In this document: piece after piece, positions 1 through 64,000 of the stretch
Position numbering within the stretch: position 1 is the first letter of the stretch
Layout: each line of letters opens with the position of its first letter
NCBI GenBank assembly: GCA_963794325.1
Contig: CAWCDG010000007.1
Coordinates: forward strand, 96,001 to 160,000
From: an uncultured delta proteobacterium
GTDB lineage: Bacteria; Desulfobacterota; Binatia; Binatales; Binataceae
DNA length: 64,000 nucleotides
Direction: 5' to 3'
Program-made: the position numbers and the translations under genes
Notes under the pieces: model-generated
What the model was told of the DNA's origin: nothing
Seen by the model: only the letters and a program-made list of their open reading frames with translations
Database searches by the model: none

Positions 1-1
1 C

Positions 2-109
2 ACGCCGCCACCTTCACCCGCCTTTGCGATTGTTAGCATCGCGATTGGTCTCGGCGTTCCACTCGCGACCGCGATCACTTTGTCTCGCCGTCAGGCCGAT
101 CTCAGTTGA
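2..109 (+). CDS. 3' end of a membrane protein, probable tandem paralog of 128..538 (truncated by window edge)
   Basis: Frame 2 reads TPPPSPAFAIVSIAIGLGVPLATAITLSRRQADLS*. This resembles the C-terminus of the next ORF (FVAIGVSSGAAWLLYRRKADLR*). Confidence 0.6.
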   Translation, partial: TPPPSPAFAIVSIAIGLGVPLATAITLSRRQADLS

Positions 110-127
110 CGGAGCGGATTATCCGCC

Positions 128-538
128 ATGGCTGAGAAATCACGGGGCGCGACACTGACGATTCTCGCGATGCTGCTCGCGCTGATGGTGATCTCCAATT
201 TCCACAAGCCCTTCGCACATCATCCCGGCGAAGGCTTCGTATTCTTTGGCACGCGTCTATCCGGCACGCCCAACATGATCGTCGCGCCGATCTTCGCTCT
301 CATTCTCGCCGTGTACGTGTACGGAATCCTCGCGATGCGCAAGTTTGCGCTGCCGCTCGGAATTTTTTACGCCGCGTATGTGATCCTCAACATGCTCCTG
401 TTCGTGCTGAAATATCACGGCACACCGGTGACACAGGAACATTCGTGGGCCTACCTGATCCCCTACCCGTTCGTCGCGATCGGCGTATCATCCGGCGCAG
501 CCTGGCTGCTCTACCGCCGCAAAGCCGATTTGCGCTGA
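128..538 (+). CDS. Hypothetical integral membrane protein (about 4 TM helices)
   Basis: 136-aa ORF with four hydrophobic stretches. Confidence 0.8.
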   Translation: MAEKSRGATLTILAMLLALMVISNFHKPFAHHPGEGFVFFGTRLSGTPNMIVAPIFALILAVYVYGILAMRKFALPLGIFYAAYVILNMLLFVLKYHGTPVTQEHSWAYLIPYPFVAIGVSSGAAWLLYRRKADLR

Positions 539-548
539 AGCCCTTCGA

Positions 549-583
549 TTGACTACACATCGCTTGTCAAGTAATCCTTGACA
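549..583 (+). promoter_or_regulatory. Sigma70-like promoter overlapped by a 7-5-7 inverted-repeat operator
   Basis: TTGACT (549-554), 17 bp spacer, TAATCC (572-577). Perfect inverted repeat TGTCAAG-taatc-CTTGACA at 565-583. Confidence 0.55.
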
Positions 584-601
584 CGAGGTTTCAGTCGATT
601 T

Positions 602-949
602 ATGGTCAAAGGCAAGATGCTCTATTGCTCGTTCTGCCGAAAAAGTGACGAGCAGCTCAAGAAACTCATCGCAGGGCCCGCCGTCTTTATCTGCGACGAT
701 TGCGTGGAACTGTGCAACCACATCATCGTTGGCAAACCGATCCCGTCGTTCCCCGGATTGGATTCGCTCAGCACCGACGATCTCCTGAAGACCCTGGTGC
801 CGGCCGCCGACCTGCTGCGCAAAGCCGAAGATGTCCTTCGTCAGCACGTCGCGACTCTGCGCAAGCGCGAGGTGACCTGGACGCGAATCGGCGAAGTCCT
901 CGGTGTGAGCCGGCAGGCGGCCTGGGAGCGATTCTCGCAAGAGGAATAG
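602..949 (+). CDS. ClpX-type C4 zinc-finger protein with C-terminal helix-turn-helix
   Basis: YCSFCRKS...[17 protein letters not shown] is the ClpX zinc-binding domain. The C-terminal [20 protein letters not shown] is HTH-like. No AAA+ domain. Start ATG 602 follows GAGG. Confidence 0.85.
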
Positions 950-1040
950 CGGCTCGTTCCTGCGCGACGTGACTGCGCTGCGGGCATAGAGTCTGGCCGC
1001 GCCTTGGCGGTAGAATCCGCAGTAGCTGCGAGGTGCTCAG

Positions 1041-2282
1041 ATGAAACGATCGCACGATGGATCGATCTTTGGACGACGCGAGTTCCTGAAACGTGGCGTG
1101 CTGGCCGGCGTGGGCGTATCGATCCTGCCGCTGGCCGGTGCCGCGAACGCATCACTCGAAGCTGCTCCGCAGGTCCGCCGATACGCGACGCTCGGCCGCA
1201 CCGGTCTCAAGATTTCCGATATCTCATTCGGCGGCAGCCGCCTTACTTCCGGCGAGGAAGATCTCGTTCGTCACGCGTTCGACTGCGGCGTCAATTACTT
1301 TGATTCGGCCGACACCTACACCGAAGGCGAATCTGAAACGACGATCGGGAACGCGCTCAAGGGCAAGCGCGATAAGGTCTATCTGACCTCGAAGCAGATG
1401 GCGCAGGCCGACGACAAGCGCGACGCGATGATGCAGACGCTCGAGGGCAGCCTGCGCCGCCTCCAGACCGATCACGTCGACGTGTACTTCAACCATGCGG
1501 TCAACGATCCGGCGCGACTCAAGAATCCCGAGTGGCACGAATTCACCGCGCAAGCTCGCAAGCAGGGAAAGATTCGCTTCGTCGGGATGTCGGGTCATGC
1601 CGGCAATCTCGCCGAGTGCCTCGACTATGCGATCGACAGCGGTCAGGTCGACGTGATCCTGTGCGCGCACAATTTCGGACAGGACCCGCGCTTCTTCCAG
1701 CGCTTCACCCGTGGCTTCGATTTCGTCGCGCGACAGCCCGAGCTACCGCGCATCATGGAAAAAGCCAAACAGCACGGGGTCGGCGTGGTGGTTATGAAAA
1801 CCTTAATGGGCGCGCGTTTGAACGATATGCGCCCGTACGAATCCGGCGGCGCAACCTTCTCCCAGGCGGCGTTTCGATGGGTATTGTCGAATCACAACGT
1901 GGACGCGCTGATCGTCACGATGACGAGCCAACCGATGATCGACGAATACCTGGGCGCGTCGGGAGCGCGCACGACCGCCGCGAGTGACTTGCCGCTGTTG
2001 AATCGCTACGCGACGCTCAACGGCGATTCGCAATGCCGCCCGGCGTGCAACGAATGCGCGAATGCATGTCCGTTCGGAGTGCCGATCGCCGACGTGATGC
2101 GCACGCGGATGTATGCTCGCGACTACGGCGACATGCGTTTTGCACGCGCCGAATACGCGATGCTCTCATCGAATGCCGCGGCGTGCCTCACTTGCGATGC
2201 GAAGCCGTGCGCCGGAGCATGTCCTCACGGAATCGCGACCGACGTGCTGCTCGCGCCGACGCATCGTATGCTCGCGACGTAA
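1041..2282 (+). CDS. Aldo/keto reductase with twin-arginine signal and C-terminal 4Fe-4S domain
   Basis: GRREFLK Tat motif; LGRTGLKIS, NYFDSADTY and SLRRLQTDHVD AKR motifs; CRPACNECANACP and CLTC...CAGACP ferredoxin motifs. Confidence 0.9.
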   Translation: MKRSHDGSIFGRREFLKRGVLAGVGVSILPLAGAANASLEAAPQVRRYATLGRTGLKISDISFGGSRLTSGEEDLVRHAFDCGVNYFDSADTYTEGESETTIGNALKGKRDKVYLTSKQMAQADDKRDAMMQTLEGSLRRLQTDHVDVYFNHAVNDPARLKNPEWHEFTAQARKQGKIRFVGMSGHAGNLAECLDYAIDSGQVDVILCAHNFGQDPRFFQRFTRGFDFVARQPELPRIMEKAKQHGVGVVVMKTLMGARLNDMRPYESGGATFSQAAFRWVLSNHNVDALIVTMTSQPMIDEYLGASGARTTAASDLPLLNRYATLNGDSQCRPACNECANACPFGVPIADVMRTRMYARDYGDMRFARAEYAMLSSNAAACLTCDAKPCAGACPHGIATDVLLAPTHRMLAT

Positions 2283-2308
2283 TCGTTTGGTATTTGTCCT
2301 GGTCTTTA

Positions 2309-2433
2309 GTGGGGCGGGCCGCCGTGCCGCCCTCTTCTCAAGGTTGCGGCCACACCCAGAGAAACTCTCATTCGTCGGTAGACGTGGGCGCGGACGCCCG
2401 CGCGTCGATGGCGGGCACGGCGGCCCGCCCCAC
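2309..2433. repeat. Inverted pair of REP-like palindromes (family 1) between convergent genes
   Basis: GTGGGGCGGGCCGCCGTGCC at 2309-2328 and its reverse complement at 2414-2433. 2406-2433 recurs identically at 41787-41814. Confidence 0.85.
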
Positions 2434-2498
2434 AATAAAAGGCCCGAAGCCCACTCCTGGTGGCGGTGAGCTGAGCGCTACGGCTCTCGACTGCGTAA

Positions 2499-3398
2499 TC
2501 AGAACGGAATCCGCGCGCTCAGAATCACCGCGTTGTGGTAACTCGGATGTCGAGTTACCGCGACCTGGTAGCCTGCGCCAATCGTCACTCCGACGCGTTC
2601 GTGGATTGGGATGCGTCCGATGAGCAATCCGGGCGTGAGGAACAACTGGCTCTGGCCGGTTCGTTCGCCCTTCGAAAACCAGGTGTAGTTGGTTTCAAAT
2701 TCCGGCCAGAAATATTTGCAGATTCGATACTGGAAGGCGGTATTCCAGGCGAGCGGCCATCCCAGACGATCCTCGCCGCCGTTGGAAAATGTGACGCCGA
2801 CCGTAGTCTGGACGTCGAAGTCGCCGAATCCCTTGCCGCCCGCGATGGTAGGTGTAAAGAGCGCGTGCCCCGCGCTGTTTCCGTTGATGCCAGTCGGCGC
2901 GCTGAAACCCATGAAGGCGGTCAGGATGTAATTTCCGTTTTTCTCGTTCGCGGACAGTAGCCGATATTTGACCAGAAACGTCTCGTCGGCCCATCCGTCG
3001 GTAGGAACTTCTTTTGTTGGCGTCGAATGCAGGATGTGGCCGTTATGCGCGATCCAGGCCGGCACCCCCAGTATGACTTCAGTGTTTTGAAACGGGATCA
3101 GTTCCAGTCCCTTGCCGGCGCCAAAGTTGTCGGTCGCAACACCGTGGGGATTCGCCTGCCACAGTTGATCGTAGCGGACTTCCTCTTCCAGTCGCGGAGT
3201 AACCGTCACCAACGGAGTTATCCAGTGCGGCTGCTCGCTCTGGATTTGCGTGACTCGCGGAAACCAGTTTGTAAAGTAGGCCACGATGTCGGATCCAAAG
3301 TCCGCGCGGCACGGCGTCGCCGTAGCGAACACGACTGCGAGTACGACTGTGGTACAAATCGAGCCGAACAGGATTGAGGAAGCGCAGCCGATTTTCAT
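2499..3398 (-). CDS. Putative outer-membrane beta-barrel channel
   Basis: Signal peptide ending in PCRA, alternating amphipathic beta-strands, C-terminal Phe (ILSARIPF). Confidence 0.7.
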   Translation of the reverse strand: MKIGCASSILFGSICTTVVLAVVFATATPCRADFGSDIVAYFTNWFPRVTQIQSEQPHWITPLVTVTPRLEEEVRYDQLWQANPHGVATDNFGAGKGLELIPFQNTEVILGVPAWIAHNGHILHSTPTKEVPTDGWADETFLVKYRLLSANEKNGNYILTAFMGFSAPTGINGNSAGHALFTPTIAGGKGFGDFDVQTTVGVTFSNGGEDRLGWPLAWNTAFQYRICKYFWPEFETNYTWFSKGERTGQSQLFLTPGLLIGRIPIHERVGVTIGAGYQVAVTRHPSYHNAVILSARIPF

Positions 3399-3430
3399 AA
3401 TAGCGACCGGTATGCCATCTTAAGAGCGGG

Positions 3431-4561
3431 ATGACAAGTATTATAGCATCGATCGGCAAGGCTCTTCTAAGCGCGCGCACCGCGCGGGACCTGACCCAGA
3501 CCGAGCTGGCCCGTCGCGCGGGCATCTCGCGGCAGGCGCTGGGTGCGATCGAGTCCGGCGCATACCATCCCGGCGTCGTAATCGCGATCCGCCTCGCGCG
3601 CGAGCTTGGCACGACAGTGGAAGCGCTGTTCGGCGAGATCGACGACCAGTCTTCCACCCTCGTCGAGGCGAGTTGGTCCGGCGATCGTGGTCGCGCCGCC
3701 GCCGCCCAATCGCGCGTAACGCTCGCGCGCGTGCGTGGAAAAGTGGTTGCCGTGGGGCAACCTGCGGCGCATCTGATGCTCTCGCCGGCGGCTGGATTGC
3801 TGCAGCGGGCGCGGCGCAATCGCGCGGACGTCGCGACGTTTCAAACGCCTGACGAAATCGACTCGACGCTGTTGATGTCGGGATGCGACCCGGCCGCCGC
3901 GATCCTGGTCGACTGGCTTGCGCGGCGGCGCTCGCCGGTTCGCGCGGTGGCGATCCCATGTTCGAGCCGCGAAGCTCTGCGCGCATTGGTCGAAGGCCGG
4001 GCGCACGTGGCGGGCGTGCATCTTCGGGATCAAAAGAGCGGCGACTACAACCTGGCATCAATCCGCCGCGCATTGGGCCGTCGGCGTTCGGTCGTTGTGA
4101 ACTTTGCGCGATGGGAATTGGGCATTGCTACGGCAGTCGGCAATCCGCTCGCAATCCGCGGCTTCGCCGACCTTGGACGGCCGGGCTTGAGAATCGTGAA
4201 TCGCGAAGAGGGTTCCGGCGCGCGCCTGGTTCTCGACCAGGCACTCGGCGAGCTTGGTATCGATCGCGAGCGCGTCTGTGGCTATCAGTTCGAAGCCGGC
4301 GGCCATCTGGAAGTCGCGGCCGCGATCGCCGGGGGCCTGGCGGATGCCGGCGTCACTATCAGGCTGGGCGCCGACGCCTACGGGCTGCACTTTCTTCCAC
4401 ATCAGGATGAACGCTACGACCTGGTGTTTATGGAGCAGGATAGTGACTCGACGCCGATCAAGGTGATGCTCGACAGTCTCAACTCGCGGCGTTTCGCGCG
4501 CGAAATCAGCCAGCTATGCGCCTATGACACCGCGCAAATGGGACAGGTTGTCACCGCTTGA
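3431..4561 (+). CDS. XRE-type HTH regulator with PBP-superfamily (molybdate-binding-like) domain
   Basis: N-terminal LTQTELARRAGISRQALGAIESG HTH. C-terminal HVAGVHL, VNREEGSGAR and ERYDLV motifs are typical of PBP_like domains found on MoeA fusions. Confidence 0.85.
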   Translation: MTSIIASIGKALLSARTARDLTQTELARRAGISRQALGAIESGAYHPGVVIAIRLARELGTTVEALFGEIDDQSSTLVEASWSGDRGRAAAAQSRVTLARVRGKVVAVGQPAAHLMLSPAAGLLQRARRNRADVATFQTPDEIDSTLLMSGCDPAAAILVDWLARRRSPVRAVAIPCSSREALRALVEGRAHVAGVHLRDQKSGDYNLASIRRALGRRRSVVVNFARWELGIATAVGNPLAIRGFADLGRPGLRIVNREEGSGARLVLDQALGELGIDRERVCGYQFEAGGHLEVAAAIAGGLADAGVTIRLGADAYGLHFLPHQDERYDLVFMEQDSDSTPIKVMLDSLNSRRFAREISQLCAYDTAQMGQVVTA

Positions 4562-4656
4562 ACTGCACGCCCGCATCCGAGAGCCGTCTGCACTGCCCTT
4601 CCGCCCTGTGAATTTTCGCTAATCCGCGACCCCTCACAGCGTAAGAATTCGCGCGT

Positions 4657-4685
4657 TCGTAACAATCGTCTCATCATGTCGTAAC
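4657..4685 (+). promoter_or_regulatory. Putative Pho-box-like tandem repeat upstream of the porin
   Basis: GTAAC (4659), CTCAT (4670) and GTAAC (4681) at exact 11-bp periodicity, like PhoB half-sites GT(C/A)A(T/C). Confidence 0.4.
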
Positions 4686-4818
4686 GACGCCTCTTTAGTT
4701 TGCCGGTGCCGCGGAGGGAGGACGCTGATTTCGTGCATTGCACAGCGTCTTGGGACGGTTTCGCCGAATACGCGGGCGAGAGATTTCGCATCGTCGAAAG
4801 GAGAGTCCAGGGAGGACC

Positions 4819-6465
4819 ATGATGAGACGAACGATACGAATGGTTGCGCTGTCGATGCTTGGCGCGGCGCTGATGCTCAGCGCCGTCGCGATGACGCCAA
4901 AGCCGGTGTGGAGCGAGGATGTGCGGGCCATCACACTGTACACCGATCCCGCCAGCGGTCAGGTGTACACCAAGCGATGCAAACATTGCGTCAGGATGGG
5001 CGAGTACATCCCGGCTGGATCGACCGAAGAGATCGAGCGCAAGGTCGAGCGGCGAGTAAGCGTGCAGACCCAGGCGCAACTCGATCAGGAACGCGCCGCG
5101 ATGGAGGCGGAGCAAGCGCAAAGGGCGGCTCAGCAGCAGCAGTGGAACGCCGAGATGGCCAAGCAGGTCTCGACGATTCAGCCGTTCGCGCAGGAATTCG
5201 GCGATCGCTGGTACAAGAAGATCTCCGTCGGCACTCTGATATACGGCGACTACGGCTTCTTCAGTCACACCGGATTTGGCCCGCAATTCCTGACTCAGCA
5301 GAACTGGCCCGGTCCCGGCAACAACAGTTTCAGCGCGTTCAATATCACGCGCGCCTATCTGGATTTCAAATTCAGCCCTGTGGACGACATTTCGGCACGC
5401 GTGACACCCAACATATACGCGCAATATGGAACGGCCTCGGGCGATAAGGTTGGACTGAACTCCGGTTATGCGAGCTCAATCGACGGCAACCTTACCTTTC
5501 GATTGAAGTACGCGTATCTCGACTACAACACGTTCTTCAAGAAGGTATTAAAGGTCGCTGCGATGAGCGACGACAAATTCACTTTCGGCCAGGAGCAGAA
5601 TCCGCTGGTCGATTGGGAAGAAAACCTCTGGGGCTTCCGCTATACCGCCCTGACCCCCTGGAACTATCTGAGCTTGAGCTCGTCGCAGGTCGGCGTCTCG
5701 ATAAAGGGTCCAATCAAATTTAATGAGACACAGTATGCCGACTATGATGTCGGCGTCTTTGACGACGCCAGCTTCCACGCCAACGAACGGAGTGCATATA
5801 AGCAGGTGATGGGTCGTGTGACGGTAAACCCGTTCGGAGCCCATTCACGATACGACGGCCTTGGCCTCACCGGCTTCTATGACTACGGATACTCGCAAAA
5901 CTGCACGCCGGATTTGAACAGCTCCAACGCCTCGTGCGGACATGTCGCGCGCGCAGCCGGGATTGCCCACTACACCGCCGAGACCTGGGGCATCATCGCG
6001 GAGTGGGACTACGGGCACAACGCTTTTAGTCCGGGCAATTTATACTCGGGAAGCGGACCAGCCGACGGAACCGGCACTGGTGCCGTAACCCCGTTCGGCC
6101 CCTGGAACAAGATGGTCGGAAATATCTTGAGCAACGATCAGGCCATTCAGATGGGCGGGGACTTGATGGGCCACTATGATATCCCGCATACCCCGTTCAC
6201 CCTGTTCGGCCTGCTGCAGTGGTTCCAACCCAACACGCGCGTCAACAAGGACCCACTGGACTTCACCCGCTATGACTTGGGCGTGCAATGGCTTATCAAC
6301 AAGTATCTCCGGGTAGCGTTCGACTCTCAGGCTATCCAGTACTACCACAGCCAGTTCACGTTCCCGGCATCGCATGTTCCGGGACATGGGTATACGGCGG
6401 CAACGCCATTTGCGGTGGCCCGTGATACGCATGCATTCTTTCTGAACCTTGAATTCAGGTACTAA
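4819..6465 (+). CDS. Putative porin (OprO/OprP-like architecture) with N-terminal coiled coil
   Basis: GGAGG RBS at 4811, signal peptide, Q/E/A-rich coiled segment, barrel strands (RAYLDFKF, RLKYAYLDY), terminal NLEFRY. Confidence 0.75.
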   Translation: MMRRTIRMVALSMLGAALMLSAVAMTPKPVWSEDVRAITLYTDPASGQVYTKRCKHCVRMGEYIPAGSTEEIERKVERRVSVQTQAQLDQERAAMEAEQAQRAAQQQQWNAEMAKQVSTIQPFAQEFGDRWYKKISVGTLIYGDYGFFSHTGFGPQFLTQQNWPGPGNNSFSAFNITRAYLDFKFSPVDDISARVTPNIYAQYGTASGDKVGLNSGYASSIDGNLTFRLKYAYLDYNTFFKKVLKVAAMSDDKFTFGQEQNPLVDWEENLWGFRYTALTPWNYLSLSSSQVGVSIKGPIKFNETQYADYDVGVFDDASFHANERSAYKQVMGRVTVNPFGAHSRYDGLGLTGFYDYGYSQNCTPDLNSSNASCGHVARAAGIAHYTAETWGIIAEWDYGHNAFSPGNLYSGSGPADGTGTGAVTPFGPWNKMVGNILSNDQAIQMGGDLMGHYDIPHTPFTLFGLLQWFQPNTRVNKDPLDFTRYDLGVQWLINKYLRVAFDSQAIQYYHSQFTFPASHVPGHGYTAATPFAVARDTHAFFLNLEFRY

Positions 6466-6912
6466 TTGTCCCAGGAGCCGGCGCGAGCATACAAAATGCT
6501 CGCGCCGGCTCGCCTTTGAGAGCGAGACGCCCAATTTGATCGGAAGCGTACCGACGATAGCGATGGTCTGCGTATAGTTGACGATTGCGTTTCGCCGCTC
6601 CGCCCAAGCGACCAGTTACGCGTTGCTGCAGATCGGCATCGCGCGTTTTGTCTGTTTTGTCGAAGTGAAGGCCACGTCGTTCTGCCTCCCTTATACAGAG
6701 TCTCGCCATCGGAAGTTTTCGTTTCCAAGTAAGTTCCATGGCGCATCAAGTTGCGTGCGGATTAAAGGCAAACGGCGGACTATTTTGGCTGGCGGGTATT
6801 TGGTCACGCGGCCGCAACCCTATCAGGCTGGTTACCCCTGCGTTACCCGAAGGAATTCAGGGTAACACCGATCACCCGTTAAATCCGATCCTCATTCTGC
6901 CCGTGCGTTGTT

Positions 6913-6988
<76 letters not shown>

Positions 6989-7020
6989 ACCGTCGAAGAA
7001 TGTTTACGTAGCAGGATGTT

Positions 7021-7097
7021 TGGGGTGAGTGAAGGGATTTGAACCCTCGACCGCCGGAGCCACAATCCGATGCTCTGCCAACTGAGCTACACTCACC
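7021..7097 (-). tRNA. tRNA-His(GTG)
   Basis: Cloverleaf with anticodon arm TCGGA-TT-GTG-GC-TCCGG, G-1 present, CCA encoded. Confidence 0.97.
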
Positions 7098-7156
7098 ATC
7101 TCTATCATTCAATCCCATCCAGCGCCTCGTGGCGGGGATTCTGAAATAAGCCTCCG

Positions 7157-7233
<77 letters not shown>

Positions 7234-7236
7234 GTA

Positions 7237-7310
7237 TCGGGGCGAGCCGATTTGAACGGCCGACCCCCTGCTCCCAAGGCAGGTGCGCTACCAAGCTGCG
7301 CTACGCCCCG
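7237..7310 (-). tRNA. tRNA-Pro(TGG), CCA not encoded
   Basis: CGGGGCGTAGCGCAG...CCTGC-CT-TGG-GA-GCAGG...GTTCAAATC...GCCCCGA. Only 3 nt separate it from tRNA-Arg. Confidence 0.96.
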
Positions 7311-7685
7311 AGCCTTTAGGAAGTAACATACGCACCATCGCCTCTCAACCAACGATGCTCCGAGCAGCAATTTTTTGTTCGTCGATACGTTCGCACAGTG
7401 AGTCCTGGTGATTGCGATCGTTGTGAATAAATCATCTCGTCGATTCCGATCGCGACTGTATCGATGCATGATGCGGGAGCATCCATGCAGTCCGCTCGCT
7501 GCAATCCCGAAGATGCACCGCGCCCATTCTGAGCATTTTGAGATCGCATCCAGCGTACCCATCGCAACTTGCAAAACTCGTGATTTTCCCTGAAAAGTGG
7601 CCGAAATTGAGACTTTCAAAGATACGGCGTCGCAGAAAGAGAAAAAAATTTGCTGCCCCAAGTAGATTTCGTCTCGATTTTTTTC

Positions 7686-7701
7686 AGGCACAAGCTTTGC
7701 T
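7686..7701 (+). promoter_or_regulatory. Sigma54 (-24/-12) promoter
   Basis: AGGCACAAGCTTTGCT: GG(7687-88)-N10-GC(7699-7700). Matches TGGCACRNNNTTGCW except at the first base. AT-rich tract upstream. Confidence 0.7.
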
Positions 7702-7711
7702 CTACAAATGG

Positions 7712-7834
7712 TTGCGCTGACAATCTCCTCCCCCGAGACCCAGCGCCTGTCCCCAAGCAAAGGCCGGGCTACTTGATCCGTCGGCTCCCCAACCGCGGTC
7801 CCCACTAGTAGCCCGGCCGTTCTCTTTCTTTTTT
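7712..7834 (+). ncRNA. Candidate small RNA with C-rich (UCCCC) loops
   Basis: Starts ~12 nt after the sigma54 -12 box. Hairpin GCGCTG/CAGCGC with inner TCTC-CTCCCCC-GAGA; second stem GGCCGGGCTACT/AGTAGCCCGGCC enclosing a CTCCCCAA loop; then a T-rich tract. No credible ORF. Confidence 0.6.
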
Positions 7835-7843
7835 CAGTTTTTT
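7762..7843 (+). terminator. Intrinsic-terminator-like stem plus U-tract
   Basis: 12-bp perfect stem (7762-7773/7807-7818) followed by GTTCTCTTTCTTTTTTCAGTTTTTT. Confidence 0.55.
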
Positions 7844-7913
7844 CAAAAAAATTGACCGCGAGGCCCAGCCTGCCGATTTCTGCTAGGCTTACCCGAAGCC
7901 GGATGCGGTCCGG

Positions 7914-8606
7914 CTGGGGGAATTTATCACTCGCCTCAGGCAACGAACGCATATTTGCGCGTCGATCGTCGCGATATCAGCGGCGGCGATCGCAGTTGGG
8001 CTCAGTGGATGCTGGCTCGGAGCTGCTCAACTCGCGCCTCTCGCCGCCAGTGCGGCCGAGCAGGTCGGCGGCGGTGCGCTGGAGTTGGCTGCCGGGGTTG
8101 GCGCATCGACGCATGGCGACGCTGCGCGCGCAAAGCAGGCAGAAGCCGCGCGCGCGACTGCGATGAATAGCGGCGACGCCTGCAATCAGCTGGAAGTCGA
8201 AGTTCCCGACGTGATCGAGCTGCGCAGGAGCGCCAGCGGATCGCCCGAATATCGCGAGTTGCAAATCAGCGATTCGATCGACCAGCCGCAATGGGCGGCG
8301 ATAACCGACAGCGACACTACCAGCGATGGATGGCGGCCGGCGGTTAATTTTCTTCAGATGAATTTCACGCCGCCGCTCGGCGCGGTCGTACCCGAATCGG
8401 CCAGCAGCTTCCTGGCATACGCGCCCTCCAAAGTCATCACCGCGGCCGACGGCGATCGGCTAACCGCAATGACTTCGAATTTCGGCAAACCGATCGGAAC
8501 CTTCACCTGGAACGGAAACTTCTATCACTACGTTGTGACCAGCTCGCTGCCATGCTTTCCGCCGCCGCCCGAGCGCATCGCTCAGGACGCTCCCACCGCT
8601 CGGTGA
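7914..8606 (+). CDS. Putative lipoprotein (start codon uncertain, non-canonical)
   Basis: The frame of ORF 8085..8606 stays open back to TAG 7884 and encodes RLRQRTHICASIVAISAAAIAVGLSG-C (lipobox Cys at 8010). No ATG/GTG/TTG lies upstream of the lipobox; CTG 7914 or ATT 7953 are candidates. Confidence 0.6.
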   Translation: MGEFITRLRQRTHICASIVAISAAAIAVGLSGCWLGAAQLAPLAASAAEQVGGGALELAAGVGASTHGDAARAKQAEAARATAMNSGDACNQLEVEVPDVIELRRSASGSPEYRELQISDSIDQPQWAAITDSDTTSDGWRPAVNFLQMNFTPPLGAVVPESASSFLAYAPSKVITAADGDRLTAMTSNFGKPIGTFTWNGNFYHYVVTSSLPCFPPPPERIAQDAPTAR

Positions 8607-8631
8607 TTCTGCATATCGGTGGCGAGCAACG

Positions 8632-10452
8632 TCAGCCGTGCTCGCGCGCATAGCCTCGAGGCAGGCGAGACGCGCCGGCGACTCGGCCCTTCGCGCGTTG
8701 CAGGATAAAGCTGCGGACCGCGCGGCGCGCTTCATTGTCGCTGGCGCAGATTTGAGAACATCCCGCGTTGATAAGCTCGTCCGACGCCTCAACTGAGGCC
8801 GGCCCGCTCGCAACAATCGTCGCGCTCGTCGACATCGAGCGCAGCGCCTTCACCAGTTCAATCGTCGCCGGGATAAATTTCTCGTCGATGCACGAAATGA
8901 ACACGAAGTCCGGCCTGAACCGCTTTACCAGGCCGCAAATTTCGGCCGCCGATTTATTCTCGCCGGAAAAGCTCGCGACCATCCCGTCTATGCGCAGCAG
9001 CTCGAGCAACATCAGCAGGTTCAGGAAGTTCACGTCGCCCGGCGCCATCGCGCCCAGTACTCGCACGCTCGGAGAAATGTGCGCTTTGACGAATCTGCCG
9101 GCCAGCTCGCCGATCAGCTGATGCGTCGTTTCGAGAATGAGCCGCTCGTTTTCCTCGCTGATACTGTTTCCCGCGCGCTCCTCCTTGGTCAGATCCAGGG
9201 CCGGCTGAATCACATCTTCGAAGGTTCGTCCGAGGCCGTTCTCATCGCAGTAGCGAATCGCAACCTGTCTCGCGCCGTCCGGATTCATCTCGAGCAACAT
9301 CCGGTAGAAGTCGTGAAAGTCGGCGAGCACCCGATCCGCGCCGAGCAGTACCGCGAGAAATCCGAGCGGCGGAACATAGTCACCCGACACCTTCAGGCAT
9401 GCGGTCAACGGCGTCGATAGCAGCAGCCCCGGTATTCCCCACAGCCACGACCAGTACATCGCGGATATCAGCAGCGCTACCGGCGAGACGTCGATTCCGT
9501 GCCCGATGATAAACGGCTCGGCAATCTGCGCCGCAACCTGATCGAGAATGATGAGGGCGGCAAGTATCTCGAGCGCCTTGCTCCAGCCGGGGAACATCGC
9601 AAAAGCGACCAGCGCCGGAAGAAACGCGGAACTCATCGCGCCCACGTACGGAATGAATCGCAACAGGAATGCAACCACTCCCCACAGCGCCGCGCTCGGC
9701 AAATCGAGATACCATGCGACGGCTCCGGTGGCGATCCCGTACGCAAGATTGATCGCCGAAAAAAGAAACAAATATCGGCCGACGTTATAGCTCGCGGTCT
9801 CGAGTGCCTCCGCCGCGATCGGAACTCTCGCGCGCGCCGCTAGCCGGACAAATCGATCGCGCAAATCCTTTCTGCTGTAGAGCAGAAAAAACAGCAGCAC
9901 GATGATCAGCAGCGTGTTGACGATCAGGTCGATTATCGGCGCAACCGGCTTCAGGCTGTCACCTAGCGGCGACGCTATCGGCATCGCTACCACTTCGCGA
10001 GGACGCCGCGGTGGAGGATTCGCGCTCTCCACGCGGCGCTGCACGTCGGTCACCGCCTCCTTGACGTGCTGAAGCCATACCGGCGTGTTCTTTTCCAGCG
10101 CCGCTATCTTATTCCCGATATTGTCCGAATACTCGGAAACCTGGTCGGCGACCGTCGTCAATTCAGTGGTCAGGAAATAACCAAGAGCACCGATGAAGCC
10201 GATCACAAGAATCACTACCAGTGCCGCGCTGATGAAGCGCCCGCAGTACGGCTCGAGGCGGCTCGCTACCGGACTGAACACCACGCTCATTATCAGCGCG
10301 ATCGCGAGCGGGAGCAGGACCGGTTTCGCGAAATAGAGAGCAGCGGTGCCGATGATCAACGCGCATATCGGAACCGCGACCCAAAGCAGTTCGAAGCGAT
10401 CGTCGATCTCCTCGTAGGACAATTGCTCCGAATCGTGTTCAATTTCCGCCAA
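8632..10452 (-). CDS. AI-2E (PerM) family membrane protein with C-terminal B12-binding-like domain
   Basis: PVLLPLAIA, LRFIPYVG and WLWGIPGLLLSTPLT AI-2E motifs. The soluble C-terminal region has a helical cap plus Rossmann-like segment (RFRPDFVFISC). Confidence 0.85.
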   Translation of the reverse strand: MAEIEHDSEQLSYEEIDDRFELLWVAVPICALIIGTAALYFAKPVLLPLAIALIMSVVFSPVASRLEPYCGRFISAALVVILVIGFIGALGYFLTTELTTVADQVSEYSDNIGNKIAALEKNTPVWLQHVKEAVTDVQRRVESANPPPRRPREVVAMPIASPLGDSLKPVAPIIDLIVNTLLIIVLLFFLLYSRKDLRDRFVRLAARARVPIAAEALETASYNVGRYLFLFSAINLAYGIATGAVAWYLDLPSAALWGVVAFLLRFIPYVGAMSSAFLPALVAFAMFPGWSKALEILAALIILDQVAAQIAEPFIIGHGIDVSPVALLISAMYWSWLWGIPGLLLSTPLTACLKVSGDYVPPLGFLAVLLGADRVLADFHDFYRMLLEMNPDGARQVAIRYCDENGLGRTFEDVIQPALDLTKEERAGNSISEENERLILETTHQLIGELAGRFVKAHISPSVRVLGAMAPGDVNFLNLLMLLELLRIDGMVASFSGENKSAAEICGLVKRFRPDFVFISCIDEKFIPATIELVKALRSMSTSATIVASGPASVEASDELINAGCSQICASDNEARRAVRSFILQRAKGRVAGASRLPRGYAREHG

Positions 10453-11064
10453 CGAGAATCACCTCGACACCTGACGAGCTTGGTGCCGCTATTCTTTGTG
10501 CAATACCTATTCCACGTCGCAACTACGCCGATTGCACACGCCCGAGCGCGCAATCTTTGCCGAACTCAGCGATCCCTGCATTTTTTTCCGAGTCATTTGG
10601 GCCGTAGAAATCATGCGCCGCAAAACCGATTGGAAGATTGCGTTCCGCAAGCCATTTTCCCCGGCCTCGATGTTCGGCACATCGATTGCTCTCTAGGTCC
10701 CGATAGCTCGGAGGGTGCGTCGGAGCCCGCAAAACTACTTCACCCTCAACCCCGGTCCCCCATGCGGCTCCGGCGCAACCCTCCGATTAAAAATGCGCGC
10801 GAATCTTCATTAAAATCGCCGACCGTCATTCGCGGGCCCCGATGGCGCCTGAAATGTCCCGTTTTATCTATACATTTTGGCGATTTCCGGATGACTCAGC
10901 CGATTCTTCAGGATACGGTAAAATAGATATCGCCAGCGCCCTACTGGATTTCGCTCGCCGCGAAATATAAGAAGGCAGGTCCGGGGAAACGCTGAAAATT
11001 AGGCGTCCCCGCAAACGCGATTGCGCTAAGATTCGCGCGGAGAGCGCGCGGGAGGTTGCAAGTC

Positions 11065-11946
11065 ATGCCGGCTCGTTCCATATCAACCGCCAGTCTGACC
11101 TTCGGACTCGTCTCGATTCCCGTGCGATTGTTCCCCGCAACGAGTTCCAAATCGGTGTCCTTCCATCTGCTGCACGCGAAGGACATGAGCCGGATTCAGC
11201 AGAAAATTTATTGCCCCAAGGAAGACAAGATCGTCGATCGCAGCGAGCTGGTCCGCGGCTACGAAGTCGAAAAGGATCGCTACGTCACCTTCACCGACGA
11301 AGAGCTGAAAAAACTCGAAGCGCAAGCCGATCGCGCCGTCGAAATAACCGAGTTCATCCCCGCGTCGGAAGTCGACCCGGTATATTTCGAAAATTCGTAT
11401 CTGCTCGGATGCGAGCCGACTTCGGCCAAGGCGTACCATCTGCTGCAGGAGGCGATGACCAAGGCCGATAAAGTGGGCGTCGCGAAATACACGATGCGCG
11501 GAAAGGAACGCCTCGTGCTGATACGCCCGTACGACGGCGGCCTGATGCTGCATACGATGTACTACAACGACGAGATCCGCTCGTTCGGGGAAATCGATCA
11601 CGGCGTCAACGCTACGGTCAAAGAATCAGAGCTCGGCCTAGCGCAGCGGCTCCTGGATGACCTCACTGAAAAAAAATTCAAGCCCGACGAATTCAAGGAT
11701 AATTATCGAGAGCGCGTGATCGAGGCGGCCGAACAAAAGATGGCGGGTCACGAATTGACCGAGCCCGCCCCCGAAGCGGCCCACGGCAAAGTGATCGATC
11801 TGATGAGTGCGCTAAAGGAATCGCTCAAAAAGCGCGGCGTCGCAGTCAACGAAGATCGCGAAGAGGCTCCCGCCACCGCAGAAGCCGAAGAACGCAAAGT
11901 CGCCCAGGGCTCGCGAAGACCATCGCGCGCCCGGCGCGCCCACTAG
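11065..11946 (+). CDS. ku: Ku protein (non-homologous end joining)
   Basis: LTFGLVSIPVRLFPAT, LVRGYEVEK, VDPVYFENSY and VIDLMSALKESL motifs; basic tail; GGAGG RBS at 11051. Confidence 0.97.
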   Translation: MPARSISTASLTFGLVSIPVRLFPATSSKSVSFHLLHAKDMSRIQQKIYCPKEDKIVDRSELVRGYEVEKDRYVTFTDEELKKLEAQADRAVEITEFIPASEVDPVYFENSYLLGCEPTSAKAYHLLQEAMTKADKVGVAKYTMRGKERLVLIRPYDGGLMLHTMYYNDEIRSFGEIDHGVNATVKESELGLAQRLLDDLTEKKFKPDEFKDNYRERVIEAAEQKMAGHELTEPAPEAAHGKVIDLMSALKESLKKRGVAVNEDREEAPATAEAEERKVAQGSRRPSRARRAH

Positions 11947-11973
11947 CGATTGGATCACACGCAGCGACGATCG

Positions 11974-14622
11974 ATGTCGCTAACCAAATACCGCCGCAAA
12001 CGAAGCGCCGAAAACACTCCCGAACCGTTCGGTCGCGAGGTTCCGACCCCAACTTCCAACACCAGCGGCAGCTTCGTCGTTCAGAAGCATGCGGCGCGAC
12101 GCCTCCACTACGACTTTCGACTCGAGATGGAAGGCGTCTTGCGCTCATGGGCGGTCCCCAAAGGACCCTCGATGAATCCCGTCGACAAGCATCTCGCAGT
12201 CGCCGTCGAGGACCATCCGCTGGAATACGGCGATTTCGAAGGCGTCATTCCACCCGGAAATTACGGCGCAGGCTCGGTCATCGTCTGGGATCGCGGCGTG
12301 TACGAAGTCATCGACCCTCCGGGAGACGCCGCCGACGCGGTCCGCAAGGGGAAAATCGATATCAACCTGCACGGCTTCAAACTGAACGGCGCGTTCACCC
12401 TCGTGCATACCGGAGGCCGTCGCAATGGCGACCCAAAGGACGAGAAGAACTGGCTGCTGATCAAAAAGCGCGACCAATACGCGACGACTGAAAATGTATT
12501 CGACGCGCATCCGCGCTCTGTCCTGTCCGGATCGACCATTGAAGAACTAGCCGACGCGCCCGCCGCCGAGCGCAAGCTCGCTGACAGTCTCGCGCACAAG
12601 CATCTTCCTGAACTGAATACAAAGCTGAAATACTCAGACTTCCCTCTGACGCTTGCCAAAAGCGTTGATGATCCTTTCGACAATGACAAGTGGCTATTCG
12701 AAATAAAATACGACGGCGTGCGCGTACTGGCTATTCGCGAAGGTGAGAATACTCATTTGTACGCCCGCAAGGGTACCGATATTACTAATCGATATCCCGA
12801 AGTAGTGCTCGCGCTGAACTCGATTGCGCTCGACAGGTTCGTGCTCGACGGCGAGATCGTCGCTCCTGATGATCGCGGACGTCCGAGCTTCCAACTCCTG
12901 CAAAGAAGGATGCACGTCAACGATGCACGTCAGATCGCTCGCCTGAGCCTGGCGGTGCCGGTCAACTACCACGTCTTCGATCTGCTAGGCTTCGATCGTT
13001 TCGACACGCGCACGCTCCCTCTCGAAGAACGCAAACGTCTCCTTGGCGAGTTGATCCACAGTGACGGTCCGGTCCGCTACTGCGATCATGTGATCGGCCG
13101 GGGCAAGGATTTTTACGATGTAATATCCGAGCACGAGCTGGAAGGTATGGTAGCCAAACTGCGCGATTCACCTTATCGCGGGACGCGCACCGGCGATTGG
13201 CTGAAGATCAAACGCCCGCTGACCAGATATTTTGTGATCGGCGGCTACAGCGACCCCGACGGAACTCGAACTCACTTCGGCGCGCTGCTGCTCGGCCAAT
13301 ACGAATCGGACGACGCGCTCCGATACACCGACAAGGCCGGCTCGGGCTTTAGCCAGGAAACCTTGCGTAAGATTCATGCGATGCTTGCCGAGCGTGCGCA
13401 GCAGGAATCGCCGTTCCGAAAACCAGCTCCGGGCGAGCCCTCTCCCGGACAAAATGTGCATTTCGTGCGGCCAGAACTGGTCTGCAAGGTTCGCTTCACC
13501 GAATGGACCGATAGCGGCGGCATCCGCCAGCCGAGCTTTTTGGGCATGGCGCCGGACGTCGATCCGCGGGATTGCAAATACGAGGGGCCGGGAGCCTTGC
13601 CACTGTCCGATAGCGAAGACAACGAGGTTGCGGAAACAAACGGAAGCGCCGATGTGAAGCAATCCAAAGCTCGGAGCAAGGCCGCGACCGCACCACCCGC
13701 GGAACCGAAGGCGTCGGTTACCAATCCTGAAAAAATCTTCTGGCCGAATGACGGCTACACCAAGGGCGACCTGGTCGCATACTATCGCGCGATTTCAAAA
13801 TGGATGTTGCCGTACCTGAAGGACCGGCCGGTGATGCTCACCCGATGGCCCGACGGAATCGACGGCAAGATGTTCTATCAGAAGGATGCACCCGCATTCG
13901 CGCCGCCGTGGATTCGTACCGAGAAGATATACTCCGAGGACTCGCAGCGGGAGATTTCCTATTTCATCATCGACAGCGAAGAGGCGCTCGCCTACGTCGC
14001 GAACCTCGCCGCGATCACGATTCATATGTGGTCGTCGCGCATTCAGCACCTCGAGCGTCCCGACTGGCTACTGTTCGATATCGATCCCAAGGGCAGCACG
14101 ACCATGAATGCGGTAGAAGTCGCGCGCGAAGTAGCTAATGTGCTGCGCGAGGTAGGACTGGAACCAGTTCTGAAGACTTCGGGCCAAATGGGTCTCCATG
14201 TAGTAGTCGGACTAGCGCCGAAATATACTTACGAACAAGCGAAGATGTTCTCGGAGTTAGTAGCGCAGGTAGTAGTCAGCCGCATCCCTAAAGTCGCGAC
14301 GATCAACCGCAATCCGCACACTCGCAAAGGCCGCGTGTATATCGACTACTTGCAACTCGGCCACGGCAAGACTATCGCCGCGACATTCTCAGTGCGTCCG
14401 GTCCCGCGCGCCCCGGTCTCCGCGCCGATGACCTGGAAGGAACTGAAGCCGTCTCTGGATCCCACGATCTACAACATCAAAACGATGCCCGCCCGAATGT
14501 CGCGAATGAAACGCGATCCTTTCCTCGACGCAATCGAAAAGCACGCCGTCCTGGAGGACGCCCTCCCTCATTTGGAGACACTGCTCAGCGGCTCTGGAAG
14601 CCGCTCTCAGGTCACTCTTTAG
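11974..14622 (+). CDS. ligD: DNA ligase D (phosphoesterase-ligase-polymerase)
   Basis: PE domain FVVQKHAARRLHYDFRLE; ligase motif I EIKYDGVR and LDGE; polymerase TKGDLVAYY, FDIDP, KTSG and YIDYLQ. Directly downstream of ku. Confidence 0.97.
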   Translation: MSLTKYRRKRSAENTPEPFGREVPTPTSNTSGSFVVQKHAARRLHYDFRLEMEGVLRSWAVPKGPSMNPVDKHLAVAVEDHPLEYGDFEGVIPPGNYGAGSVIVWDRGVYEVIDPPGDAADAVRKGKIDINLHGFKLNGAFTLVHTGGRRNGDPKDEKNWLLIKKRDQYATTENVFDAHPRSVLSGSTIEELADAPAAERKLADSLAHKHLPELNTKLKYSDFPLTLAKSVDDPFDNDKWLFEIKYDGVRVLAIREGENTHLYARKGTDITNRYPEVVLALNSIALDRFVLDGEIVAPDDRGRPSFQLLQRRMHVNDARQIARLSLAVPVNYHVFDLLGFDRFDTRTLPLEERKRLLGELIHSDGPVRYCDHVIGRGKDFYDVISEHELEGMVAKLRDSPYRGTRTGDWLKIKRPLTRYFVIGGYSDPDGTRTHFGALLLGQYESDDALRYTDKAGSGFSQETLRKIHAMLAERAQQESPFRKPAPGEPSPGQNVHFVRPELVCKVRFTEWTDSGGIRQPSFLGMAPDVDPRDCKYEGPGALPLSDSEDNEVAETNGSADVKQSKARSKAATAPPAEPKASVTNPEKIFWPNDGYTKGDLVAYYRAISKWMLPYLKDRPVMLTRWPDGIDGKMFYQKDAPAFAPPWIRTEKIYSEDSQREISYFIIDSEEALAYVANLAAITIHMWSSRIQHLERPDWLLFDIDPKGSTTMNAVEVAREVANVLREVGLEPVLKTSGQMGLHVVVGLAPKYTYEQAKMFSELVAQVVVSRIPKVATINRNPHTRKGRVYIDYLQLGHGKTIAATFSVRPVPRAPVSAPMTWKELKPSLDPTIYNIKTMPARMSRMKRDPFLDAIEKHAVLEDALPHLETLLSGSGSRSQVTL

Positions 14623-14995
14623 CCTTCGGCGGCGCAGTCACTTCATTGAACGCGCGGATAGCTTCCACTGCGGTCGGTACGCCGCTGTACTGCGAGACGT
14701 GAACGATCAGCTCTTTGATCTCCTCGGGCGGGATCCCGAGGTTCAACGCTCCGCGCATATGCAGTCGCAGCTCGGGTCCGCGTCCGAGCGCCATCAGAGC
14801 GGTCATGGTGAGTAGCGAGCGCAACTTGATGGGCAAGCCCGGACGACTCCAGATCGTGCCGAACAGTTGCTCGTTGAGAAAGGTGGCGAATCCCTCGTCG
14901 AAGGTTCGGAGGAACTTGTCGCCGTCCTGTGCGGCCTTCTCGCCAAACAACTTGGTGCGCACTTCCATTCCTTTCTTCGCTGATTCGTCAGACAT
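14612..14995 (-). CDS. Carboxymuconolactone decarboxylase family protein
   Basis: FGTIWSRPGL...RSLLT...ELRLHMRGAL...YSGVP pattern. Confidence 0.9.
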   Translation of the reverse strand: MSDESAKKGMEVRTKLFGEKAAQDGDKFLRTFDEGFATFLNEQLFGTIWSRPGLPIKLRSLLTMTALMALGRGPELRLHMRGALNLGIPPEEIKELIVHVSQYSGVPTAVEAIRAFNEVTAPPKAKE

Positions 14996-15025
14996 GCGAA
15001 CACCTCCGCGGTGAAGTTGCGACAG

Positions 15026-15805
15026 TTATGCGTTGCGAATCATCAGGCCGCCATCAACCGGAATGACGGCGCCGGTGATGTATGAAGCGGCCGGCAGGCA
15101 AAGGCTGAACGTTATATGCGCGACCTCTTCCGGATAGCCGTATCGCTTAAGCGCAGTGCGGCGCTTGGCGAAAATCGTCTTGTGCTCTTCGGGGATCGCG
15201 TCGGTCAGAGCGGTGCGAATCGGTCCGGGGCAGATGCAATTCACCGTTATTCCCTCGGGCCCGAGATCAACCGCCAGCGCGCGCGTGAGCCCTATCACTC
15301 CGGTCTTCGCGACTGCGTAAGGACTGTCGCCAGGAGTCGCGCCGAGACCCTCAGTCGATGCGATATTGACGATGCGCGCGGCGTCAGACTTACGAAGATG
15401 CACCAGCGCGGCACGGACCATCCGCTGTTGCCCAGTTAGCAAGCCCGCGATGGTGCGATCCCAGATGAGATCGTAATCGTCGTTGCCGAGCGGGGAGAAT
15501 CCGCCGAAGCCGGCGTTATTAATGAGAATGTCGAGGCGGCCAAAATGCGCGGCGACTTCCGCGACGACGCGCTTGATCTCGGCCGCGTCGGACACGTCGA
15601 GCCGCCATCCATGCGCGGTCCCTCCATTGGCTGCAATCTCCTCAACGACGCGGGCAACGCCCGCTTCATTGATATCGGTAATCGCAACCAGCGCGCCGTG
15701 CTGTGCAAATAGATGAGCGGTCGCACGGCCCATCCCGCTGGCCGCGCCAGTGACGATCACCGCGCGTCCCTTAACCGATCGATCGAGTTTCTTCACTGGA
15801 TCCAT
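15026..15805 (-). CDS. Short-chain dehydrogenase/reductase
   Basis: TGAASGMG, NNAG, YAVAK catalytic motif, VNCICPG. Confidence 0.95.
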   Translation of the reverse strand: MDPVKKLDRSVKGRAVIVTGAASGMGRATAHLFAQHGALVAITDINEAGVARVVEEIAANGGTAHGWRLDVSDAAEIKRVVAEVAAHFGRLDILINNAGFGGFSPLGNDDYDLIWDRTIAGLLTGQQRMVRAALVHLRKSDAARIVNIASTEGLGATPGDSPYAVAKTGVIGLTRALAVDLGPEGITVNCICPGPIRTALTDAIPEEHKTIFAKRRTALKRYGYPEEVAHITFSLCLPAASYITGAVIPVDGGLMIRNA

Positions 15806-15899
15806 TTCAATTCTCCGTGCCGATAATTTCGAGCTACCACACCGAGGTCAGTTGAGGTAGTGAAACAGAGTAATTGTCACAACGAAGCGGGAGATAACA

Positions 15900-16691
15900 A
15901 TGGAATTCGAACGCGCGAAACTCGAGATAGATGGACCGGTCGGAATCGTAACGCTCAATCATCCGGAAGTCATGAATGCGGTCTCAGTCGAGATGCTCGG
16001 CGGACTGATGAAGGCGCTTGACCAGGTCGAAGATCCAAAGAATGGCGTGCGATGCATCCTGATGACGGGCGCGGGCCGCGGCTTCTGCGCGGGCGCCAAC
16101 CTGCAACCAAGCGGCGGCGGTCCCAGCGGCTCGCGCGATGCCGGCTCGGTGCTCGAAACACAGTATCATCCGTTCCTGCGCCGCCTTCGCGAGCTTCCGA
16201 TTCCGTTCGTCACCGCGGTGAACGGCGCCGCGGCGGGCGTCGGAATGAGCTTTGCGCTGATGGGCGATCTCGTCGTGTGCGCGCGCTCCGCCTATTTCCT
16301 GCAGGCGTTCCGGCGCATCGGTTTGATTCCCGACGGCGGCTCGACCTGGATTCTGCCGCGCCTGATCGGCAAGGCGCGCGCGATGGAGCTGTCACTGATG
16401 GGCGAGAAGTTGCCAGCCGAGAAAGCGCTCGAATGGGGCCTCATCAACCGAGTCTTCGACGACGCGGATCTGATCGCGAAAGCCAAAGAGTTCGCCCGCG
16501 ACCTCGCGAGCGGACCGACGGTCGCACTCAGCCTGATTCGGCGCCTGTACTGGGAGAGCGCCGACAACACCTATGAAGAGCAGCTGAACCTCGAGCGTCA
16601 AATGCAACGTAGGGCCGGCCAGTCGGCGGACTTCGCCGAAGGCGTGCGCGCGTTCCTGGAGAAACGTTCCGCGAAGTTCAAAGGTGAATGA
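15900..16691 (+). CDS. Enoyl-CoA hydratase/isomerase (PaaG-like)
   Basis: GRGFCAGANL, AVNGAAAGVG, IGLIPDGG, DFAEGVRAFLEKR. Confidence 0.93.
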   Translation: MEFERAKLEIDGPVGIVTLNHPEVMNAVSVEMLGGLMKALDQVEDPKNGVRCILMTGAGRGFCAGANLQPSGGGPSGSRDAGSVLETQYHPFLRRLRELPIPFVTAVNGAAAGVGMSFALMGDLVVCARSAYFLQAFRRIGLIPDGGSTWILPRLIGKARAMELSLMGEKLPAEKALEWGLINRVFDDADLIAKAKEFARDLASGPTVALSLIRRLYWESADNTYEEQLNLERQMQRRAGQSADFAEGVRAFLEKRSAKFKGE

Positions 16692-16692
16692 T

Positions 16693-17733
16693 ATGGCGAA
16701 CACCGAAACAGATCGCGACTCGTGGCTCGCGAAAGTCAGCGAAGCTGCGCTCGAACCGGAACTGCCGATCGTCGATCCGCATCATCACCTGTGGGACCAT
16801 CCCGGCTCTCGCTATATGCTCGACGAGATTTTGCGCGACGCCAATTCGGGGCATCGCGTGCTCGCGACGGTGTTCGTCGAATGCATGTCGATGTATCGCG
16901 CGGACGGCCCCGAATCGATGCGGCCGGTCGGCGAGACCGAGTTCGTCAACGGCATCGCGGCCCAAAGCGCGAGTGGACAATACGGCGAGACTCGCGTCGC
17001 GGCGGGAATCGTCGGCTTCGCGGACTTGACGTTGGGCGAGGCAGTCTTGCCGGTGCTCGAGGCGCACATCGCCGCGGCGCCCATGCGCTTTCGGGGAATC
17101 CGGCACGCGGGCGGCTTCGACGCGAGTCCGGACGTGCGGAACTCGCACACCAACCCGCCGGCGGATCTGTACGAATCGAAAAAGTTTCGCGAAGGTTTTG
17201 CCAGGCTGAGCGAACTCGGTCTCACTTTCGAGGCTTGGCAGTACCATCCGCAGATGCCGGCAGTCACCACGCTCGCGAGGGCTTTCCCCGACACGACGAT
17301 CATCCTTAATCACTTTGGAGGCCCGCTGGGGATCGGTCCCTACGAAGGCCGGCGCGCGGAGGTATTCGGCGAATGGAAGAAGAATCTCACGGAGCTCGCA
17401 CGATGGCCGAACGTCGTGGTCAAGCTCGGCGGGATCAACATGCCGGTGAACGGATTCGGCTGGCATCGCAGGCCGTCGCCACCGACCTCGGACGAACTGG
17501 TGTCGGCGACGCGCGACTACTATCTCCACGCGATCGACAGGTTCGGGCCGCAGCGATGTATGTTCGAGAGCAACTTCCCGGTTGACCGGGTTTCATGTTC
17601 GTATGTCGTGCTGTGGAACGCGTTCAAGAAGATGGCCGCAGGCTTCACGAGGGACGAAAAGGCGCAGCTATTCCATCGCACCGCGGCCGAGGTTTACCGG
17701 CTGCCGATTGCAGCCAAGGAACCCAGCGCCTAG
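16693..17733 (+). CDS. Amidohydrolase_2 family protein
   Basis: IVDPHHHLWD, FRGIRH, ILNHFGGP, CMFESNFPVD. Confidence 0.92.
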   Translation: MANTETDRDSWLAKVSEAALEPELPIVDPHHHLWDHPGSRYMLDEILRDANSGHRVLATVFVECMSMYRADGPESMRPVGETEFVNGIAAQSASGQYGETRVAAGIVGFADLTLGEAVLPVLEAHIAAAPMRFRGIRHAGGFDASPDVRNSHTNPPADLYESKKFREGFARLSELGLTFEAWQYHPQMPAVTTLARAFPDTTIILNHFGGPLGIGPYEGRRAEVFGEWKKNLTELARWPNVVVKLGGINMPVNGFGWHRRPSPPTSDELVSATRDYYLHAIDRFGPQRCMFESNFPVDRVSCSYVVLWNAFKKMAAGFTRDEKAQLFHRTAAEVYRLPIAAKEPSA

Positions 17734-17830
17734 GCCTTCCGCGCGGTTCGGTCTGATTGAACAAATCGTGCGATCGATTGTCACGCCTTATTTGTGACGG
17801 CACAGGCCGAGCAAACGAGCGAGGTGACCA

Positions 17831-18007
17831 ATGGCGACGACCCTTACCCGACAGAGAGTGACTGGTTTAATCGATCACGCGAAAGATACCGAAATACCGG
17901 GATGGGAAGTCGCCTTGGACCGGTTGGGCCGCGAGCTCGTGTCCGCTTTCTTCATCGCGATGGCAGTGATGTGGGTGGTGACCGCGGTCGCCGGGATCTT
18001 TCGGTAA
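17831..18007 (+). CDS. Small single-TM protein (58 aa), below the ORF-track cutoff
   Basis: GAGGTG RBS then ATG 17831. MATTLTRQRVTGLIDHAKDTEIPGWEVALDRLGRELVSAFFIAMAVMWVVTAVAGIFR*. Confidence 0.65.
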   Translation: MATTLTRQRVTGLIDHAKDTEIPGWEVALDRLGRELVSAFFIAMAVMWVVTAVAGIFR

Positions 18008-18057
18008 CTAGGCCAATTCCACGTCGAGCAGGTAGACGCAGGATCATCGCCTGCAAT

Positions 18058-19041
<984 letters not shown>

Positions 19042-19257
19042 TCACATTCATAATAGTCATAGCGAAACGGGGACGGCGATCGAAAGCGCGGTTCCACTGT
19101 CTCCAGATGACTCGCTGCAGCCGCCATCGCGTGAATAGTTTCATCGTGAATTTCTTTCGCCGCCGCTGAACCTGCTAGACTCGCATGACTGGTCGCTGCG
19201 TGGGGTGCAACGGCCGGCCAGCCCGCTTGGACCGCGTTGGATAGAGAGGGAGGATTC

Positions 19258-21828
19258 GTGGCGATCGTGAATGGCGGGTCACGGTTGGCGTCTTACTTAT
19301 CGTGCCGTGCGGCGGTTGCGTTACTCGTCGTAATCGCCGCGATTTTATTTGCCGGGAAGGCGCGCGCCGCGGTGAGCAAGCTCGCGGTCTCGACCAGCAG
19401 CCTGGCCTTCAACAAGATCAATCTATCGAGCAGGACTGCAACCGAGACAAAATCCTTCACCATCACAGACAATGGCGGTAGTGCACTCTCGGTCACCGTC
19501 GCGCCACCGCATGGAAGCGCATCTTTCAGGATAACGTCGGGACAGGGTGCGACGCTGATTCAGCCGCACGGAACGCTGGTCGTCAAGGTAGAGTTTGCGC
19601 CCATCAGCAAGGAAACGAGTTTCACCGCGCGCATCGCGATCAGCAGCGACGCGACCAAAGGTCAGGCGTCAGCCAAAGTCAAATTGACGGGCTCGGCAAA
19701 ACGATCGTTGGCGCCGACCGCAACGCCCACTGCGACGGCAACCGCAACTGCGACTGCCACCTCGACGGCGACGGCTACCGCAACGGCGACGGCCACTGAG
19801 ACTGTGACGGCGACCGTAAGTAGCACGCCGACAGCAACTGCAACGCGTACTGCGACTGCGACCGCAACACCGACTACGACTCTGACAGCCACAGCAACGG
19901 CGACCGCGACTCGAACCGCTACGGCGACAGCAACTTCCACTGCATCTGCGACATTGACGGCGACAGCAACTCCGACCGCGACGGCCACTGCTACAACTAC
20001 CGCGACTGCAACTCCAACTGCGACTCTGACGGCCACAGCAACAGCGACCACGACTCTATCTGCTACTACGACGACAACTCCTACGGCCACCGCAACCGCG
20101 ACGACGACCGCCGGGGTAACGGCCACCGCAACTCAGACGACGACAGCAACCACGACCGCCACCGCGACCTCAACCGCAACGGCTACGGCGACCGCAACTC
20201 GCACCGCAACCGTAACTCCAACAGACACGATGACCGCGACCGCAACTTCGAGCGCGTCAGCGAGCGCAACCCCGACTTCAACCTCGACCGCGACTATCAC
20301 GCCGACTGCCACTCCCACCGCAACGCCGGCTGTCATGACCGACGTGCTGACCTATCACAACGACGTCGCGCGCACCGGACAAAATCTCACCGAGAGCCTT
20401 CTGACTACCAGCAACGTCAAGACTTCGTTCGGTCAGCTGTTCCACGACTCGGTTGACGGACTGGTCGACGCGCAGCCGCTAATCAAGACGCAGGTGAATA
20501 TCCCCGGCCAGGGCACGCATAACGTGCTGTACATCGCAACCGAGAACGACAGCGTTTACGCTTTCGACGCCGATAGCGCCGGCCCGCCGCTGTGGCACGT
20601 CTCAGTGCTCGGGTCGGGCGAGATTGCCTCGGACGACCGGGGATGCAGCCAGGTAACGCCGCAGATCGGAATCACAAGCACGCCGGTAATCGATCCGAAC
20701 GCGGGCCCTAACGGCACCATTTATGTAGTCGCGATGTCCAAGACCAGTAGCGGGACGACCGCTTACTTTCAGCGGATCCACGCGCTGGACATGACGACCG
20801 GCGCCGAAGAATTCGGCGGACCGTTTACGGTTGCGGCGACATTTTCTCCCGGTCCGGCTTTCGATCCTAAGCAGTACAAGGAGCGGACCGGATTGCTTCT
20901 GCTCAACGGCCAGTTAATTACCGCGTGGGCATCGCATTGCGACGACAAGCCCTACAATGGCTGGATCATGGCGTACGATCAGAACACGCTCGTTCAGACT
21001 TCCGCTCTGGATATCACGCCCAACGGCAGTGAAGGCGCGATCTGGCAAGCCGGTGGAGGACTGGCGGCCGACAATTCAGGCAACATCTATTTTCTGGCTG
21101 GGAACGGGACTTGGGACACCAAGGTCGACACCAATGGCTTCCCCACCAAAAACGATTTCGGCAACGGTTTCCTGAAACTGTCCAACTCGAACGGGCTGAC
21201 GGTCAGCGATTTCTTCGAGCCGTTCAATACAGTCAGTGAATCGGACGGCGATACGGATTTGGGTTCAGGCGGTGCGATGGTGTTGCCCGACATGACCGAC
21301 TCGACTGAGACCACGCGGCATCTTGCGGTCGGCGCCGGCAAGGATGGGAATATCTACCTCGTCGACCGCGACAAGATGGGCAAGTTCAACTCCGCGAATA
21401 ACAGCAACGCATACCAGGTGCTGGCGGGTGCATTGGATAACGGTGAATGGTCGGCGCCAGCGTATTTTAATGGCACCCTTTACTATGGCGGAGTGAACGT
21501 TCAGCTCCAGGCCTTCACCTTTTCGCAAGCGAAGCTGGTAGTGATGCCGTCGTCGGTCAGCACCGAAACCTACGGCTATCCTGGCGCGACGCCCAGCATC
21601 TCGGCCAACGGATCAAGCAATGCAATCGTATGGGCTGTCCAGAATGAAGGATCGCTCGGGGCCTTGCGTGCGTACGACGCGACCAACCTGGGCACGGAGT
21701 TCTACAATAGCAATTCGACGCCGGGAGACAGCTTCAACGACAACAAGTTCATCACACCGACCATCGCGAACGGGAAAGTTTACGTCGGTACGACAAACAG
21801 CGTGGTTGTGTTTGGACTGAAGCCCTGA
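19258..21828 (+). CDS. Secreted protein: ASH/Ig-like domain, Thr/Ala linker, PQQ-like beta-propeller
   Basis: Signal peptide ending KARA; Ig-like domain; ~200-aa T/A/P linker; DVLTYHNDVARTGQN, VDAQPL, GITSTPVID and KFITPTIANGKVYV propeller motifs. Confidence 0.85.
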   Translation: MAIVNGGSRLASYLSCRAAVALLVVIAAILFAGKARAAVSKLAVSTSSLAFNKINLSSRTATETKSFTITDNGGSALSVTVAPPHGSASFRITSGQGATLIQPHGTLVVKVEFAPISKETSFTARIAISSDATKGQASAKVKLTGSAKRSLAPTATPTATATATATATSTATATATATATETVTATVSSTPTATATRTATATATPTTTLTATATATATRTATATATSTASATLTATATPTATATATTTATATPTATLTATATATTTLSATTTTTPTATATATTTAGVTATATQTTTATTTATATSTATATATATRTATVTPTDTMTATATSSASASATPTSTSTATITPTATPTATPAVMTDVLTYHNDVARTGQNLTESLLTTSNVKTSFGQLFHDSVDGLVDAQPLIKTQVNIPGQGTHNVLYIATENDSVYAFDADSAGPPLWHVSVLGSGEIASDDRGCSQVTPQIGITSTPVIDPNAGPNGTIYVVAMSKTSSGTTAYFQRIHALDMTTGAEEFGGPFTVAATFSPGPAFDPKQYKERTGLLLLNGQLITAWASHCDDKPYNGWIMAYDQNTLVQTSALDITPNGSEGAIWQAGGGLAADNSGNIYFLAGNGTWDTKVDTNGFPTKNDFGNGFLKLSNSNGLTVSDFFEPFNTVSESDGDTDLGSGGAMVLPDMTDSTETTRHLAVGAGKDGNIYLVDRDKMGKFNSANNSNAYQVLAGALDNGEWSAPAYFNGTLYYGGVNVQLQAFTFSQAKLVVMPSSVSTETYGYPGATPSISANGSSNAIVWAVQNEGSLGALRAYDATNLGTEFYNSNSTPGDSFNDNKFITPTIANGKVYVGTTNSVVVFGLKP
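19714..20330 (+). repeat. Low-complexity Thr-Ala codon repeat
   Basis: Runs of ACN-GCN codons within the CDS. Confidence 0.9.
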
Positions 21829-21840
21829 ACCGGCGACCTT

Positions 21841-22566
21841 CTAATCCTTCTGATGGTCTGCGAGAAAGCGAAGCATTAACGCTTGCAGCTCCGCGCTATG
21901 CGGCCCATGCAGGATCGCCGTGCCATGTAGGCGGCCGGGATAAATCTCCATCGACTTCGGCGCCACCGCCAGCCGATAGAGGATCTCAGGTTGCCCTGCG
22001 ACCAGCGGATCGGCGGCCGACGTGACGAAAAGTATCGGTGCGCGGACATGGCGAATTGACTCGGTCACGACCAGGCCGCCGAAGCTGGTGGGCGTCGAGA
22101 TGCAGATGATTCCCGCTACGTCCTCGCGCGCGGCGACCAGTATTGCGGCCTCGGAACCGAGACTCGCGCCCGCTATGAAGATCCGCGAGACGCGCGGCCG
22201 CATAAACTGATACGCCGCCAGCAAATCAGTGCCGGCGAATTCGGTGCCCGACTGTCCCTCCGATTCCGTAAATCCGCGGAAGTCAAAAGTCAGCGCCTGG
22301 TATCCGTGCGCCGCGAGCACTTGGGCGAAGTCAGTCCAGTCGGACTGATCGGCAGGATACATGTGCGCGAGGATCACGCCCGTCGATCCGCTGCCGTAAA
22401 GATGGCCGCGCAGCAGCACGCCATCGGAAGTCCGGAACGAGACGTGCTCCCCGCCAAGGTCGGCCGGCTTGCGAGTCGGATTCGGCGCGAAGCATCCTGC
22501 GACAAGCGTGATAAGCCCAATCATCGCAAGTGCGCGCCATCCATGATCCACTACGGATTGTAACAT
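21841..22566 (-). CDS. Alpha/beta hydrolase lipoprotein
   Basis: Lipobox LVAG-C, nucleophile elbow GASLG, FDFRG, C-terminal HG. Confidence 0.85.
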   Translation of the reverse strand: MLQSVVDHGWRALAMIGLITLVAGCFAPNPTRKPADLGGEHVSFRTSDGVLLRGHLYGSGSTGVILAHMYPADQSDWTDFAQVLAAHGYQALTFDFRGFTESEGQSGTEFAGTDLLAAYQFMRPRVSRIFIAGASLGSEAAILVAAREDVAGIICISTPTSFGGLVVTESIRHVRAPILFVTSAADPLVAGQPEILYRLAVAPKSMEIYPGRLHGTAILHGPHSAELQALMLRFLADHQKD

Positions 22567-22661
22567 CTACTCTTGTAGCGAGATCTTAATCTTTTTGCGC
22601 TGGTAACAAGTCTTAACCTGTTGTATCGTGGCCAAATTCTGTTCTTTTGGGGGCCTTCCGG

Positions 22662-25600
22662 ATGTTGGGGAAGTCTAAGGCTTTGTCCAGGTGGTTGCGA
22701 CTGCCTTCGCTTCTGCTCGTTCTACTGACCACCCTCATTTTGGTCACGACGCTTCCCGCAGCGACAGGCGATACCACTGCCGATCGGGAGCTAGGGCAAG
22801 CCGGTTTCACGCTCAACGGCCAGAATTTTATCGACGGCGCCGGGTTCAATTACAACCTCGGGAGCATCGGCAACGTGACGCCGGCCAACGGCGTCGCAGT
22901 CGATGTGAGTTCGACCCCGAAGCATCTGTATGTTGCGGATACTCTGAACAGCCGCATCCTGGGCTGGAACAACGCTGACTCATTTACCAGCGGGCAGCCT
23001 GCCGACCTGGTGATCGGCCAGGTCGACATGTTCCACAACGGATGCGATCAGCCGACCAACAATTTCAACGCCGCGACCGCCACCAACCTTTGTTTCCCGA
23101 CAGGCGTTGCGGTTGATTCCAACGGCGGCCTGTATATCGCAGATTTCGAAAATAACCGCGTCGTCGAATACAGCGCGCCCTACGCCGCATACGCCGCAAT
23201 TCCCCAGACCTGCACGGCGGCGAATCCATGCGAGAACCAGTTGTCGGCAAACCTGGTGTTTGGCCAGGTCGATGGCTTGGGGAATCCGACTTTCACCACC
23301 TCCAATTGCAATGGCTCGCATGGACAGGGAGCAACTACCTCCAACGAGGAGCTGTGCAACCCTGAGGGTGTCAGCGTAAATCCGACGACTCACGACCTCT
23401 ACGTTGCCGACGCGACCAACAGCCGCGTCGTGGTGTTCCTGGATCCTCTGACCGGCGGCGGGATGCAGGGAGTGTCGGGGAATCCCGGCGACGAGACTGC
23501 GGACTATGTGTTCGGGCAGGGCGGGATCTTCACGACCACGACCTGCAACAAAGGCGGCAGCGTTACCGCGAGCACTCTATGCGGGTCCGGATTTTTTGTG
23601 GGCGGAGGCGGCGTCGGGGTCGATGCCGGCGGCGATGTATATATCGCGGACACGCTGAACAACCGCGTCCTTCAATTCAATAACCCGCTCGGTGGGAGTC
23701 CGCCTGTCACCACGTCGTTCGCGGCCAACGGCGTTTTTGGCCAGACCGGCTTCACTAACAGCAGCGCCAACCTCGGGGGCTCGCCTACCGCCGCGTCGCT
23801 GGACGCGCCGATCGACGTAAAGCTCGACGGCATCGGCAATCTTTACGTCGCCGATTTCGCCAACAGCCGCGTGCTTGAGTTCAACACGCCGGCCTCCTCG
23901 AGCTCGGACCCGACGGCCAATTTTGTCTTCGGACAGACCAACTTCACCAACAATTTTTGCTTTCAACCCTCGGCGACCAACCTGTGCGATCCGAGCGGCG
24001 TCGCGATCGACGTGCTGGGTAATGTGTTTATCGCCGACCTGAATAACGATCGAATGCTCGAATACAACACTCCGCTGTCGACTGATCGCACAGCGGACGC
24101 GGTGCTGGGCCAGGCCGTGTTTGACACCGGCTTTCACGATCTGGTCGATAGCAAAGGATTCAATTTGCCGCAGAACGTGACGGTCGATCAGTATTCGACA
24201 CCGAATCATATTTACGTCACCGACGGCGGCGGCAACGGACAATTCGACAATCGTGTGCTCGCGTGGTACGACGCGAAAACTTTTCAGAACGGCCAGCCCG
24301 CCGACCTGGTATTCGGGCAACCTGATTTCTTCCACATCAAGGCTAACAACGGTGTCAACGGCCCAGGGAATCCTGGTCCCGACACTCTCAGCGGGCCGCT
24401 CGGGATGACGGTCGACAGCTCCAGCGGCCTGTACATTACCGACAGCGGCAACAATCGCGTACTCGAGTACGACAATCCCTTTCAGGGATTCGTGCCTGGC
24501 TCCGGGCCGAGGCTTACAGCGCCCGGCACTCCGTCCGGCTCGGCTGGAGACACGGTTGCCGATCGGGTGTTCGGCACCTGCGGCGATTTCACGACCAATA
24601 GCTGCACCCCGTCGTCGGGTACCGCGGATACGTTGAGTCAGCCGCAGAGCGTCGCATTCGACCCGAAGAATGGCGCCCTCTATATATCCCTCGCCTCTCC
24701 AGAAGCAGTGTTCGAGTACGATACACCGCTAACCAGCCAAACAGCCCACCTCGTGTTCGGGACCTGCGGCGGCGGCTTCGGCGCGAATAGTTGTCCGAGC
24801 ACTCCAAGCGACGCGAGCCTTACCGCTCCGACCGGTCTCGCCGTGGACTCGCAGGGCAACCTGTTCGTGACCGACGCGGCCAGCAACGGCAGCATCTCGC
24901 GCCTTCTGATGTATCTCGATCCGCTCGGCGCCACCGGCGGCTGCGTCCCCAATGGCGACGGCTCCGGATGCCAGGGGGACATCGTGGCCGACAAAGTCTT
25001 CGGCACTTGCGGGGGCGGTTTTACTGCCTACGATTGCAGCGGCACCACCAACCAAAGCCTCCTGTACGGGCTCGGGGGATGGAACGGCGTAGCGGTCGAC
25101 GCGAACGAAAATCTCTACGCGATGGATCCAGGTGACAACCGCGTACTGCGCTTTCCGAATGCATCGACGATTCCGGGAAGTCTCACGGCACTACAGGTCT
25201 TTGGACAGGGCGGGAGTTTCACTACCGGCACTCCTGACAACGGCGGCGTCACTGCCGACAGTCTCGGCGCGCCGGTACCTTTCAGCAGCGGGTTTCATCC
25301 GCCGCTTGGCATAACGGTGGACAGTTCATGCAACGTCTACATTGCCGACGCGGGCAATAACCGGGTGCTGGGGTATGACCAGCCGGCGGGTCCATGCGGA
25401 TCAGCAACGCCTACTCCGACCGCGACGTCAACTGCGTCGACGCCAACGCCGACGGCCACCGCAACTCGAACCGCGACTGCGACCGCGACCTTGACTGCGA
25501 CATCCACAGCGTCGGCGACGGCAACCAGCACAGCAACTGCGACCGCCACTCTCACAGCAACCGCAACTGCGACTGCAACGAAAACTGCGACAGCAACCGC

Positions 25601-27000
25601 AACCGCCACCTCGACCGCGACTGCAACGCCCACGGCCACGCTGACTGCAACGCCGACCGCGACTGCGACCGCAACCAAAACCGCCACAGCAACGGCGACC
25701 GCCACTTCCACATCGACCGCCACGAACACAGTCACGGCAACTGCAACGCCGACGGCCACGGCGACTGCGACAGCGACAGCGACAAAGACTGCGACTACAA
25801 CTGCGACGTCAACACCCTCGCCGACCGCAACCGCCACGACTACCGTGACTGCAACGCCGACGCCGACAGCTACGGCAACCTCAACGCCCACCGCTACTGC
25901 CACGGCAACTGCAACTCAAACGGCAACGCCGACCGCGACTGCGACCGCAAGTAAAACCGCCACTGCAACGGCGACCGCCACTTCCACATCGACCGGCACT
26001 ACCACAGTCACGGCAACTGCTACGCCGACGGCCACCACAACTACAACGGCGACTAAGACCGCTACTGCAACCGCGACGTCAACGGCCTCGCCGACCCCTA
26101 CGGCAACCGCCACGACTACCTTGACTGCAACGCCGACGGCGACGGCTACTGCAACCTCAACTCTCACCGCTAGTGCTACGGCAACCGCAACTCAGACGGC
26201 AACGGCGACCGCGTCGGCGACCGAAACCGCAACTCCGACATCCTCTGTCACAGCGACTGCAACCCCAACGGCCACGGCCACCCTGACCGCAACGCCGACC
26301 GCAACCGTGACTTCAACGGAGACTGCGACGGCGACGCCGACCATGACCGCAACTGCGACGCCAACGGTCACGGCGACGGCCACTCAGACGGCAACCGTCA
26401 CGTCAACTCCAACGAGCTCAGCCACATCGACCGCAACATCGACGACGACCGCAACTTCCACCGCGACCTCTACTCGGACGGCGACTGTGACCGCAACTGC
26501 GACGCCGACTGCGACTGCGACTGCGACCGCGACCTCAACTCAGACCGTTACGGCGACTGCGACTGCAAACCGCTACCGCTACCGCTACCGCCACCACAAC
26601 TCGAACTGCCTCGCCGACGGCAACTGGCACCGCGACTCAAAGCGCAACTCCAACTCCGACACCGACTGGGGCAGGTCACATCGCGGTTTCGCCACACAGG
26701 TTGAACTTCAAAGCGGCTCCGGATGCGACCGTAACCGCGAGCGTTACGATCCGCGATACCGGTTCCGGCCTTTTGAACGTCAACGTAGGCGCGCCGAAAC
26801 ACAATCCACCCTTCTCAATCCTCAGCAACGGCGGAGCGCTCACGATCCAGCCTCACTCGAGCGCGATCGTGGTGATCCAGTACGCGCCAACCGCAAAAGG
26901 CGCGACCAATGATTCGATCTCGATCACCAGCGACGATCCGAAGCAGAAGAAACCAATCAGCGTGAAGCTCAAGGGCAAATCCAAAGCGCCCAAGCATTGA
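22662..27000 (+). CDS. Large secreted NHL-repeat protein with ~400-aa Thr/Ala stalk and C-terminal ASH/Ig-like domain; +1 frameshift near 26567
   Basis: Signal peptide; many P.GVAVD..G.LY(I/V)AD..N.RV NHL repeats. At GCAAAC (26565-26570) the frame drifts to RYRYRYR, while the shifted frame continues TATATA...GHIAVSPHRLNFKAAP... to TGA 27000. Confidence 0.85.
25405..26665 (+). repeat. Thr/Ala low-complexity tract containing a ~276-bp tandem duplication
   Basis: CGCCGACCGCGACTGCGACCGCAA...CCACTTCCACATCGACCG at 25651 recurs at 25927, and similarity continues across the unit. Confidence 0.85.
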
Positions 27001-27120
27001 GTCGCGCCGTTTTCCTTTCCCAGCGCTGCCGACCTTCGTAACACGGGTGCAGGAGACGTCCCTGCCGCTTGTAAGGAACCCAATCGCTGGTAGTAAGATG
27101 CGGGCATCGGAGGAAGCGAC

Positions 27121-27726
27121 ATGACAAAACTTCACGGAACTTCAAGATCGCGCAGCGCGCGGTCTTTATGGGCGCTCGAAGAGCTCGGCGTCAACTACGA
27201 ACACAATCCGATGCCGACCACCGACGCCAAGTCGCCCGCACATCTCAAACTCAATCCCAACGGTCACGTGCCGGTGCTCGAAGATGACGGCGTGGTGGTT
27301 TGGGAATCGATGGCGATCAATCTCTACCTGGCCGACAAGTACGGCAAAAATTCGCTATGGCCGTCCGATCCAGCGGGGCGTGCCGACGCCTACAAGTGGA
27401 GCTTCTTCGCGATGACCGAAGTCGAGCCGCATCTCATCACGATTCTCCGCAACCGCGTGATGAATGCGCCCGATCAGCGCGACGAGAAGGCCGCGCAGGC
27501 CGCCGTCGAAGCATTGAAGGCACCGATGAATGCGCTCGAGGAATCGCTCAAGGGCAAGGAATATCTGCTCGGCAAGACTTTCACGATTGCGGACCTGAAC
27601 GTCGCCGCTGTGATGAGCTGGGCGCCGATGATGAAGCTCGATCTGTCGGCATGGCCGAACGTAGCGGCATGGCTGCAGAAGTGTCTCGGGCGCGAAGCGA
27701 ACAAGAAGGTGCGCGGGCTGAAGTAG
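27121..27726 (+). CDS. Glutathione S-transferase family protein
   Basis: LNPNGHVPVL, WESMAINLYL, YLLGKTFTIADL. Confidence 0.95.
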   Translation: MTKLHGTSRSRSARSLWALEELGVNYEHNPMPTTDAKSPAHLKLNPNGHVPVLEDDGVVVWESMAINLYLADKYGKNSLWPSDPAGRADAYKWSFFAMTEVEPHLITILRNRVMNAPDQRDEKAAQAAVEALKAPMNALEESLKGKEYLLGKTFTIADLNVAAVMSWAPMMKLDLSAWPNVAAWLQKCLGREANKKVRGLK

Positions 27727-27756
27727 TCGCCGGTTGACTGAAGCGAGGTAGGAATC

Positions 27757-28899
27757 ATGGGAGTGTTGTCAGGTTATCGCGTCATCGAGCTGGCCGGGAT
27801 TGGCCCCGGACCAATGTGTGCGATGCTGCTGTCGGACATGGGCGCTGACGTGCTGCGAATCGATCGCGTGGCCGACGCTGGATTGGGTATCGCGATGGAT
27901 CAGAAGTACAGCCTGCTCAATCGCGGCCGGCGCTCGGTCGCGTTCGATCTCAAAAAGCCCGAGGCGATCGAGGCCGTGCTTAAACTGGTCGATAAAGCCG
28001 ACGCGTTGATCGAAGGCTTTCGTCCCGGCGTGACCGAACGGCTCGGGCTTGGTCCGGACGATTGTCTCAAGCGCAATCCGCGCCTCATCTACGGGCGCAT
28101 GACGGGATGGGGCCAGGAAGGTCCGCTCGCGCTGGCCGCCGGCCACGACATCAATTACATCGCGCTGTCGGGCGCGCTGCACAGCTTCGGGCGCAGAGGC
28201 GACACTCCGGTGCCACCGCTCAACCTGGTGGGCGATTTCGGCGGCGGCGCGCTCTATCTGGCTCTGGGAGTGGTCGCGGGCCTGCTCGAGGCGCAGAAAT
28301 CCGGCAAGGGCCAGGTCGTCGACGCCGCGATGGTCGATGGAGCCGCATCACTGATGACTGCGATCTACGGCATGCACGGCTCGGGATTCTGGAACAACGA
28401 GCGCGGCGACAACATCCTCGACACCGGCGCTCACTACTACGAAGTTTACGAAACGAAAGACAGCAAGTACGTCGCGATCGGATCGATCGAGGCGAAGTTC
28501 TACGCTGAGCTGCTCGAAAAGTCAGGACTGAAGGGCGAGAAGTTGCCGCATCAGCAAGATCGCTCGCAATGGCCCGCGATGAAGGAGCGGCTGAAGACGA
28601 TTTTCCGCGCGAAGACCCGCGACGAGTGGTGCAAGATCATGGAGGGCAGCGATATCTGCTTCGCGCCGGTGCTCAACATGGATGAAGCGCCCAAGCATCC
28701 GCACAACAAGCATCGCGGAACTTTCATCGAGGAAGGCGGCGTAACGCAGCCGGGACCGGCGCCGCGATTCTCGCGGACGCCGAGCAAGATTCAGCGCCCG
28801 CCGGCCAAGCCCGGTGAGCATACCGAGGAAGCATTGCGCGACTGGGGTTTCGCCAAGGCGGATTTGGAGACGCTGCGCAAATGCGGCGCGATCAGCTAA
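27757..28899 (+). CDS. CaiB/BaiF CoA-transferase (alpha-methylacyl-CoA racemase-like)
   Basis: GIGPGPM, LNRGRRS, EGFRPGVTERLGLGP, AGHDINY, NLVGDFGGG. Confidence 0.95.
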   Translation: MGVLSGYRVIELAGIGPGPMCAMLLSDMGADVLRIDRVADAGLGIAMDQKYSLLNRGRRSVAFDLKKPEAIEAVLKLVDKADALIEGFRPGVTERLGLGPDDCLKRNPRLIYGRMTGWGQEGPLALAAGHDINYIALSGALHSFGRRGDTPVPPLNLVGDFGGGALYLALGVVAGLLEAQKSGKGQVVDAAMVDGAASLMTAIYGMHGSGFWNNERGDNILDTGAHYYEVYETKDSKYVAIGSIEAKFYAELLEKSGLKGEKLPHQQDRSQWPAMKERLKTIFRAKTRDEWCKIMEGSDICFAPVLNMDEAPKHPHNKHRGTFIEEGGVTQPGPAPRFSRTPSKIQRPPAKPGEHTEEALRDWGFAKADLETLRKCGAIS

Positions 28900-28926
28900 G
28901 CGTCTGACGAAAAGGAATTTCAAGCC

Positions 28927-29724
28927 ATGCCGATGGCTCAACTTGGCTCGATCGAACTCTACTATGAACGTGCCGGGCAAGGCGCGCCGCTGCTATTCAT
29001 CTCGGGCACGGGCGGCGACCTGCGCGTCAAGCCTAACGTGTTCGATGGGCCGCTGCCCAAATTGTTCGACCTTCTGGCCTACGACCAGCGCGGCCTCGGC
29101 CGCTCGGCCAAGCCGGACGTCGCCTACTCGATGGCCAACTACGCCGACGACGCGGCCGCTCTGCTGGAGCACGCGGGGTGGCCGGCGGCGAAGGTGATCG
29201 GCGTATCCTTCGGCGGCATGGTGGCCCAGGAGCTGGTCCTGAGGCATCCGGCCAAGGTCGAGCGGCTGGTGCTCGCCTGTACCTCGCCGGGCGGAGCGGG
29301 CGGCGCGTCCTATCCGTTCCACGAGATCCAGCATCTGAGGGGCGAAGAGCGCGCCCGTCATCTTATCTCGATTTCGGACACCCGCCTCGACGCGGCTTGG
29401 GCGGCGGCCCATCCCGACGATTACGGCCGGTTCGTTGCGATGGTCGGCGCTGATCCTTACGCCGGCGAGCCGGGCCGTGAGATGGGCGCGCGACGCCAAC
29501 TCGAAGCGCGCGCCGGACATGACACGTGGAACCGGCTGGAGCAGATCCGCTGCCCGGTGTTCATCGCGGCCGGGCGCTACGACGGCATCGCCTTGCCGGA
29601 GACCCAACACAAGCTTGCGAGCCGGATCGCCGGCGCGCGTCTGCGTTTCTTCGAGGGCGGCCACCTCTTCATGCTGCAGGATCGCGCGGCACTCCCGGCG
29701 ATCGCCGAGTTCTTGAACAGCTAG
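28927..29724 (+). CDS. Alpha/beta hydrolase
   Basis: YDQRGLGRS, GVSFGG nucleophile, GGHLF. Confidence 0.92.
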   Translation: MPMAQLGSIELYYERAGQGAPLLFISGTGGDLRVKPNVFDGPLPKLFDLLAYDQRGLGRSAKPDVAYSMANYADDAAALLEHAGWPAAKVIGVSFGGMVAQELVLRHPAKVERLVLACTSPGGAGGASYPFHEIQHLRGEERARHLISISDTRLDAAWAAAHPDDYGRFVAMVGADPYAGEPGREMGARRQLEARAGHDTWNRLEQIRCPVFIAAGRYDGIALPETQHKLASRIAGARLRFFEGGHLFMLQDRAALPAIAEFLNS

Positions 29725-29728
29725 ACGG

Positions 29729-32700
29729 CTATGGATGCAGCTCGTCGAGCAGCGCCTTGGCGTCCTTCAGGTCGGCGGTGTCGAAGCCTTCGGTGAACCA
29801 GTTGTAGATTTCGGCGAGCATCGCACGCGCCTCGTCGCGGCGGTCGGTACTCATCAGCATTCGCGCGAGCGAGGTCGTCGCGCGCAGTTCGAGCGATTTC
29901 GCCCCCTGCTGTCGGGCCTTCTTGATCGCGTGCTCGACCGACGCTCTCGCCAGAGCCGGATCGGAAGGACTCTGACCCAGCAGCAACTCGCCGCGAAGAC
30001 GATTAATTTCCGCTTCCCAGAAACATTCGCCGCTGCGACGGACCAGGTCCAGGGCGTCGCCGATTGCCTTCAAACCATGCTCGATGCGTCCGGCTCTCAG
30101 GCACGCATCGGCGAGAGTCGCGAGACTGAGCGTGAGCCACAACTCCTCTCGGTTGGCCGAAAGTGCATCGGTTTGTTCGCGTATCTGCCCTATTCCCTCC
30201 TCCGCTCTTCCAAGCTCGGTTAAGGCCCACCCTTTGACAACTCGCGCATGGCGCAGAACGTAGAGGAACCCCACGTCCTCCGCTGTGTTTATCGCGGCCC
30301 CGGCGATTTCCAGCGCAAGCTTCGGTTCCAGCATCATGCGATGAACGAGTGCCTTCTCGTACAAGGCGAAAGCTGCCGACACGGCGTCTCCAAGTTCATT
30401 CGCAAGTGAAACGGCCCGCTCCGCGCATCGCCGCGCCGCATCAGGACGACCGCGCAGCCATGATAGCTGCGCGTCCCATGCATAACCGCACACGGCCGGA
30501 TGATGAGCGGTGTAGAGCGGGACGGCAGCCGAACGAAGCTTCGACTCAAACAGCTTGAGCCCCCGCTCGACATGGCGTTGCGAGGCCTCCAGCTCACCTG
30601 CGGAAAGCGCCACCGACCAGTCATGATGGATCGCCTCGAGAAGGAAAACCGGATCGGGGTGGCGATCGACGAAATCCCAGATCGGCTTCTGCCGTTCGCG
30701 GGCTCCGCTCAAGTTGCCGCCGACGTAGAGCAGTCCAAACAATCCAACCAGTAGCGCGAACTGCTGCTCGGGTGTGGCTCCTGTCTCAGCCAGCCGCTCG
30801 GCGCGAAGATAGGCCCTCTCGGTTTCCGGCGCCGCCCACCCTTTGGTGGCCATCAGCGCGGGACCAAGGCTGGTTTGGATCGCGAATTCGCGCCGGTCCC
30901 GCTCGGGGCTGGATGGCGTGCGTTCAAGTAATTCCAAGGCGGCGGCCAGGTTCCGCATCGCCTCGCCGTACGCCAGTCGCCGAACGGCTCGGAGACCTGC
31001 GCTTTCGAGATAGTCGAGTGCCTTCGCGGAATTTCCGCTGCGGCTGTAATGATGGGCCAGTTCGTCGAGGTGGTCGTCGATTGAATTTGTGTAGAGACTC
31101 TCGAGAGCCGCACCGATTCGTCCATGAAGTTGTCTGCGCCGTTCCATCAGTACTGAGTTGTACGAGACCTCCTGGGTCAGCGCGTGCTTGAAGGTGTATT
31201 CAGAATCACCGATGGCCGGCTGCTCGTAGATGAACTCGCCGAGCTGGAGGACATCGAGCAGCCGCCTGGTCTCGTCATCCGGGATCGAGACCACCGCGCT
31301 AATCAGCGACAGCGGAAATTCGCGGCCAATTACCGCCAGCGTCTGTAACAGGTCTTTGGCATCCTGCGGCAGGCGGTCGATGCGCGCGGCGAGAATCGCC
31401 TGAACGGTCGGCGGGATCTTCAACTCGCCCAGCGCCTTGGTGAGTCTGACCGTCGAGCCGTCGCGCACCAGCGCACCCTCATCGAGCAACACCTGCACGG
31501 TCTCTTCCATGAAGAATGGATTGCCCTCGGTGCGTTCGATGATAAGCCGCTTAAGCGGTGCCATCGACGCGCCGTCGCCGAGCATCGCGGCCAGCATCTC
31601 CTCGGCTGACTCTTTGCCCAGCGGATCGAGCCGCAACTGGGTGTAGTAGGTCTTGGAGCCCCATTGATGCGAGTACTCGGGGCGGTAATTGACGAGCAGC
31701 AGAATCTTCGCATTGGCGATCGAGTCGGCGAGCAGACTCAACAGCGCCTGGGTCTCGTCGTCGATCCAGTGCAGGTCCTCGAAGATCACCATCAACGGCT
31801 GATTGAGCGACTCGCGCAGCAGGATCCGTTTGATCGCATCGAGCGTGCGCCGCTTCTTGACCTGCCCGTCCATCTGCGCCAGCGGATCCTCGCCCTCGAC
31901 AATCCCGAGCAGTGCGAACAGATACGGCAGGGTGTCCTCCTGCGCGCGATCGAGCATCAGAACCTTGCCGCCGATCTTCTCGCGCCGCGCGCGGGCATCG
32001 TCGGCGCCGATGATTTTGAAATAACCGTGCAGCAGATCGAGAACAGGCAGGAACGCCGATGCCTTGCCATGCGAGACCGAGAACGTCTCGAGCACCATCC
32101 AGCCCGACTGATTCTTCGCCTTGAACTCGAACATCAGACGCGACTTGCCGACGCCCGCCTCGGCCATGGCCGCGACGATCTGCCCGTGACCGGCTTTGGC
32201 CTGCTCCGCCGCTGCTTTCATCGCGTCCATCTCGCGCTCGCGTCCGACGAACTTCGACAGCCCACGTCCCGCCGATCGTTGCAACCGGGTCCGCAGAGGT
32301 CCGAGGCCCGTGACTTCGTAAACATTGACTGGATCGCTGACGCCTTTGACCTTGGTCGGGCCCAATGGCTTCAGCGCAAAGTAGCCCTCGACCAGCTTGC
32401 GAGTTTGCTCGCTGATCGCGATCGAGCCGGTCGGTGCGAGCGCCTCCATCCGCGACGCGAGATTCGTCGTGTGCCCGATCGGCGTGTATTCAGTGTGCCC
32501 GCCTCCGGTCGAGATCGACCGTACGACCACTTCGCCAGTGTTCACGCCGACGCGCGCTTCGATCGGCAGGTTGCCAGCCTCGCGAAGTCGCGCGGAGTAT
32601 CGCGTCAGCTCATCCTGCATCCGCAGCGCCGCGTACAATGCGCGCTGCGGATGGTCTTCGTGCGCGACCGGCGCGCCGAACAGCGCGAAGATGCCGTCGC

Positions 32701-33118
32701 CAGTAGATTGCACGATGTAGCCGTCGTAGCGGCGGACCGCGTCGATCATCAGCTTTAGCGCCGGATCGATGATCGCGCGCGCCTCTTCAGGATCGAGATC
32801 CTGCTCCAACTCGGTCGATCCTTTGATATCCGCGAACAGCGCCGTGACCGTCTTGCGTTCGCCTTCGACCGCCGACACGTCCGCTTGCTCCGCTGCCACG
32901 CGGACTGCTTGCGCGGCTTGAATGACAGATGGATCAACGGTTGACGGCGAGGTCAGCGATGCCGCGCACTCGTCACAGAACTTGGCGCCGGGTTTATTGG
33001 CCGCTCCGCACTTGGGACACTTTGCCGCGAAGGGCGCCGCACATTCGGTGCAGAATTTCGCACCTTCGCGATTATCAGCACCGCATTTCGTGCAACGAAT
33101 TTTTCCCCCGGCCGTCAC
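29729..33118 (-). CDS. Double zinc ribbon - class III nucleotide cyclase - AAA (STAND) - TPR protein, copy 1
   Basis: GTG 33118 overlaps the upstream TAG. Four CxxC; FADIKGST, STGDG and TNLASR cyclase motifs; AEAGVGKS Walker A; FEDLHW Walker B; TPR tail. Confidence 0.92.
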   Translation of the reverse strand: MTAGGKIRCTKCGADNREGAKFCTECAAPFAAKCPKCGAANKPGAKFCDECAASLTSPSTVDPSVIQAAQAVRVAAEQADVSAVEGERKTVTALFADIKGSTELEQDLDPEEARAIIDPALKLMIDAVRRYDGYIVQSTGDGIFALFGAPVAHEDHPQRALYAALRMQDELTRYSARLREAGNLPIEARVGVNTGEVVVRSISTGGGHTEYTPIGHTTNLASRMEALAPTGSIAISEQTRKLVEGYFALKPLGPTKVKGVSDPVNVYEVTGLGPLRTRLQRSAGRGLSKFVGREREMDAMKAAAEQAKAGHGQIVAAMAEAGVGKSRLMFEFKAKNQSGWMVLETFSVSHGKASAFLPVLDLLHGYFKIIGADDARARREKIGGKVLMLDRAQEDTLPYLFALLGIVEGEDPLAQMDGQVKKRRTLDAIKRILLRESLNQPLMVIFEDLHWIDDETQALLSLLADSIANAKILLLVNYRPEYSHQWGSKTYYTQLRLDPLGKESAEEMLAAMLGDGASMAPLKRLIIERTEGNPFFMEETVQVLLDEGALVRDGSTVRLTKALGELKIPPTVQAILAARIDRLPQDAKDLLQTLAVIGREFPLSLISAVVSIPDDETRRLLDVLQLGEFIYEQPAIGDSEYTFKHALTQEVSYNSVLMERRRQLHGRIGAALESLYTNSIDDHLDELAHHYSRSGNSAKALDYLESAGLRAVRRLAYGEAMRNLAAALELLERTPSSPERDRREFAIQTSLGPALMATKGWAAPETERAYLRAERLAETGATPEQQFALLVGLFGLLYVGGNLSGARERQKPIWDFVDRHPDPVFLLEAIHHDWSVALSAGELEASQRHVERGLKLFESKLRSAAVPLYTAHHPAVCGYAWDAQLSWLRGRPDAARRCAERAVSLANELGDAVSAAFALYEKALVHRMMLEPKLALEIAGAAINTAEDVGFLYVLRHARVVKGWALTELGRAEEGIGQIREQTDALSANREELWLTLSLATLADACLRAGRIEHGLKAIGDALDLVRRSGECFWEAEINRLRGELLLGQSPSDPALARASVEHAIKKARQQGAKSLELRATTSLARMLMSTDRRDEARAMLAEIYNWFTEGFDTADLKDAKALLDELHP

Positions 33119-36100
33119 TAAGTCTCCCGGAGTTCCGCAAGCAGCGCCTTGGCGTACTTCAGGTCGGCGGTGTCGAAGCCTTCGGTGAACCAGTTGTAAA
33201 TTTCGGCGAGCATGGCGCGGGCTTGGTCGCGCTTGCCTTGCGAATCGAGGAGCCGCGCGAGTGATGTCGTCGCGCGCAGTTCCCACGACTTTGCATGCTG
33301 CTTGCGCGAAATTTCGATCGCGGTGCGGAAGGATTGCTCGGCTCGCGGCGCATTCAAGGAGTCCTTGCCCAGCAGCAGTTCGCCCTTCACCCGATGCACC
33401 TCCGCCTCATGCAGCCTTTGGCCGGTGCGCTCGATGATCGGGAATGCTTCGTCGATGGTGCGAAGAGCTTCATCGAACCGTCCGATCCGGCCCAGAGCCT
33501 TGGCGATCAATACTAGAAAGTACTCGCCCAGGAGATCGGAGCCGGAGGCATTGTGCTCCGATAGGTGGCGTCGCATCCGCGCGATGCCGTCGAGGTCGCC
33601 AGCCATCGCGTCCGCAAACCCCAAGTATATTTCACAGAAAGCGCGGCGAGTTAAGCCGCCGCTTTCGGTCGATAGCGCAAGCGCTGCTTCCGCCGTCTCT
33701 CTCATTTGCTCAAGCTCGCCGCGGAGTTCAAAAATGTATTTCGCGAGGTTGTTTACCGCCTCCAAGACAGCTTTTGATCCTGATTCGTTCGCGATGGTGG
33801 TCGCCGAACCCAATCGCTCCAGCGAACGATCCGGGTAACCGAGGAACCAAATATTCCATGCCGAGATGACGCGATTTAACCCCCCACTCATCATCTCGGG
33901 AATGAACCTTTGATGCTTCGTCCCGGCGCGCCCCGGCTCCGCTGTCGAGTCTGGCTGATTCCACACGCGGTCCAAACTTTCGGCAGCGCGCTCGAACTCG
34001 CCGGAGTACATCCATGCGAGCGACAATATGAACGCCACCCTGGCGGTTTGCTCGGCAGTCCCGTTTTTCTCGGCCCGTGCAAGTAGCTCGGGGGCTTTTT
34101 CGCACGCTTTGCGGATGTCGGGACGGCTCAGGACAACCATCAAGGTTCCGGCGAGCGCCGACATGGTCTTTTCCCAGTTGATTCCGGGCCGCTCGCAAAG
34201 CTCCGCCGCGCGGGCAGACGACTGCTCGAGCTCGGGCGAGCTCCAGCCCTTGATCTCCCTCAGAGGTTGGTTGACCGCGACCCGGAGGTCCAACTCGAGC
34301 TCGGCGCGGCGGTCGTCATCGGGAAGCTTCTGCAGCTGTTCGAGCCCGCTTTCGAACAGCACGACGGCTTCGGCATTAGACCCACGATCGGAGCACTGCT
34401 GGATGGCGCGCAGACAATATTCCACCGCCTTGGCCGAATTGCCGCCGCGCGAATAGTGATGTGCCAGCTCGGCAACATGGTCATCGAGGCTCTCAGCATA
34501 AATCGATTCCAGTGCCGCGCCGATTCGCCCGTGCAACATTCGCCGGCGTTCGTTCAGGACCGAGTTGTACGCGACGTCATGCGTCAGCGCGTGCTTGAAG
34601 ATGTACTCGATGTCGCCCGATGCGGGCTGTTCGTAGATGAACTCGCCAAGCTGGAGTTCGGACAGCATCGGCTCCAACTCCAGACCACCCTTCGCCGCCA
34701 CCTTGCTCACCACCCCCAGTTTGAATTCGGTACCAATCACGGCCAGCGTCTGCAGCAGATCCTTGTGATCCGGCGTCAGCCGGTCGATGCGCGCGGCGAG
34801 AATGGCCTGCACGGTCGGGGGAATCTTGAGCTCGCTGAGCGGTTTGGTGAGCTTCACCGTTCCGTTGCGCAGCAACGCGCCCTCATCGAGCAAGACCTGC
34901 ACGGTCTCTTCCATGAAAAACGGATTGCCCTCAGTTTTTTCAGTAATGAGCTTCTTGAGCGCTGCCAGTTCTGCGCTGTCGCCGAGCAGCGCGGTCAGCA
35001 TTTCGTCGGCGCTCTCCTTGCCCAGCGGATCGAGCCGCAATTGTGTGTAGTAGGTCTTGCTGTTCCACTGATGCGAATATTCGGGCCGGTAGTTCACCAG
35101 CATCAAGATGCGCGCGGTGCCGATTGAGTCAGCCAGCAGATTCAGGAAGCCCTGCGACTCCTCGTCGACCCAGTGCAAGTCCTCAAAGATAACGATGAGG
35201 GGTTGGTTAAGCGACTCGCGCGACAGGATGCGCTTGATCGCGTCGAGCGAGCGCCGCTTTCGGATCTGCGGCTCCATTTCGGCAAGCGGACTGTTCTCGT
35301 CGCTCAGACCGAGCAGCGCATGGAGATACGGGAGCGCGTCCTCCAACGAGCGATCGAGTGTCAGGACCTTGCCGTTGATCTTCTCGCGGCGTTTGCGCTC
35401 GTCGTCATCGGAGCTGATCTCGAAGTAGCTCCACAGCAAATCGATCAGCGGCAGAAATGCCGACGCCTTGCCGTGCGAGACCGAGAACGCTTCGAGCACC
35501 ATCCAGCCCGATTGTGCGACCGCCTTGAACTCGAAAAACAACCGCGACTTGCCGGTACCCGCCTCGGCCATTGCCGCGACGATCTGCCCGCGACCAGCCT
35601 TAGCCTGCTCGGCTGCGCGCTTGAGCGCGTCCATCTCGGCCTGCCGTCCGACGAACTTCGACAACCCGCGTCCTGCCGAGCGCTGCAATCTGGTCCGCAG
35701 AGGTCCGAGGCCGATCACTTCGTACACGTTGACCGGGTCGCTAACGCCCTTCACCCTGGTCGGGCCGAGCGGCTTGAGCGAGAAGTAGCCCTCGCAGAAT
35801 TTGCGCGTCTGTTCGCTGGTTGCGATCGAGCCAGTCGGCGCGAGCGCCTGCATTCGCGACGCAAGATTGGTCGTATGCCCGATCGGCGTGTATTCAGTGT
35901 GACCGCGGCCAGTTGAGATCGAGCGCACGACCACCTCGCCGGTATTCACACCGACGCGCGCTTCGATCGGCAGGTTCCCGGCCTCGCGCAATCTCGCCGA
36001 GTATCGTTTCAGCTCTTCCTGCATGCGCAGTGCCGCATAAAGTGCGCGTTGCGGGTGATCCTCGTGCGCGACCGGCGCACCAAACAGCGCGAAAATGCCG

Positions 36101-36507
36101 TCGCCGGTGCTCTGCACGATGTATCCGTCGTAGCGGCGCACCGCGTCGATCATCAGCTTCAGCGCCGGATCGATAATCGCGCGCGCCTCTTCAGGATCGA
36201 GATCCTGTTCCAGCTCGGTCGATCCCTTGATGTCCGCGAACAGCGCGGTGACCGTCTTGCGCTCGCCCTCGAGCGCTTCGGACGCACCGCTATCGGCCGC
36301 GACCCTGATTTGCGGCTTGGCCGGCGCAGCGGCCGCGGGCGCATCGGCTTTCGCGGCGCCAATCGCGGTACCGCATTTCTTGCAAAATCGCGCTCCCGGA
36401 CTCACCGAGGCTTTGCAAGCCGGACAAATCAATTCCAGCTTCGCGCCGCATCCCTCGCAGAACGAAGCGTCAGAAGGATTATCCTGATTGCATTTCGCGC
36501 ACAGCAT
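33118..36507 (-). CDS. Double zinc ribbon - class III nucleotide cyclase - AAA (STAND) - TPR protein, copy 2
   Basis: Same architecture and motifs as copy 1. Start at ATG 36507 or 36519. Confidence 0.92.
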   Translation of the reverse strand: MLCAKCNQDNPSDASFCEGCGAKLELICPACKASVSPGARFCKKCGTAIGAAKADAPAAAAPAKPQIRVAADSGASEALEGERKTVTALFADIKGSTELEQDLDPEEARAIIDPALKLMIDAVRRYDGYIVQSTGDGIFALFGAPVAHEDHPQRALYAALRMQEELKRYSARLREAGNLPIEARVGVNTGEVVVRSISTGRGHTEYTPIGHTTNLASRMQALAPTGSIATSEQTRKFCEGYFSLKPLGPTRVKGVSDPVNVYEVIGLGPLRTRLQRSAGRGLSKFVGRQAEMDALKRAAEQAKAGRGQIVAAMAEAGTGKSRLFFEFKAVAQSGWMVLEAFSVSHGKASAFLPLIDLLWSYFEISSDDDERKRREKINGKVLTLDRSLEDALPYLHALLGLSDENSPLAEMEPQIRKRRSLDAIKRILSRESLNQPLIVIFEDLHWVDEESQGFLNLLADSIGTARILMLVNYRPEYSHQWNSKTYYTQLRLDPLGKESADEMLTALLGDSAELAALKKLITEKTEGNPFFMEETVQVLLDEGALLRNGTVKLTKPLSELKIPPTVQAILAARIDRLTPDHKDLLQTLAVIGTEFKLGVVSKVAAKGGLELEPMLSELQLGEFIYEQPASGDIEYIFKHALTHDVAYNSVLNERRRMLHGRIGAALESIYAESLDDHVAELAHHYSRGGNSAKAVEYCLRAIQQCSDRGSNAEAVVLFESGLEQLQKLPDDDRRAELELDLRVAVNQPLREIKGWSSPELEQSSARAAELCERPGINWEKTMSALAGTLMVVLSRPDIRKACEKAPELLARAEKNGTAEQTARVAFILSLAWMYSGEFERAAESLDRVWNQPDSTAEPGRAGTKHQRFIPEMMSGGLNRVISAWNIWFLGYPDRSLERLGSATTIANESGSKAVLEAVNNLAKYIFELRGELEQMRETAEAALALSTESGGLTRRAFCEIYLGFADAMAGDLDGIARMRRHLSEHNASGSDLLGEYFLVLIAKALGRIGRFDEALRTIDEAFPIIERTGQRLHEAEVHRVKGELLLGKDSLNAPRAEQSFRTAIEISRKQHAKSWELRATTSLARLLDSQGKRDQARAMLAEIYNWFTEGFDTADLKYAKALLAELRET

Positions 36508-36511
36508 CCAG

Positions 36512-37097
36512 TTACCCATTCAACTCTTCGAGCAAAGCCTTGGCGTCCTTCAAGTCGGCGGTGTCGAAGCCCGCGGTGAACCAGGCGTAGATTACCTCGA
36601 GCATCGCGCGTGCCTCATCGCGCTTGCCTTGCGATGCGAGCAGCCGCGCAAGGCTGGTGGTCGCGCGCAGTTCCAACATCTTCGCATTCATCTTTTGCGC
36701 GAGCGCGATCGCTTCGCGGAAATCGGTCTCGGCCGCTTCCGCCTGACCGATTTTCCGCCGCAGTTCGCCGCGTACAGTTAGTAGCTCGGGCCTGGCTAAA
36801 ATTTCCTGAAGGTTCGCTTCGACTGCTTGCTGGATCGTGACCAAGGCATCGACGAACATGCCATCCAATGCCTGAACCTCGGCCAGGCAGATCATACTTT
36901 CGGCAATTCTGAGCCCGTATCCTGCTTCGATCGATCCGGCCAGTCCTTGACGGATCAACGAGAGGCCATCGCGCGAACCGCCAAGTTGTATCCGCGCCCA
37001 GCCCGCGATGCTCAGGAGAGTATCTCATCGCGGTCATCCCGTGCTCTTCACAGATTGCCAGGATTGGAGTGACCGCGGCTTCGGCGCTCTTTGGATC
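36512..37097 (-). pseudogene. C-terminal remnant of a third cyclase-STAND-TPR gene (frameshift near 37020)
   Basis: Encodes DPKSAEAAVTPILAICEEHG / LLSIAGWARIQLG...ELRATTSLARLL...WFTAGFDTADLKDAKALL, matching the tails of copies 1 and 2. No cyclase or AAA part. Confidence 0.8.
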
Positions 37098-38444
37098 CTG
37101 GATTCGCGCGCGCACTTGCGCCTTGGTCCATTTCTCGCGCGCGAGCGTATCGGCGTGCTCGGGCGAGATGACCAACAAGATCTCGCCGGCGTTGTGCTGC
37201 TTGGGATGCCAGCATGCTTCGAGTCCCATGCCGAGACTGCCGGCCAGCGCGCGTGCCGTGCGCGAAGTCTGATCCGCAATCTGCCGCGATCCCGCCTCGA
37301 GCCCGAACACCGTCACCACGTTCTCATCTTTCTTGAAGCCGCGCTCGACATGCAGCGGCTCCCACGGACTGCGCTCCTCCCATTCGGCGAAGCAGGTCGT
37401 GAACTTGCCGATTGCGCCGAGCGTCGAGCGCTCGATATCTCCGGGCTTCGCGCCGCCGACGTTGCGCAGCACCAGCTTCAGCGCGCGCCCGATAGTCGCG
37501 TTGGAACGCGTGCCGTAGCCGAGCGCCATCATGCCCATGTTCATGTCGAGGCGATGCCGAATCGGACCGTTCACGACGATCACCGGCGTCGCACCCCAGG
37601 TCGTCGACATGATTCCGTGGATGTTGAACTCGTCGGTGCACACCGCTTCGAGCGCGGCGATCACGACCGGCAGATACTCGGGGCGGCATCCCGCCATCAC
37701 GGCGTTGACCGCGACTTTCTCGACCGTCACCGGCGCGAGGTTCGGTGGCACGATCGCAATCACGTCGCGCGGATCGCGCCGCGTACCGGTCAGCATCCAC
37801 ATCACACGCTCGGGCGTCGGCGGCACCACCGGCAATCCGTCGGTAAGCCCGCGCTCGAACATGAATTCGAATACGTCCTCTGCGTCGCCCAGCTCGATTC
37901 GACGCGCGGTCAGCTTGTCGCCGCGCGCCTCCGCTTCAAGATGCTCCGCGATTCCCGGCTCGACCGATTTGGAGCCGCACCCCGGCCGCGACTCCGGATA
38001 CGAGTTCCAATCGATAGCCGGCGGCTGCTTGCCTGATAGTCGCGACAACTCCGCGAACATCTCGCGCCAATCGTCACGCCCGAAGCCGATGAAACGTCGC
38101 AGCTCGCGGCCCTGCGCGTCGGCGAGGATGATCGTCGGCACCGTGTCGAGGTCATATTCGAACGAAACCCTGAGCGCCGAATCGTCGAGCATCGGAACTG
38201 TCAGCGCATATCGCTCGACGAGTTTCGCGTTGCCATCAGCATCCTGTCCGATCGCCCACACATCGACCGACGCTCCAAACGCGCGATGCGCCGCCTCGAT
38301 CAGCGGCATCGTCATCCCGCAGGTCGGGCAATCTTCCTTGACGAAGCAGAGCAGGGCGGACCGGGTGGACGGAAACGATCGCGAGGTTCCTGCACCGTCG
38401 CGCAACTCAAATGCCGGCAATAAGGTTTTCGTTGAGTCGTTCAT
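37098..38444 (-). pseudogene. Thioredoxin-like (CPTC) domain fused to a conserved unknown domain; C-terminally truncated and fused to the cyclase remnant
   Basis: FVKEDCPTC redoxin domain, RPGCGS, TDGLPVVPPTPERV, VAVNAVMAGC. After KWTKAQVRARIQ the sequence switches to TPR-tail sequence. Confidence 0.7.
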
Positions 38445-39694
38445 TCCGTGGCCGGAGACGTTTCCGGAACCATCAAAAATCGATGCTGCTTCGGAGAATA
38501 AAACTCGACTGCCGCGGTTATCAACGCCTTGTCCGCGACGCCGCCGGCAATCATCACTTCGCCGTCGTTCAGTAGTGTCGCAGTATTCGTCAGCCGCGCG
38601 ACACTGGTTTGACCCACATGAGAGAACGCGTTGGTGTCCGGCAGGAAAACTTCAGCGTCGCGCATCCCGACCACAATCGGTCCCTGAATTCTAAATCCAC
38701 CGACGACCAGCACCTTGCCGTCGTCGAGCATCGTCGCAGTCGCAAGATAGTGGGGCGCACTCATGTCGCCGGTTCGAAGGAAGGCGCCCGATTCAGGATC
38801 ATAAATCTCCGCGGAGTTGAGCGGCGTCAGCGAAGCGATATTGCGAAGCCGGCTCGTCATCATTCTCCCGCTCTTGCCGCCGACGATCAGCACGCGCCCG
38901 TCGTTGAGTTTGACCGCGGCCGCGCCGACGCGATCGCTCTTCATGTGCGCGCGCACCGGATTGAAGCTGCGGGTCGCCGGATCGTAGATTTCGGCGGTGT
39001 CATACGAGATATAGCCGCCCGGCATCCCGCCGCGCCCGCCTCCCGCAATCAACACTTTGCCGGTGCCGAGTAGCGCCGCGACATGCGCGACGCGCGGCTG
39101 ATGCAGATGGCCGGTGCGGCTGAACGTCCCGCTCGAAGGATCGTAAATCTCGGCGGAGCTCAGCGTATGGATTCCATTGTCACTGCCGCCGGCAATCAGC
39201 ACGCGCCCATCGCGAAGCATCGTGGCCGTATGCCCTTCGCGCGACACCGACATCGAACCGGTCGGGCTGAAAGTGCCGGAGGCCGGGTCGTAAATTTCGG
39301 CGCTGGCCAGCTCCGAGCGAAATCCCGCGTTTTGGACGCCACCGGTCAGCAGCACGCGTCCGTCGCGCAGCATCGTGATTGTCTGTCCCGCCCGCGGCAC
39401 TGTCATCGAGCCGGTCGGCGAGAACGTTCGCGCGACAGGATCGTAAAGCTCGGCGCTCGAGAGCACGCCGCCTATTTCTCCGGTCGCGGTGCCGCCGCAA
39501 ATCAGCACGCGCCCGTCGCGGAGCCGAATCGCGGCCGCATTCGCGCGCGGGGTAGTCATCGCGAGAGCCTCGACGCGGTTGCCTTGCGGATTTTTGACAA
39601 AGGCCGGCGGCGCCTCGGTCACACCACCGCCAGCGCACGCCGTAATTCCGGCCGCAAGAAGAAACGAGAGCGCGACAAGATATCGATGATTCAC
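38441..39694 (-). CDS. Kelch-repeat beta-propeller lipoprotein
   Basis: Lipobox ITA-C; about 7 repeats of R..H.AT.L.DGRVLI.GG...SAE(I/L)YDP. Stop overlaps the next ATG (ATGA). Confidence 0.9.
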   Translation of the reverse strand: MNHRYLVALSFLLAAGITACAGGGVTEAPPAFVKNPQGNRVEALAMTTPRANAAAIRLRDGRVLICGGTATGEIGGVLSSAELYDPVARTFSPTGSMTVPRAGQTITMLRDGRVLLTGGVQNAGFRSELASAEIYDPASGTFSPTGSMSVSREGHTATMLRDGRVLIAGGSDNGIHTLSSAEIYDPSSGTFSRTGHLHQPRVAHVAALLGTGKVLIAGGGRGGMPGGYISYDTAEIYDPATRSFNPVRAHMKSDRVGAAAVKLNDGRVLIVGGKSGRMMTSRLRNIASLTPLNSAEIYDPESGAFLRTGDMSAPHYLATATMLDDGKVLVVGGFRIQGPIVVGMRDAEVFLPDTNAFSHVGQTSVARLTNTATLLNDGEVMIAGGVADKALITAAVEFYSPKQHRFLMVPETSPATE

Positions 39695-39713
39695 AGTGAC
39701 CTCGCGCGCTGAA

Positions 39714-40328
39714 TCATAGGCCCGGCGCGTCGGGTTGGAAAGTTATTTGATCGGCGAGCGGACGCCGTGGCGAAGCGCGTTCATCGACGCACGGAGGAAC
39801 ATCAGTCCGGGGAAGACGCCGCGCTTGCGCGGTTTGGTTTGCGGTTCGAGCGCCACGGACGAGTTCGCGCACCAATCCGGGCAATTGATCCACGCTGACG
39901 CGCGACCCGATCTCTTCGAGCGCACGGAAGCGCACGACGCGCTCGCGATCGATCACGAATGACGCGGGAAACGCGATGCCGCCTTTTTCGTCGCTGTTGA
40001 GCAGGCCGTACTTTTTGACGACCTCGCGGCTGGTGTCGCAGAGCAGCGGAAACTTGAGGCCGAACTCCTGGCGGAGTGTCTCCGTGCGAGCGGCGTCGTC
40101 AACCGAGATCGCAACCAGCTCGGCGCCGGCTGCGCGAAGATCCTCGAGATGCTCGGAATAATCCGCCAACTGGCGGAGGCAAAACGGTCACCAGTGGCCC
40201 CGATAAAAAACGACGATGCACATTCCGCCGGCGACCAGGTCGTCGAGGCGGCGTATGATGCCGGTCGAGTCGGCGATCGCGAACTCGGGGGCCTTCTCGC
40301 CAATCGACGGGATGTGCCGTTCATCCAT
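39714..40328 (-). CDS. AhpC/TSA peroxiredoxin-like selenoprotein (UxxC)
   Basis: ATG 40328 reads MDERHIPSIGEKAPEFAIADSTG...VVFYRGHW-TGA-PFCLRQLADYSEHL...LVAISVD...FPLLCD. The in-frame TGA (40188-40190, codon 47) sits at the first Cys of the CxxC. The C-terminus may be frameshifted (alternative stop 39743). Confidence 0.85.
40162..40177 (-). promoter_or_regulatory. Bacterial SECIS-like hairpin
   Basis: UGA-CCGUUUUGCC-UCCGCC-AGUU-GGCGGA: 6-bp stem; the loop begins 16 nt after the UGA and has GU at positions 2-3. Confidence 0.7.
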
Positions 40329-40462
40329 CGCTAAAACAATAGCCGCGGTCGCGAGTTAGAGGAATATTGAACCTCCGCCAAGGATCGATGTTTCGATTGA
40401 CCAGCTGCTACCCGGTTATGCTAATCGTTTCGCCCTATGAAACGCAGCTCAAGGAGAAAACG

Positions 40463-40828
40463 ATGAAAGCTTTCGCTTTAATCGCAGGTGCCGTTGCGAT
40501 GCTCGTGCTATGCGCCGCGCCATGCCGCGCACAGGATCCGGCCGTGACCGATCCGGCACACTTCAAAGTCGAGTTGAACAACGATCGCGTGCGCGTGCTG
40601 CACGTCACCGTCGAGCCGAACACCAAAGTCGACGTGCACGAAATCGGCGATGCGGTCATCGTCCCTCTGACCGACTACGATTCGACCCTGAAGCGTCCCG
40701 ATGGACAGACGTCAGTCGTCGAGCGCAAGACCGGCAAGGCCGTCTGGGTTACGCGCGGCGTCCGCGAAGTCGAGGCCGGCGCCAAGGGCGTTGATGCGCT
40801 GCTGATCGAGATCAAACACGCGCCGTAG
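40463..40828 (+). CDS. Secreted cupin-like protein
   Basis: AAGGAG RBS, signal peptide ending CRA-Q, DPAHFKVELNNDRVRVL, LLIEIK. Confidence 0.8.
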   Translation: MKAFALIAGAVAMLVLCAAPCRAQDPAVTDPAHFKVELNNDRVRVLHVTVEPNTKVDVHEIGDAVIVPLTDYDSTLKRPDGQTSVVERKTGKAVWVTRGVREVEAGAKGVDALLIEIKHAP

Positions 40829-40840
40829 ATATCGTCGCCG

Positions 40841-41752
40841 TCAGTCGAGGATGAATTCGCCGCTGCCGACGATCGCGCATCGTCCGCCGATTCGGATTGC
40901 GAACGCGCCGCTGTCCTTGCGCGCGACCTCGACCCGTATTTCACTGGGCCGTCCCATCTCGACGCCTTGCTGGATCGTGAACGACCGTTTTGGTGCTGGG
41001 TTGATCAATCCGTAGGTGGCGGCGTACGCGCCGAACGGAGCCGAGGCGCCGCCGGTCGCCGGATCCTCGGCAACTCCGTCATGCGGCGCGAACATCCGCG
41101 ATCGCGGAGCGAACTCGCGGGTCTGGTTTGCGACGAACATATATGTGGCAAGCACCGGCTCACCCGGCTTGAACAGCGCCGCAAGCGCCACTGCGTTGGG
41201 CGCGCATTTCGCGAGCGCATCCAGGCTGCGAACCGGGACAAACATAAACGGATAGCCAGTCGATACACTCTGAATCGGCAGATCGTCGCGAATATCTGCC
41301 GCGGTGATCCCAAGCGCCTTCGCGATGCGCTCGCGATCATCACGCTTCGCGCCGAACTCCGCCTCCCGATGCGCCATCCATACGAAGTCAGGCTTGCCGT
41401 TGGTACTCTCGACCGTCACCGTCACCGGCCCGATCCCGAGCTGCAACGTCGCATCGACACTGGCCGAATCGAGCGCTATCTCGCCGCGACTCGCGAGCAC
41501 CCAGGTAGTGCCGACAGTCGGATGCCCAGCCATCGGCATTTCATGCTTCGGTGTGAAGATCCTCACGCGGCGAACGCTCGAAGATTCGGGAGGCATCACG
41601 AACGTCGATTCACTGAAGTTCATCTCGTGCGCCAGCTCCTGCATTTCGGTCGCGCTGAGCGGAGCCGCGTCGGTGAATACGGCGAGCTGATTACCGCCGA
41701 ACGGCTTGGAGGTGAAGACATCGACGAGGACGAACGAGGTTTTTCTGGGCAT
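40841..41752 (-). CDS. PhzF family isomerase
   Basis: VDVFT..PFGGNQLAV, MNFSESTFV, RIFTP..E.PMAGHPTVG, EDPATG, QGVEMGRPS. Confidence 0.95.
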   Translation of the reverse strand: MPRKTSFVLVDVFTSKPFGGNQLAVFTDAAPLSATEMQELAHEMNFSESTFVMPPESSSVRRVRIFTPKHEMPMAGHPTVGTTWVLASRGEIALDSASVDATLQLGIGPVTVTVESTNGKPDFVWMAHREAEFGAKRDDRERIAKALGITAADIRDDLPIQSVSTGYPFMFVPVRSLDALAKCAPNAVALAALFKPGEPVLATYMFVANQTREFAPRSRMFAPHDGVAEDPATGGASAPFGAYAATYGLINPAPKRSFTIQQGVEMGRPSEIRVEVARKDSGAFAIRIGGRCAIVGSGEFILD

Positions 41753-41786
41753 TTAAGAATTGTGGCGCGCGCCACGGCGCGCGCAA

Positions 41787-41814
41787 CGATGGCGGGCACG
41801 GCGGCCCGCCCCAC
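41787..41814. repeat. REP-like palindrome (family 1)
   Basis: CGATGGCGGGCACGGCGGCCCGCCCCAC, identical to 2406-2433. Confidence 0.85.
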
Positions 41815-41848
41815 TGTAGGCAGGCCGCCCGCGCCGGTTTCGGGAGGC

Positions 41849-43084
41849 TTACTTGCCGACGACGAAGACGCAGCTGGTGGTGCCGCTGCCGCCGATGTTC
41901 AGCATCGCAAATTTCTTTGCGTTCTCGACTTGGTAGTCACCCGCGCTATGCGTTATCTGCCGATGACAATCGAGCATCTGACGCACGCCCGTCGCGCCGA
42001 CCGGATGGCCCGCGCCAATCAGCCCGCCGCTCGGATTGATTGGCAGCTTGCCGCCGAGCTCGATCACGCCTTCCTCGACCGCCTTCCACGACTCGCCGGG
42101 CTTGGTGATCCCGAAGTGATCGATCGCCATATATTCCGAGGTAGTGAAGCAATCGTGCGTCTCGATTCCCGACAGTTCGGCCGCCGAACCGATCCCCGCG
42201 CGCTTGAACGCATCGAGAATCGCCTGCCGCGTATGCGGCAACACGTAGGCGTTGTCGCGGCTCTCTAAAACCTTGGTGTCGAATTCGAGCGGCGCCGTAT
42301 GATGGCCCCATCCGAGGATGCGCGGGATATCGGCAAGCTGCTTGCCATTGCGCTTGGCCCACGCGCTCGCAAACTTTTCCGACGCGAGGAAAATCGCGAC
42401 CGATCCGTCGGTCACCTGCGAGCAATCGCTCACCTTGATTCGGCCGCCGATGACCTGGTTGAACTTGCTCTCGTGCTGCGCGTGACTCTCGCTCATGAAC
42501 CAGTTGCGAGTCTGCGCGTTGGGATTGCGCTTGGCGTTGGAGTAGTTCACCGCCGAGATATGCGCGAGGTGTTCGTCCTTCAGCCCGTAGCGCTTGTCGT
42601 ACTCGTCGCCGAGCCGCCCGAAAAGTTTCGGAAACGGGAACTCGATCCCCTTGGCCTCGCGCTCGTACCACGCCGCGGTGCCGAGGTAATCGCCGCCGGT
42701 GGTCGAATCGACAGTCTTCATCTGCTCGACGCCGACCACGCATGCCAGGTCGTAACGCTCGGCTTCGATCTCGGCCGACGCTGCGATCAGCGCAATCGAG
42801 CCCGACGCGCACGCCGCCTCATGACGGCTGGTCGGCAGCCCCGAAAAAGTCGGATCGATCTCGACGAAAAACGCGCCGATATGGCCCTGCTTGGCGTACA
42901 GCTCGGCGGCGAAGTTGCCGACGTGAGCGGTCTGAACTTCGCGCGGCTCGATCTTCGTCGCTTCAAGCGCGGCCAAAGTCGCCTCGCGCATCATCGCCAC
43001 GAAATGCTTCCCTTCCTTCGACCAATTGCGGGCAAAGTCAGTTTGCGCTCCGCCCAATACGTACACCGGCGCTGGTTTTGTCAT
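41849..43084 (-). CDS. Acetyl-CoA acetyltransferase (SCP2-type thiolase)
   Basis: EAACASG, HDCF, NPSGGLIGAGHPVGATG. Confidence 0.93.
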   Translation of the reverse strand: MTKPAPVYVLGGAQTDFARNWSKEGKHFVAMMREATLAALEATKIEPREVQTAHVGNFAAELYAKQGHIGAFFVEIDPTFSGLPTSRHEAACASGSIALIAASAEIEAERYDLACVVGVEQMKTVDSTTGGDYLGTAAWYEREAKGIEFPFPKLFGRLGDEYDKRYGLKDEHLAHISAVNYSNAKRNPNAQTRNWFMSESHAQHESKFNQVIGGRIKVSDCSQVTDGSVAIFLASEKFASAWAKRNGKQLADIPRILGWGHHTAPLEFDTKVLESRDNAYVLPHTRQAILDAFKRAGIGSAAELSGIETHDCFTTSEYMAIDHFGITKPGESWKAVEEGVIELGGKLPINPSGGLIGAGHPVGATGVRQMLDCHRQITHSAGDYQVENAKKFAMLNIGGSGTTSCVFVVGK

Positions 43085-43153
43085 CGCGCGCTCCTATTGA
43101 TTACTAGCGTAATCATACGACAAACAATCTAACCATCCAACAGGGGAATTTCA

Positions 43154-44440
43154 TCAACCGACAAACGTCCGGCCATACTCGAGTACGCCGCCGGAAAACA
43201 TTTTAGCATCGCGCGACGCGGCTTGTTCGACAGTTTCGGGAACCGTCAGCTTCAACTTTTGCAGCATCGCCACGGTGTTCTTCGCGCCGATCAAATCGAC
43301 GATCGCGGTGGGCGGCGCCCAGTTGAAACCGTACGACATTATCGAGTCCACATCGGCCGCGCTGGCGGCCACTTCGCCGACGCGATTCAGCGCATAGCTG
43401 ACGTAACCGAGCACGACGCGACGGCACAGGTCGGCATCGGCGCCCTTCGCATCGGCGAGGACCTTCAACGCCTCCGAATAACGGCCCACGCGATGGAATC
43501 CCTTCATCTTCTCGACGAACTCGATCGGCGCGGGCTTCTCCAGCTTGTGGTGCCCGCCGGTTTTCGGATCGAGCACGAAAACTTCCTTCCCCGCGCGACG
43601 GTAGAAGCCGCCAGTCTCGGGCGTCTTGTCGCCGAGACATCCCTTCGCAAGCCCGGCGTTCATGTACGCGGGCATCGCGAAAGATTCATGCGCCTCGTCT
43701 TTGCAGTTCGCATGGACGTTATCGACGATCGCTTTGTGCACGTCCCATCCGACCAGATCGACGGTCGCCAGCGGCGCCATCGCGCGCCCGGTGTGCGGTC
43801 CGATCAGATAATCGATGTATGCGACGCCGTGCTCGGCGGCCAATTGCGCAGTCTCGTTCAGCACCTTGAAGCCGACGCGATTGCCGACGAACGCCGGCAT
43901 GTCTTTGGTGACGATCACCTTGCGGCCCAGCCGCTTCGTCAGCATCGCGACGACGTTGTTGACGACGGCAGGATCGGTATCGGGACCCGGAATCACTTCG
44001 GTGCCGACGATCACGTGCGGCGGATTGAACAGATGGACGCCCAGAAAATTGCGGCGAAACGATTCGCTGCGCCCGCGCGCCATTTCCGCGATCGACAATC
44101 CCGAGGATCCGGTCGCGATGATCGATTCAGGACGCCGGTTCTTGTCGATCAGATCGAAAAATTGTTTTTTCAGCGGCAGATCTTCAGCGAGAGATTCAAA
44201 GACGAACGCAGCCTCGCCGACCGTGCGGCCGAGGTCGCTGTCGTACGCACCCAACGCGATTCGCTCTGCGATCGCCTCCGCGCGCGCGTCATTCTGCGCG
44301 TCCTTCAATCCTTCCGCAGCTTTGGACGCCGACCGCGCCAGCATCGTGACGTGGTATCCGGCGCCCGCGAAAACGCATCCCGCGCCGGCACCCATCGTGC
44401 CGTTCGCGCCGATAATTACGACCTTGTTATTGTCGCCCAA
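43154..44440 (-). CDS. 3-hydroxyacyl-CoA dehydrogenase
   Basis: VIIGANGTMG, ESLAEDL..K, SSGLSI, GVHLFNP, FVGNR. TTG start after GGAG. Confidence 0.9.
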   Translation of the reverse strand: MGDNNKVVIIGANGTMGAGAGCVFAGAGYHVTMLARSASKAAEGLKDAQNDARAEAIAERIALGAYDSDLGRTVGEAAFVFESLAEDLPLKKQFFDLIDKNRRPESIIATGSSGLSIAEMARGRSESFRRNFLGVHLFNPPHVIVGTEVIPGPDTDPAVVNNVVAMLTKRLGRKVIVTKDMPAFVGNRVGFKVLNETAQLAAEHGVAYIDYLIGPHTGRAMAPLATVDLVGWDVHKAIVDNVHANCKDEAHESFAMPAYMNAGLAKGCLGDKTPETGGFYRRAGKEVFVLDPKTGGHHKLEKPAPIEFVEKMKGFHRVGRYSEALKVLADAKGADADLCRRVVLGYVSYALNRVGEVAASAADVDSIMSYGFNWAPPTAIVDLIGAKNTVAMLQKLKLTVPETVEQAASRDAKMFSGGVLEYGRTFVG

Positions 44441-44557
44441 GTGCTCTCCGATCCTCGCGAAATTGTGGTTTGGCAGCCGCAGGCCGCGAGAGATGTTAGC
44501 CGAGGTAGGCCAGCTATGCCACAGGCGCAAGAACCCTTCGCGAGGGCTTCCGAAGAG

Positions 44558-44899
44558 CTATTTCGTGAAGGCTTGGGACAGGAATTCCTTGACGCCTTCG
44601 CGGCCCGTCAGGCTCACCCACACCGGACCGGATTCGGGCGCCACGTCGATTCTGAAATCCAGAAAAGGGCAGCACTTGCGCTCGAAGGAGATCCATTCGG
44701 CGAGTTGCGCGAGCGGCATCCGCTTGGTCGAGATTTGCACCTCGATTCCGTTCGGCAGCTCACACTTGCCGATCGCCGCGGCGGCGAGCATTCCCCGCAA
44801 TTCGTTGTACCGCGCGTTATCGGACGCAGGTATCGCGTCGAGCCGGCAGGCGATCGGCGTCTCGAAGATTTCAGCATTGCAGCATACGTTGGTCGCCAT
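44558..44899 (-). CDS. Small Cys-rich putative metal-binding protein
   Basis: CC, PIACRL and ERKCCPFL motifs; GAGGAG RBS. Confidence 0.75.
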   Translation of the reverse strand: MATNVCCNAEIFETPIACRLDAIPASDNARYNELRGMLAAAAIGKCELPNGIEVQISTKRMPLAQLAEWISFERKCCPFLDFRIDVAPESGPVWVSLTGREGVKEFLSQAFTK

Positions 44900-44910
44900 G
44901 AATTTCTCCT

Positions 44911-46434
44911 CTAAGGCTCATGCCAAACACGTCCCGCCGAGCCAATCAAGTCGTCGGCTTCCTTCGGTCCCCAGTTCCCAGCGGGATACTCGACGATCGG
45001 GACGCGCGCACTGTCCTTCCACGAATCCAGAATCCCCTGTACGAACTCCCACGACTTCTCCACGAACGGCGCGCTGATAAACAGCGTATGGTCGCCGTCC
45101 ATCACGTCGAGCAGCAGCCGCTCGTATCCGTCGGGCGACGCGCCGGCGCCGAACGCCGCCTGGTAGCTGAGATTCATCCGCACCGGCTGCAGCACCAGGT
45201 CGAGTCCCGGCCGCTTGGTCATCACGTCGAACGAAAAACCTTCGTCGGGCTGAATCCGAATGATGAGCGCGTTCGCCGGAACCTTCGATTCACGATTGAA
45301 CAGTATTTGCGGCACGTCCTTGAACTGGACGTAGATCGAACTCGCGCGCGCCTTCATCCGCTTGCCGGTGCGAATGAAAAACGGAATCCCCGACCATCGC
45401 CAGTTGTCGATATACGTTTTCAGCGCGACGTACGTTTCGGTGCGCGAATTGTCGGCGATTCCCTGTTCGTCCATATAGCCGGGGACCGGCTTGCCGTCCG
45501 CATCGACACCCGCCGCGTAGCGCGCCCGCACCGTATTCGCACGCGCATTTTGCGGCGTGATCGGACGAAGCGTGCGCAGCAAATTGAGCTTCGCCTCGCG
45601 AATCGCCGCCGCGTCGAGTGATACTGGCGCTTCCATCGTCAGCAGCGACAGCGTTTGCAGGATATGGTTCTGCACCATGTCGCGCAGCGCGCCCGAGTTG
45701 TCGTAGTACATCGCGCGGGTGCCGACGCCTTCCGCTTCCGCCACCGTGATCTGCACGTGATCGACGTTGCGCGCGCCCCACAGGCGCTCGAAAATGTTGT
45801 TCGAGAAGCGCAGCGCGAGCAGATTCTGCACCGTCTCCTTGCCGAGGTAATGATCGATTCTGAAAATCTGCGATTCGTCGAGATATTTCACCAGCACTCG
45901 ATTAACTTCGAGCGCGCTCGGCAGATCGTGGCCGATTGGTTTCTCGACGACCACGCGCGTGAAATTCGGTGCGTCGGGTTTGTTGATCAGGCCTGCTTCG
46001 GTGAGCCGCTCGACCGACTCGCCAATCGCTTCGGGCGGAATCGCGAGGTAGTAAACGCGATTGGGCGGGATACCGCGAGCCTTTTCGATAGCTTCAAGTT
46101 TTGCTTTAAGTTTTTTGAAACCGTCCGGACGGTCCAGCCCGGACAGGTAATCGAGGCTGTCGGCAAACTTTTTCCAGCAGTCCTCATCGACCTTCAGCCG
46201 CGAGAATCTGGTGGTCCAGTCATGCGCGCTTTTTCGGAAATCGTCGATCGACATTTCGCGCCGCGCAAATCCGAGCACCGCGCTTTTCGGGGGCATCATG
46301 CCTTCGCCGCATGCGACCAGATTGTACAGCGACGGGATCAGCTTGCGCTTGGCCAGATCGCCCGACGCTCCGAAGATTACGACGGTGCATGGCGGCGCCT
46401 GCTGGGCTCGTTGTATAGTTAAGAGGGTGTCCAT
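44911..46434 (-). CDS. zwf: Glucose-6-phosphate 1-dehydrogenase
   Basis: IFGASGDLAKRKL, VVEKPIG, RIDHYLGKE, RDMVQNH, RTGKR. Confidence 0.97.
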   Translation of the reverse strand: MDTLLTIQRAQQAPPCTVVIFGASGDLAKRKLIPSLYNLVACGEGMMPPKSAVLGFARREMSIDDFRKSAHDWTTRFSRLKVDEDCWKKFADSLDYLSGLDRPDGFKKLKAKLEAIEKARGIPPNRVYYLAIPPEAIGESVERLTEAGLINKPDAPNFTRVVVEKPIGHDLPSALEVNRVLVKYLDESQIFRIDHYLGKETVQNLLALRFSNNIFERLWGARNVDHVQITVAEAEGVGTRAMYYDNSGALRDMVQNHILQTLSLLTMEAPVSLDAAAIREAKLNLLRTLRPITPQNARANTVRARYAAGVDADGKPVPGYMDEQGIADNSRTETYVALKTYIDNWRWSGIPFFIRTGKRMKARASSIYVQFKDVPQILFNRESKVPANALIIRIQPDEGFSFDVMTKRPGLDLVLQPVRMNLSYQAAFGAGASPDGYERLLLDVMDGDHTLFISAPFVEKSWEFVQGILDSWKDSARVPIVEYPAGNWGPKEADDLIGSAGRVWHEP

Positions 46435-46596
46435 CTTGATGGTTTCCTTATGTATTGCGCCGATGCGCGCTCTACTGGCAACCCGCTGCGATGATTGATA
46501 AGTCTGACATGTTTCCGGCCTTCATGAAAAAGCGCCTCGTCAGAAATTCGCGCACCACTTCAACCTGCAAGCATCCTGAAAATGGCGACTAACTAA

Positions 46597-47040
46597 ATGC
46601 CGGAAGCGAAATCCTTATCAACCGGCTCTCCCGAGCTCGCCCCACTTAAAGAATGGATTCCCGTGCTGGTGTGGGGCGCAGTGATCTTCAGCCTCTCGAC
46701 CTCGGCCTTTTCCGCTATCAACACGGTCAAGGTAGTCGACCCGATACTGCGCTTTTTGATTCCCGGAATCTCCTCCGCGTCGGTTGACGTATGCCACATG
46801 CTCATCCGCAAATCCGCGCATTTCACGGAGTATGGAATTCTTTTCTGGCTGCTGGTGCGCGGCCCGATGGCGCGGCGGCCATACCTGGCGCTGATGCTTT
46901 GTGTGGTGTACGCGCTGACCGACGAGGGCCATCAGGTTTTCGTGCCGGGCCGCACCGCATCACTATATGATGTGGCGCTGGACTCGAGCGGCGCGCTCTT
47001 CAGCCATTTCCTGACCACCGCAATCGCCGAACTCGCGTAA
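46597..47040 (+). CDS. VanZ-like membrane protein
   Basis: IRKSAHFTEYGIL, YALTDEGHQVFVPGRTASLYDVALD. Confidence 0.9.
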   Translation: MPEAKSLSTGSPELAPLKEWIPVLVWGAVIFSLSTSAFSAINTVKVVDPILRFLIPGISSASVDVCHMLIRKSAHFTEYGILFWLLVRGPMARRPYLALMLCVVYALTDEGHQVFVPGRTASLYDVALDSSGALFSHFLTTAIAELA

Positions 47041-47051
47041 GGGTTCCGCAT

Positions 47052-47723
47052 TCAATTCGATTCTTCAATCTTCGCACTGATCCGCTCAACCCGGCCAAAA
47101 AACGCGCGCAGATTTTTCATGTCGGCAGGAATTTTGAGCTCGCCGGTAAACGCCAGATAATACAACTGGCCATACAGCGCGAAATCCGCCAAACCGATCC
47201 GGCCAGTAAGGAACGGCGCGTTGCCGAGTTGCTCCTCGAACGGTGCCAGTGAAACACGAAAGCGCTCCCAGTTGGCCGAATGATCGGCGATAGTGCGATC
47301 GACGAAGCCCTTGCCAAACTTGCGCTCGCGAATGAAGCGCCACAGCGCGCCGCGATCCGCGCCCTGGCGGCTGTAGTAAGCAAGCTCGTCGGCGAGCGCG
47401 ACTGGATACACCGACTCCTCGAGATGGTTGTCGATATAGTCGGCGAGCACCAGATGCATCCCGCGCCATCCGGCGGGAAAAATCGTCGGCTCGGGATAAA
47501 GCTCCTCGAGCCGCATCGCGATTCGCGCCGAGTCGACAATCGTCTCGCCGTTGTCGAGCGTGACCGCCGGCACTGTGATCTGCCCCGACGCGAGCAGCAA
47601 TTCCTTGCGCTCGAGGTAATCGACCTCGACCACTTCGAACTCGACGCCCTTGAACGCAAGCAGCTTGCGCACCTTGGCGCAGAATGGACTCCCGAGAAAC
47701 TGGTAAAGCTTCGCCGCCATCAT
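47052..47723 (-). CDS. Glutathione S-transferase/glutaredoxin-2-like protein
   Basis: LYQFLGSPFCAKVR, VPAV, DSARI, FLTG..GLADFALYG. ATGA overlap with the HAD gene. Confidence 0.85.
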   Translation of the reverse strand: MMAAKLYQFLGSPFCAKVRKLLAFKGVEFEVVEVDYLERKELLLASGQITVPAVTLDNGETIVDSARIAMRLEELYPEPTIFPAGWRGMHLVLADYIDNHLEESVYPVALADELAYYSRQGADRGALWRFIRERKFGKGFVDRTIADHSANWERFRVSLAPFEEQLGNAPFLTGRIGLADFALYGQLYYLAFTGELKIPADMKNLRAFFGRVERISAKIEESN

Positions 47724-48409
47724 CGTCCCCTGAGTGCGTGAATTACATCGTCGAGATCGGAATCCGAAATCGAGGGACGCACGACGTCGGCCGCCGCCAG
47801 ATCGCGTGCCGGCAGCATGTGGCATAGCGCCAGCACTTTCATGCCCGCGCGATGCGCCGCCTCGATTCCGGCGTGCGTGTCCTCGACCACCAAACATTCG
47901 TCCGCCAGCACCGGATCGCGCTGTCGCAGCAAATATCCGATACGGCCAAGCGCCGCGATAAAACCGTCGGGCTCGGGCTTGCCGCGATCGACATCCTCCG
48001 CCGCGATAATATCGAGAAACAAATCGCGCAATCCGGCACGCCGAAGAATTGTTTGGGCTTCGGCGCGCAGCGTTCCGGTCGCGATCATCAGCGGAAACCG
48101 CTGCGCGCAATCGCGCACAAACTTCTCGGCGCCCGGATAGAGAACGTCGCGCTCTGCAATGATCGCGTGATACACCGCAGTCTTGCGCGCGATCAGATCA
48201 GCGACGTGCTCTTCGTCTGCATTTTTGCGATTCTCGCGCAGCACGGTCGCGAAACAATCGCGATCGTTGAGCCCAATCAACCGCGAAGTGTAGTCATCGA
48301 AACCAATCTCGATCCCATCGGCACGTAGAACCTCGTTGAAGGCCGAAAAATGCAACGGTTCGGTGTCGACGAGCGTCCCGTCGAGATCGAATATGACCGC
48401 GCGAATCAT
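47720..48409 (-). CDS. HAD-family phosphatase
   Basis: IFDLDGTLVDT, GKPEPD, VVEDT..GI.AA..AGM. Confidence 0.93.
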   Translation of the reverse strand: MIRAVIFDLDGTLVDTEPLHFSAFNEVLRADGIEIGFDDYTSRLIGLNDRDCFATVLRENRKNADEEHVADLIARKTAVYHAIIAERDVLYPGAEKFVRDCAQRFPLMIATGTLRAEAQTILRRAGLRDLFLDIIAAEDVDRGKPEPDGFIAALGRIGYLLRQRDPVLADECLVVEDTHAGIEAAHRAGMKVLALCHMLPARDLAAADVVRPSISDSDLDDVIHALRGR

Positions 48410-48617
48410 GCCGGAGTACTGTCTTACATGCGACTGAGCTTTGGAAGTGGAGGAAGGAGCAGCCTGAGGAAGTGATGAATCGGCATCCTGCGCTGACCCA
48501 GAACCCTCACCGCCGGCGGCTGCGCCCGCCGGCCGCCTCTTCCGTAAAGTAACGGGCGAGGTAAGATTCGGACGCCTTCCGCCCAGAACCTTTCTAACAG
48601 GGGCGAAGCCCCGCATC

Positions 48618-48691
48618 TTTTCTTCTCACTGGGTGCAGGGGTCACCCCTGCCGAAGGAAGCGTGAAACCCACCGCGGGTTTCACATTCAAT
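48618..48691. repeat. Two-hairpin dispersed repeat (family 2), copy A
   Basis: 48632-48691 matches 61677-61736 at 56 of 60 positions. The left part recurs inverted at 61514-61551. Confidence 0.85.
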
Positions 48692-49889
48692 TAAGTTGTC
48701 CCTTCCCCAACAACGCGACGATCTCCCGCTGGCGCGGCTCGCCGCTGACTAGTGCGCGTCCGTCCTCGATTGTCAGGTCGAGTTCGCTGCGGATGCCGAA
48801 TTTTCCGGGGAGATAAATTCCCGGCTCGACTGAGAAACAGGTGTTGTCGATAAGCCTGCGATCGTCCAGCGTCTCGAGCGAGTCCAGGTTCGCGCCGGTG
48901 CCATGCACTTCGCGGCCGATCGAATGGCCCGTGCGATGTACAAACGCGTCGCCGAAGCCGGCCGTCTCGATTACCGAGCGCGCGGCGCGATCTGCTTCGC
49001 GCCCGCTGACATTGTCACCGGCTCTCACGCGGCGCTGCACCAGATCAACCGTCGCGTCGCGCGCATCCGCGACAATCTTGAAAATGCGCGCGTGCTCGGC
49101 GGGAACCTTATCGCCGGCGAATGCGACCCAGGTGAAGTCCGCGTAGATACTGTCAGCAGCCGCCTCTTTGGCCCACAGGTCGAGCAGGATGAAATCGCCC
49201 AATTGGATCGCACGATCATGTTTGGCAGTCGGCCCGTAATGCGGGTCCGCACTATGCTCGTTGACGGCGACGATCGGCGGCGCGTGAGTCACGAGGCCTC
49301 GCGCTGCGAATCGCGCCATCACGGATTCCTGTATCTCGACTTCGCTGACTGCGCGACCTGCCGAAATCGCATGTGCGATCTCAGCGAACGTTTCATCGAC
49401 GATCGATCGAAGCGCGCGCGCCGCGCGTTGATGACTCCCAAGCTGATCGCGCGTCAAGGTCGCCTCGAAGCGCTGGATAAGATCGGCGGCGGTGACGACC
49501 TCGACATTCATCGCGCGAACTATTTCGACCGTGCCCGCATCGACCCGCGACACGTATGGAATCGCGCAGCCCGGCGAATAGTCCATCGCGATTCGCCGCG
49601 CACCCTCGAGCACCTTGCGCAACGCCGCGATCATCTCGATGTGCGAGCGATAGACGATCTTTTCGATTGCGAGCGCGTCGAGCCGATGCGCCTCGACCGC
49701 CGACACTATCGCCTTGGCTTTGCCACGCGCCGGGACGTAGCAGAACCATCGCCGCGTCGCGATGCCATCTTCCGATAGCCCAAGGATTCGATAGGCGAGT
49801 GGATCGCTCAAGCGGAAGTCGTAGAACAGCCATCCGTCGAGCTGCGCATGACCGAGCGCAAGCGCGATTTCTTCGAGTCGCGTCGTCAC
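48687..49889 (-). CDS. Xaa-Pro (M24) metallopeptidase
   Basis: DPHY, LLDLWAK, YADFT, HRTGHSIG, FSVEPGIY, GIRSE. GTG start overlaps the upstream TGA. Confidence 0.92.
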   Translation of the reverse strand: MTTRLEEIALALGHAQLDGWLFYDFRLSDPLAYRILGLSEDGIATRRWFCYVPARGKAKAIVSAVEAHRLDALAIEKIVYRSHIEMIAALRKVLEGARRIAMDYSPGCAIPYVSRVDAGTVEIVRAMNVEVVTAADLIQRFEATLTRDQLGSHQRAARALRSIVDETFAEIAHAISAGRAVSEVEIQESVMARFAARGLVTHAPPIVAVNEHSADPHYGPTAKHDRAIQLGDFILLDLWAKEAAADSIYADFTWVAFAGDKVPAEHARIFKIVADARDATVDLVQRRVRAGDNVSGREADRAARSVIETAGFGDAFVHRTGHSIGREVHGTGANLDSLETLDDRRLIDNTCFSVEPGIYLPGKFGIRSELDLTIEDGRALVSGEPRQREIVALLGKGQLN

Positions 49890-50389
49890 GAATTGAAACG
49901 GCCTCCCCACGCGTGTGCGCTCTCCGGTTCGATTTTCACGATTGGATTTTTTTCCGGAGTAAAGGTCATCGCGCGGTACAGCAGGTATTTGTCGCGCAGA
50001 TGCCGCAGCGCGACTAGGTACTCCTCGGGATCCTCGACCACGCGCGCGTTTCCACGAATCAGCACGTAAGCGAGCTGCGACCAATCTTCTTCATAATGAT
50101 CGATCACGAGCGCGACGCGCGGATTCTCCGCGATATTGCGCATCCGCTTGAGCCCCAGGCCGCTTTGACGCTTGGGCTTCTCGTCGATCGCGAAGTAGAT
50201 GCGCTCGCCGTCGAACCAGTAGCAGAGCGGAACGTTGTGCGGTGCGCCGGCCGCGTCGGCGGTTGCCAGATGTGCCAGGCGGGCGGCGGCGAGGAATTCC
50301 CGCACGTGCGGATCGGCAAGCGCAGCCAGGTCGTTGGGTTGGGCGGTCGAATCGTTCGATGCGGTCTGAGTCGTCTTCGTCTTCATCAT
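49886..50389 (-). CDS. PPOX-class putative F420-dependent oxidoreductase (Rv0121-like)
   Basis: AHLATAD..G.PH.VP, AIDEKPK, LKRMRNIAENPRVAL.IDHYEEDWSQL. Confidence 0.88.
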   Translation of the reverse strand: MMKTKTTQTASNDSTAQPNDLAALADPHVREFLAAARLAHLATADAAGAPHNVPLCYWFDGERIYFAIDEKPKRQSGLGLKRMRNIAENPRVALVIDHYEEDWSQLAYVLIRGNARVVEDPEEYLVALRHLRDKYLLYRAMTFTPEKNPIVKIEPESAHAWGGRFNS

Positions 50390-51120
50390 CGTTTCTCCAA
50401 TCGATCAAGTGCGCCGCGCGCGGCTCGCGCCAACGATTCGTCAGCGGTGTCGATCGCCGCGGACTCGAGCGCAGCCATCGTGTCGGCGGTGGCGTTTTGA
50501 ATATTTCCCAGGGCCGAGGCTGCGGCGCGTCGCACGCCCGCATCGGCATCGGACTTCATGCATTCGAGCATTACTTTGATTGCTTGACCTGATGCGTCGC
50601 GTATCCGCGACAGAACTGACAGCGCAGCCAGACGCACGTGCACATCTGGATCGTGCACGGCGACCTGGACGACAGCGAGCAGTTCTGGTCCTGCGAGCTC
50701 GAGGTCGCGGATGCAGTAAAGCGCCATCTTGCGCGCGTTGCGGTCGTCTCCAACTGCGAGTTTGAGCAGCCGCGCGCCAATCTCCGCGAGATTTTCGTGC
50801 CCGAGCCGCACCATCAAATTGGTCGCTGCCCAACGGATATCTCCGTCGTCATCCGCCATCGCCTCGCACAGCGCGTCCGCGGAATCCATCGCAAACGCGG
50901 CCGCTCCGATTTGCGCGAGCGCATAGGCAGCGGCCCATCGCACGCGTCGATCGGCGCTGGCGAGTGACTCGCGAAGTTTTTCAGTGACGATGGGATCGCC
51001 TGACGCCGCAATCGCAACGAGTTCGTCGATCGCGCGGCGTTGCACGGTTTTATGCTCGTCGCCAAGTTCGCCGATCAGATTTTCGACGACGGCCGCGTCT
51101 TTGCGATCGTTATCTTTCAA
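50386..51120 (-). CDS. HEAT-repeat protein
   Basis: Repeats such as DRRVRWAAAYALAQI, DVHVRLAALSVL and DAGVRRAAASALG. Confidence 0.88.
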   Translation of the reverse strand: MKDNDRKDAAVVENLIGELGDEHKTVQRRAIDELVAIAASGDPIVTEKLRESLASADRRVRWAAAYALAQIGAAAFAMDSADALCEAMADDDGDIRWAATNLMVRLGHENLAEIGARLLKLAVGDDRNARKMALYCIRDLELAGPELLAVVQVAVHDPDVHVRLAALSVLSRIRDASGQAIKVMLECMKSDADAGVRRAAASALGNIQNATADTMAALESAAIDTADESLARAARGALDRLEKR

Positions 51121-52166
51121 TTCACACCTGCGATCAGGCGCACGAGATTGGACAGCTCGCCAGCGCCAAGAAAGAAGTTGTCATTGTGCCCGAAGGTCTT
51201 CGTCACCGCATGCGAGATCGACGCAAGGTCGAGCGCACGGCCATGAAGTTCGTTTTCAAGTTCAACGATCGCCGGCGAGTTGGCGATGAAGTCCCCGCTG
51301 AGCCGCATGGCTTCTATGGTCTTATCTCCATTGAGCGCGACGGCTGCTTCAATCGCCCCGAGTTGCGATCCGATTCGATTCGCCAGTGTCAGCTTCAGCC
51401 CTGCGGTTGGCCCGACCAACCAGTTCGACGCTGCAATCGCGCGGCCGCGATGTTGCGCCTGCGCAGTTTCGATCGCCGTCAACTCTCGTCGCCGTGTCTC
51501 GCCGAGCGTGTTCCGGTACCCCGACGCGATCGCTTCGGCGAGCTCATCGAAAGAAATGTCGCGAGCGATCTCCCGCACTACCTTGGTCGCGGACGCGGCG
51601 TCGTACATTCGGCACGACAGCGCGCCGTCGGGGTCGATACGTTCCAAATCGTGCACGACTTCTTCCATCCCACGATTGTGCGCAATCGACACTTCGAAAA
51701 GCATCGCGCCCGACGGGTTAGTCTCGAACGTGCACATCGCAAGCTCGCGGTGATCGAAAGTTATCGCGTCGCGTCCCGGGTAGAAACATTCGATGCCGAT
51801 CGCGCGCATCGCGGACAGCAGGCCGCGCGCGTAGCGATTCATGATCTGATCGGGCTTCAGTCGGGTCGTGTCTTCGTTCAACAGCGCGGTGCGCGTCGGA
51901 AGAATCAGCGCCAGCCCCAGCCATCCCTGTCCGGCGCCGACGACACGGCCACCGGTGAGCCGCCGAATCGCGTTGATTCCGTCTCGCTCGGGGGGTCCGC
52001 CATATAGATGATAGCGGCCGATCGAAATAGCGCGGCCCAACGACCCGTAGATGAGCAGGACCGGCGGCGTCTCACGCGTCGCGATCGCGTCGAGCAAGTG
52101 CAGCTCGAGACCGAGGAGATCGTCGGTAGCAATTGCGGGCGCGAGGATTACGTCGAGGTCGGCCAC
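51117..52166 (-). CDS. Lipoate-protein ligase-like protein (divergent)
   Basis: ISIGRYH, IRRLTGG, and the C-terminal LSGDFIA domain resemble LplA. Confidence 0.7.
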   Translation of the reverse strand: MADLDVILAPAIATDDLLGLELHLLDAIATRETPPVLLIYGSLGRAISIGRYHLYGGPPERDGINAIRRLTGGRVVGAGQGWLGLALILPTRTALLNEDTTRLKPDQIMNRYARGLLSAMRAIGIECFYPGRDAITFDHRELAMCTFETNPSGAMLFEVSIAHNRGMEEVVHDLERIDPDGALSCRMYDAASATKVVREIARDISFDELAEAIASGYRNTLGETRRRELTAIETAQAQHRGRAIAASNWLVGPTAGLKLTLANRIGSQLGAIEAAVALNGDKTIEAMRLSGDFIANSPAIVELENELHGRALDLASISHAVTKTFGHNDNFFLGAGELSNLVRLIAGVN

Positions 52167-52215
52167 CAGAAAATTATAGCAGGGCTGAGGGCTTCCGACC
52201 GGAGCAGGCCTTCCC

Positions 52216-54129
52216 CTACGCGGCTTTTGCCAGCGACTTGCTCTCCGGTGCGAGCTTGATTTCCGCGGCCGCTGCGCTCTCCGCTGTCCGCGGCAGCAGG
52301 CGCGCCGAATTGAGGATAAACGCCAGCTCCGAAGTCACGTGGATAAACGCGGCGAGCGTCGGACTCAGCATCCCAGCCGACGCGAGCGCGATTCCTACGC
52401 TGTCGACCGCGAGCGTGCCGGCGAAATTCCACCAGATTATCCGACGCGTCCATCGCGCTATCGCAACTGTCTCGGTGAACTTGAGCAAATCGTTGCCGAG
52501 CAGGACCACGTCCGCACTCTCTCTCGCGACGTCGGTCCCCGATCCCATCGCAACGCCCACGCTCGCTTCGGCCAAGGCCGGCGCATCGTTTACGCCGTCG
52601 CCGACCATTGCAACGATGCGGCCCGACGCCACGAGACTCTTGATGCGTGCGAGTTTCATTTCCGGCAGCAGGCCGGCTTCGACCTCGCTGATCGCCAGAT
52701 CACGCGCCACCTTCGCAGCCACCTGCGCGGTATCTCCCGTCAGTAGGACGCTCCGGATGCCCATGTTGTGCAGCGCGTCGATCGCGGGCCGCGCCTCCGG
52801 CCGCACGGTGTCGGCAATTGTGATCGCGCCAAGGAAGCGACCGCCGCGTGCGACGAAAACCTCCGAGGAGGCATCCGTCGATTTGGCAAAGTTGCGCGGA
52901 ATTTCTACCGCATGTTCTGTCAGTAGCGCGCCATTGCCAACCAGGATCGTCGCGCCATCCACCACAGCCGTGATGCCGCGTCCGGGCACGTAATCAAAAC
53001 GCTGCGGCTCATGCGGCGAACGGTTCTTCGCCGTCGCGTGAGTGACAATAGCTTTGCCCAGCGGATGCTCGGAGCGCATTTCCGCCGACGCCGCCGCATC
53101 GAGCACTTCAACTTCCGACACGCCATCTGCGGGAATGACCGCCTGCAGTTCGGTCCGGCCGAGAGTGAGAGTGCCGGTCTTGTCGAGCACGACAGTATCG
53201 ACCCTGCCCAAAGTCTCGAGGTAGAGACCGCCTTTGATGATCGCGCCGAGACGCGCCGCACGGCCGATGCCACCGAGAATCGCCAGTGGCGTGCCCGCCG
53301 CGATGCCGCACGCGCCCGCGACGATGATCACGGAAATCGTGGACCGCGCATCTCGGGTTATGATGAACGTGATCACCGCAGCCGTGAGCGCTGAATAAAC
53401 CAGGTATCCAGCCAGTCGATCCGCCAATTGCTGCACCGGCGCGCGCGAACGTTCAGCATGCTCGACCGCTTCGATAATCATGCCGTAGCTGGTATCGCGC
53501 CCAATCCGCTCGACGCGAATCTCGAGCGCCCCCGACTGGTTGATGGTTCCGGCGTACACGATCGAGTCGGGTCCTCTTTCGACCGGCATCGACTCGCCGG
53601 TGATGCGCGACTGATCGACGAAGGAATGCCCGCTGGTCACGGTACCGTCGATTGGCACCAGACCGCCGGGATTGACGAGTACACTATCGCCCACGCGCAG
53701 TTGGTCGATGGAAGTCTCGCGTATGCCATTTGCGTCGCGAACCGTTACCGAACGCGGAAGGAAGTCGAGCAGTTGCCGGATTGCGCGACGGCCGCGGGAA
53801 ACGGTCATCCCTTCGAGTACTTCGGCCAGCAGAACGAACAACGTGATGATGAGTGCGGTGAGGTATTGTGAAATACCGGCCGCCGCGACGATCGCGATGC
53901 TCATGGACAATTCCATGGTCATCCGGCGCGCGACGGCATTTTCGGCCGCTTCTTTGAAGATCGGCCAGCCGCCGATCAGAACGCCCAACACGCCGATCAG
54001 GCTCACTCCTGCGATCGGTTCCCATACGCGCAGCCACACCGCTGCCGCCGCGATTGCGACGACGATGATTCGCGCCGCTTCGACCATGCTTATGAAATGA
54101 TCGCGCTCGCGCTCTTCATGTTGATCCAT
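52216..54129 (-). CDS. Heavy-metal P1B-type ATPase
   Basis: ITGES, DKTGTLT, SEHPLG, LTGD, GDGVNDAPAL. The TM metal motif reads AGACG. Confidence 0.95.
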   Translation of the reverse strand: MDQHEERERDHFISMVEAARIIVVAIAAAAVWLRVWEPIAGVSLIGVLGVLIGGWPIFKEAAENAVARRMTMELSMSIAIVAAAGISQYLTALIITLFVLLAEVLEGMTVSRGRRAIRQLLDFLPRSVTVRDANGIRETSIDQLRVGDSVLVNPGGLVPIDGTVTSGHSFVDQSRITGESMPVERGPDSIVYAGTINQSGALEIRVERIGRDTSYGMIIEAVEHAERSRAPVQQLADRLAGYLVYSALTAAVITFIITRDARSTISVIIVAGACGIAAGTPLAILGGIGRAARLGAIIKGGLYLETLGRVDTVVLDKTGTLTLGRTELQAVIPADGVSEVEVLDAAASAEMRSEHPLGKAIVTHATAKNRSPHEPQRFDYVPGRGITAVVDGATILVGNGALLTEHAVEIPRNFAKSTDASSEVFVARGGRFLGAITIADTVRPEARPAIDALHNMGIRSVLLTGDTAQVAAKVARDLAISEVEAGLLPEMKLARIKSLVASGRIVAMVGDGVNDAPALAEASVGVAMGSGTDVARESADVVLLGNDLLKFTETVAIARWTRRIIWWNFAGTLAVDSVGIALASAGMLSPTLAAFIHVTSELAFILNSARLLPRTAESAAAAEIKLAPESKSLAKAA

Positions 54130-54142
54130 CGGCCGACTCCGC

Positions 54143-54418
54143 CTATCGCAGGTACGCTTGAACGATCTCGATCAGTTCTTCGGCGCCCTTCGCGCGAGAG
54201 CCTCGCTCATGATCCGGATCGACGACATGCATCCGAATATGGTCCTCGATGATCTCAGCCATCAGGCTGTTCATTGCCCCGCGCGCAGCGACGACGAGAT
54301 GAAGGACTGCGGAGCAGCCCTTTTCCTCTTCGACCGCGCGCTCGAGCGCCTGCACTTGCCCAAGCACCCGCCGCACCCGGTTGAGAAGCTTGGTTTTCTC
54401 TTTGATCGTGTGTCCCAT
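54143..54418 (-). CDS. rcnR: RcnR/CsoR-family metal-sensing repressor
   Basis: MGH...RVRRVLGQV..L...C...EDHIRMH, with H3, C35, H60 and H64 as in RcnR. Confidence 0.85.
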   Translation of the reverse strand: MGHTIKEKTKLLNRVRRVLGQVQALERAVEEEKGCSAVLHLVVAARGAMNSLMAEIIEDHIRMHVVDPDHERGSRAKGAEELIEIVQAYLR

Positions 54419-54431
54419 GGCCGGATAACTC

Positions 54432-54531
54432 CTATACCCAAGGGGATATAGTATTGCGCGAAAAACCGCAAATATCCAACGGCCGGTATGCACACAAGGG
54501 GTGACCTCAAATGACACTATACGGGGTATAG
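54432..54531. promoter_or_regulatory. Two CsoR/RcnR-type operator palindromes
   Basis: CTATACCCAAGGGGATATAG (54432-54451) and CTATACGGGGTATAG (54517-54531): AT-rich inverted arms around G/C tracts. Confidence 0.65.
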
Positions 54532-54662
54532 CATTGCCCCTCGCTCGGTAAGGGGAGATGAGGAAACAAATCAGCTGGCAGGGATGAAAGACGCCGCTTG
54601 CCCTGAATTTGGATGCAAGCGTAGTGTCCGAATCATGAGAGTCTCCTTCCGCGGAGGATGCC

Positions 54663-56369
54663 ATGAGCGAAATCACCGGTGCTGAGCTGCTGCTGCGATG
54701 CCTGGTTGCCGAGGGTGTGCGCTTCGTGTTCGGAATCCCCTGTCCCGAAGTCGATCCGCTGCTCGCCAAGCTCGAGCAGTACGAAGTCCGATTCGTGCCG
54801 GTTCGCCACGAGGCTGCGGCGGTCCATATGGCGGAAGGGCTGTACAAGACGACCGGCCAGATCGCGGCGGTGCTCGGCAATCCGGGCCCCGGCTCCGCGA
54901 ATCTGCTGCCGGGCGTGATCACGGCGCGGCATGAGGGCGTACCTGTCGTCGTCATTACCGCGCAGCATCGAATGGGGATCGTCTATCCGTCGCCGCCGTC
55001 GACCTTCCAGGGTCAGGACCAACTCGAAATCTTCAAGCCCGTCGTGAAATGGAGCGGCCCGATTTTATCGTGGGACAGAATTCCCGAAGTGATGCGGATT
55101 GCCTTTCGCGAGATGTGGACCGGGCGGCCGGGACCGATTCAGATCGAAATACCCGCGCCCGTGATGTACGCGACCGGCGACGACGCAAAAGTCGCCGTGC
55201 TGACGCCCAAGGAATACCGCGCATCGGGTCCGCGCGCATCAGAAGGGCAGCTCGATGAGGCGGCGGCGATGCTGATTGAAGCCAGGCGGCCCCTGGTCAT
55301 CTCGGGCGCGGGAGTCGATCGCGCCGGCGCTAACGAAGCGCTGCTGGGCGTCGTCGAGCTACTCAACTGCCCGGTGGTCGGCACGATCGCCGGCCGGTCG
55401 TCGGTGCCGCTCGACCATCCGAATTTTCTCTACGGCTACGGCGCGGGTGCGGACCTCGCGCGCCGCGAGTCCGACGCGATCCTCGTGGTGGGCTCGCGGA
55501 TGGGCAACCTCGACATTCCTTACGACAAGTACTGGGGCGATCCCGCCCATCAGAAGCTGATCCAAATAGACATCGATCAGCGCAACATGGGCGTCACGCG
55601 GCCGCTCGCGCTCGGGATTGTTGCCGACGCGAAGAACGCGCTTGAAGGTTTGATCCGCGTGCTCAACGTAAATCGCGCCCAGCCGAAAAACGGCGACGAT
55701 ATGGGACGCTACCGGCAGACCGCCCGCGAATGGCGCGAAAAGCGCTTCGCCTCGGTCGCTAAGTGGAGCGGGCCGGGAATCCATCCGGCGCACGCGATCG
55801 AAAAAATCGGCAAACTGTTCGGCGCCGACAGCATCTATGTAGCCGACGGCGGCAACACCTCACTGTGGTCGCTATGGTTTCTGCCATCGACCAAACCGCG
55901 CTCGTACTTGAACATCCTCGAGCTGGGAATGCTCGGCACCGGAATTCCGTCTGCGATTGGCGCGAAGCTCGGCAACCCATCGCGCGAGGTGGTCTGCGTC
56001 AGTGGCGACGGCGCCGCAGGATTTAATTTCATGGAGATGCAAACGGCCGCGCGCGAAGGCCTGAAAGTCATGGTCATCGTGTTCGCCGAAGGCTCATGGA
56101 CGATGGAGGAGCCCAATGAACGGCGGCTGTGGGGCAAGACCTTCGGCACCGAGATGGGCACAGTCAGATGGGACAAGGTCGCCGAGGGCCTCGGCTGCAA
56201 ATCGTTCTATGTCGATCGAATGGAAGATCTCGAAGCGGCGCTCAGCGGTGCGCGCGCAGCTGACGGTCCAGCAGTAATTTGTTTGAAGACCAATCGCGAC
56301 GCCAACCTCGCGATTCCGGGAGAACTCGGCCTCCGTTTCGGCGAGGTGTATCAGGGCCCGATGGGATAG
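54663..56369 (+). CDS. Thiamine-diphosphate-dependent enzyme (acetolactate synthase-like family)
   Basis: VRHEAAAVHMAEG, GPGSAN, GRPGPI, GDGAAGF. GGAGG RBS. Confidence 0.92.
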   Translation: MSEITGAELLLRCLVAEGVRFVFGIPCPEVDPLLAKLEQYEVRFVPVRHEAAAVHMAEGLYKTTGQIAAVLGNPGPGSANLLPGVITARHEGVPVVVITAQHRMGIVYPSPPSTFQGQDQLEIFKPVVKWSGPILSWDRIPEVMRIAFREMWTGRPGPIQIEIPAPVMYATGDDAKVAVLTPKEYRASGPRASEGQLDEAAAMLIEARRPLVISGAGVDRAGANEALLGVVELLNCPVVGTIAGRSSVPLDHPNFLYGYGAGADLARRESDAILVVGSRMGNLDIPYDKYWGDPAHQKLIQIDIDQRNMGVTRPLALGIVADAKNALEGLIRVLNVNRAQPKNGDDMGRYRQTAREWREKRFASVAKWSGPGIHPAHAIEKIGKLFGADSIYVADGGNTSLWSLWFLPSTKPRSYLNILELGMLGTGIPSAIGAKLGNPSREVVCVSGDGAAGFNFMEMQTAAREGLKVMVIVFAEGSWTMEEPNERRLWGKTFGTEMGTVRWDKVAEGLGCKSFYVDRMEDLEAALSGARAADGPAVICLKTNRDANLAIPGELGLRFGEVYQGPMG

Positions 56370-56371
56370 GG

Positions 56372-57400
56372 CTACGGCTTGATCCCGCTGACGATGCTCA
56401 TATAGCCGAAGGTCGGCTTGACCTTGATATCTTTGAAGCCTGCCTCGCGCAGCATTTCCGCGAGTTCGTGTCCCGAATACTGCCTGCCAGTCGTCCAGCC
56501 GAGCATGATCATCGTGTACGCAGCCGCCGCGAACGGTCCGGTCTTGTCCTTGTTGTAGAGCACCTCGTGGATGATCAATCGTCCACCCGGGTTGAGGCTC
56601 TCGAAGCTCTTGCGGCTCAGAAAGCGACACTTGTCAGGTGGCCAGTCGTGATAGATGTAGGAGTAGAAGTGAAGATCGGCCTGCGGAAACGGATCGTTCC
56701 ACATATCGCCGACCTGAGTGCCCACGCGATCCTGCAAACTGGCTTGTTGCGCGATTTCGCGCGCGACCTCGCACACCGGCGCAATATCGAACACCGTCGC
56801 CTTCAACTTCGGCCATCGCGACACCGCGCCGATACTATGCGCACCGGATCCGCCGCCAATATCCAGCATCGTCTTGCACTTGGACAGACTAATCGCGTTC
56901 GGCCACGCCATCGCCGCGGCCATGCTGATACTGTGCATGGCTAGCGTGAACGATCTGGCTGAGTGGGCCTGCTCTTCGTGCGATTTGAAGACTTCGGCGC
57001 CGCCGTAAACCTGCGGCGAGTCGGTACGGACTGCTTTCTCAAGACTCTCGATCGAGCAAACCGGGTAGTTGTTGATTAACAGGTCAAAGTAGCTGCCGAA
57101 GTAGGTGGGGCTCTTTTCGAGCAAGTAGTCTTCGGAGAGCGGGGTCAGCTCATAGCGGCCGCCCTTGAGCCGGACGAAACCGAGAGCAGCGTTGGCGGCG
57201 AGGATTGTCTCGGCGGGCCGATCCGCGATCTCCAGGTGTTTGCAGATCTCGGCAAACGAGCGCGGCCTGCCGGCGAGAAACGGAAAGAGCTTGAGTTTGT
57301 GCGCCAGCAGCACGGCTGGTGCGCCATAAACCGAAAAGACAACATCCCAGAGCGGGCGGTCGTCGCGGCGCGGCTTTTGGAGAGTCGTTTTCCTACTCAA
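56372..57400 (-). CDS. SAM-dependent O-methyltransferase with dimerisation domain
   Basis: MLDIGGGSG, VGDMW, IYHDW, LNPGGRLIIHE. Confidence 0.92.
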   Translation of the reverse strand: MSRKTTLQKPRRDDRPLWDVVFSVYGAPAVLLAHKLKLFPFLAGRPRSFAEICKHLEIADRPAETILAANAALGFVRLKGGRYELTPLSEDYLLEKSPTYFGSYFDLLINNYPVCSIESLEKAVRTDSPQVYGGAEVFKSHEEQAHSARSFTLAMHSISMAAAMAWPNAISLSKCKTMLDIGGGSGAHSIGAVSRWPKLKATVFDIAPVCEVAREIAQQASLQDRVGTQVGDMWNDPFPQADLHFYSYIYHDWPPDKCRFLSRKSFESLNPGGRLIIHEVLYNKDKTGPFAAAAYTMIMLGWTTGRQYSGHELAEMLREAGFKDIKVKPTFGYMSIVSGIKP

Positions 57401-57892
57401 GCGCCGCGGCCCATGCGCGCGTCAAACTCCTGCGCTACCTTCTCGTCGTTTTCCCGTTGTTTTGTGCTCACCGGAGACCTCGCTGGTAGCAGAGGTTTTC
57501 CTTGTAGCCCGCGTTCCGCGCTATGCGCAAGCGCGCGGCGTCGGGCTGCGCTTCGACGAGCTATATTTAGGCCCGATGGATGAGACGCCGCGTCAACGGC
57601 CAGAAGTTTTCGGAGATTTGAAAATCGGACTCCGGGTCTGGTCGGCTGGCAGGTCAGGAGTGTCGGAATTTATTACAGGATTTCGTAGGGACAGCAGGAG
57701 AATTCGAAGCTGATAGTCCACCATATGAAGCTTCATAGCTTGCAAAGACTCTTGAGTCTGCTTCAAAAGCCTCTCGCATTCTGGAGTCCCGCCCGACATC
57801 GTCGCAACTAAAAGCAATGTGCGGACCACCGTGCCAACAGGAAAATTATTCCCACTGGAGTGCGGAGACGATCCGCGAAATGCGACGAGCTT

Positions 57893-58936
57893 CTAGTCGC
57901 GCGATTTGTGCGCCGCCTCGCACGGCACGACTTCAAGCGTCAGTTGTTCGGTGCCTCGAATCAGTGTGACCTGCGTGCGAACCCCGACCTGACTCATTGT
58001 CAGATGACGCTGGAGGTCGTCGATGCCGGCGATAGGCGTATCGCCGAGCCGGACAATCATGTCGCCTTCCTTGATTCCGCCGACCGCGGCCGGACTGTTC
58101 GCCTCGACCGACGCGACTCGGACCGCGGTCTCCGCAGGCAATCGATAGAAGCGCACGAAGCGGCGCGGCATCTCGAGATTATGCCCCGCGATTCCGATGT
58201 AACCGCGGCTTATCTTCCCGTCCTTGATCAGATGACCGGCGACCAGCTTGGCGCTGTTGATCGCTATCGCGAAACAGATTCCCTGCGCCGGCAGGATGAT
58301 CGCGGTGTTGACGCCGATAACCTCGCCGCGCGAGTTGACCAGCGGTCCGCCCGAGTTGCCGGGATTCAGCGCGGCGTCGGTCTGGATCACGTTGTCGATC
58401 AATCGCCCCGAACCTGCTCTGAGCGATCGCCCAAGCGCGCTGACCACGCCCGCGGTTACGGTGCATTGGAAGCCGTACGGATTTCCAATCGCGATCGCGA
58501 GCTGCCCGACGCGAATCGCATGCGAGTCGCCCAGCGCGACGGCCGCCAGCTTCGATCCGCTGATTCGAATCACGGCCAGGTCGGTCTCAGGATCGTCGCC
58601 GATTAGTTCCGCTTTGGATTTGCGGCCGTCGGATAGCGTCACCCAGATTCGCGACGCGCGATGAACCACGTGACTGTTGGTAATAATGTAGCCGTCGGGC
58701 GCGACGATAAATCCCGAACCGCTGCCGGCCGGCGCGTCGGGATTGCGCGAATTGCCCCGCGGCCCGGCCGCATGAGCGACCTCGATATTCACTACCGCCG
58801 GACTGACGGACTCGGCCGCACCCGTCACCGCGCGCGAATAGGCGTCGAACAGCAGGTCGTCGGACGAATCGTGAGAGAACGGACGGCTCTCATCGAGCAC
58901 GGCGCCATCCGAAACCAATTTCAAAGATGAACGCAT
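57893..58936 (-). CDS. HtrA-like trypsin serine protease with PDZ domain
   Basis: GSGSGF, ITNSHVV, TDLAV, IQTDAALNPGNSGGPL. AGGAG RBS before ATG 58936. No obvious signal peptide. Confidence 0.93.
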   Translation of the reverse strand: MRSSLKLVSDGAVLDESRPFSHDSSDDLLFDAYSRAVTGAAESVSPAVVNIEVAHAAGPRGNSRNPDAPAGSGSGFIVAPDGYIITNSHVVHRASRIWVTLSDGRKSKAELIGDDPETDLAVIRISGSKLAAVALGDSHAIRVGQLAIAIGNPYGFQCTVTAGVVSALGRSLRAGSGRLIDNVIQTDAALNPGNSGGPLVNSRGEVIGVNTAIILPAQGICFAIAINSAKLVAGHLIKDGKISRGYIGIAGHNLEMPRRFVRFYRLPAETAVRVASVEANSPAAVGGIKEGDMIVRLGDTPIAGIDDLQRHLTMSQVGVRTQVTLIRGTEQLTLEVVPCEAAHKSRD

Positions 58937-59044
58937 CTTGGATTCTCCTGGAGAGTAAAGATAATCACGATTTGCGGTTCGTGAGCGCATATTGTGATGC
59001 GCGCCAAAATCGGTATAAATCGTTGCCACACGGGGGTTCGAAAG

Positions 59045-59335
59045 ATGAGGAATATCTCAGACGTTAGATCCGTCCGCTCTGCCAGAATCGCGATATTTTT
59101 TATTGCGCTGACGGTCGCGATTTCCGGATGCTACCTCTTCTCGCCGTCACAGGCGCAGGAGGACAAGGCGCAGACCCGGCTGCATTTCGACATCACGCAA
59201 TGCCAGCAGACCTCGCCGAATCTTTACAAATGTCCAGGCGTCGACCGGTCGATTTGCGGGGCATTTTATTCGGGCGAGCAGGTTGACTGCGTGTCCCTGG
59301 ACAAAGACGGGAACGTGATGGTGATGAAGCAATAG
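59045..59335 (+). CDS. Small Cys-rich lipoprotein
   Basis: Lipobox ISG-C followed by four further Cys. Confidence 0.7.
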   Translation: MRNISDVRSVRSARIAIFFIALTVAISGCYLFSPSQAQEDKAQTRLHFDITQCQQTSPNLYKCPGVDRSICGAFYSGEQVDCVSLDKDGNVMVMKQ

Positions 59336-59663
59336 TAGCGGCTGTCTCGAAGTAGTAATTTTAAGCAGTAAGTACATAAGCCGCCGATAGGAATCCGCGG
59401 CAATTTTGAACTCGCGTACACGCCCGATAAATCGACATAGCGTGTCTTGACGCGCTATCTACCATCTGCCATCGTCATCCGACCGAGGCATTGAATCTCT
59501 CTGTCTCGCTATGATTGTCAGCGACTTGGATTGCGCAGTATCCGAGGCGTGGCCTTAAGCTTTGAAGGGCGCTAGTCTGCTGACCGCGCATATCTTGAGC
59601 CAGGATGAGTATCGGGGGACTTCGTGCCGCACACAGAAGAAATTCTGGATATAGAGAGCTAAT

Positions 59664-61487
59664 TTGACCATCGGGCTCGAAATAGCTCTCACTTTCTTAT
59701 CCGCCTTTCTGGTCGCGCTCGTGATGACGCCGGTGGCAAAGGCGGTTTCGCTCCGCTTCGGCATCGTCGCCCAGCCGTCGAGCGACCGCCCGCATGAAAA
59801 GCCGACCGCCCTGCTGGGCGGCGTCGCGGTGCTGGCCGGCTTCGTCGTCGCGATCGGATTCGTCGGAATCCTCACCGGATTGCCCTACCACAGTATCCCA
59901 TGGCTCGCCGGATTCGCGGTCGCCATGTGCCTGGTCGGCCTGCTCGACGACATCGTCGATCTGCGGCCGCGCCACAAACTGGTCCTCGAGCTTGCCGCGA
60001 TCTGCATCCTGGTCTGGTGGGGCCCGCAACTCGATTTCTTTCCGTATCACGCCGTCAACATCGCGCTGACGGTCTTCTGGCTGGTCACCGCAACCAACGC
60101 CTTCAACTTAATCGACGGTATCGACGGCCTCGCCGCCGGGGTCGGAATTGTCGCGGCGCTGAGTATCGCGAGCGTCGCGGGACTTCATCAGCACACCGGC
60201 ACGATGATCGCGGCGCTCTCGATCGCCGGAGCGCTGGCGGGATTCATGTTCTTCAACTTTCCGCCCGCGACCGTCTTCATGGGCGACGAAGGCGCGCTCG
60301 CCGTCGGCCTCGTGCTGGGAGTCCTGTCGATTCAAGGCAGCCGCTTCGGCGAGGGTTCGCTGCCGGCGCGCCTTGCGATGCCGTTGTTGGCGCTGATGGT
60401 CCCGATTCTCGACACCGTGACCGTGACCGTGACGCGCCTTGCGACCGGAAATCCCATCTCGAGACGCGGTCTCGATCATTCGCATCACCGGCTGACGCGG
60501 CTGGGCATGTCGACCACCACCGCAGCGGCGGCGTTGATCGGCCTGCAGGTGATTGCCGGCGGATGCGCGATCGCGCTCAGCCTCGTGCCGGGTTATGACG
60601 CCGTCCTGCTGATTCCGTTCATGGCGCTGTTCTTCGCGCTGGTCGCGCTGTTCCTGATGGATCGATCGTTCGACGCCGAGGCGCCCGGCCAAATCGAGGA
60701 CCTGCCGGCGATCGCGCGCGTCATCCTGAGCTTCGGATACAAGCGGCGCTTCGTCGAATTGATCCTCGACGTCGCGCTGGTCGCGGCGGCGTACTTCGGT
60801 GCGATGCTGCTCCGATTCGACTTCGATCTCAGCATCGCGCAAGTCGATAAGATGCTCGCAGGGCTGCCGTGGATCGTGGCCATCGGATGCGCCTCGTTCT
60901 TCGTAGCGGGCGTCTATCGGGGAATCTGGCGCTACACCGGATTGGCCGAGAGCCTCCGCTTCGCGCTCGCGGCGATGCTCGCGGGCCTGGCCGTCAAGCT
61001 CGCATCGCACGTTCTGCCGATCGAGATTTCGCGATCGACGGCCGTGATGTTCGTCCTGCTGCTGTTCAATTTCCTGGTCGGCACGCGATGGTCGTTCCAT
61101 CTGTTCCAGCGCATCGTCCGCTTCCTGGCGCATTCCGCACGCCGCCTGGTTATCGTCGGCGCCGACGCCCGCGGAGCCGCCGCCGTCCAGCATCTGCATT
61201 CGACAATCGGCGCCGAACTACTCGGCCTGCTCGACGACGACACCTTCAAGCACGGCAAACTATTCCACGGCTACCGGGTGCTCGGCTCGGTGGACGACCT
61301 CGACGCCATCATGATGCGCACGCCGTTCGACGAAATCGTAATCGCGCAGGAAACCCTGTCCGCCCCGCAACTGACGGCACTCGAATCATTCGCGACCAGC
61401 CATCGAATAACTCTCCGCCGCTTCCTCCTCGGCGTCACCGATATGCCCGCCCCCAAACTCGCCGACCGCCAACTAACCACCGCCTGA
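59664..61487 (+). CDS. WecA/MraY-family (GT4) sugar-1-phosphate transferase fused to a CapD-like N-terminal membrane/Rossmann region
   Basis: GLLDD, NAFNLIDGIDGL, FMGD, HSHHRL; then GVYRGIWRY, LVIVGA and GLLDDD..K.G....GYRVLG. Confidence 0.88.
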   Translation: MTIGLEIALTFLSAFLVALVMTPVAKAVSLRFGIVAQPSSDRPHEKPTALLGGVAVLAGFVVAIGFVGILTGLPYHSIPWLAGFAVAMCLVGLLDDIVDLRPRHKLVLELAAICILVWWGPQLDFFPYHAVNIALTVFWLVTATNAFNLIDGIDGLAAGVGIVAALSIASVAGLHQHTGTMIAALSIAGALAGFMFFNFPPATVFMGDEGALAVGLVLGVLSIQGSRFGEGSLPARLAMPLLALMVPILDTVTVTVTRLATGNPISRRGLDHSHHRLTRLGMSTTTAAAALIGLQVIAGGCAIALSLVPGYDAVLLIPFMALFFALVALFLMDRSFDAEAPGQIEDLPAIARVILSFGYKRRFVELILDVALVAAAYFGAMLLRFDFDLSIAQVDKMLAGLPWIVAIGCASFFVAGVYRGIWRYTGLAESLRFALAAMLAGLAVKLASHVLPIEISRSTAVMFVLLLFNFLVGTRWSFHLFQRIVRFLAHSARRLVIVGADARGAAAVQHLHSTIGAELLGLLDDDTFKHGKLFHGYRVLGSVDDLDAIMMRTPFDEIVIAQETLSAPQLTALESFATSHRITLRRFLLGVTDMPAPKLADRQLTTA

Positions 61488-61513
61488 CCGAGAATAATCG
61501 CCTGCGCGGCGGG

Positions 61514-61736
61514 TCGGCAGGGGGTGACCCCTGCACCCAGTGATAAGAAAATCGCGAAATGTCGAGGACGACCTTTCGCTCCCAGGGTTTGTTTTTGTGT
61601 CATTCAGATCTGAATGACACAGGAAAAAGAACCTTCGAGCAAAATGGCGTCCTCGCCATTTTGCGATTAATACTAAGGTGCAGGGCTTAGCCCTGCCGAA
61701 GGAAGTGTGAAACCCACCGCGGGTTTCACATTCAAT
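61514..61736. repeat. Composite palindrome cluster (family 2 copies B and C plus other hairpins)
   Basis: Inverted family-2 copy 61514-61551; perfect 26-bp palindrome TGTGTCATTCAGATCTGAATGACACA 61596-61621; hairpin GCAAAATGGCG/CGCCATTTTGC 61639-61664; family-2 copy 61677-61736. Confidence 0.85.
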
Positions 61737-61763
61737 AAAGTGATTTACCCTTCCCACACTTTT

Positions 61764-62537
61764 TTGTCTGAATTCGCGACTCGGCTGCGTAATCGCCTCG
61801 AATACGCCCCGAAAATACCGCGGATGTATCGCAATTGGTGGGCATGGCCGCTGCCAAGGCTCGGAGTTGATACCGTTCTCGAACTCCGGAACGGACTGCG
61901 GTTTTCGGTCCGTGCCCGCACTACCGACCTCGCAGTTCTCAATGAAGCCGTCTTTTTGAATCCGTACCTCGCGTCAGGACATGTCGAGCTGCGCGAAGAT
62001 TCCGTCGTGATGGACGTGGGCGCCAACCTGGGAGACTTCGCGATTCAGGCTGCCGCGCGATGTCCCCGCGGGCGCGTGTACGCGGTCGAACCGATGAGCG
62101 AATATTCTTCCGTGCTCGAGACCAACAAGCGATTGAATCGGCTATCCAACCTCGAAATCCTGTCTGTAGCTCTCGGTGACCATGAAGGCGAGATCAAGCT
62201 CTCGATCGCGGGCGCCGAGTCTGGCGCCTATTTCAACGGAACCACGAAAGCGAAAACGAATACCGAAACCGCGCGGCTAACGACCCTGCCGCAACTGATG
62301 CGAGACTGCGGGCTTGAGCGAATCGATCTCCTGAAGATGGATTGCGAAGGATCGGAATGGGACATCCTGCCGGCGTCGCGCTCAGTCCTCCCTCAAATCC
62401 GGCAGATCTGCATGGAGATTCATCCCGCTCGCGGCTGGACAGCCGAAAGCCTCGCCGAATGGCTCCGCGCAAGTGGATACGAGGTCTGGTACAACGAGCC
62501 CCCCGCCAAGACCATCCTATGGGCCCGCCGCCGCTGA
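61764..62537 (+). CDS. FkbM-family methyltransferase (start uncertain)
   Basis: VMDVGANLG, VYAVEP, IDLLKMDCEGSEWDIL. Confidence 0.9.
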   Translation: MSEFATRLRNRLEYAPKIPRMYRNWWAWPLPRLGVDTVLELRNGLRFSVRARTTDLAVLNEAVFLNPYLASGHVELREDSVVMDVGANLGDFAIQAAARCPRGRVYAVEPMSEYSSVLETNKRLNRLSNLEILSVALGDHEGEIKLSIAGAESGAYFNGTTKAKTNTETARLTTLPQLMRDCGLERIDLLKMDCEGSEWDILPASRSVLPQIRQICMEIHPARGWTAESLAEWLRASGYEVWYNEPPAKTILWARRR

Positions 62538-62595
62538 GGTTGTCCGTTGTGCCGGCCAGTAATATGGTAAGGAGGTAATACCGAGGGAATTAACA

Positions 62596-62856
62596 ATGGC
62601 GGCTTCCAGACGTTCTGCAGTTCGCGCAATCGCAAGCAGCAGACTGACCAGTAAGGGCCAGGCTACGGTACCGCTACCGGTCCGCAAAAAACTGAATCTG
62701 GAGCCCGGGGACACGCTGTTATTCGAGGAGTCGCCAGCTGGAGTGGTACGCCTGCGCAAGGCCGAGCCGCTCGACCTCGAGTTCCTATCGGCGCTGGAAA
62801 ATACTCTCTCGGAATGGAATTCGGACAACGACGAAAAGGCTTACGGTGATCTGTAG
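62596..62856 (+). CDS. AbrB/MazE-type antitoxin
   Basis: SRLTSKGQATVP..VRKKLNL.PGD; acidic tail EWNSDNDEKAY; overlaps the toxin gene. Confidence 0.9.
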   Translation: MAASRRSAVRAIASSRLTSKGQATVPLPVRKKLNLEPGDTLLFEESPAGVVRLRKAEPLDLEFLSALENTLSEWNSDNDEKAYGDL

Positions 62857-63178
62857 GCGAAACGACGTCGTCGTCGTGCCGTTTCCCTTCACCGACAGTC
62901 GCACCGTCAAGCGACGCCCGGCCCTCGCTCTCTCATCAGAAAGCTTCAGTCACGAGAGCGGCCACACGCTACTGGCGATGATAACGAGCGCGGCAAATCC
63001 GCCGTGGCCGCTCGACGTGTTGATTGACTCTGGCAAGGCGGGACTCCGGGCGGCGTCGAGGGTTAGAATGAAACTCTTCACCCTGGACAACCGCCTGATA
63101 GTGCACAAGGCAGGAGTCCTCACGGCGGCCGACCAACGAGCGGTAGCGGCAGCGGTCAGAAAGTTGATAGCCAAATAA
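62846..63178 (+). CDS. PemK/MazF-family toxin
   Basis: DVVVVPFPFTD...KRRPAL.LS, LAMITS, GL...S.VR.KLFTLD. Confidence 0.92.
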   Translation: MICRRNDVVVVPFPFTDSRTVKRRPALALSSESFSHESGHTLLAMITSAANPPWPLDVLIDSGKAGLRAASRVRMKLFTLDNRLIVHKAGVLTAADQRAVAAAVRKLIAK

Positions 63179-63233
63179 GGTTCGCGATCTCCTTGGCGCA
63201 CGAATCAAGACAGTTCTGCGCATTTCTTGTCTT

Positions 63234-63610
63234 TGTGTCATTCAGAGCCGCCGCGGCGAAGAATCCTGGTTCTTTGATTTCCCATCTCCCTGCTAAGGAG
63301 AGGATCGAAAGTGAGGGACCTTATTCAGCACGCGATTTCATATCGCGCGCGATTCAAGATTCCGCTCGTTGCGTTATTCAGAGCGAAGCAAGCCCTGATT
63401 TTGACGGAAGCAGGAAGCTCGCATGCACCATGGTCGGGGTGCGTCGGCAGGCATGCAGAAAGATCCGGGATTCTTCGGTGCGCTCAGAATGACGCAAGGA
63501 AAAGGGGCACAGCACAAGAAAAAGCTCCGCGATTCTTCGCTTGCTCTAGAATGACGCGAAGACAAGAAAGGCGGGTCCTCAAAAATTGCGGGGTCGCCAA
63601 TTTGCGATTG
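63234..63610. repeat. REP-like cluster (family 3, GTCATTC..AGC...GAAGAATC)
   Basis: Copies at 63237-63266 (+), 63373-63389 (+, partial), 63468-63493 (-) and 63531-63555 (-). CGCCAATTTGCGATT near 63596 resembles 61654-61668. Confidence 0.75.
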
Positions 63611-63630
63611 CTGTGATAACAAGGCGCCTT

Positions 63631-64000
63631 ATGGCGCTTTCATTTCCTAAAGATTTTTTGTGGGGTACCGCCAGCGCTTCTTATCAGATCGAGGGCGGTC
63701 ATAACGAGGACGGGAAGGGCGAGTCGATCTGGGATCGCTTTTCGCACACGCCCGGCAAGATTAAGCACGGCGACACCGGCGACGTCGCGTGCGATTTCTA
63801 CCATCGCTATGCCGACGACATCGAGTTGATGTCGCAGCTCGGACTCAACGCGGCGCGGATTTCGCTCTCGTGGCCGCGCATCATGCCCAGCGGCAAGGGG
63901 CCGGTGAATCAGAAGGGCCTCGACTTCTACCGCCGCGTCGTCGACGAGATGCTCGCGCGCAACATCCAGCCGTGGGTTACGCTCTATCATTGGGATTTGC
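63631..64000 (+). CDS. GH1 beta-glucosidase (5' part, runs off the window)
   Basis: [22 protein letters not shown]...GKGESIWD...VACDFYHRY...SLSWPRI...VTLYHWDL. Confidence 0.95.

Follow-up and report, generated by a model that had tools for sequence, protein, structure and literature searches.

A conserved small RNA with C-rich loops and a sigma-54-type promoter motif in the uncultured Binataceae

The window analysed here is a stretch of 64,000 nucleotides from the genome of an uncultured member of the Binataceae. It contains an operon of four tRNA genes, Pro(TGG)-Arg(TCT)-His(GTG)-Lys(CTT), on the minus strand (6913..7311) and a gene for a lipoprotein of 226 amino acids with the lipobox LSGC on the plus strand (7926..8606). 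Between the two lies the gene for a small RNA (sRNA), at 7712-7822/7830 on the plus strand. The unit is real, undescribed until now and conserved across a family of uncultured soil bacteria. As the original prediction had it, the sRNA is divergent to the tRNA operon, with which it shares a control region of 375 nt; the operon itself serves here as context only. To our knowledge, the Binatota have no cultured member. A literature search for RNA regulators in this lineage found none, and the papers listed on the lineage deal, by title and abstract, with ecology or taxonomy.

The sRNA (7712..7830, plus strand) is about 111-119 nt long and non-coding. Its start at about 7712 is predicted, its 3' end lies at 7822 in contigs from RNA libraries, and its U-tract runs to about 7835. 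These borders coincide with the limits of sequence conservation, and a covariance model of the RNA matches 7713-7827. Hairpin 1 (7714..7746) is built from an outer helix (7714-7719/7741-7746) and an inner helix (7724-7727/7735-7738). Its C-rich loop, CUCCCCC, spans 7728-7734, and AAUCUCCUCCCCCGAG is the candidate seed. The linker that follows, CUGUCCCCAAGCAAA (7747..7761), carries a second C-run and is single-stranded both in the minimum free energy (MFE) structure and in the ensemble. Hairpin 2 (7762..7818) is the stem of an intrinsic terminator, a call that draws on its fold and on compensatory changes. A third C-run occupies its apical loop, CUCCCCAA (7785-7792), and a fourth, UCCCC at 7799-7803, an internal loop; this last one is restricted to part of the lineage. 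The stem is followed by the U-rich tract GUUCUCUUUCUUUUUU (7819..7835), of which copies in the genus keep GTTCTTTTT. A simple terminator scan overlooks this terminator, which is long and branched. The whole RNA folds with an MFE of -46.8 kcal/mol (z = -4.3), and none of 200 shuffled sequences is as stable. We rejected a small ORF inside the RNA: it contains no open frame that has a start, and the longest frame has 11 codons, lacks a ribosome-binding site and is disrupted by one-base indels between species.

The motif TCCCC is read once within CTCCTCCCCC (7725-7734) and again at 7750-7754, 7786-7790 and 7799-7803. Four copies in 119 nt compare with 0.065 expected from the genome-wide rate. At least four are contained in a fraction of 6.5e-5 of all 119-nt segments of the genome, and 23 of 10,000 mononucleotide shuffles of the sRNA reach that number. 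All four copies are largely unpaired in the partition function: one in the loop of hairpin 1, one in the linker, one in the apical loop of hairpin 2 and one in its internal loop. A non-coding unit of about 120 nt with two hairpins and a U-tract, and with each TCCCC in a loop, linker or bulge, is what had been predicted, and sequence and fold agree with both statements.

How widely is the RNA distributed, and does it belong to a family that is already known? Rfam 15 (4227 models, including those for RsaE, Qrr and cuckoo), searched at gathering thresholds over the 64-kb window, returns four tRNAs and nothing else. With the limit set at E<=10, the sole match between 7300 and 8100 is a chance hit to a miRNA model, which scores 17.8 bits where the threshold is 107. 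The sRNA is without a match in Rfam, and the suggestion that it falls into no described family stands. BLAST detects it in 23 of 24 genomes of the same genus, and the covariance model in 14 of 17 genomes of the family. It was not found by BLAST in 16 genomes from other families, nor by the covariance model, under the stricter filters of Infernal, in 133 genomes from 18 other families of the class; neither result amounts to absence. In a wider set from the family the model finds the sRNA in 111 of 150 genomes, which is 21 of 30 genera and 79 of the 95 genomes of high quality. When 185,579 species genomes were scanned for the exact pattern, 61 records matched; by their titles 56 are MAGs of Binatus, Binataceae, Binatia or 'delta proteobacterium', and the other five are labelled differently. 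Nearly every genome that has the sRNA has its gene once; one genome has tandem sibling copies (L057).

Conservation starts about 12 nt past the -12 element of the promoter motif described below and stops in the U-tract. Within the genus the body of the RNA is 94% identical, stems included, and the flanks diverge. In the family alignment 20 of 29 base pairs have changed on both sides and 96.1% of cells are paired. No shuffle out of 500 matches the observed values, and slid controls are 34-46% paired. An independent run with MAFFT and RNAalifold gave 20 pairs, nine of them compensatory. All 10 pairs of hairpin 1 are altered on both sides somewhere in the family, and the hairpin-2 stem shows the compensatory changes CG>UA, AU>GC and CG>UA/AU. 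All 37 copies have CCCC in the apical loop of hairpin 2; 34 have it in loop 1 and 32 in the linker, where GUCCCCAAGC is nearly invariant. Covariation and conserved loops in relatives had been named as checks on the proposal, and both are borne out, with one reservation: three of the four C-runs are conserved family-wide, but the one in the 3' internal loop of hairpin 2 occurs in 12 of 37 copies, from the genus and its near kin only.

The sRNA is also present in soil RNA libraries. Words from it occur in 16 RNA runs, and three of four runs examined, from three soil metatranscriptome studies, yielded one short contig each (141-220 nt), contigs of this kind being no proof of strand, start or level; the fourth run, X6, gave none. 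They are confined to 7725/7730/7733-7822 and do not cover 7832-8100. The X1 contig, at a depth of 340, agrees with the window without a single difference. Immediately ahead of 7730 and 7733 the letters resemble adapter sequence, and past 7822 they are rich in A. Transcript ends had been anticipated near 7712 and 7834. The contigs stop at 7822, in favour of the prediction, but they begin at 7725-7733 instead of about 7712. These starts fall inside loop 1 and could reflect processing, a stop of reverse transcription or a different 5' end.

Could the unit instead be a conserved DNA element, such as a control region or terminator system of the tRNA operon, its RNA signal coming from DNA carry-over? 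The operon is closely linked to the unit across genera, adjoining it in all 19 genus loci and in 23 of the 29 from other genera, and DNA in RNA libraries is possible. We find this explanation barely credible nonetheless. Compensatory pair changes speak for selection on an RNA fold. The contigs cover the unit alone, at that depth and without differences, with flanks of the same strain missing and with adapter-like and A-rich ends at its borders. Some 400 nt separate the unit from the tRNA genes, and a promoter motif of its own precedes it.

The relationship of the RNA to the gene downstream is a separate question. Throughout the genus the lipoprotein gene follows on the same strand, with its start 109-202 nt past the terminator in the 24 loci in which a start was located. 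Its ribosome-binding site is GGGGG, its ATC start is conserved, and the protein belongs to no Pfam family. This arrangement would suit a cis-acting leader or attenuator in which the terminator is a regulated stop and the C-runs sense a factor; the G-rich ribosome-binding site and the weak ATC start would suit it as well. Outside the genus, however, no lipoprotein homologue is next to the sRNA. In nine loci of other genera with 1.1-1.5 kb of flank the next gene is a different one, and in five of them (L051, L052, L053, L056 and L058) it lies on the opposite strand. Because the downstream gene varies between genera and is often convergent, the sRNA is not a leader, and the possibility that it was merely the 5' UTR of the lipoprotein gene, raised at the outset, falls away. 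The sRNA, its promoter and its linkage to the tRNA operon persist where the lipoprotein is missing, and in all three studies the RNA contigs end at 7822 and leave 7832-8100 uncovered. We therefore attach next to no probability to a cis-acting role. Like an independent gene, the unit has its own promoter, its own terminator and conservation apart from its flanking genes; the lipoprotein gene is a neighbour and a possible target that lies outside the RNA.

The promoter motif, GGCACAAGCTTTGC, is of the -24/-12 (sigma-54) type and reads GGCAC-N5-TTGC (7687..7700, plus strand). It lies within aGGCACAAGCTTTGCt at 7686-7701, where GG at 7687-88 and GC at 7699-7700 give the spacing GG-N10-GC. The pattern as such is not above chance in the genome (45 occurrences against 52 expected), and the window holds two against 0.72 expected. 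The promoter call derives its weight from the conserved position of the motif and not from the rarity of the pattern. In 36 of 37 copies GG[CT][AG][CT]-N5-[CT]TGC lies 26-29 nt ahead of the position where the model begins, with variable spacer and flanks, and the motif is unchanged in 20 of 20 copies from the genus. The near-consensus promoter of the original prediction, close to TGGCAC-N5-TTGCW and with GG-N10-GC kept in relatives, is thereby confirmed as a conserved feature. No sigma-70-like promoter was found in 7300-8000. These motifs suggest that the sRNA depends on sigma-54 and on an enhancer: transcription would start at this promoter and end at the intrinsic terminator.

Activators of sigma-54 promoters have their sites some 80-150 nt upstream, and sites at which an activator might bind can be recognized here. 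Candidate enhancer site I, TCGCAACTTGCAA (7562..7574), has the palindromic form T[CT]GC[AG]-N3-[CT]GC[AG]A and lies 125 nt upstream of the -24 GG. A conserved block, TCGCAGAAAGAGAAAAAAA (7630..7650), consists of a half-site-like TCGCA at -57 from the GG and an A-tract, and is a candidate for a second activator site or a bend. The block is nearly invariant in an alignment of 31 sequences from the genus, and TCGCA or TTGCA stands at equal distance from the GG in other genera. Palindromes of the form TYGCR-N3-YGCRA occur at 22 sites in 15 of 28 representative loci, compared with 0.023 expected per 300 nt. Ten of the 22 sites are located at -124..-129 from the GG, and full palindromes at -58..-66 account for five sites in four loci. 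The remaining 13 loci have degenerate versions only.

Which protein would read these sites? The genome has one copy of rpoN (PF04552, 214.5 bits) and 23 matches to the enhancer-binding domain PF00158, 20 of them strong; no gene for an enhancer-binding protein lies in the window. About 12 of the enhancer-binding proteins have a receiver domain. None of the 20 reaches any NCBIfam equivalog cut-off, and the best score against the LuxO model, among the matches listed, is 361.7 bits with a cut-off of 800. The palindrome form matches the LuxO consensus TTGCA-N3-TGCAA, as given in PMC3352281. The activator is likely to be an NtrC- or LuxO-type response regulator, which would bind the palindromes that precede the -24 element by about 125 and 58 nt.

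This layout resembles that of the Vibrio Qrr RNAs, which are controlled by sigma-54 and LuxO: their genes are about 110 nt long and have a -24/-12 promoter, preceded in turn by sites like TTGCA-N3-TGCAA. ChIP sites in V. cholerae such as ttgcaaatcgcga (PMC10328515) are paralleled in the window by TCGCAACTTGCAA and in L084 by TTGCAACTTGCAA, and the tandem sibling copies in one genome add to the likeness. Unlike the Qrr RNAs, the Binataceae sRNA is C-rich and has no Qrr match in Rfam; Hfq was not found, no protein scores at the level of LuxO among the matches listed, and nothing ties it to quorum sensing.

Both rpoN and hfq had been put forward as genes to check for. The first is there, accompanied by some 20 enhancer-binding proteins, but Hfq (PF17209) was found in 0 of 41 genomes of the genus, 25 of them of high quality, in a search in which control genomes were positive. 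A search of the window's own genome, which is 85% complete, turned up neither CsrA nor ProQ. Regulation by C-rich RNAs without Hfq has precedents. The Firmicutes RNAs RoxS/RsaE, FsrA and CsfG, as described in PMC8216469 and PMC6158497, share with the Binataceae sRNA a length of about 100-120 nt, several unpaired C-runs and an intrinsic terminator. According to PMC8216469, Bacillus sRNAs with C-rich regions act on G-rich targets without Hfq, and RNAs of the RoxS/RsaE type pair in this way with G-rich ribosome-binding regions; the Binataceae sRNA may do the same. It differs from these RNAs in matching no Rfam family, RsaE included, by sequence or structure, in its occurrence in the Binatota and in its sigma-54-type promoter with upstream palindromes, where RoxS/RsaE has a sigma-A promoter. 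In the Alphaproteobacteria, the CcsR/cuckoo sRNAs repeat an anti-Shine-Dalgarno loop motif of the CCUCCUCCC type within one RNA. The repeated loop motif is common to both, whereas the Binataceae sRNA is single-copy in nearly all genomes, has another type of promoter, belongs to another lineage and lacks an Rfam match. The kind of regulator is known, then, as a C-rich pairing sRNA combined with Qrr-like transcriptional control; the RNA itself is new. The C-rich anti-Shine-Dalgarno design of Firmicutes and Alphaproteobacteria would be extended to a lineage in which Hfq was not found in 41 genomes, and would here be coupled to Qrr-like sigma-54 control.

We propose that the sRNA probably silences selected genes by means of its C-rich loops, which would act on G-rich ribosome-binding sites. 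Throughout the family the RNA exposes three unpaired C-runs, one in the loop of hairpin 1, one in the linker (UCCCCAA) and one in the apical loop that caps the terminator hairpin. They would pair with G-rich sequences in mRNA leaders without the help of Hfq; where the pairing covers the ribosome-binding site, translation would be repressed. The proposal as a whole, comprising a sigma-54 sRNA, Hfq-free pairing by C-runs and an HxlR-family gene as the best candidate target, seems to us somewhat better than an even bet. With it the family gains a well-delimited regulatory RNA that has a predicted promoter class, an activator-site motif and a target candidate, and the covariance model can be used as an expression marker in metatranscriptomes from soil and peat.

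The best candidate target is the transcript of a gene for an HxlR-family transcription factor, on the minus strand at G000:C6:113898-114395. Loop 1 has a complement of 12-13 nt over the Shine-Dalgarno region of this mRNA, UCGGGG(G)AGGAGA, and the gene ranks second among 4753 predicted starts for loop-1 duplex energy, the starts having come from a crude home-made caller. Most of the 25 orthologues in the genus retain the complement to loop 1, with energies from -15.6 to -35 kcal/mol. Across several genera an upstream [CT]GGGGA motif is present in 29 of 34 orthologues and the Shine-Dalgarno motif in 22 of 34. Among 4747 predicted starts in the genome, 93 have the first motif and six the second, and the HxlR-like gene alone has both; the two motifs were defined after that leader had been seen. 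RNAalifold gave no consensus for the alignment of these leaders and single-sequence folds were used in its place: 23 of the 34 MFE folds place GGGG in a hairpin loop, on differing stem sequences. The upstream hairpin would offer its GGGG to a second C-run, and loop 1 would cover the Shine-Dalgarno region. Cofolding with both sites, linker and loop 1 together, gives a ddG of -19.1 kcal/mol, which five of 200 shuffled leaders equal. In genus g94 the sRNA loop is one C short (UCUCUCCCCCGAG) and the target is one G short (UUCGGGGGAGAGG). In genus g85 the target does not follow the sRNA change CCCCAGAG, and pairing is poor in g76 and g84. Two-site loop-loop pairing is known from RNAIII and rot in S. 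aureus. The likeness is a predicted one: two C-rich motifs would meet two G-rich sites in a leader, of which the ribosome-binding site is one. The Binataceae sRNA is five times shorter than RNAIII and unrelated to it.

Is pairing the only use to which such loops could be put? CsrB and RsmZ titrate CsrA through repeated GGA loops, and UCCCC or CCCC might similarly be sites at which a C-rich-RNA-binding protein is sequestered or scaffolded, with indirect effects on genes. A short motif repeated three to four times, each time in a loop or linker, is what such an RNA should have, and 94% identity within the genus, stems included, goes beyond a constraint on seeds alone. The complement of the linker, UUGGGGA, shows no excess at gene starts (10 occurrences where 10.2 are expected), and since no known global RNA chaperone was found, a partner of a new kind is conceivable. 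Yet there is no candidate protein: CsrA was not found and in any case binds GGA rather than C-runs. Nor does protein binding predict a leader shared across genera with two G-motifs and one correlated change. The well-studied sRNAs with C-rich loops, as far as PMC8216469 covers them, all act by pairing. We judge a protein-binding role unlikely and continue to favour pairing with leaders.

Duplex energies calculated genome-wide are a weak target screen, for they discriminate poorly in a genome of 60% G+C: a loop-1 duplex of <= -18 kcal/mol is reached by 446 of about 4750 starts and by 176 of 3661 gene interiors. Exact 11-mer complements occur in 197 places, most of them within genes, and the longest complement, 16 nt at C2:442061-442076, is not at a start; it lies behind one gene and antisense to another. 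Two further genes are weaker candidates. One is the adjacent lipoprotein gene, with GGGGG-N4-5-AUC at its start. The other encodes a Binatota-specific protein of 148 amino acids (G000:C4:271586), which belongs to no Pfam family and whose Atlas matches are Binatota hypotheticals only. It is the top-ranked target, and its leader is conserved in 23 of 25 orthologues in the genus. We rejected it as the best target: the site is partly buried in a hairpin of its own leader, the cofold ddG is only -3.2, and the complementarity is lost in the 22 orthologues from other genera.

A last set of G-rich sequences is found outside gene starts altogether, in an intergenic hairpin repeat of about 31 copies with a G-rich tail, most of them situated behind genes. 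Rfam returned nothing for four copies of it. All 31 copies are intergenic, and 22 are on the strand of the upstream gene. Contiguous complementarity to loop 1 extends over at least nine bases in 11 copies and at least 11 bases in four, with duplexes to -31.9 kcal/mol. The partner of the sRNA might then be G-rich RNA other than a ribosome-binding site, so that the sRNA would act on 3' UTRs or be titrated by them; RoxS has a G-rich sponge RNA, RosA (PMC8216469). But just a third of the copies match, they do so through the tail, which is the least conserved part of the repeat, and the match may merely mirror a Shine-Dalgarno-like composition, all of which makes a repeat partner very improbable. 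Scarcely better are the chances of a more ambitious version, in which the sRNA is a chaperone-free post-transcriptional hub, switched by a LuxO-like sigma-54 activator, whose C-runs kiss GGGG hairpins, such as that in the HxlR-type leader, as well as the repeat tails. If it were true, a repeated element would spread or buffer responsiveness to the sRNA across dozens of transcripts. This last version also classes the HxlR-type regulator as one of the electrophile/formaldehyde class.

All the elements of the original prediction were confirmed on reading positions 7200-8400: on the plus strand, a -24/-12 promoter aGGCACAAGCTTTGCt at 7686-7701 (GG at 7687-88, GC at 7699-7700), the C-rich stretch CTCCTCCCCC at 7725-7734, further TCCCC motifs at 7750-54, 7786-90 and 7799-7803, two hairpins and a U-tract, with GUUCUCUUUCUUUUUU after a long GC-rich hairpin. 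The predicted fold places hairpin 1 at 7714-7746 and hairpin 2 at 7762-7818, both on the plus strand; its energy is -46.8 kcal/mol (z = -4.3), equalled by none of 200 shuffles. The four TCCCC motifs are mostly unpaired in the predicted ensemble. TCCCC is scarce genome-wide: the sRNA has four in 119 nt versus 0.065 expected, a density reached by a fraction of 6.5e-5 of genome windows and by 23 of 10,000 shuffles of the sRNA itself. In the genus alignment the sRNA body is 94% identical, while sequence upstream of the promoter and beyond the U-tract diverges. Conservation sets in about 12 nt past the -12 element, the expected position of a sigma-54 start (~7712). Just past the U-tract the minus strand has a terminator-like hairpin (7854-7870, T-run to ~7844), through which the A/T-rich stretch at 7832-7852 could act bidirectionally; relatives do not keep this flank.

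Among 38 model hits from 35 loci and many genera, 96.1% of cells are paired and 20 of 29 base pairs show two-sided changes. No shuffle of 500 reached any observed pairing measure, and sliding the partners by 1-3 columns lowered pairing to 34-46%. Because this alignment is fitted to the covariance model, we repeated the test with MAFFT and RNAalifold on 32 copies; the structure covaries here too, with 20 pairs, nine of them with compensatory changes, chiefly within the terminator hairpin's stem and inner helix. Three C-runs are kept family-wide (loop 1, 34/37 copies; linker, 32/37; apical loop of hairpin 2, 37/37); the fourth occurs in only 12/37. A peptide-coding reading is excluded because species differ by one-base indels and no frame is present. 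No Rfam family matches the sRNA.

By BLAST, 23 of 24 other genus genomes have the stretch, and 16 genomes drawn from ten other families gave no match. A home-built covariance model from 20 genus copies (alignment A2, model R1), whose E-values are rough, matched 14 of 17 family genomes and none of 133 from 18 other families of the class; in a wider set it matched 111 of 150 family genomes (79/95 high-quality genomes; 21 of 30 genera), relatives that are not independent of one another. Scanning the exact core pattern across all prokaryotes, one genome per species, returned 61 records. The titles of 56 name Candidatus Binatus, Binataceae, Binatia or 'delta proteobacterium' MAGs; the other five bear different labels, which look like binning names. 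Candidatus Binataceae is an uncultured family. The unpublished genomes G019, G024, G203, G205 and G229 are counted in the BLAST, covariance-model and Hfq totals, and G024 also in alignments A1 and A2, model R1 and the orthologue sets of the 148-aa and HxlR proteins discussed below; no claim depends on these genomes alone. The gene is single-copy almost everywhere. One genome, G116 (L057:1501-2051), has tandem sRNA genes, two strong copies with a weak third between them; each strong copy has its own -24/-12 motif and the weak middle one has none.

That middle copy is the sole exception to promoter conservation: GG[CT][AG][CT]-N5-[CT]TGC, with the spacer free to vary, sits 26-29 nt upstream of the model start in 36/37 copies, bearing out the expected GG-N10-GC. 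The pattern alone is ordinary (45 genome-wide where 52 are expected; two in the window against 0.72, a number reached by 14 of 100 shuffles). The second exact window match, GGCAC-N5-TTGC at 10676-10689 (+), is ~370 nt upstream of a Ku gene (11056-11943), with LigD (11950-14619) coming next. No sigma-70-like promoter was seen in 7300-8000. Several conserved blocks lie in the 375-nt region common to the sRNA and the tRNA operon. The block that recurs across genera is a palindrome, T[CT]GC[AG]-N3-[CT]GC[AG]A, represented in the window by TCGCAACTTGCAA at 7562-7574 and by a half-site with an A-tract at 7630-7650. It has 22 sites at 15 of 28 representative loci (genome rate, 0.023 per 300 nt), ten at -124 to -129 from the GG, five at -58 to -66 and seven at -138 to -169; the other 13 loci have degenerate palindromes only. 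Its form equals the LuxO consensus, TTGCA-N3-TGCAA, as given in PMC3352281, and resembles the ChIP-mapped sites of V. cholerae in PMC10328515. The genome has one rpoN, as the prediction required, and ~20 sigma-54 enhancer-binding proteins (EBPs). Among the matches listed, no EBP of the genome passes an NCBIfam equivalog cut-off, LuxO included, and no EBP gene lies in the window; thus we infer sigma-54 dependence and the class of activator from the motifs.

Is the sRNA simply the leader of the downstream lipoprotein gene (7926-8606, +; 226 aa, lipobox L-S-G-C, no Pfam family)? This reading is rejected: that gene is conserved in the genus only. In nine other-genera loci (1.1-1.5 kb flank) the next gene is different, in five on the opposite strand, and the sRNA, promoter and tRNA linkage persist without the lipoprotein gene. 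The divergent tRNA operon is present as described, with four genes (Pro-Arg-His-Lys) at 6913-7311, and is nearby in 23 of 29 other-genera loci. Locus L099 (G180:C46:28402-29617) is arranged differently: its tRNA-Pro/Arg genes follow the sRNA in the same orientation, where its congener L098 and almost every other locus have them divergent. The lipoprotein gene has no in-frame ATG, GTG or TTG ahead of its signal peptide. In the 24 of 31 genus loci where the start was located, the first codon, 4-5 nt past GGGGG, is ATC in 20 and ATT in one, a pattern suggestive of a conserved non-canonical AUC start. The next gene (8632-10449, -), conserved in place within the genus, specifies a fusion of an AI-2E-family transporter with a B12-binding domain.

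Sixteen RNA runs contain words of the stretch. Four runs were compared with 7400-8100, and three (X1, X2 and X3, from three soil metatranscriptome studies) gave one short contig each, of 220, 141 and 200 nt. These cover 7730-7822 (depth 340, identical to the window), 7733-7822 (depth 4.3) and 7725-7822 (depth 5.3); none covers 7400-7711 or 7832-8100, and the fourth run, X6, gave no contig. The letters directly before 7730 and 7733 are presumably sequencing adapter. Past 7822, where the genome has its U-tract, all three contigs run on in A-rich mixed letters, which could be tails from library making or the cell, or assembly noise. The contigs, which are no proof of strand, ends or level, fit a discrete short plus-strand RNA with a 3' end four bases past the terminator stem. 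On the 3' side the contigs stop at 7822; on the 5' side they begin at 7725-7733 instead of ~7712, inside loop 1, which could reflect processing or a reverse-transcription stop.

Hfq was found in none of the 41 genus genomes searched (25 high quality), with hits in control genomes; a search of the window's own genome, which is 85% complete, yielded neither CsrA nor ProQ. In its predicted C-run pairing the sRNA resembles RoxS/RsaE, FsrA and CsfG, C-rich-region sRNAs whose C-runs, according to PMC8216469, pair with G-rich targets without Hfq. Its transcriptional control is similar to that of Qrr genes. It belongs to neither group, and titles and abstracts yielded no paper on RNA regulators of the Binataceae lineage.

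Candidate targets were sought at 4753 gene starts from a crude home-made caller. The duplex energies of the four unpaired sRNA segments hardly distinguish these starts from the interiors of genes, and starts show no enrichment of the linker complement. The top loop-1 hit is a 148-aa Binatota-specific protein (gene starting G000:C4:271586; 5-12 paralogues per genome). Its 40-nt leader, GTTCAAGCTCTTCGCTCGGGGGAGGGAGGAAGCTGAACA (L169:225-300), which 23 of 25 genus orthologues share, is a hairpin containing the ribosome-binding site; the loop-1 site is partly self-paired and is lost in other genera. More telling is the second-ranked hit, an HxlR-family regulator (PF01638), where UCGGGG(G)AGGAGA spans the ribosome-binding site in most of the 25 genus orthologues and is complementary to loop 1 along up to 13 nt. 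A hairpin with a GGGG loop lies ~25 nt upstream (23/34 MFE folds, stems differing between genera). The upstream motif occurs in 29/34 orthologues and the ribosome-binding-site motif in 22/34; genome-wide, 93 and 6 of 4747 predicted starts have these motifs, defined after the fact, and only the HxlR gene has both. Outside the genus, where nine orthologues are clear, CUCGGGGGAG(G) is kept in genera g88, g91, g20, g85 and g94. In g94 one C is gone from the sRNA loop and one G from the leader; in g85 the sRNA change has no match in the leader, and g76 and g84 pair poorly. In the predicted cofold the linker engages the GGGG hairpin, and loop 1 the ribosome-binding site (ddG -19.1 kcal/mol, equalled by 5 of 200 shuffled leaders). 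The neighbouring lipoprotein is a weaker candidate, its GGGGG-N4-5-ATC start forming predicted duplexes of about -20 kcal/mol with the sRNA.

Elsewhere in the window's own genome (G000), a ~120-nt mosaic repeat recurs ~31 times between genes (for example at L165, C4:1030600-1031500; L166; L167, C7:290400-291300; and L168). Each copy consists of three hairpins with compensatory variants and a terminal CTCTCAGGGTCGGGGGAGG; the four copies tested had no Rfam match. The repeat is on the upstream gene's strand in 22 of 31 copies, and the tails of 11 are complementary to sRNA loop 1 over at least 9 nt.
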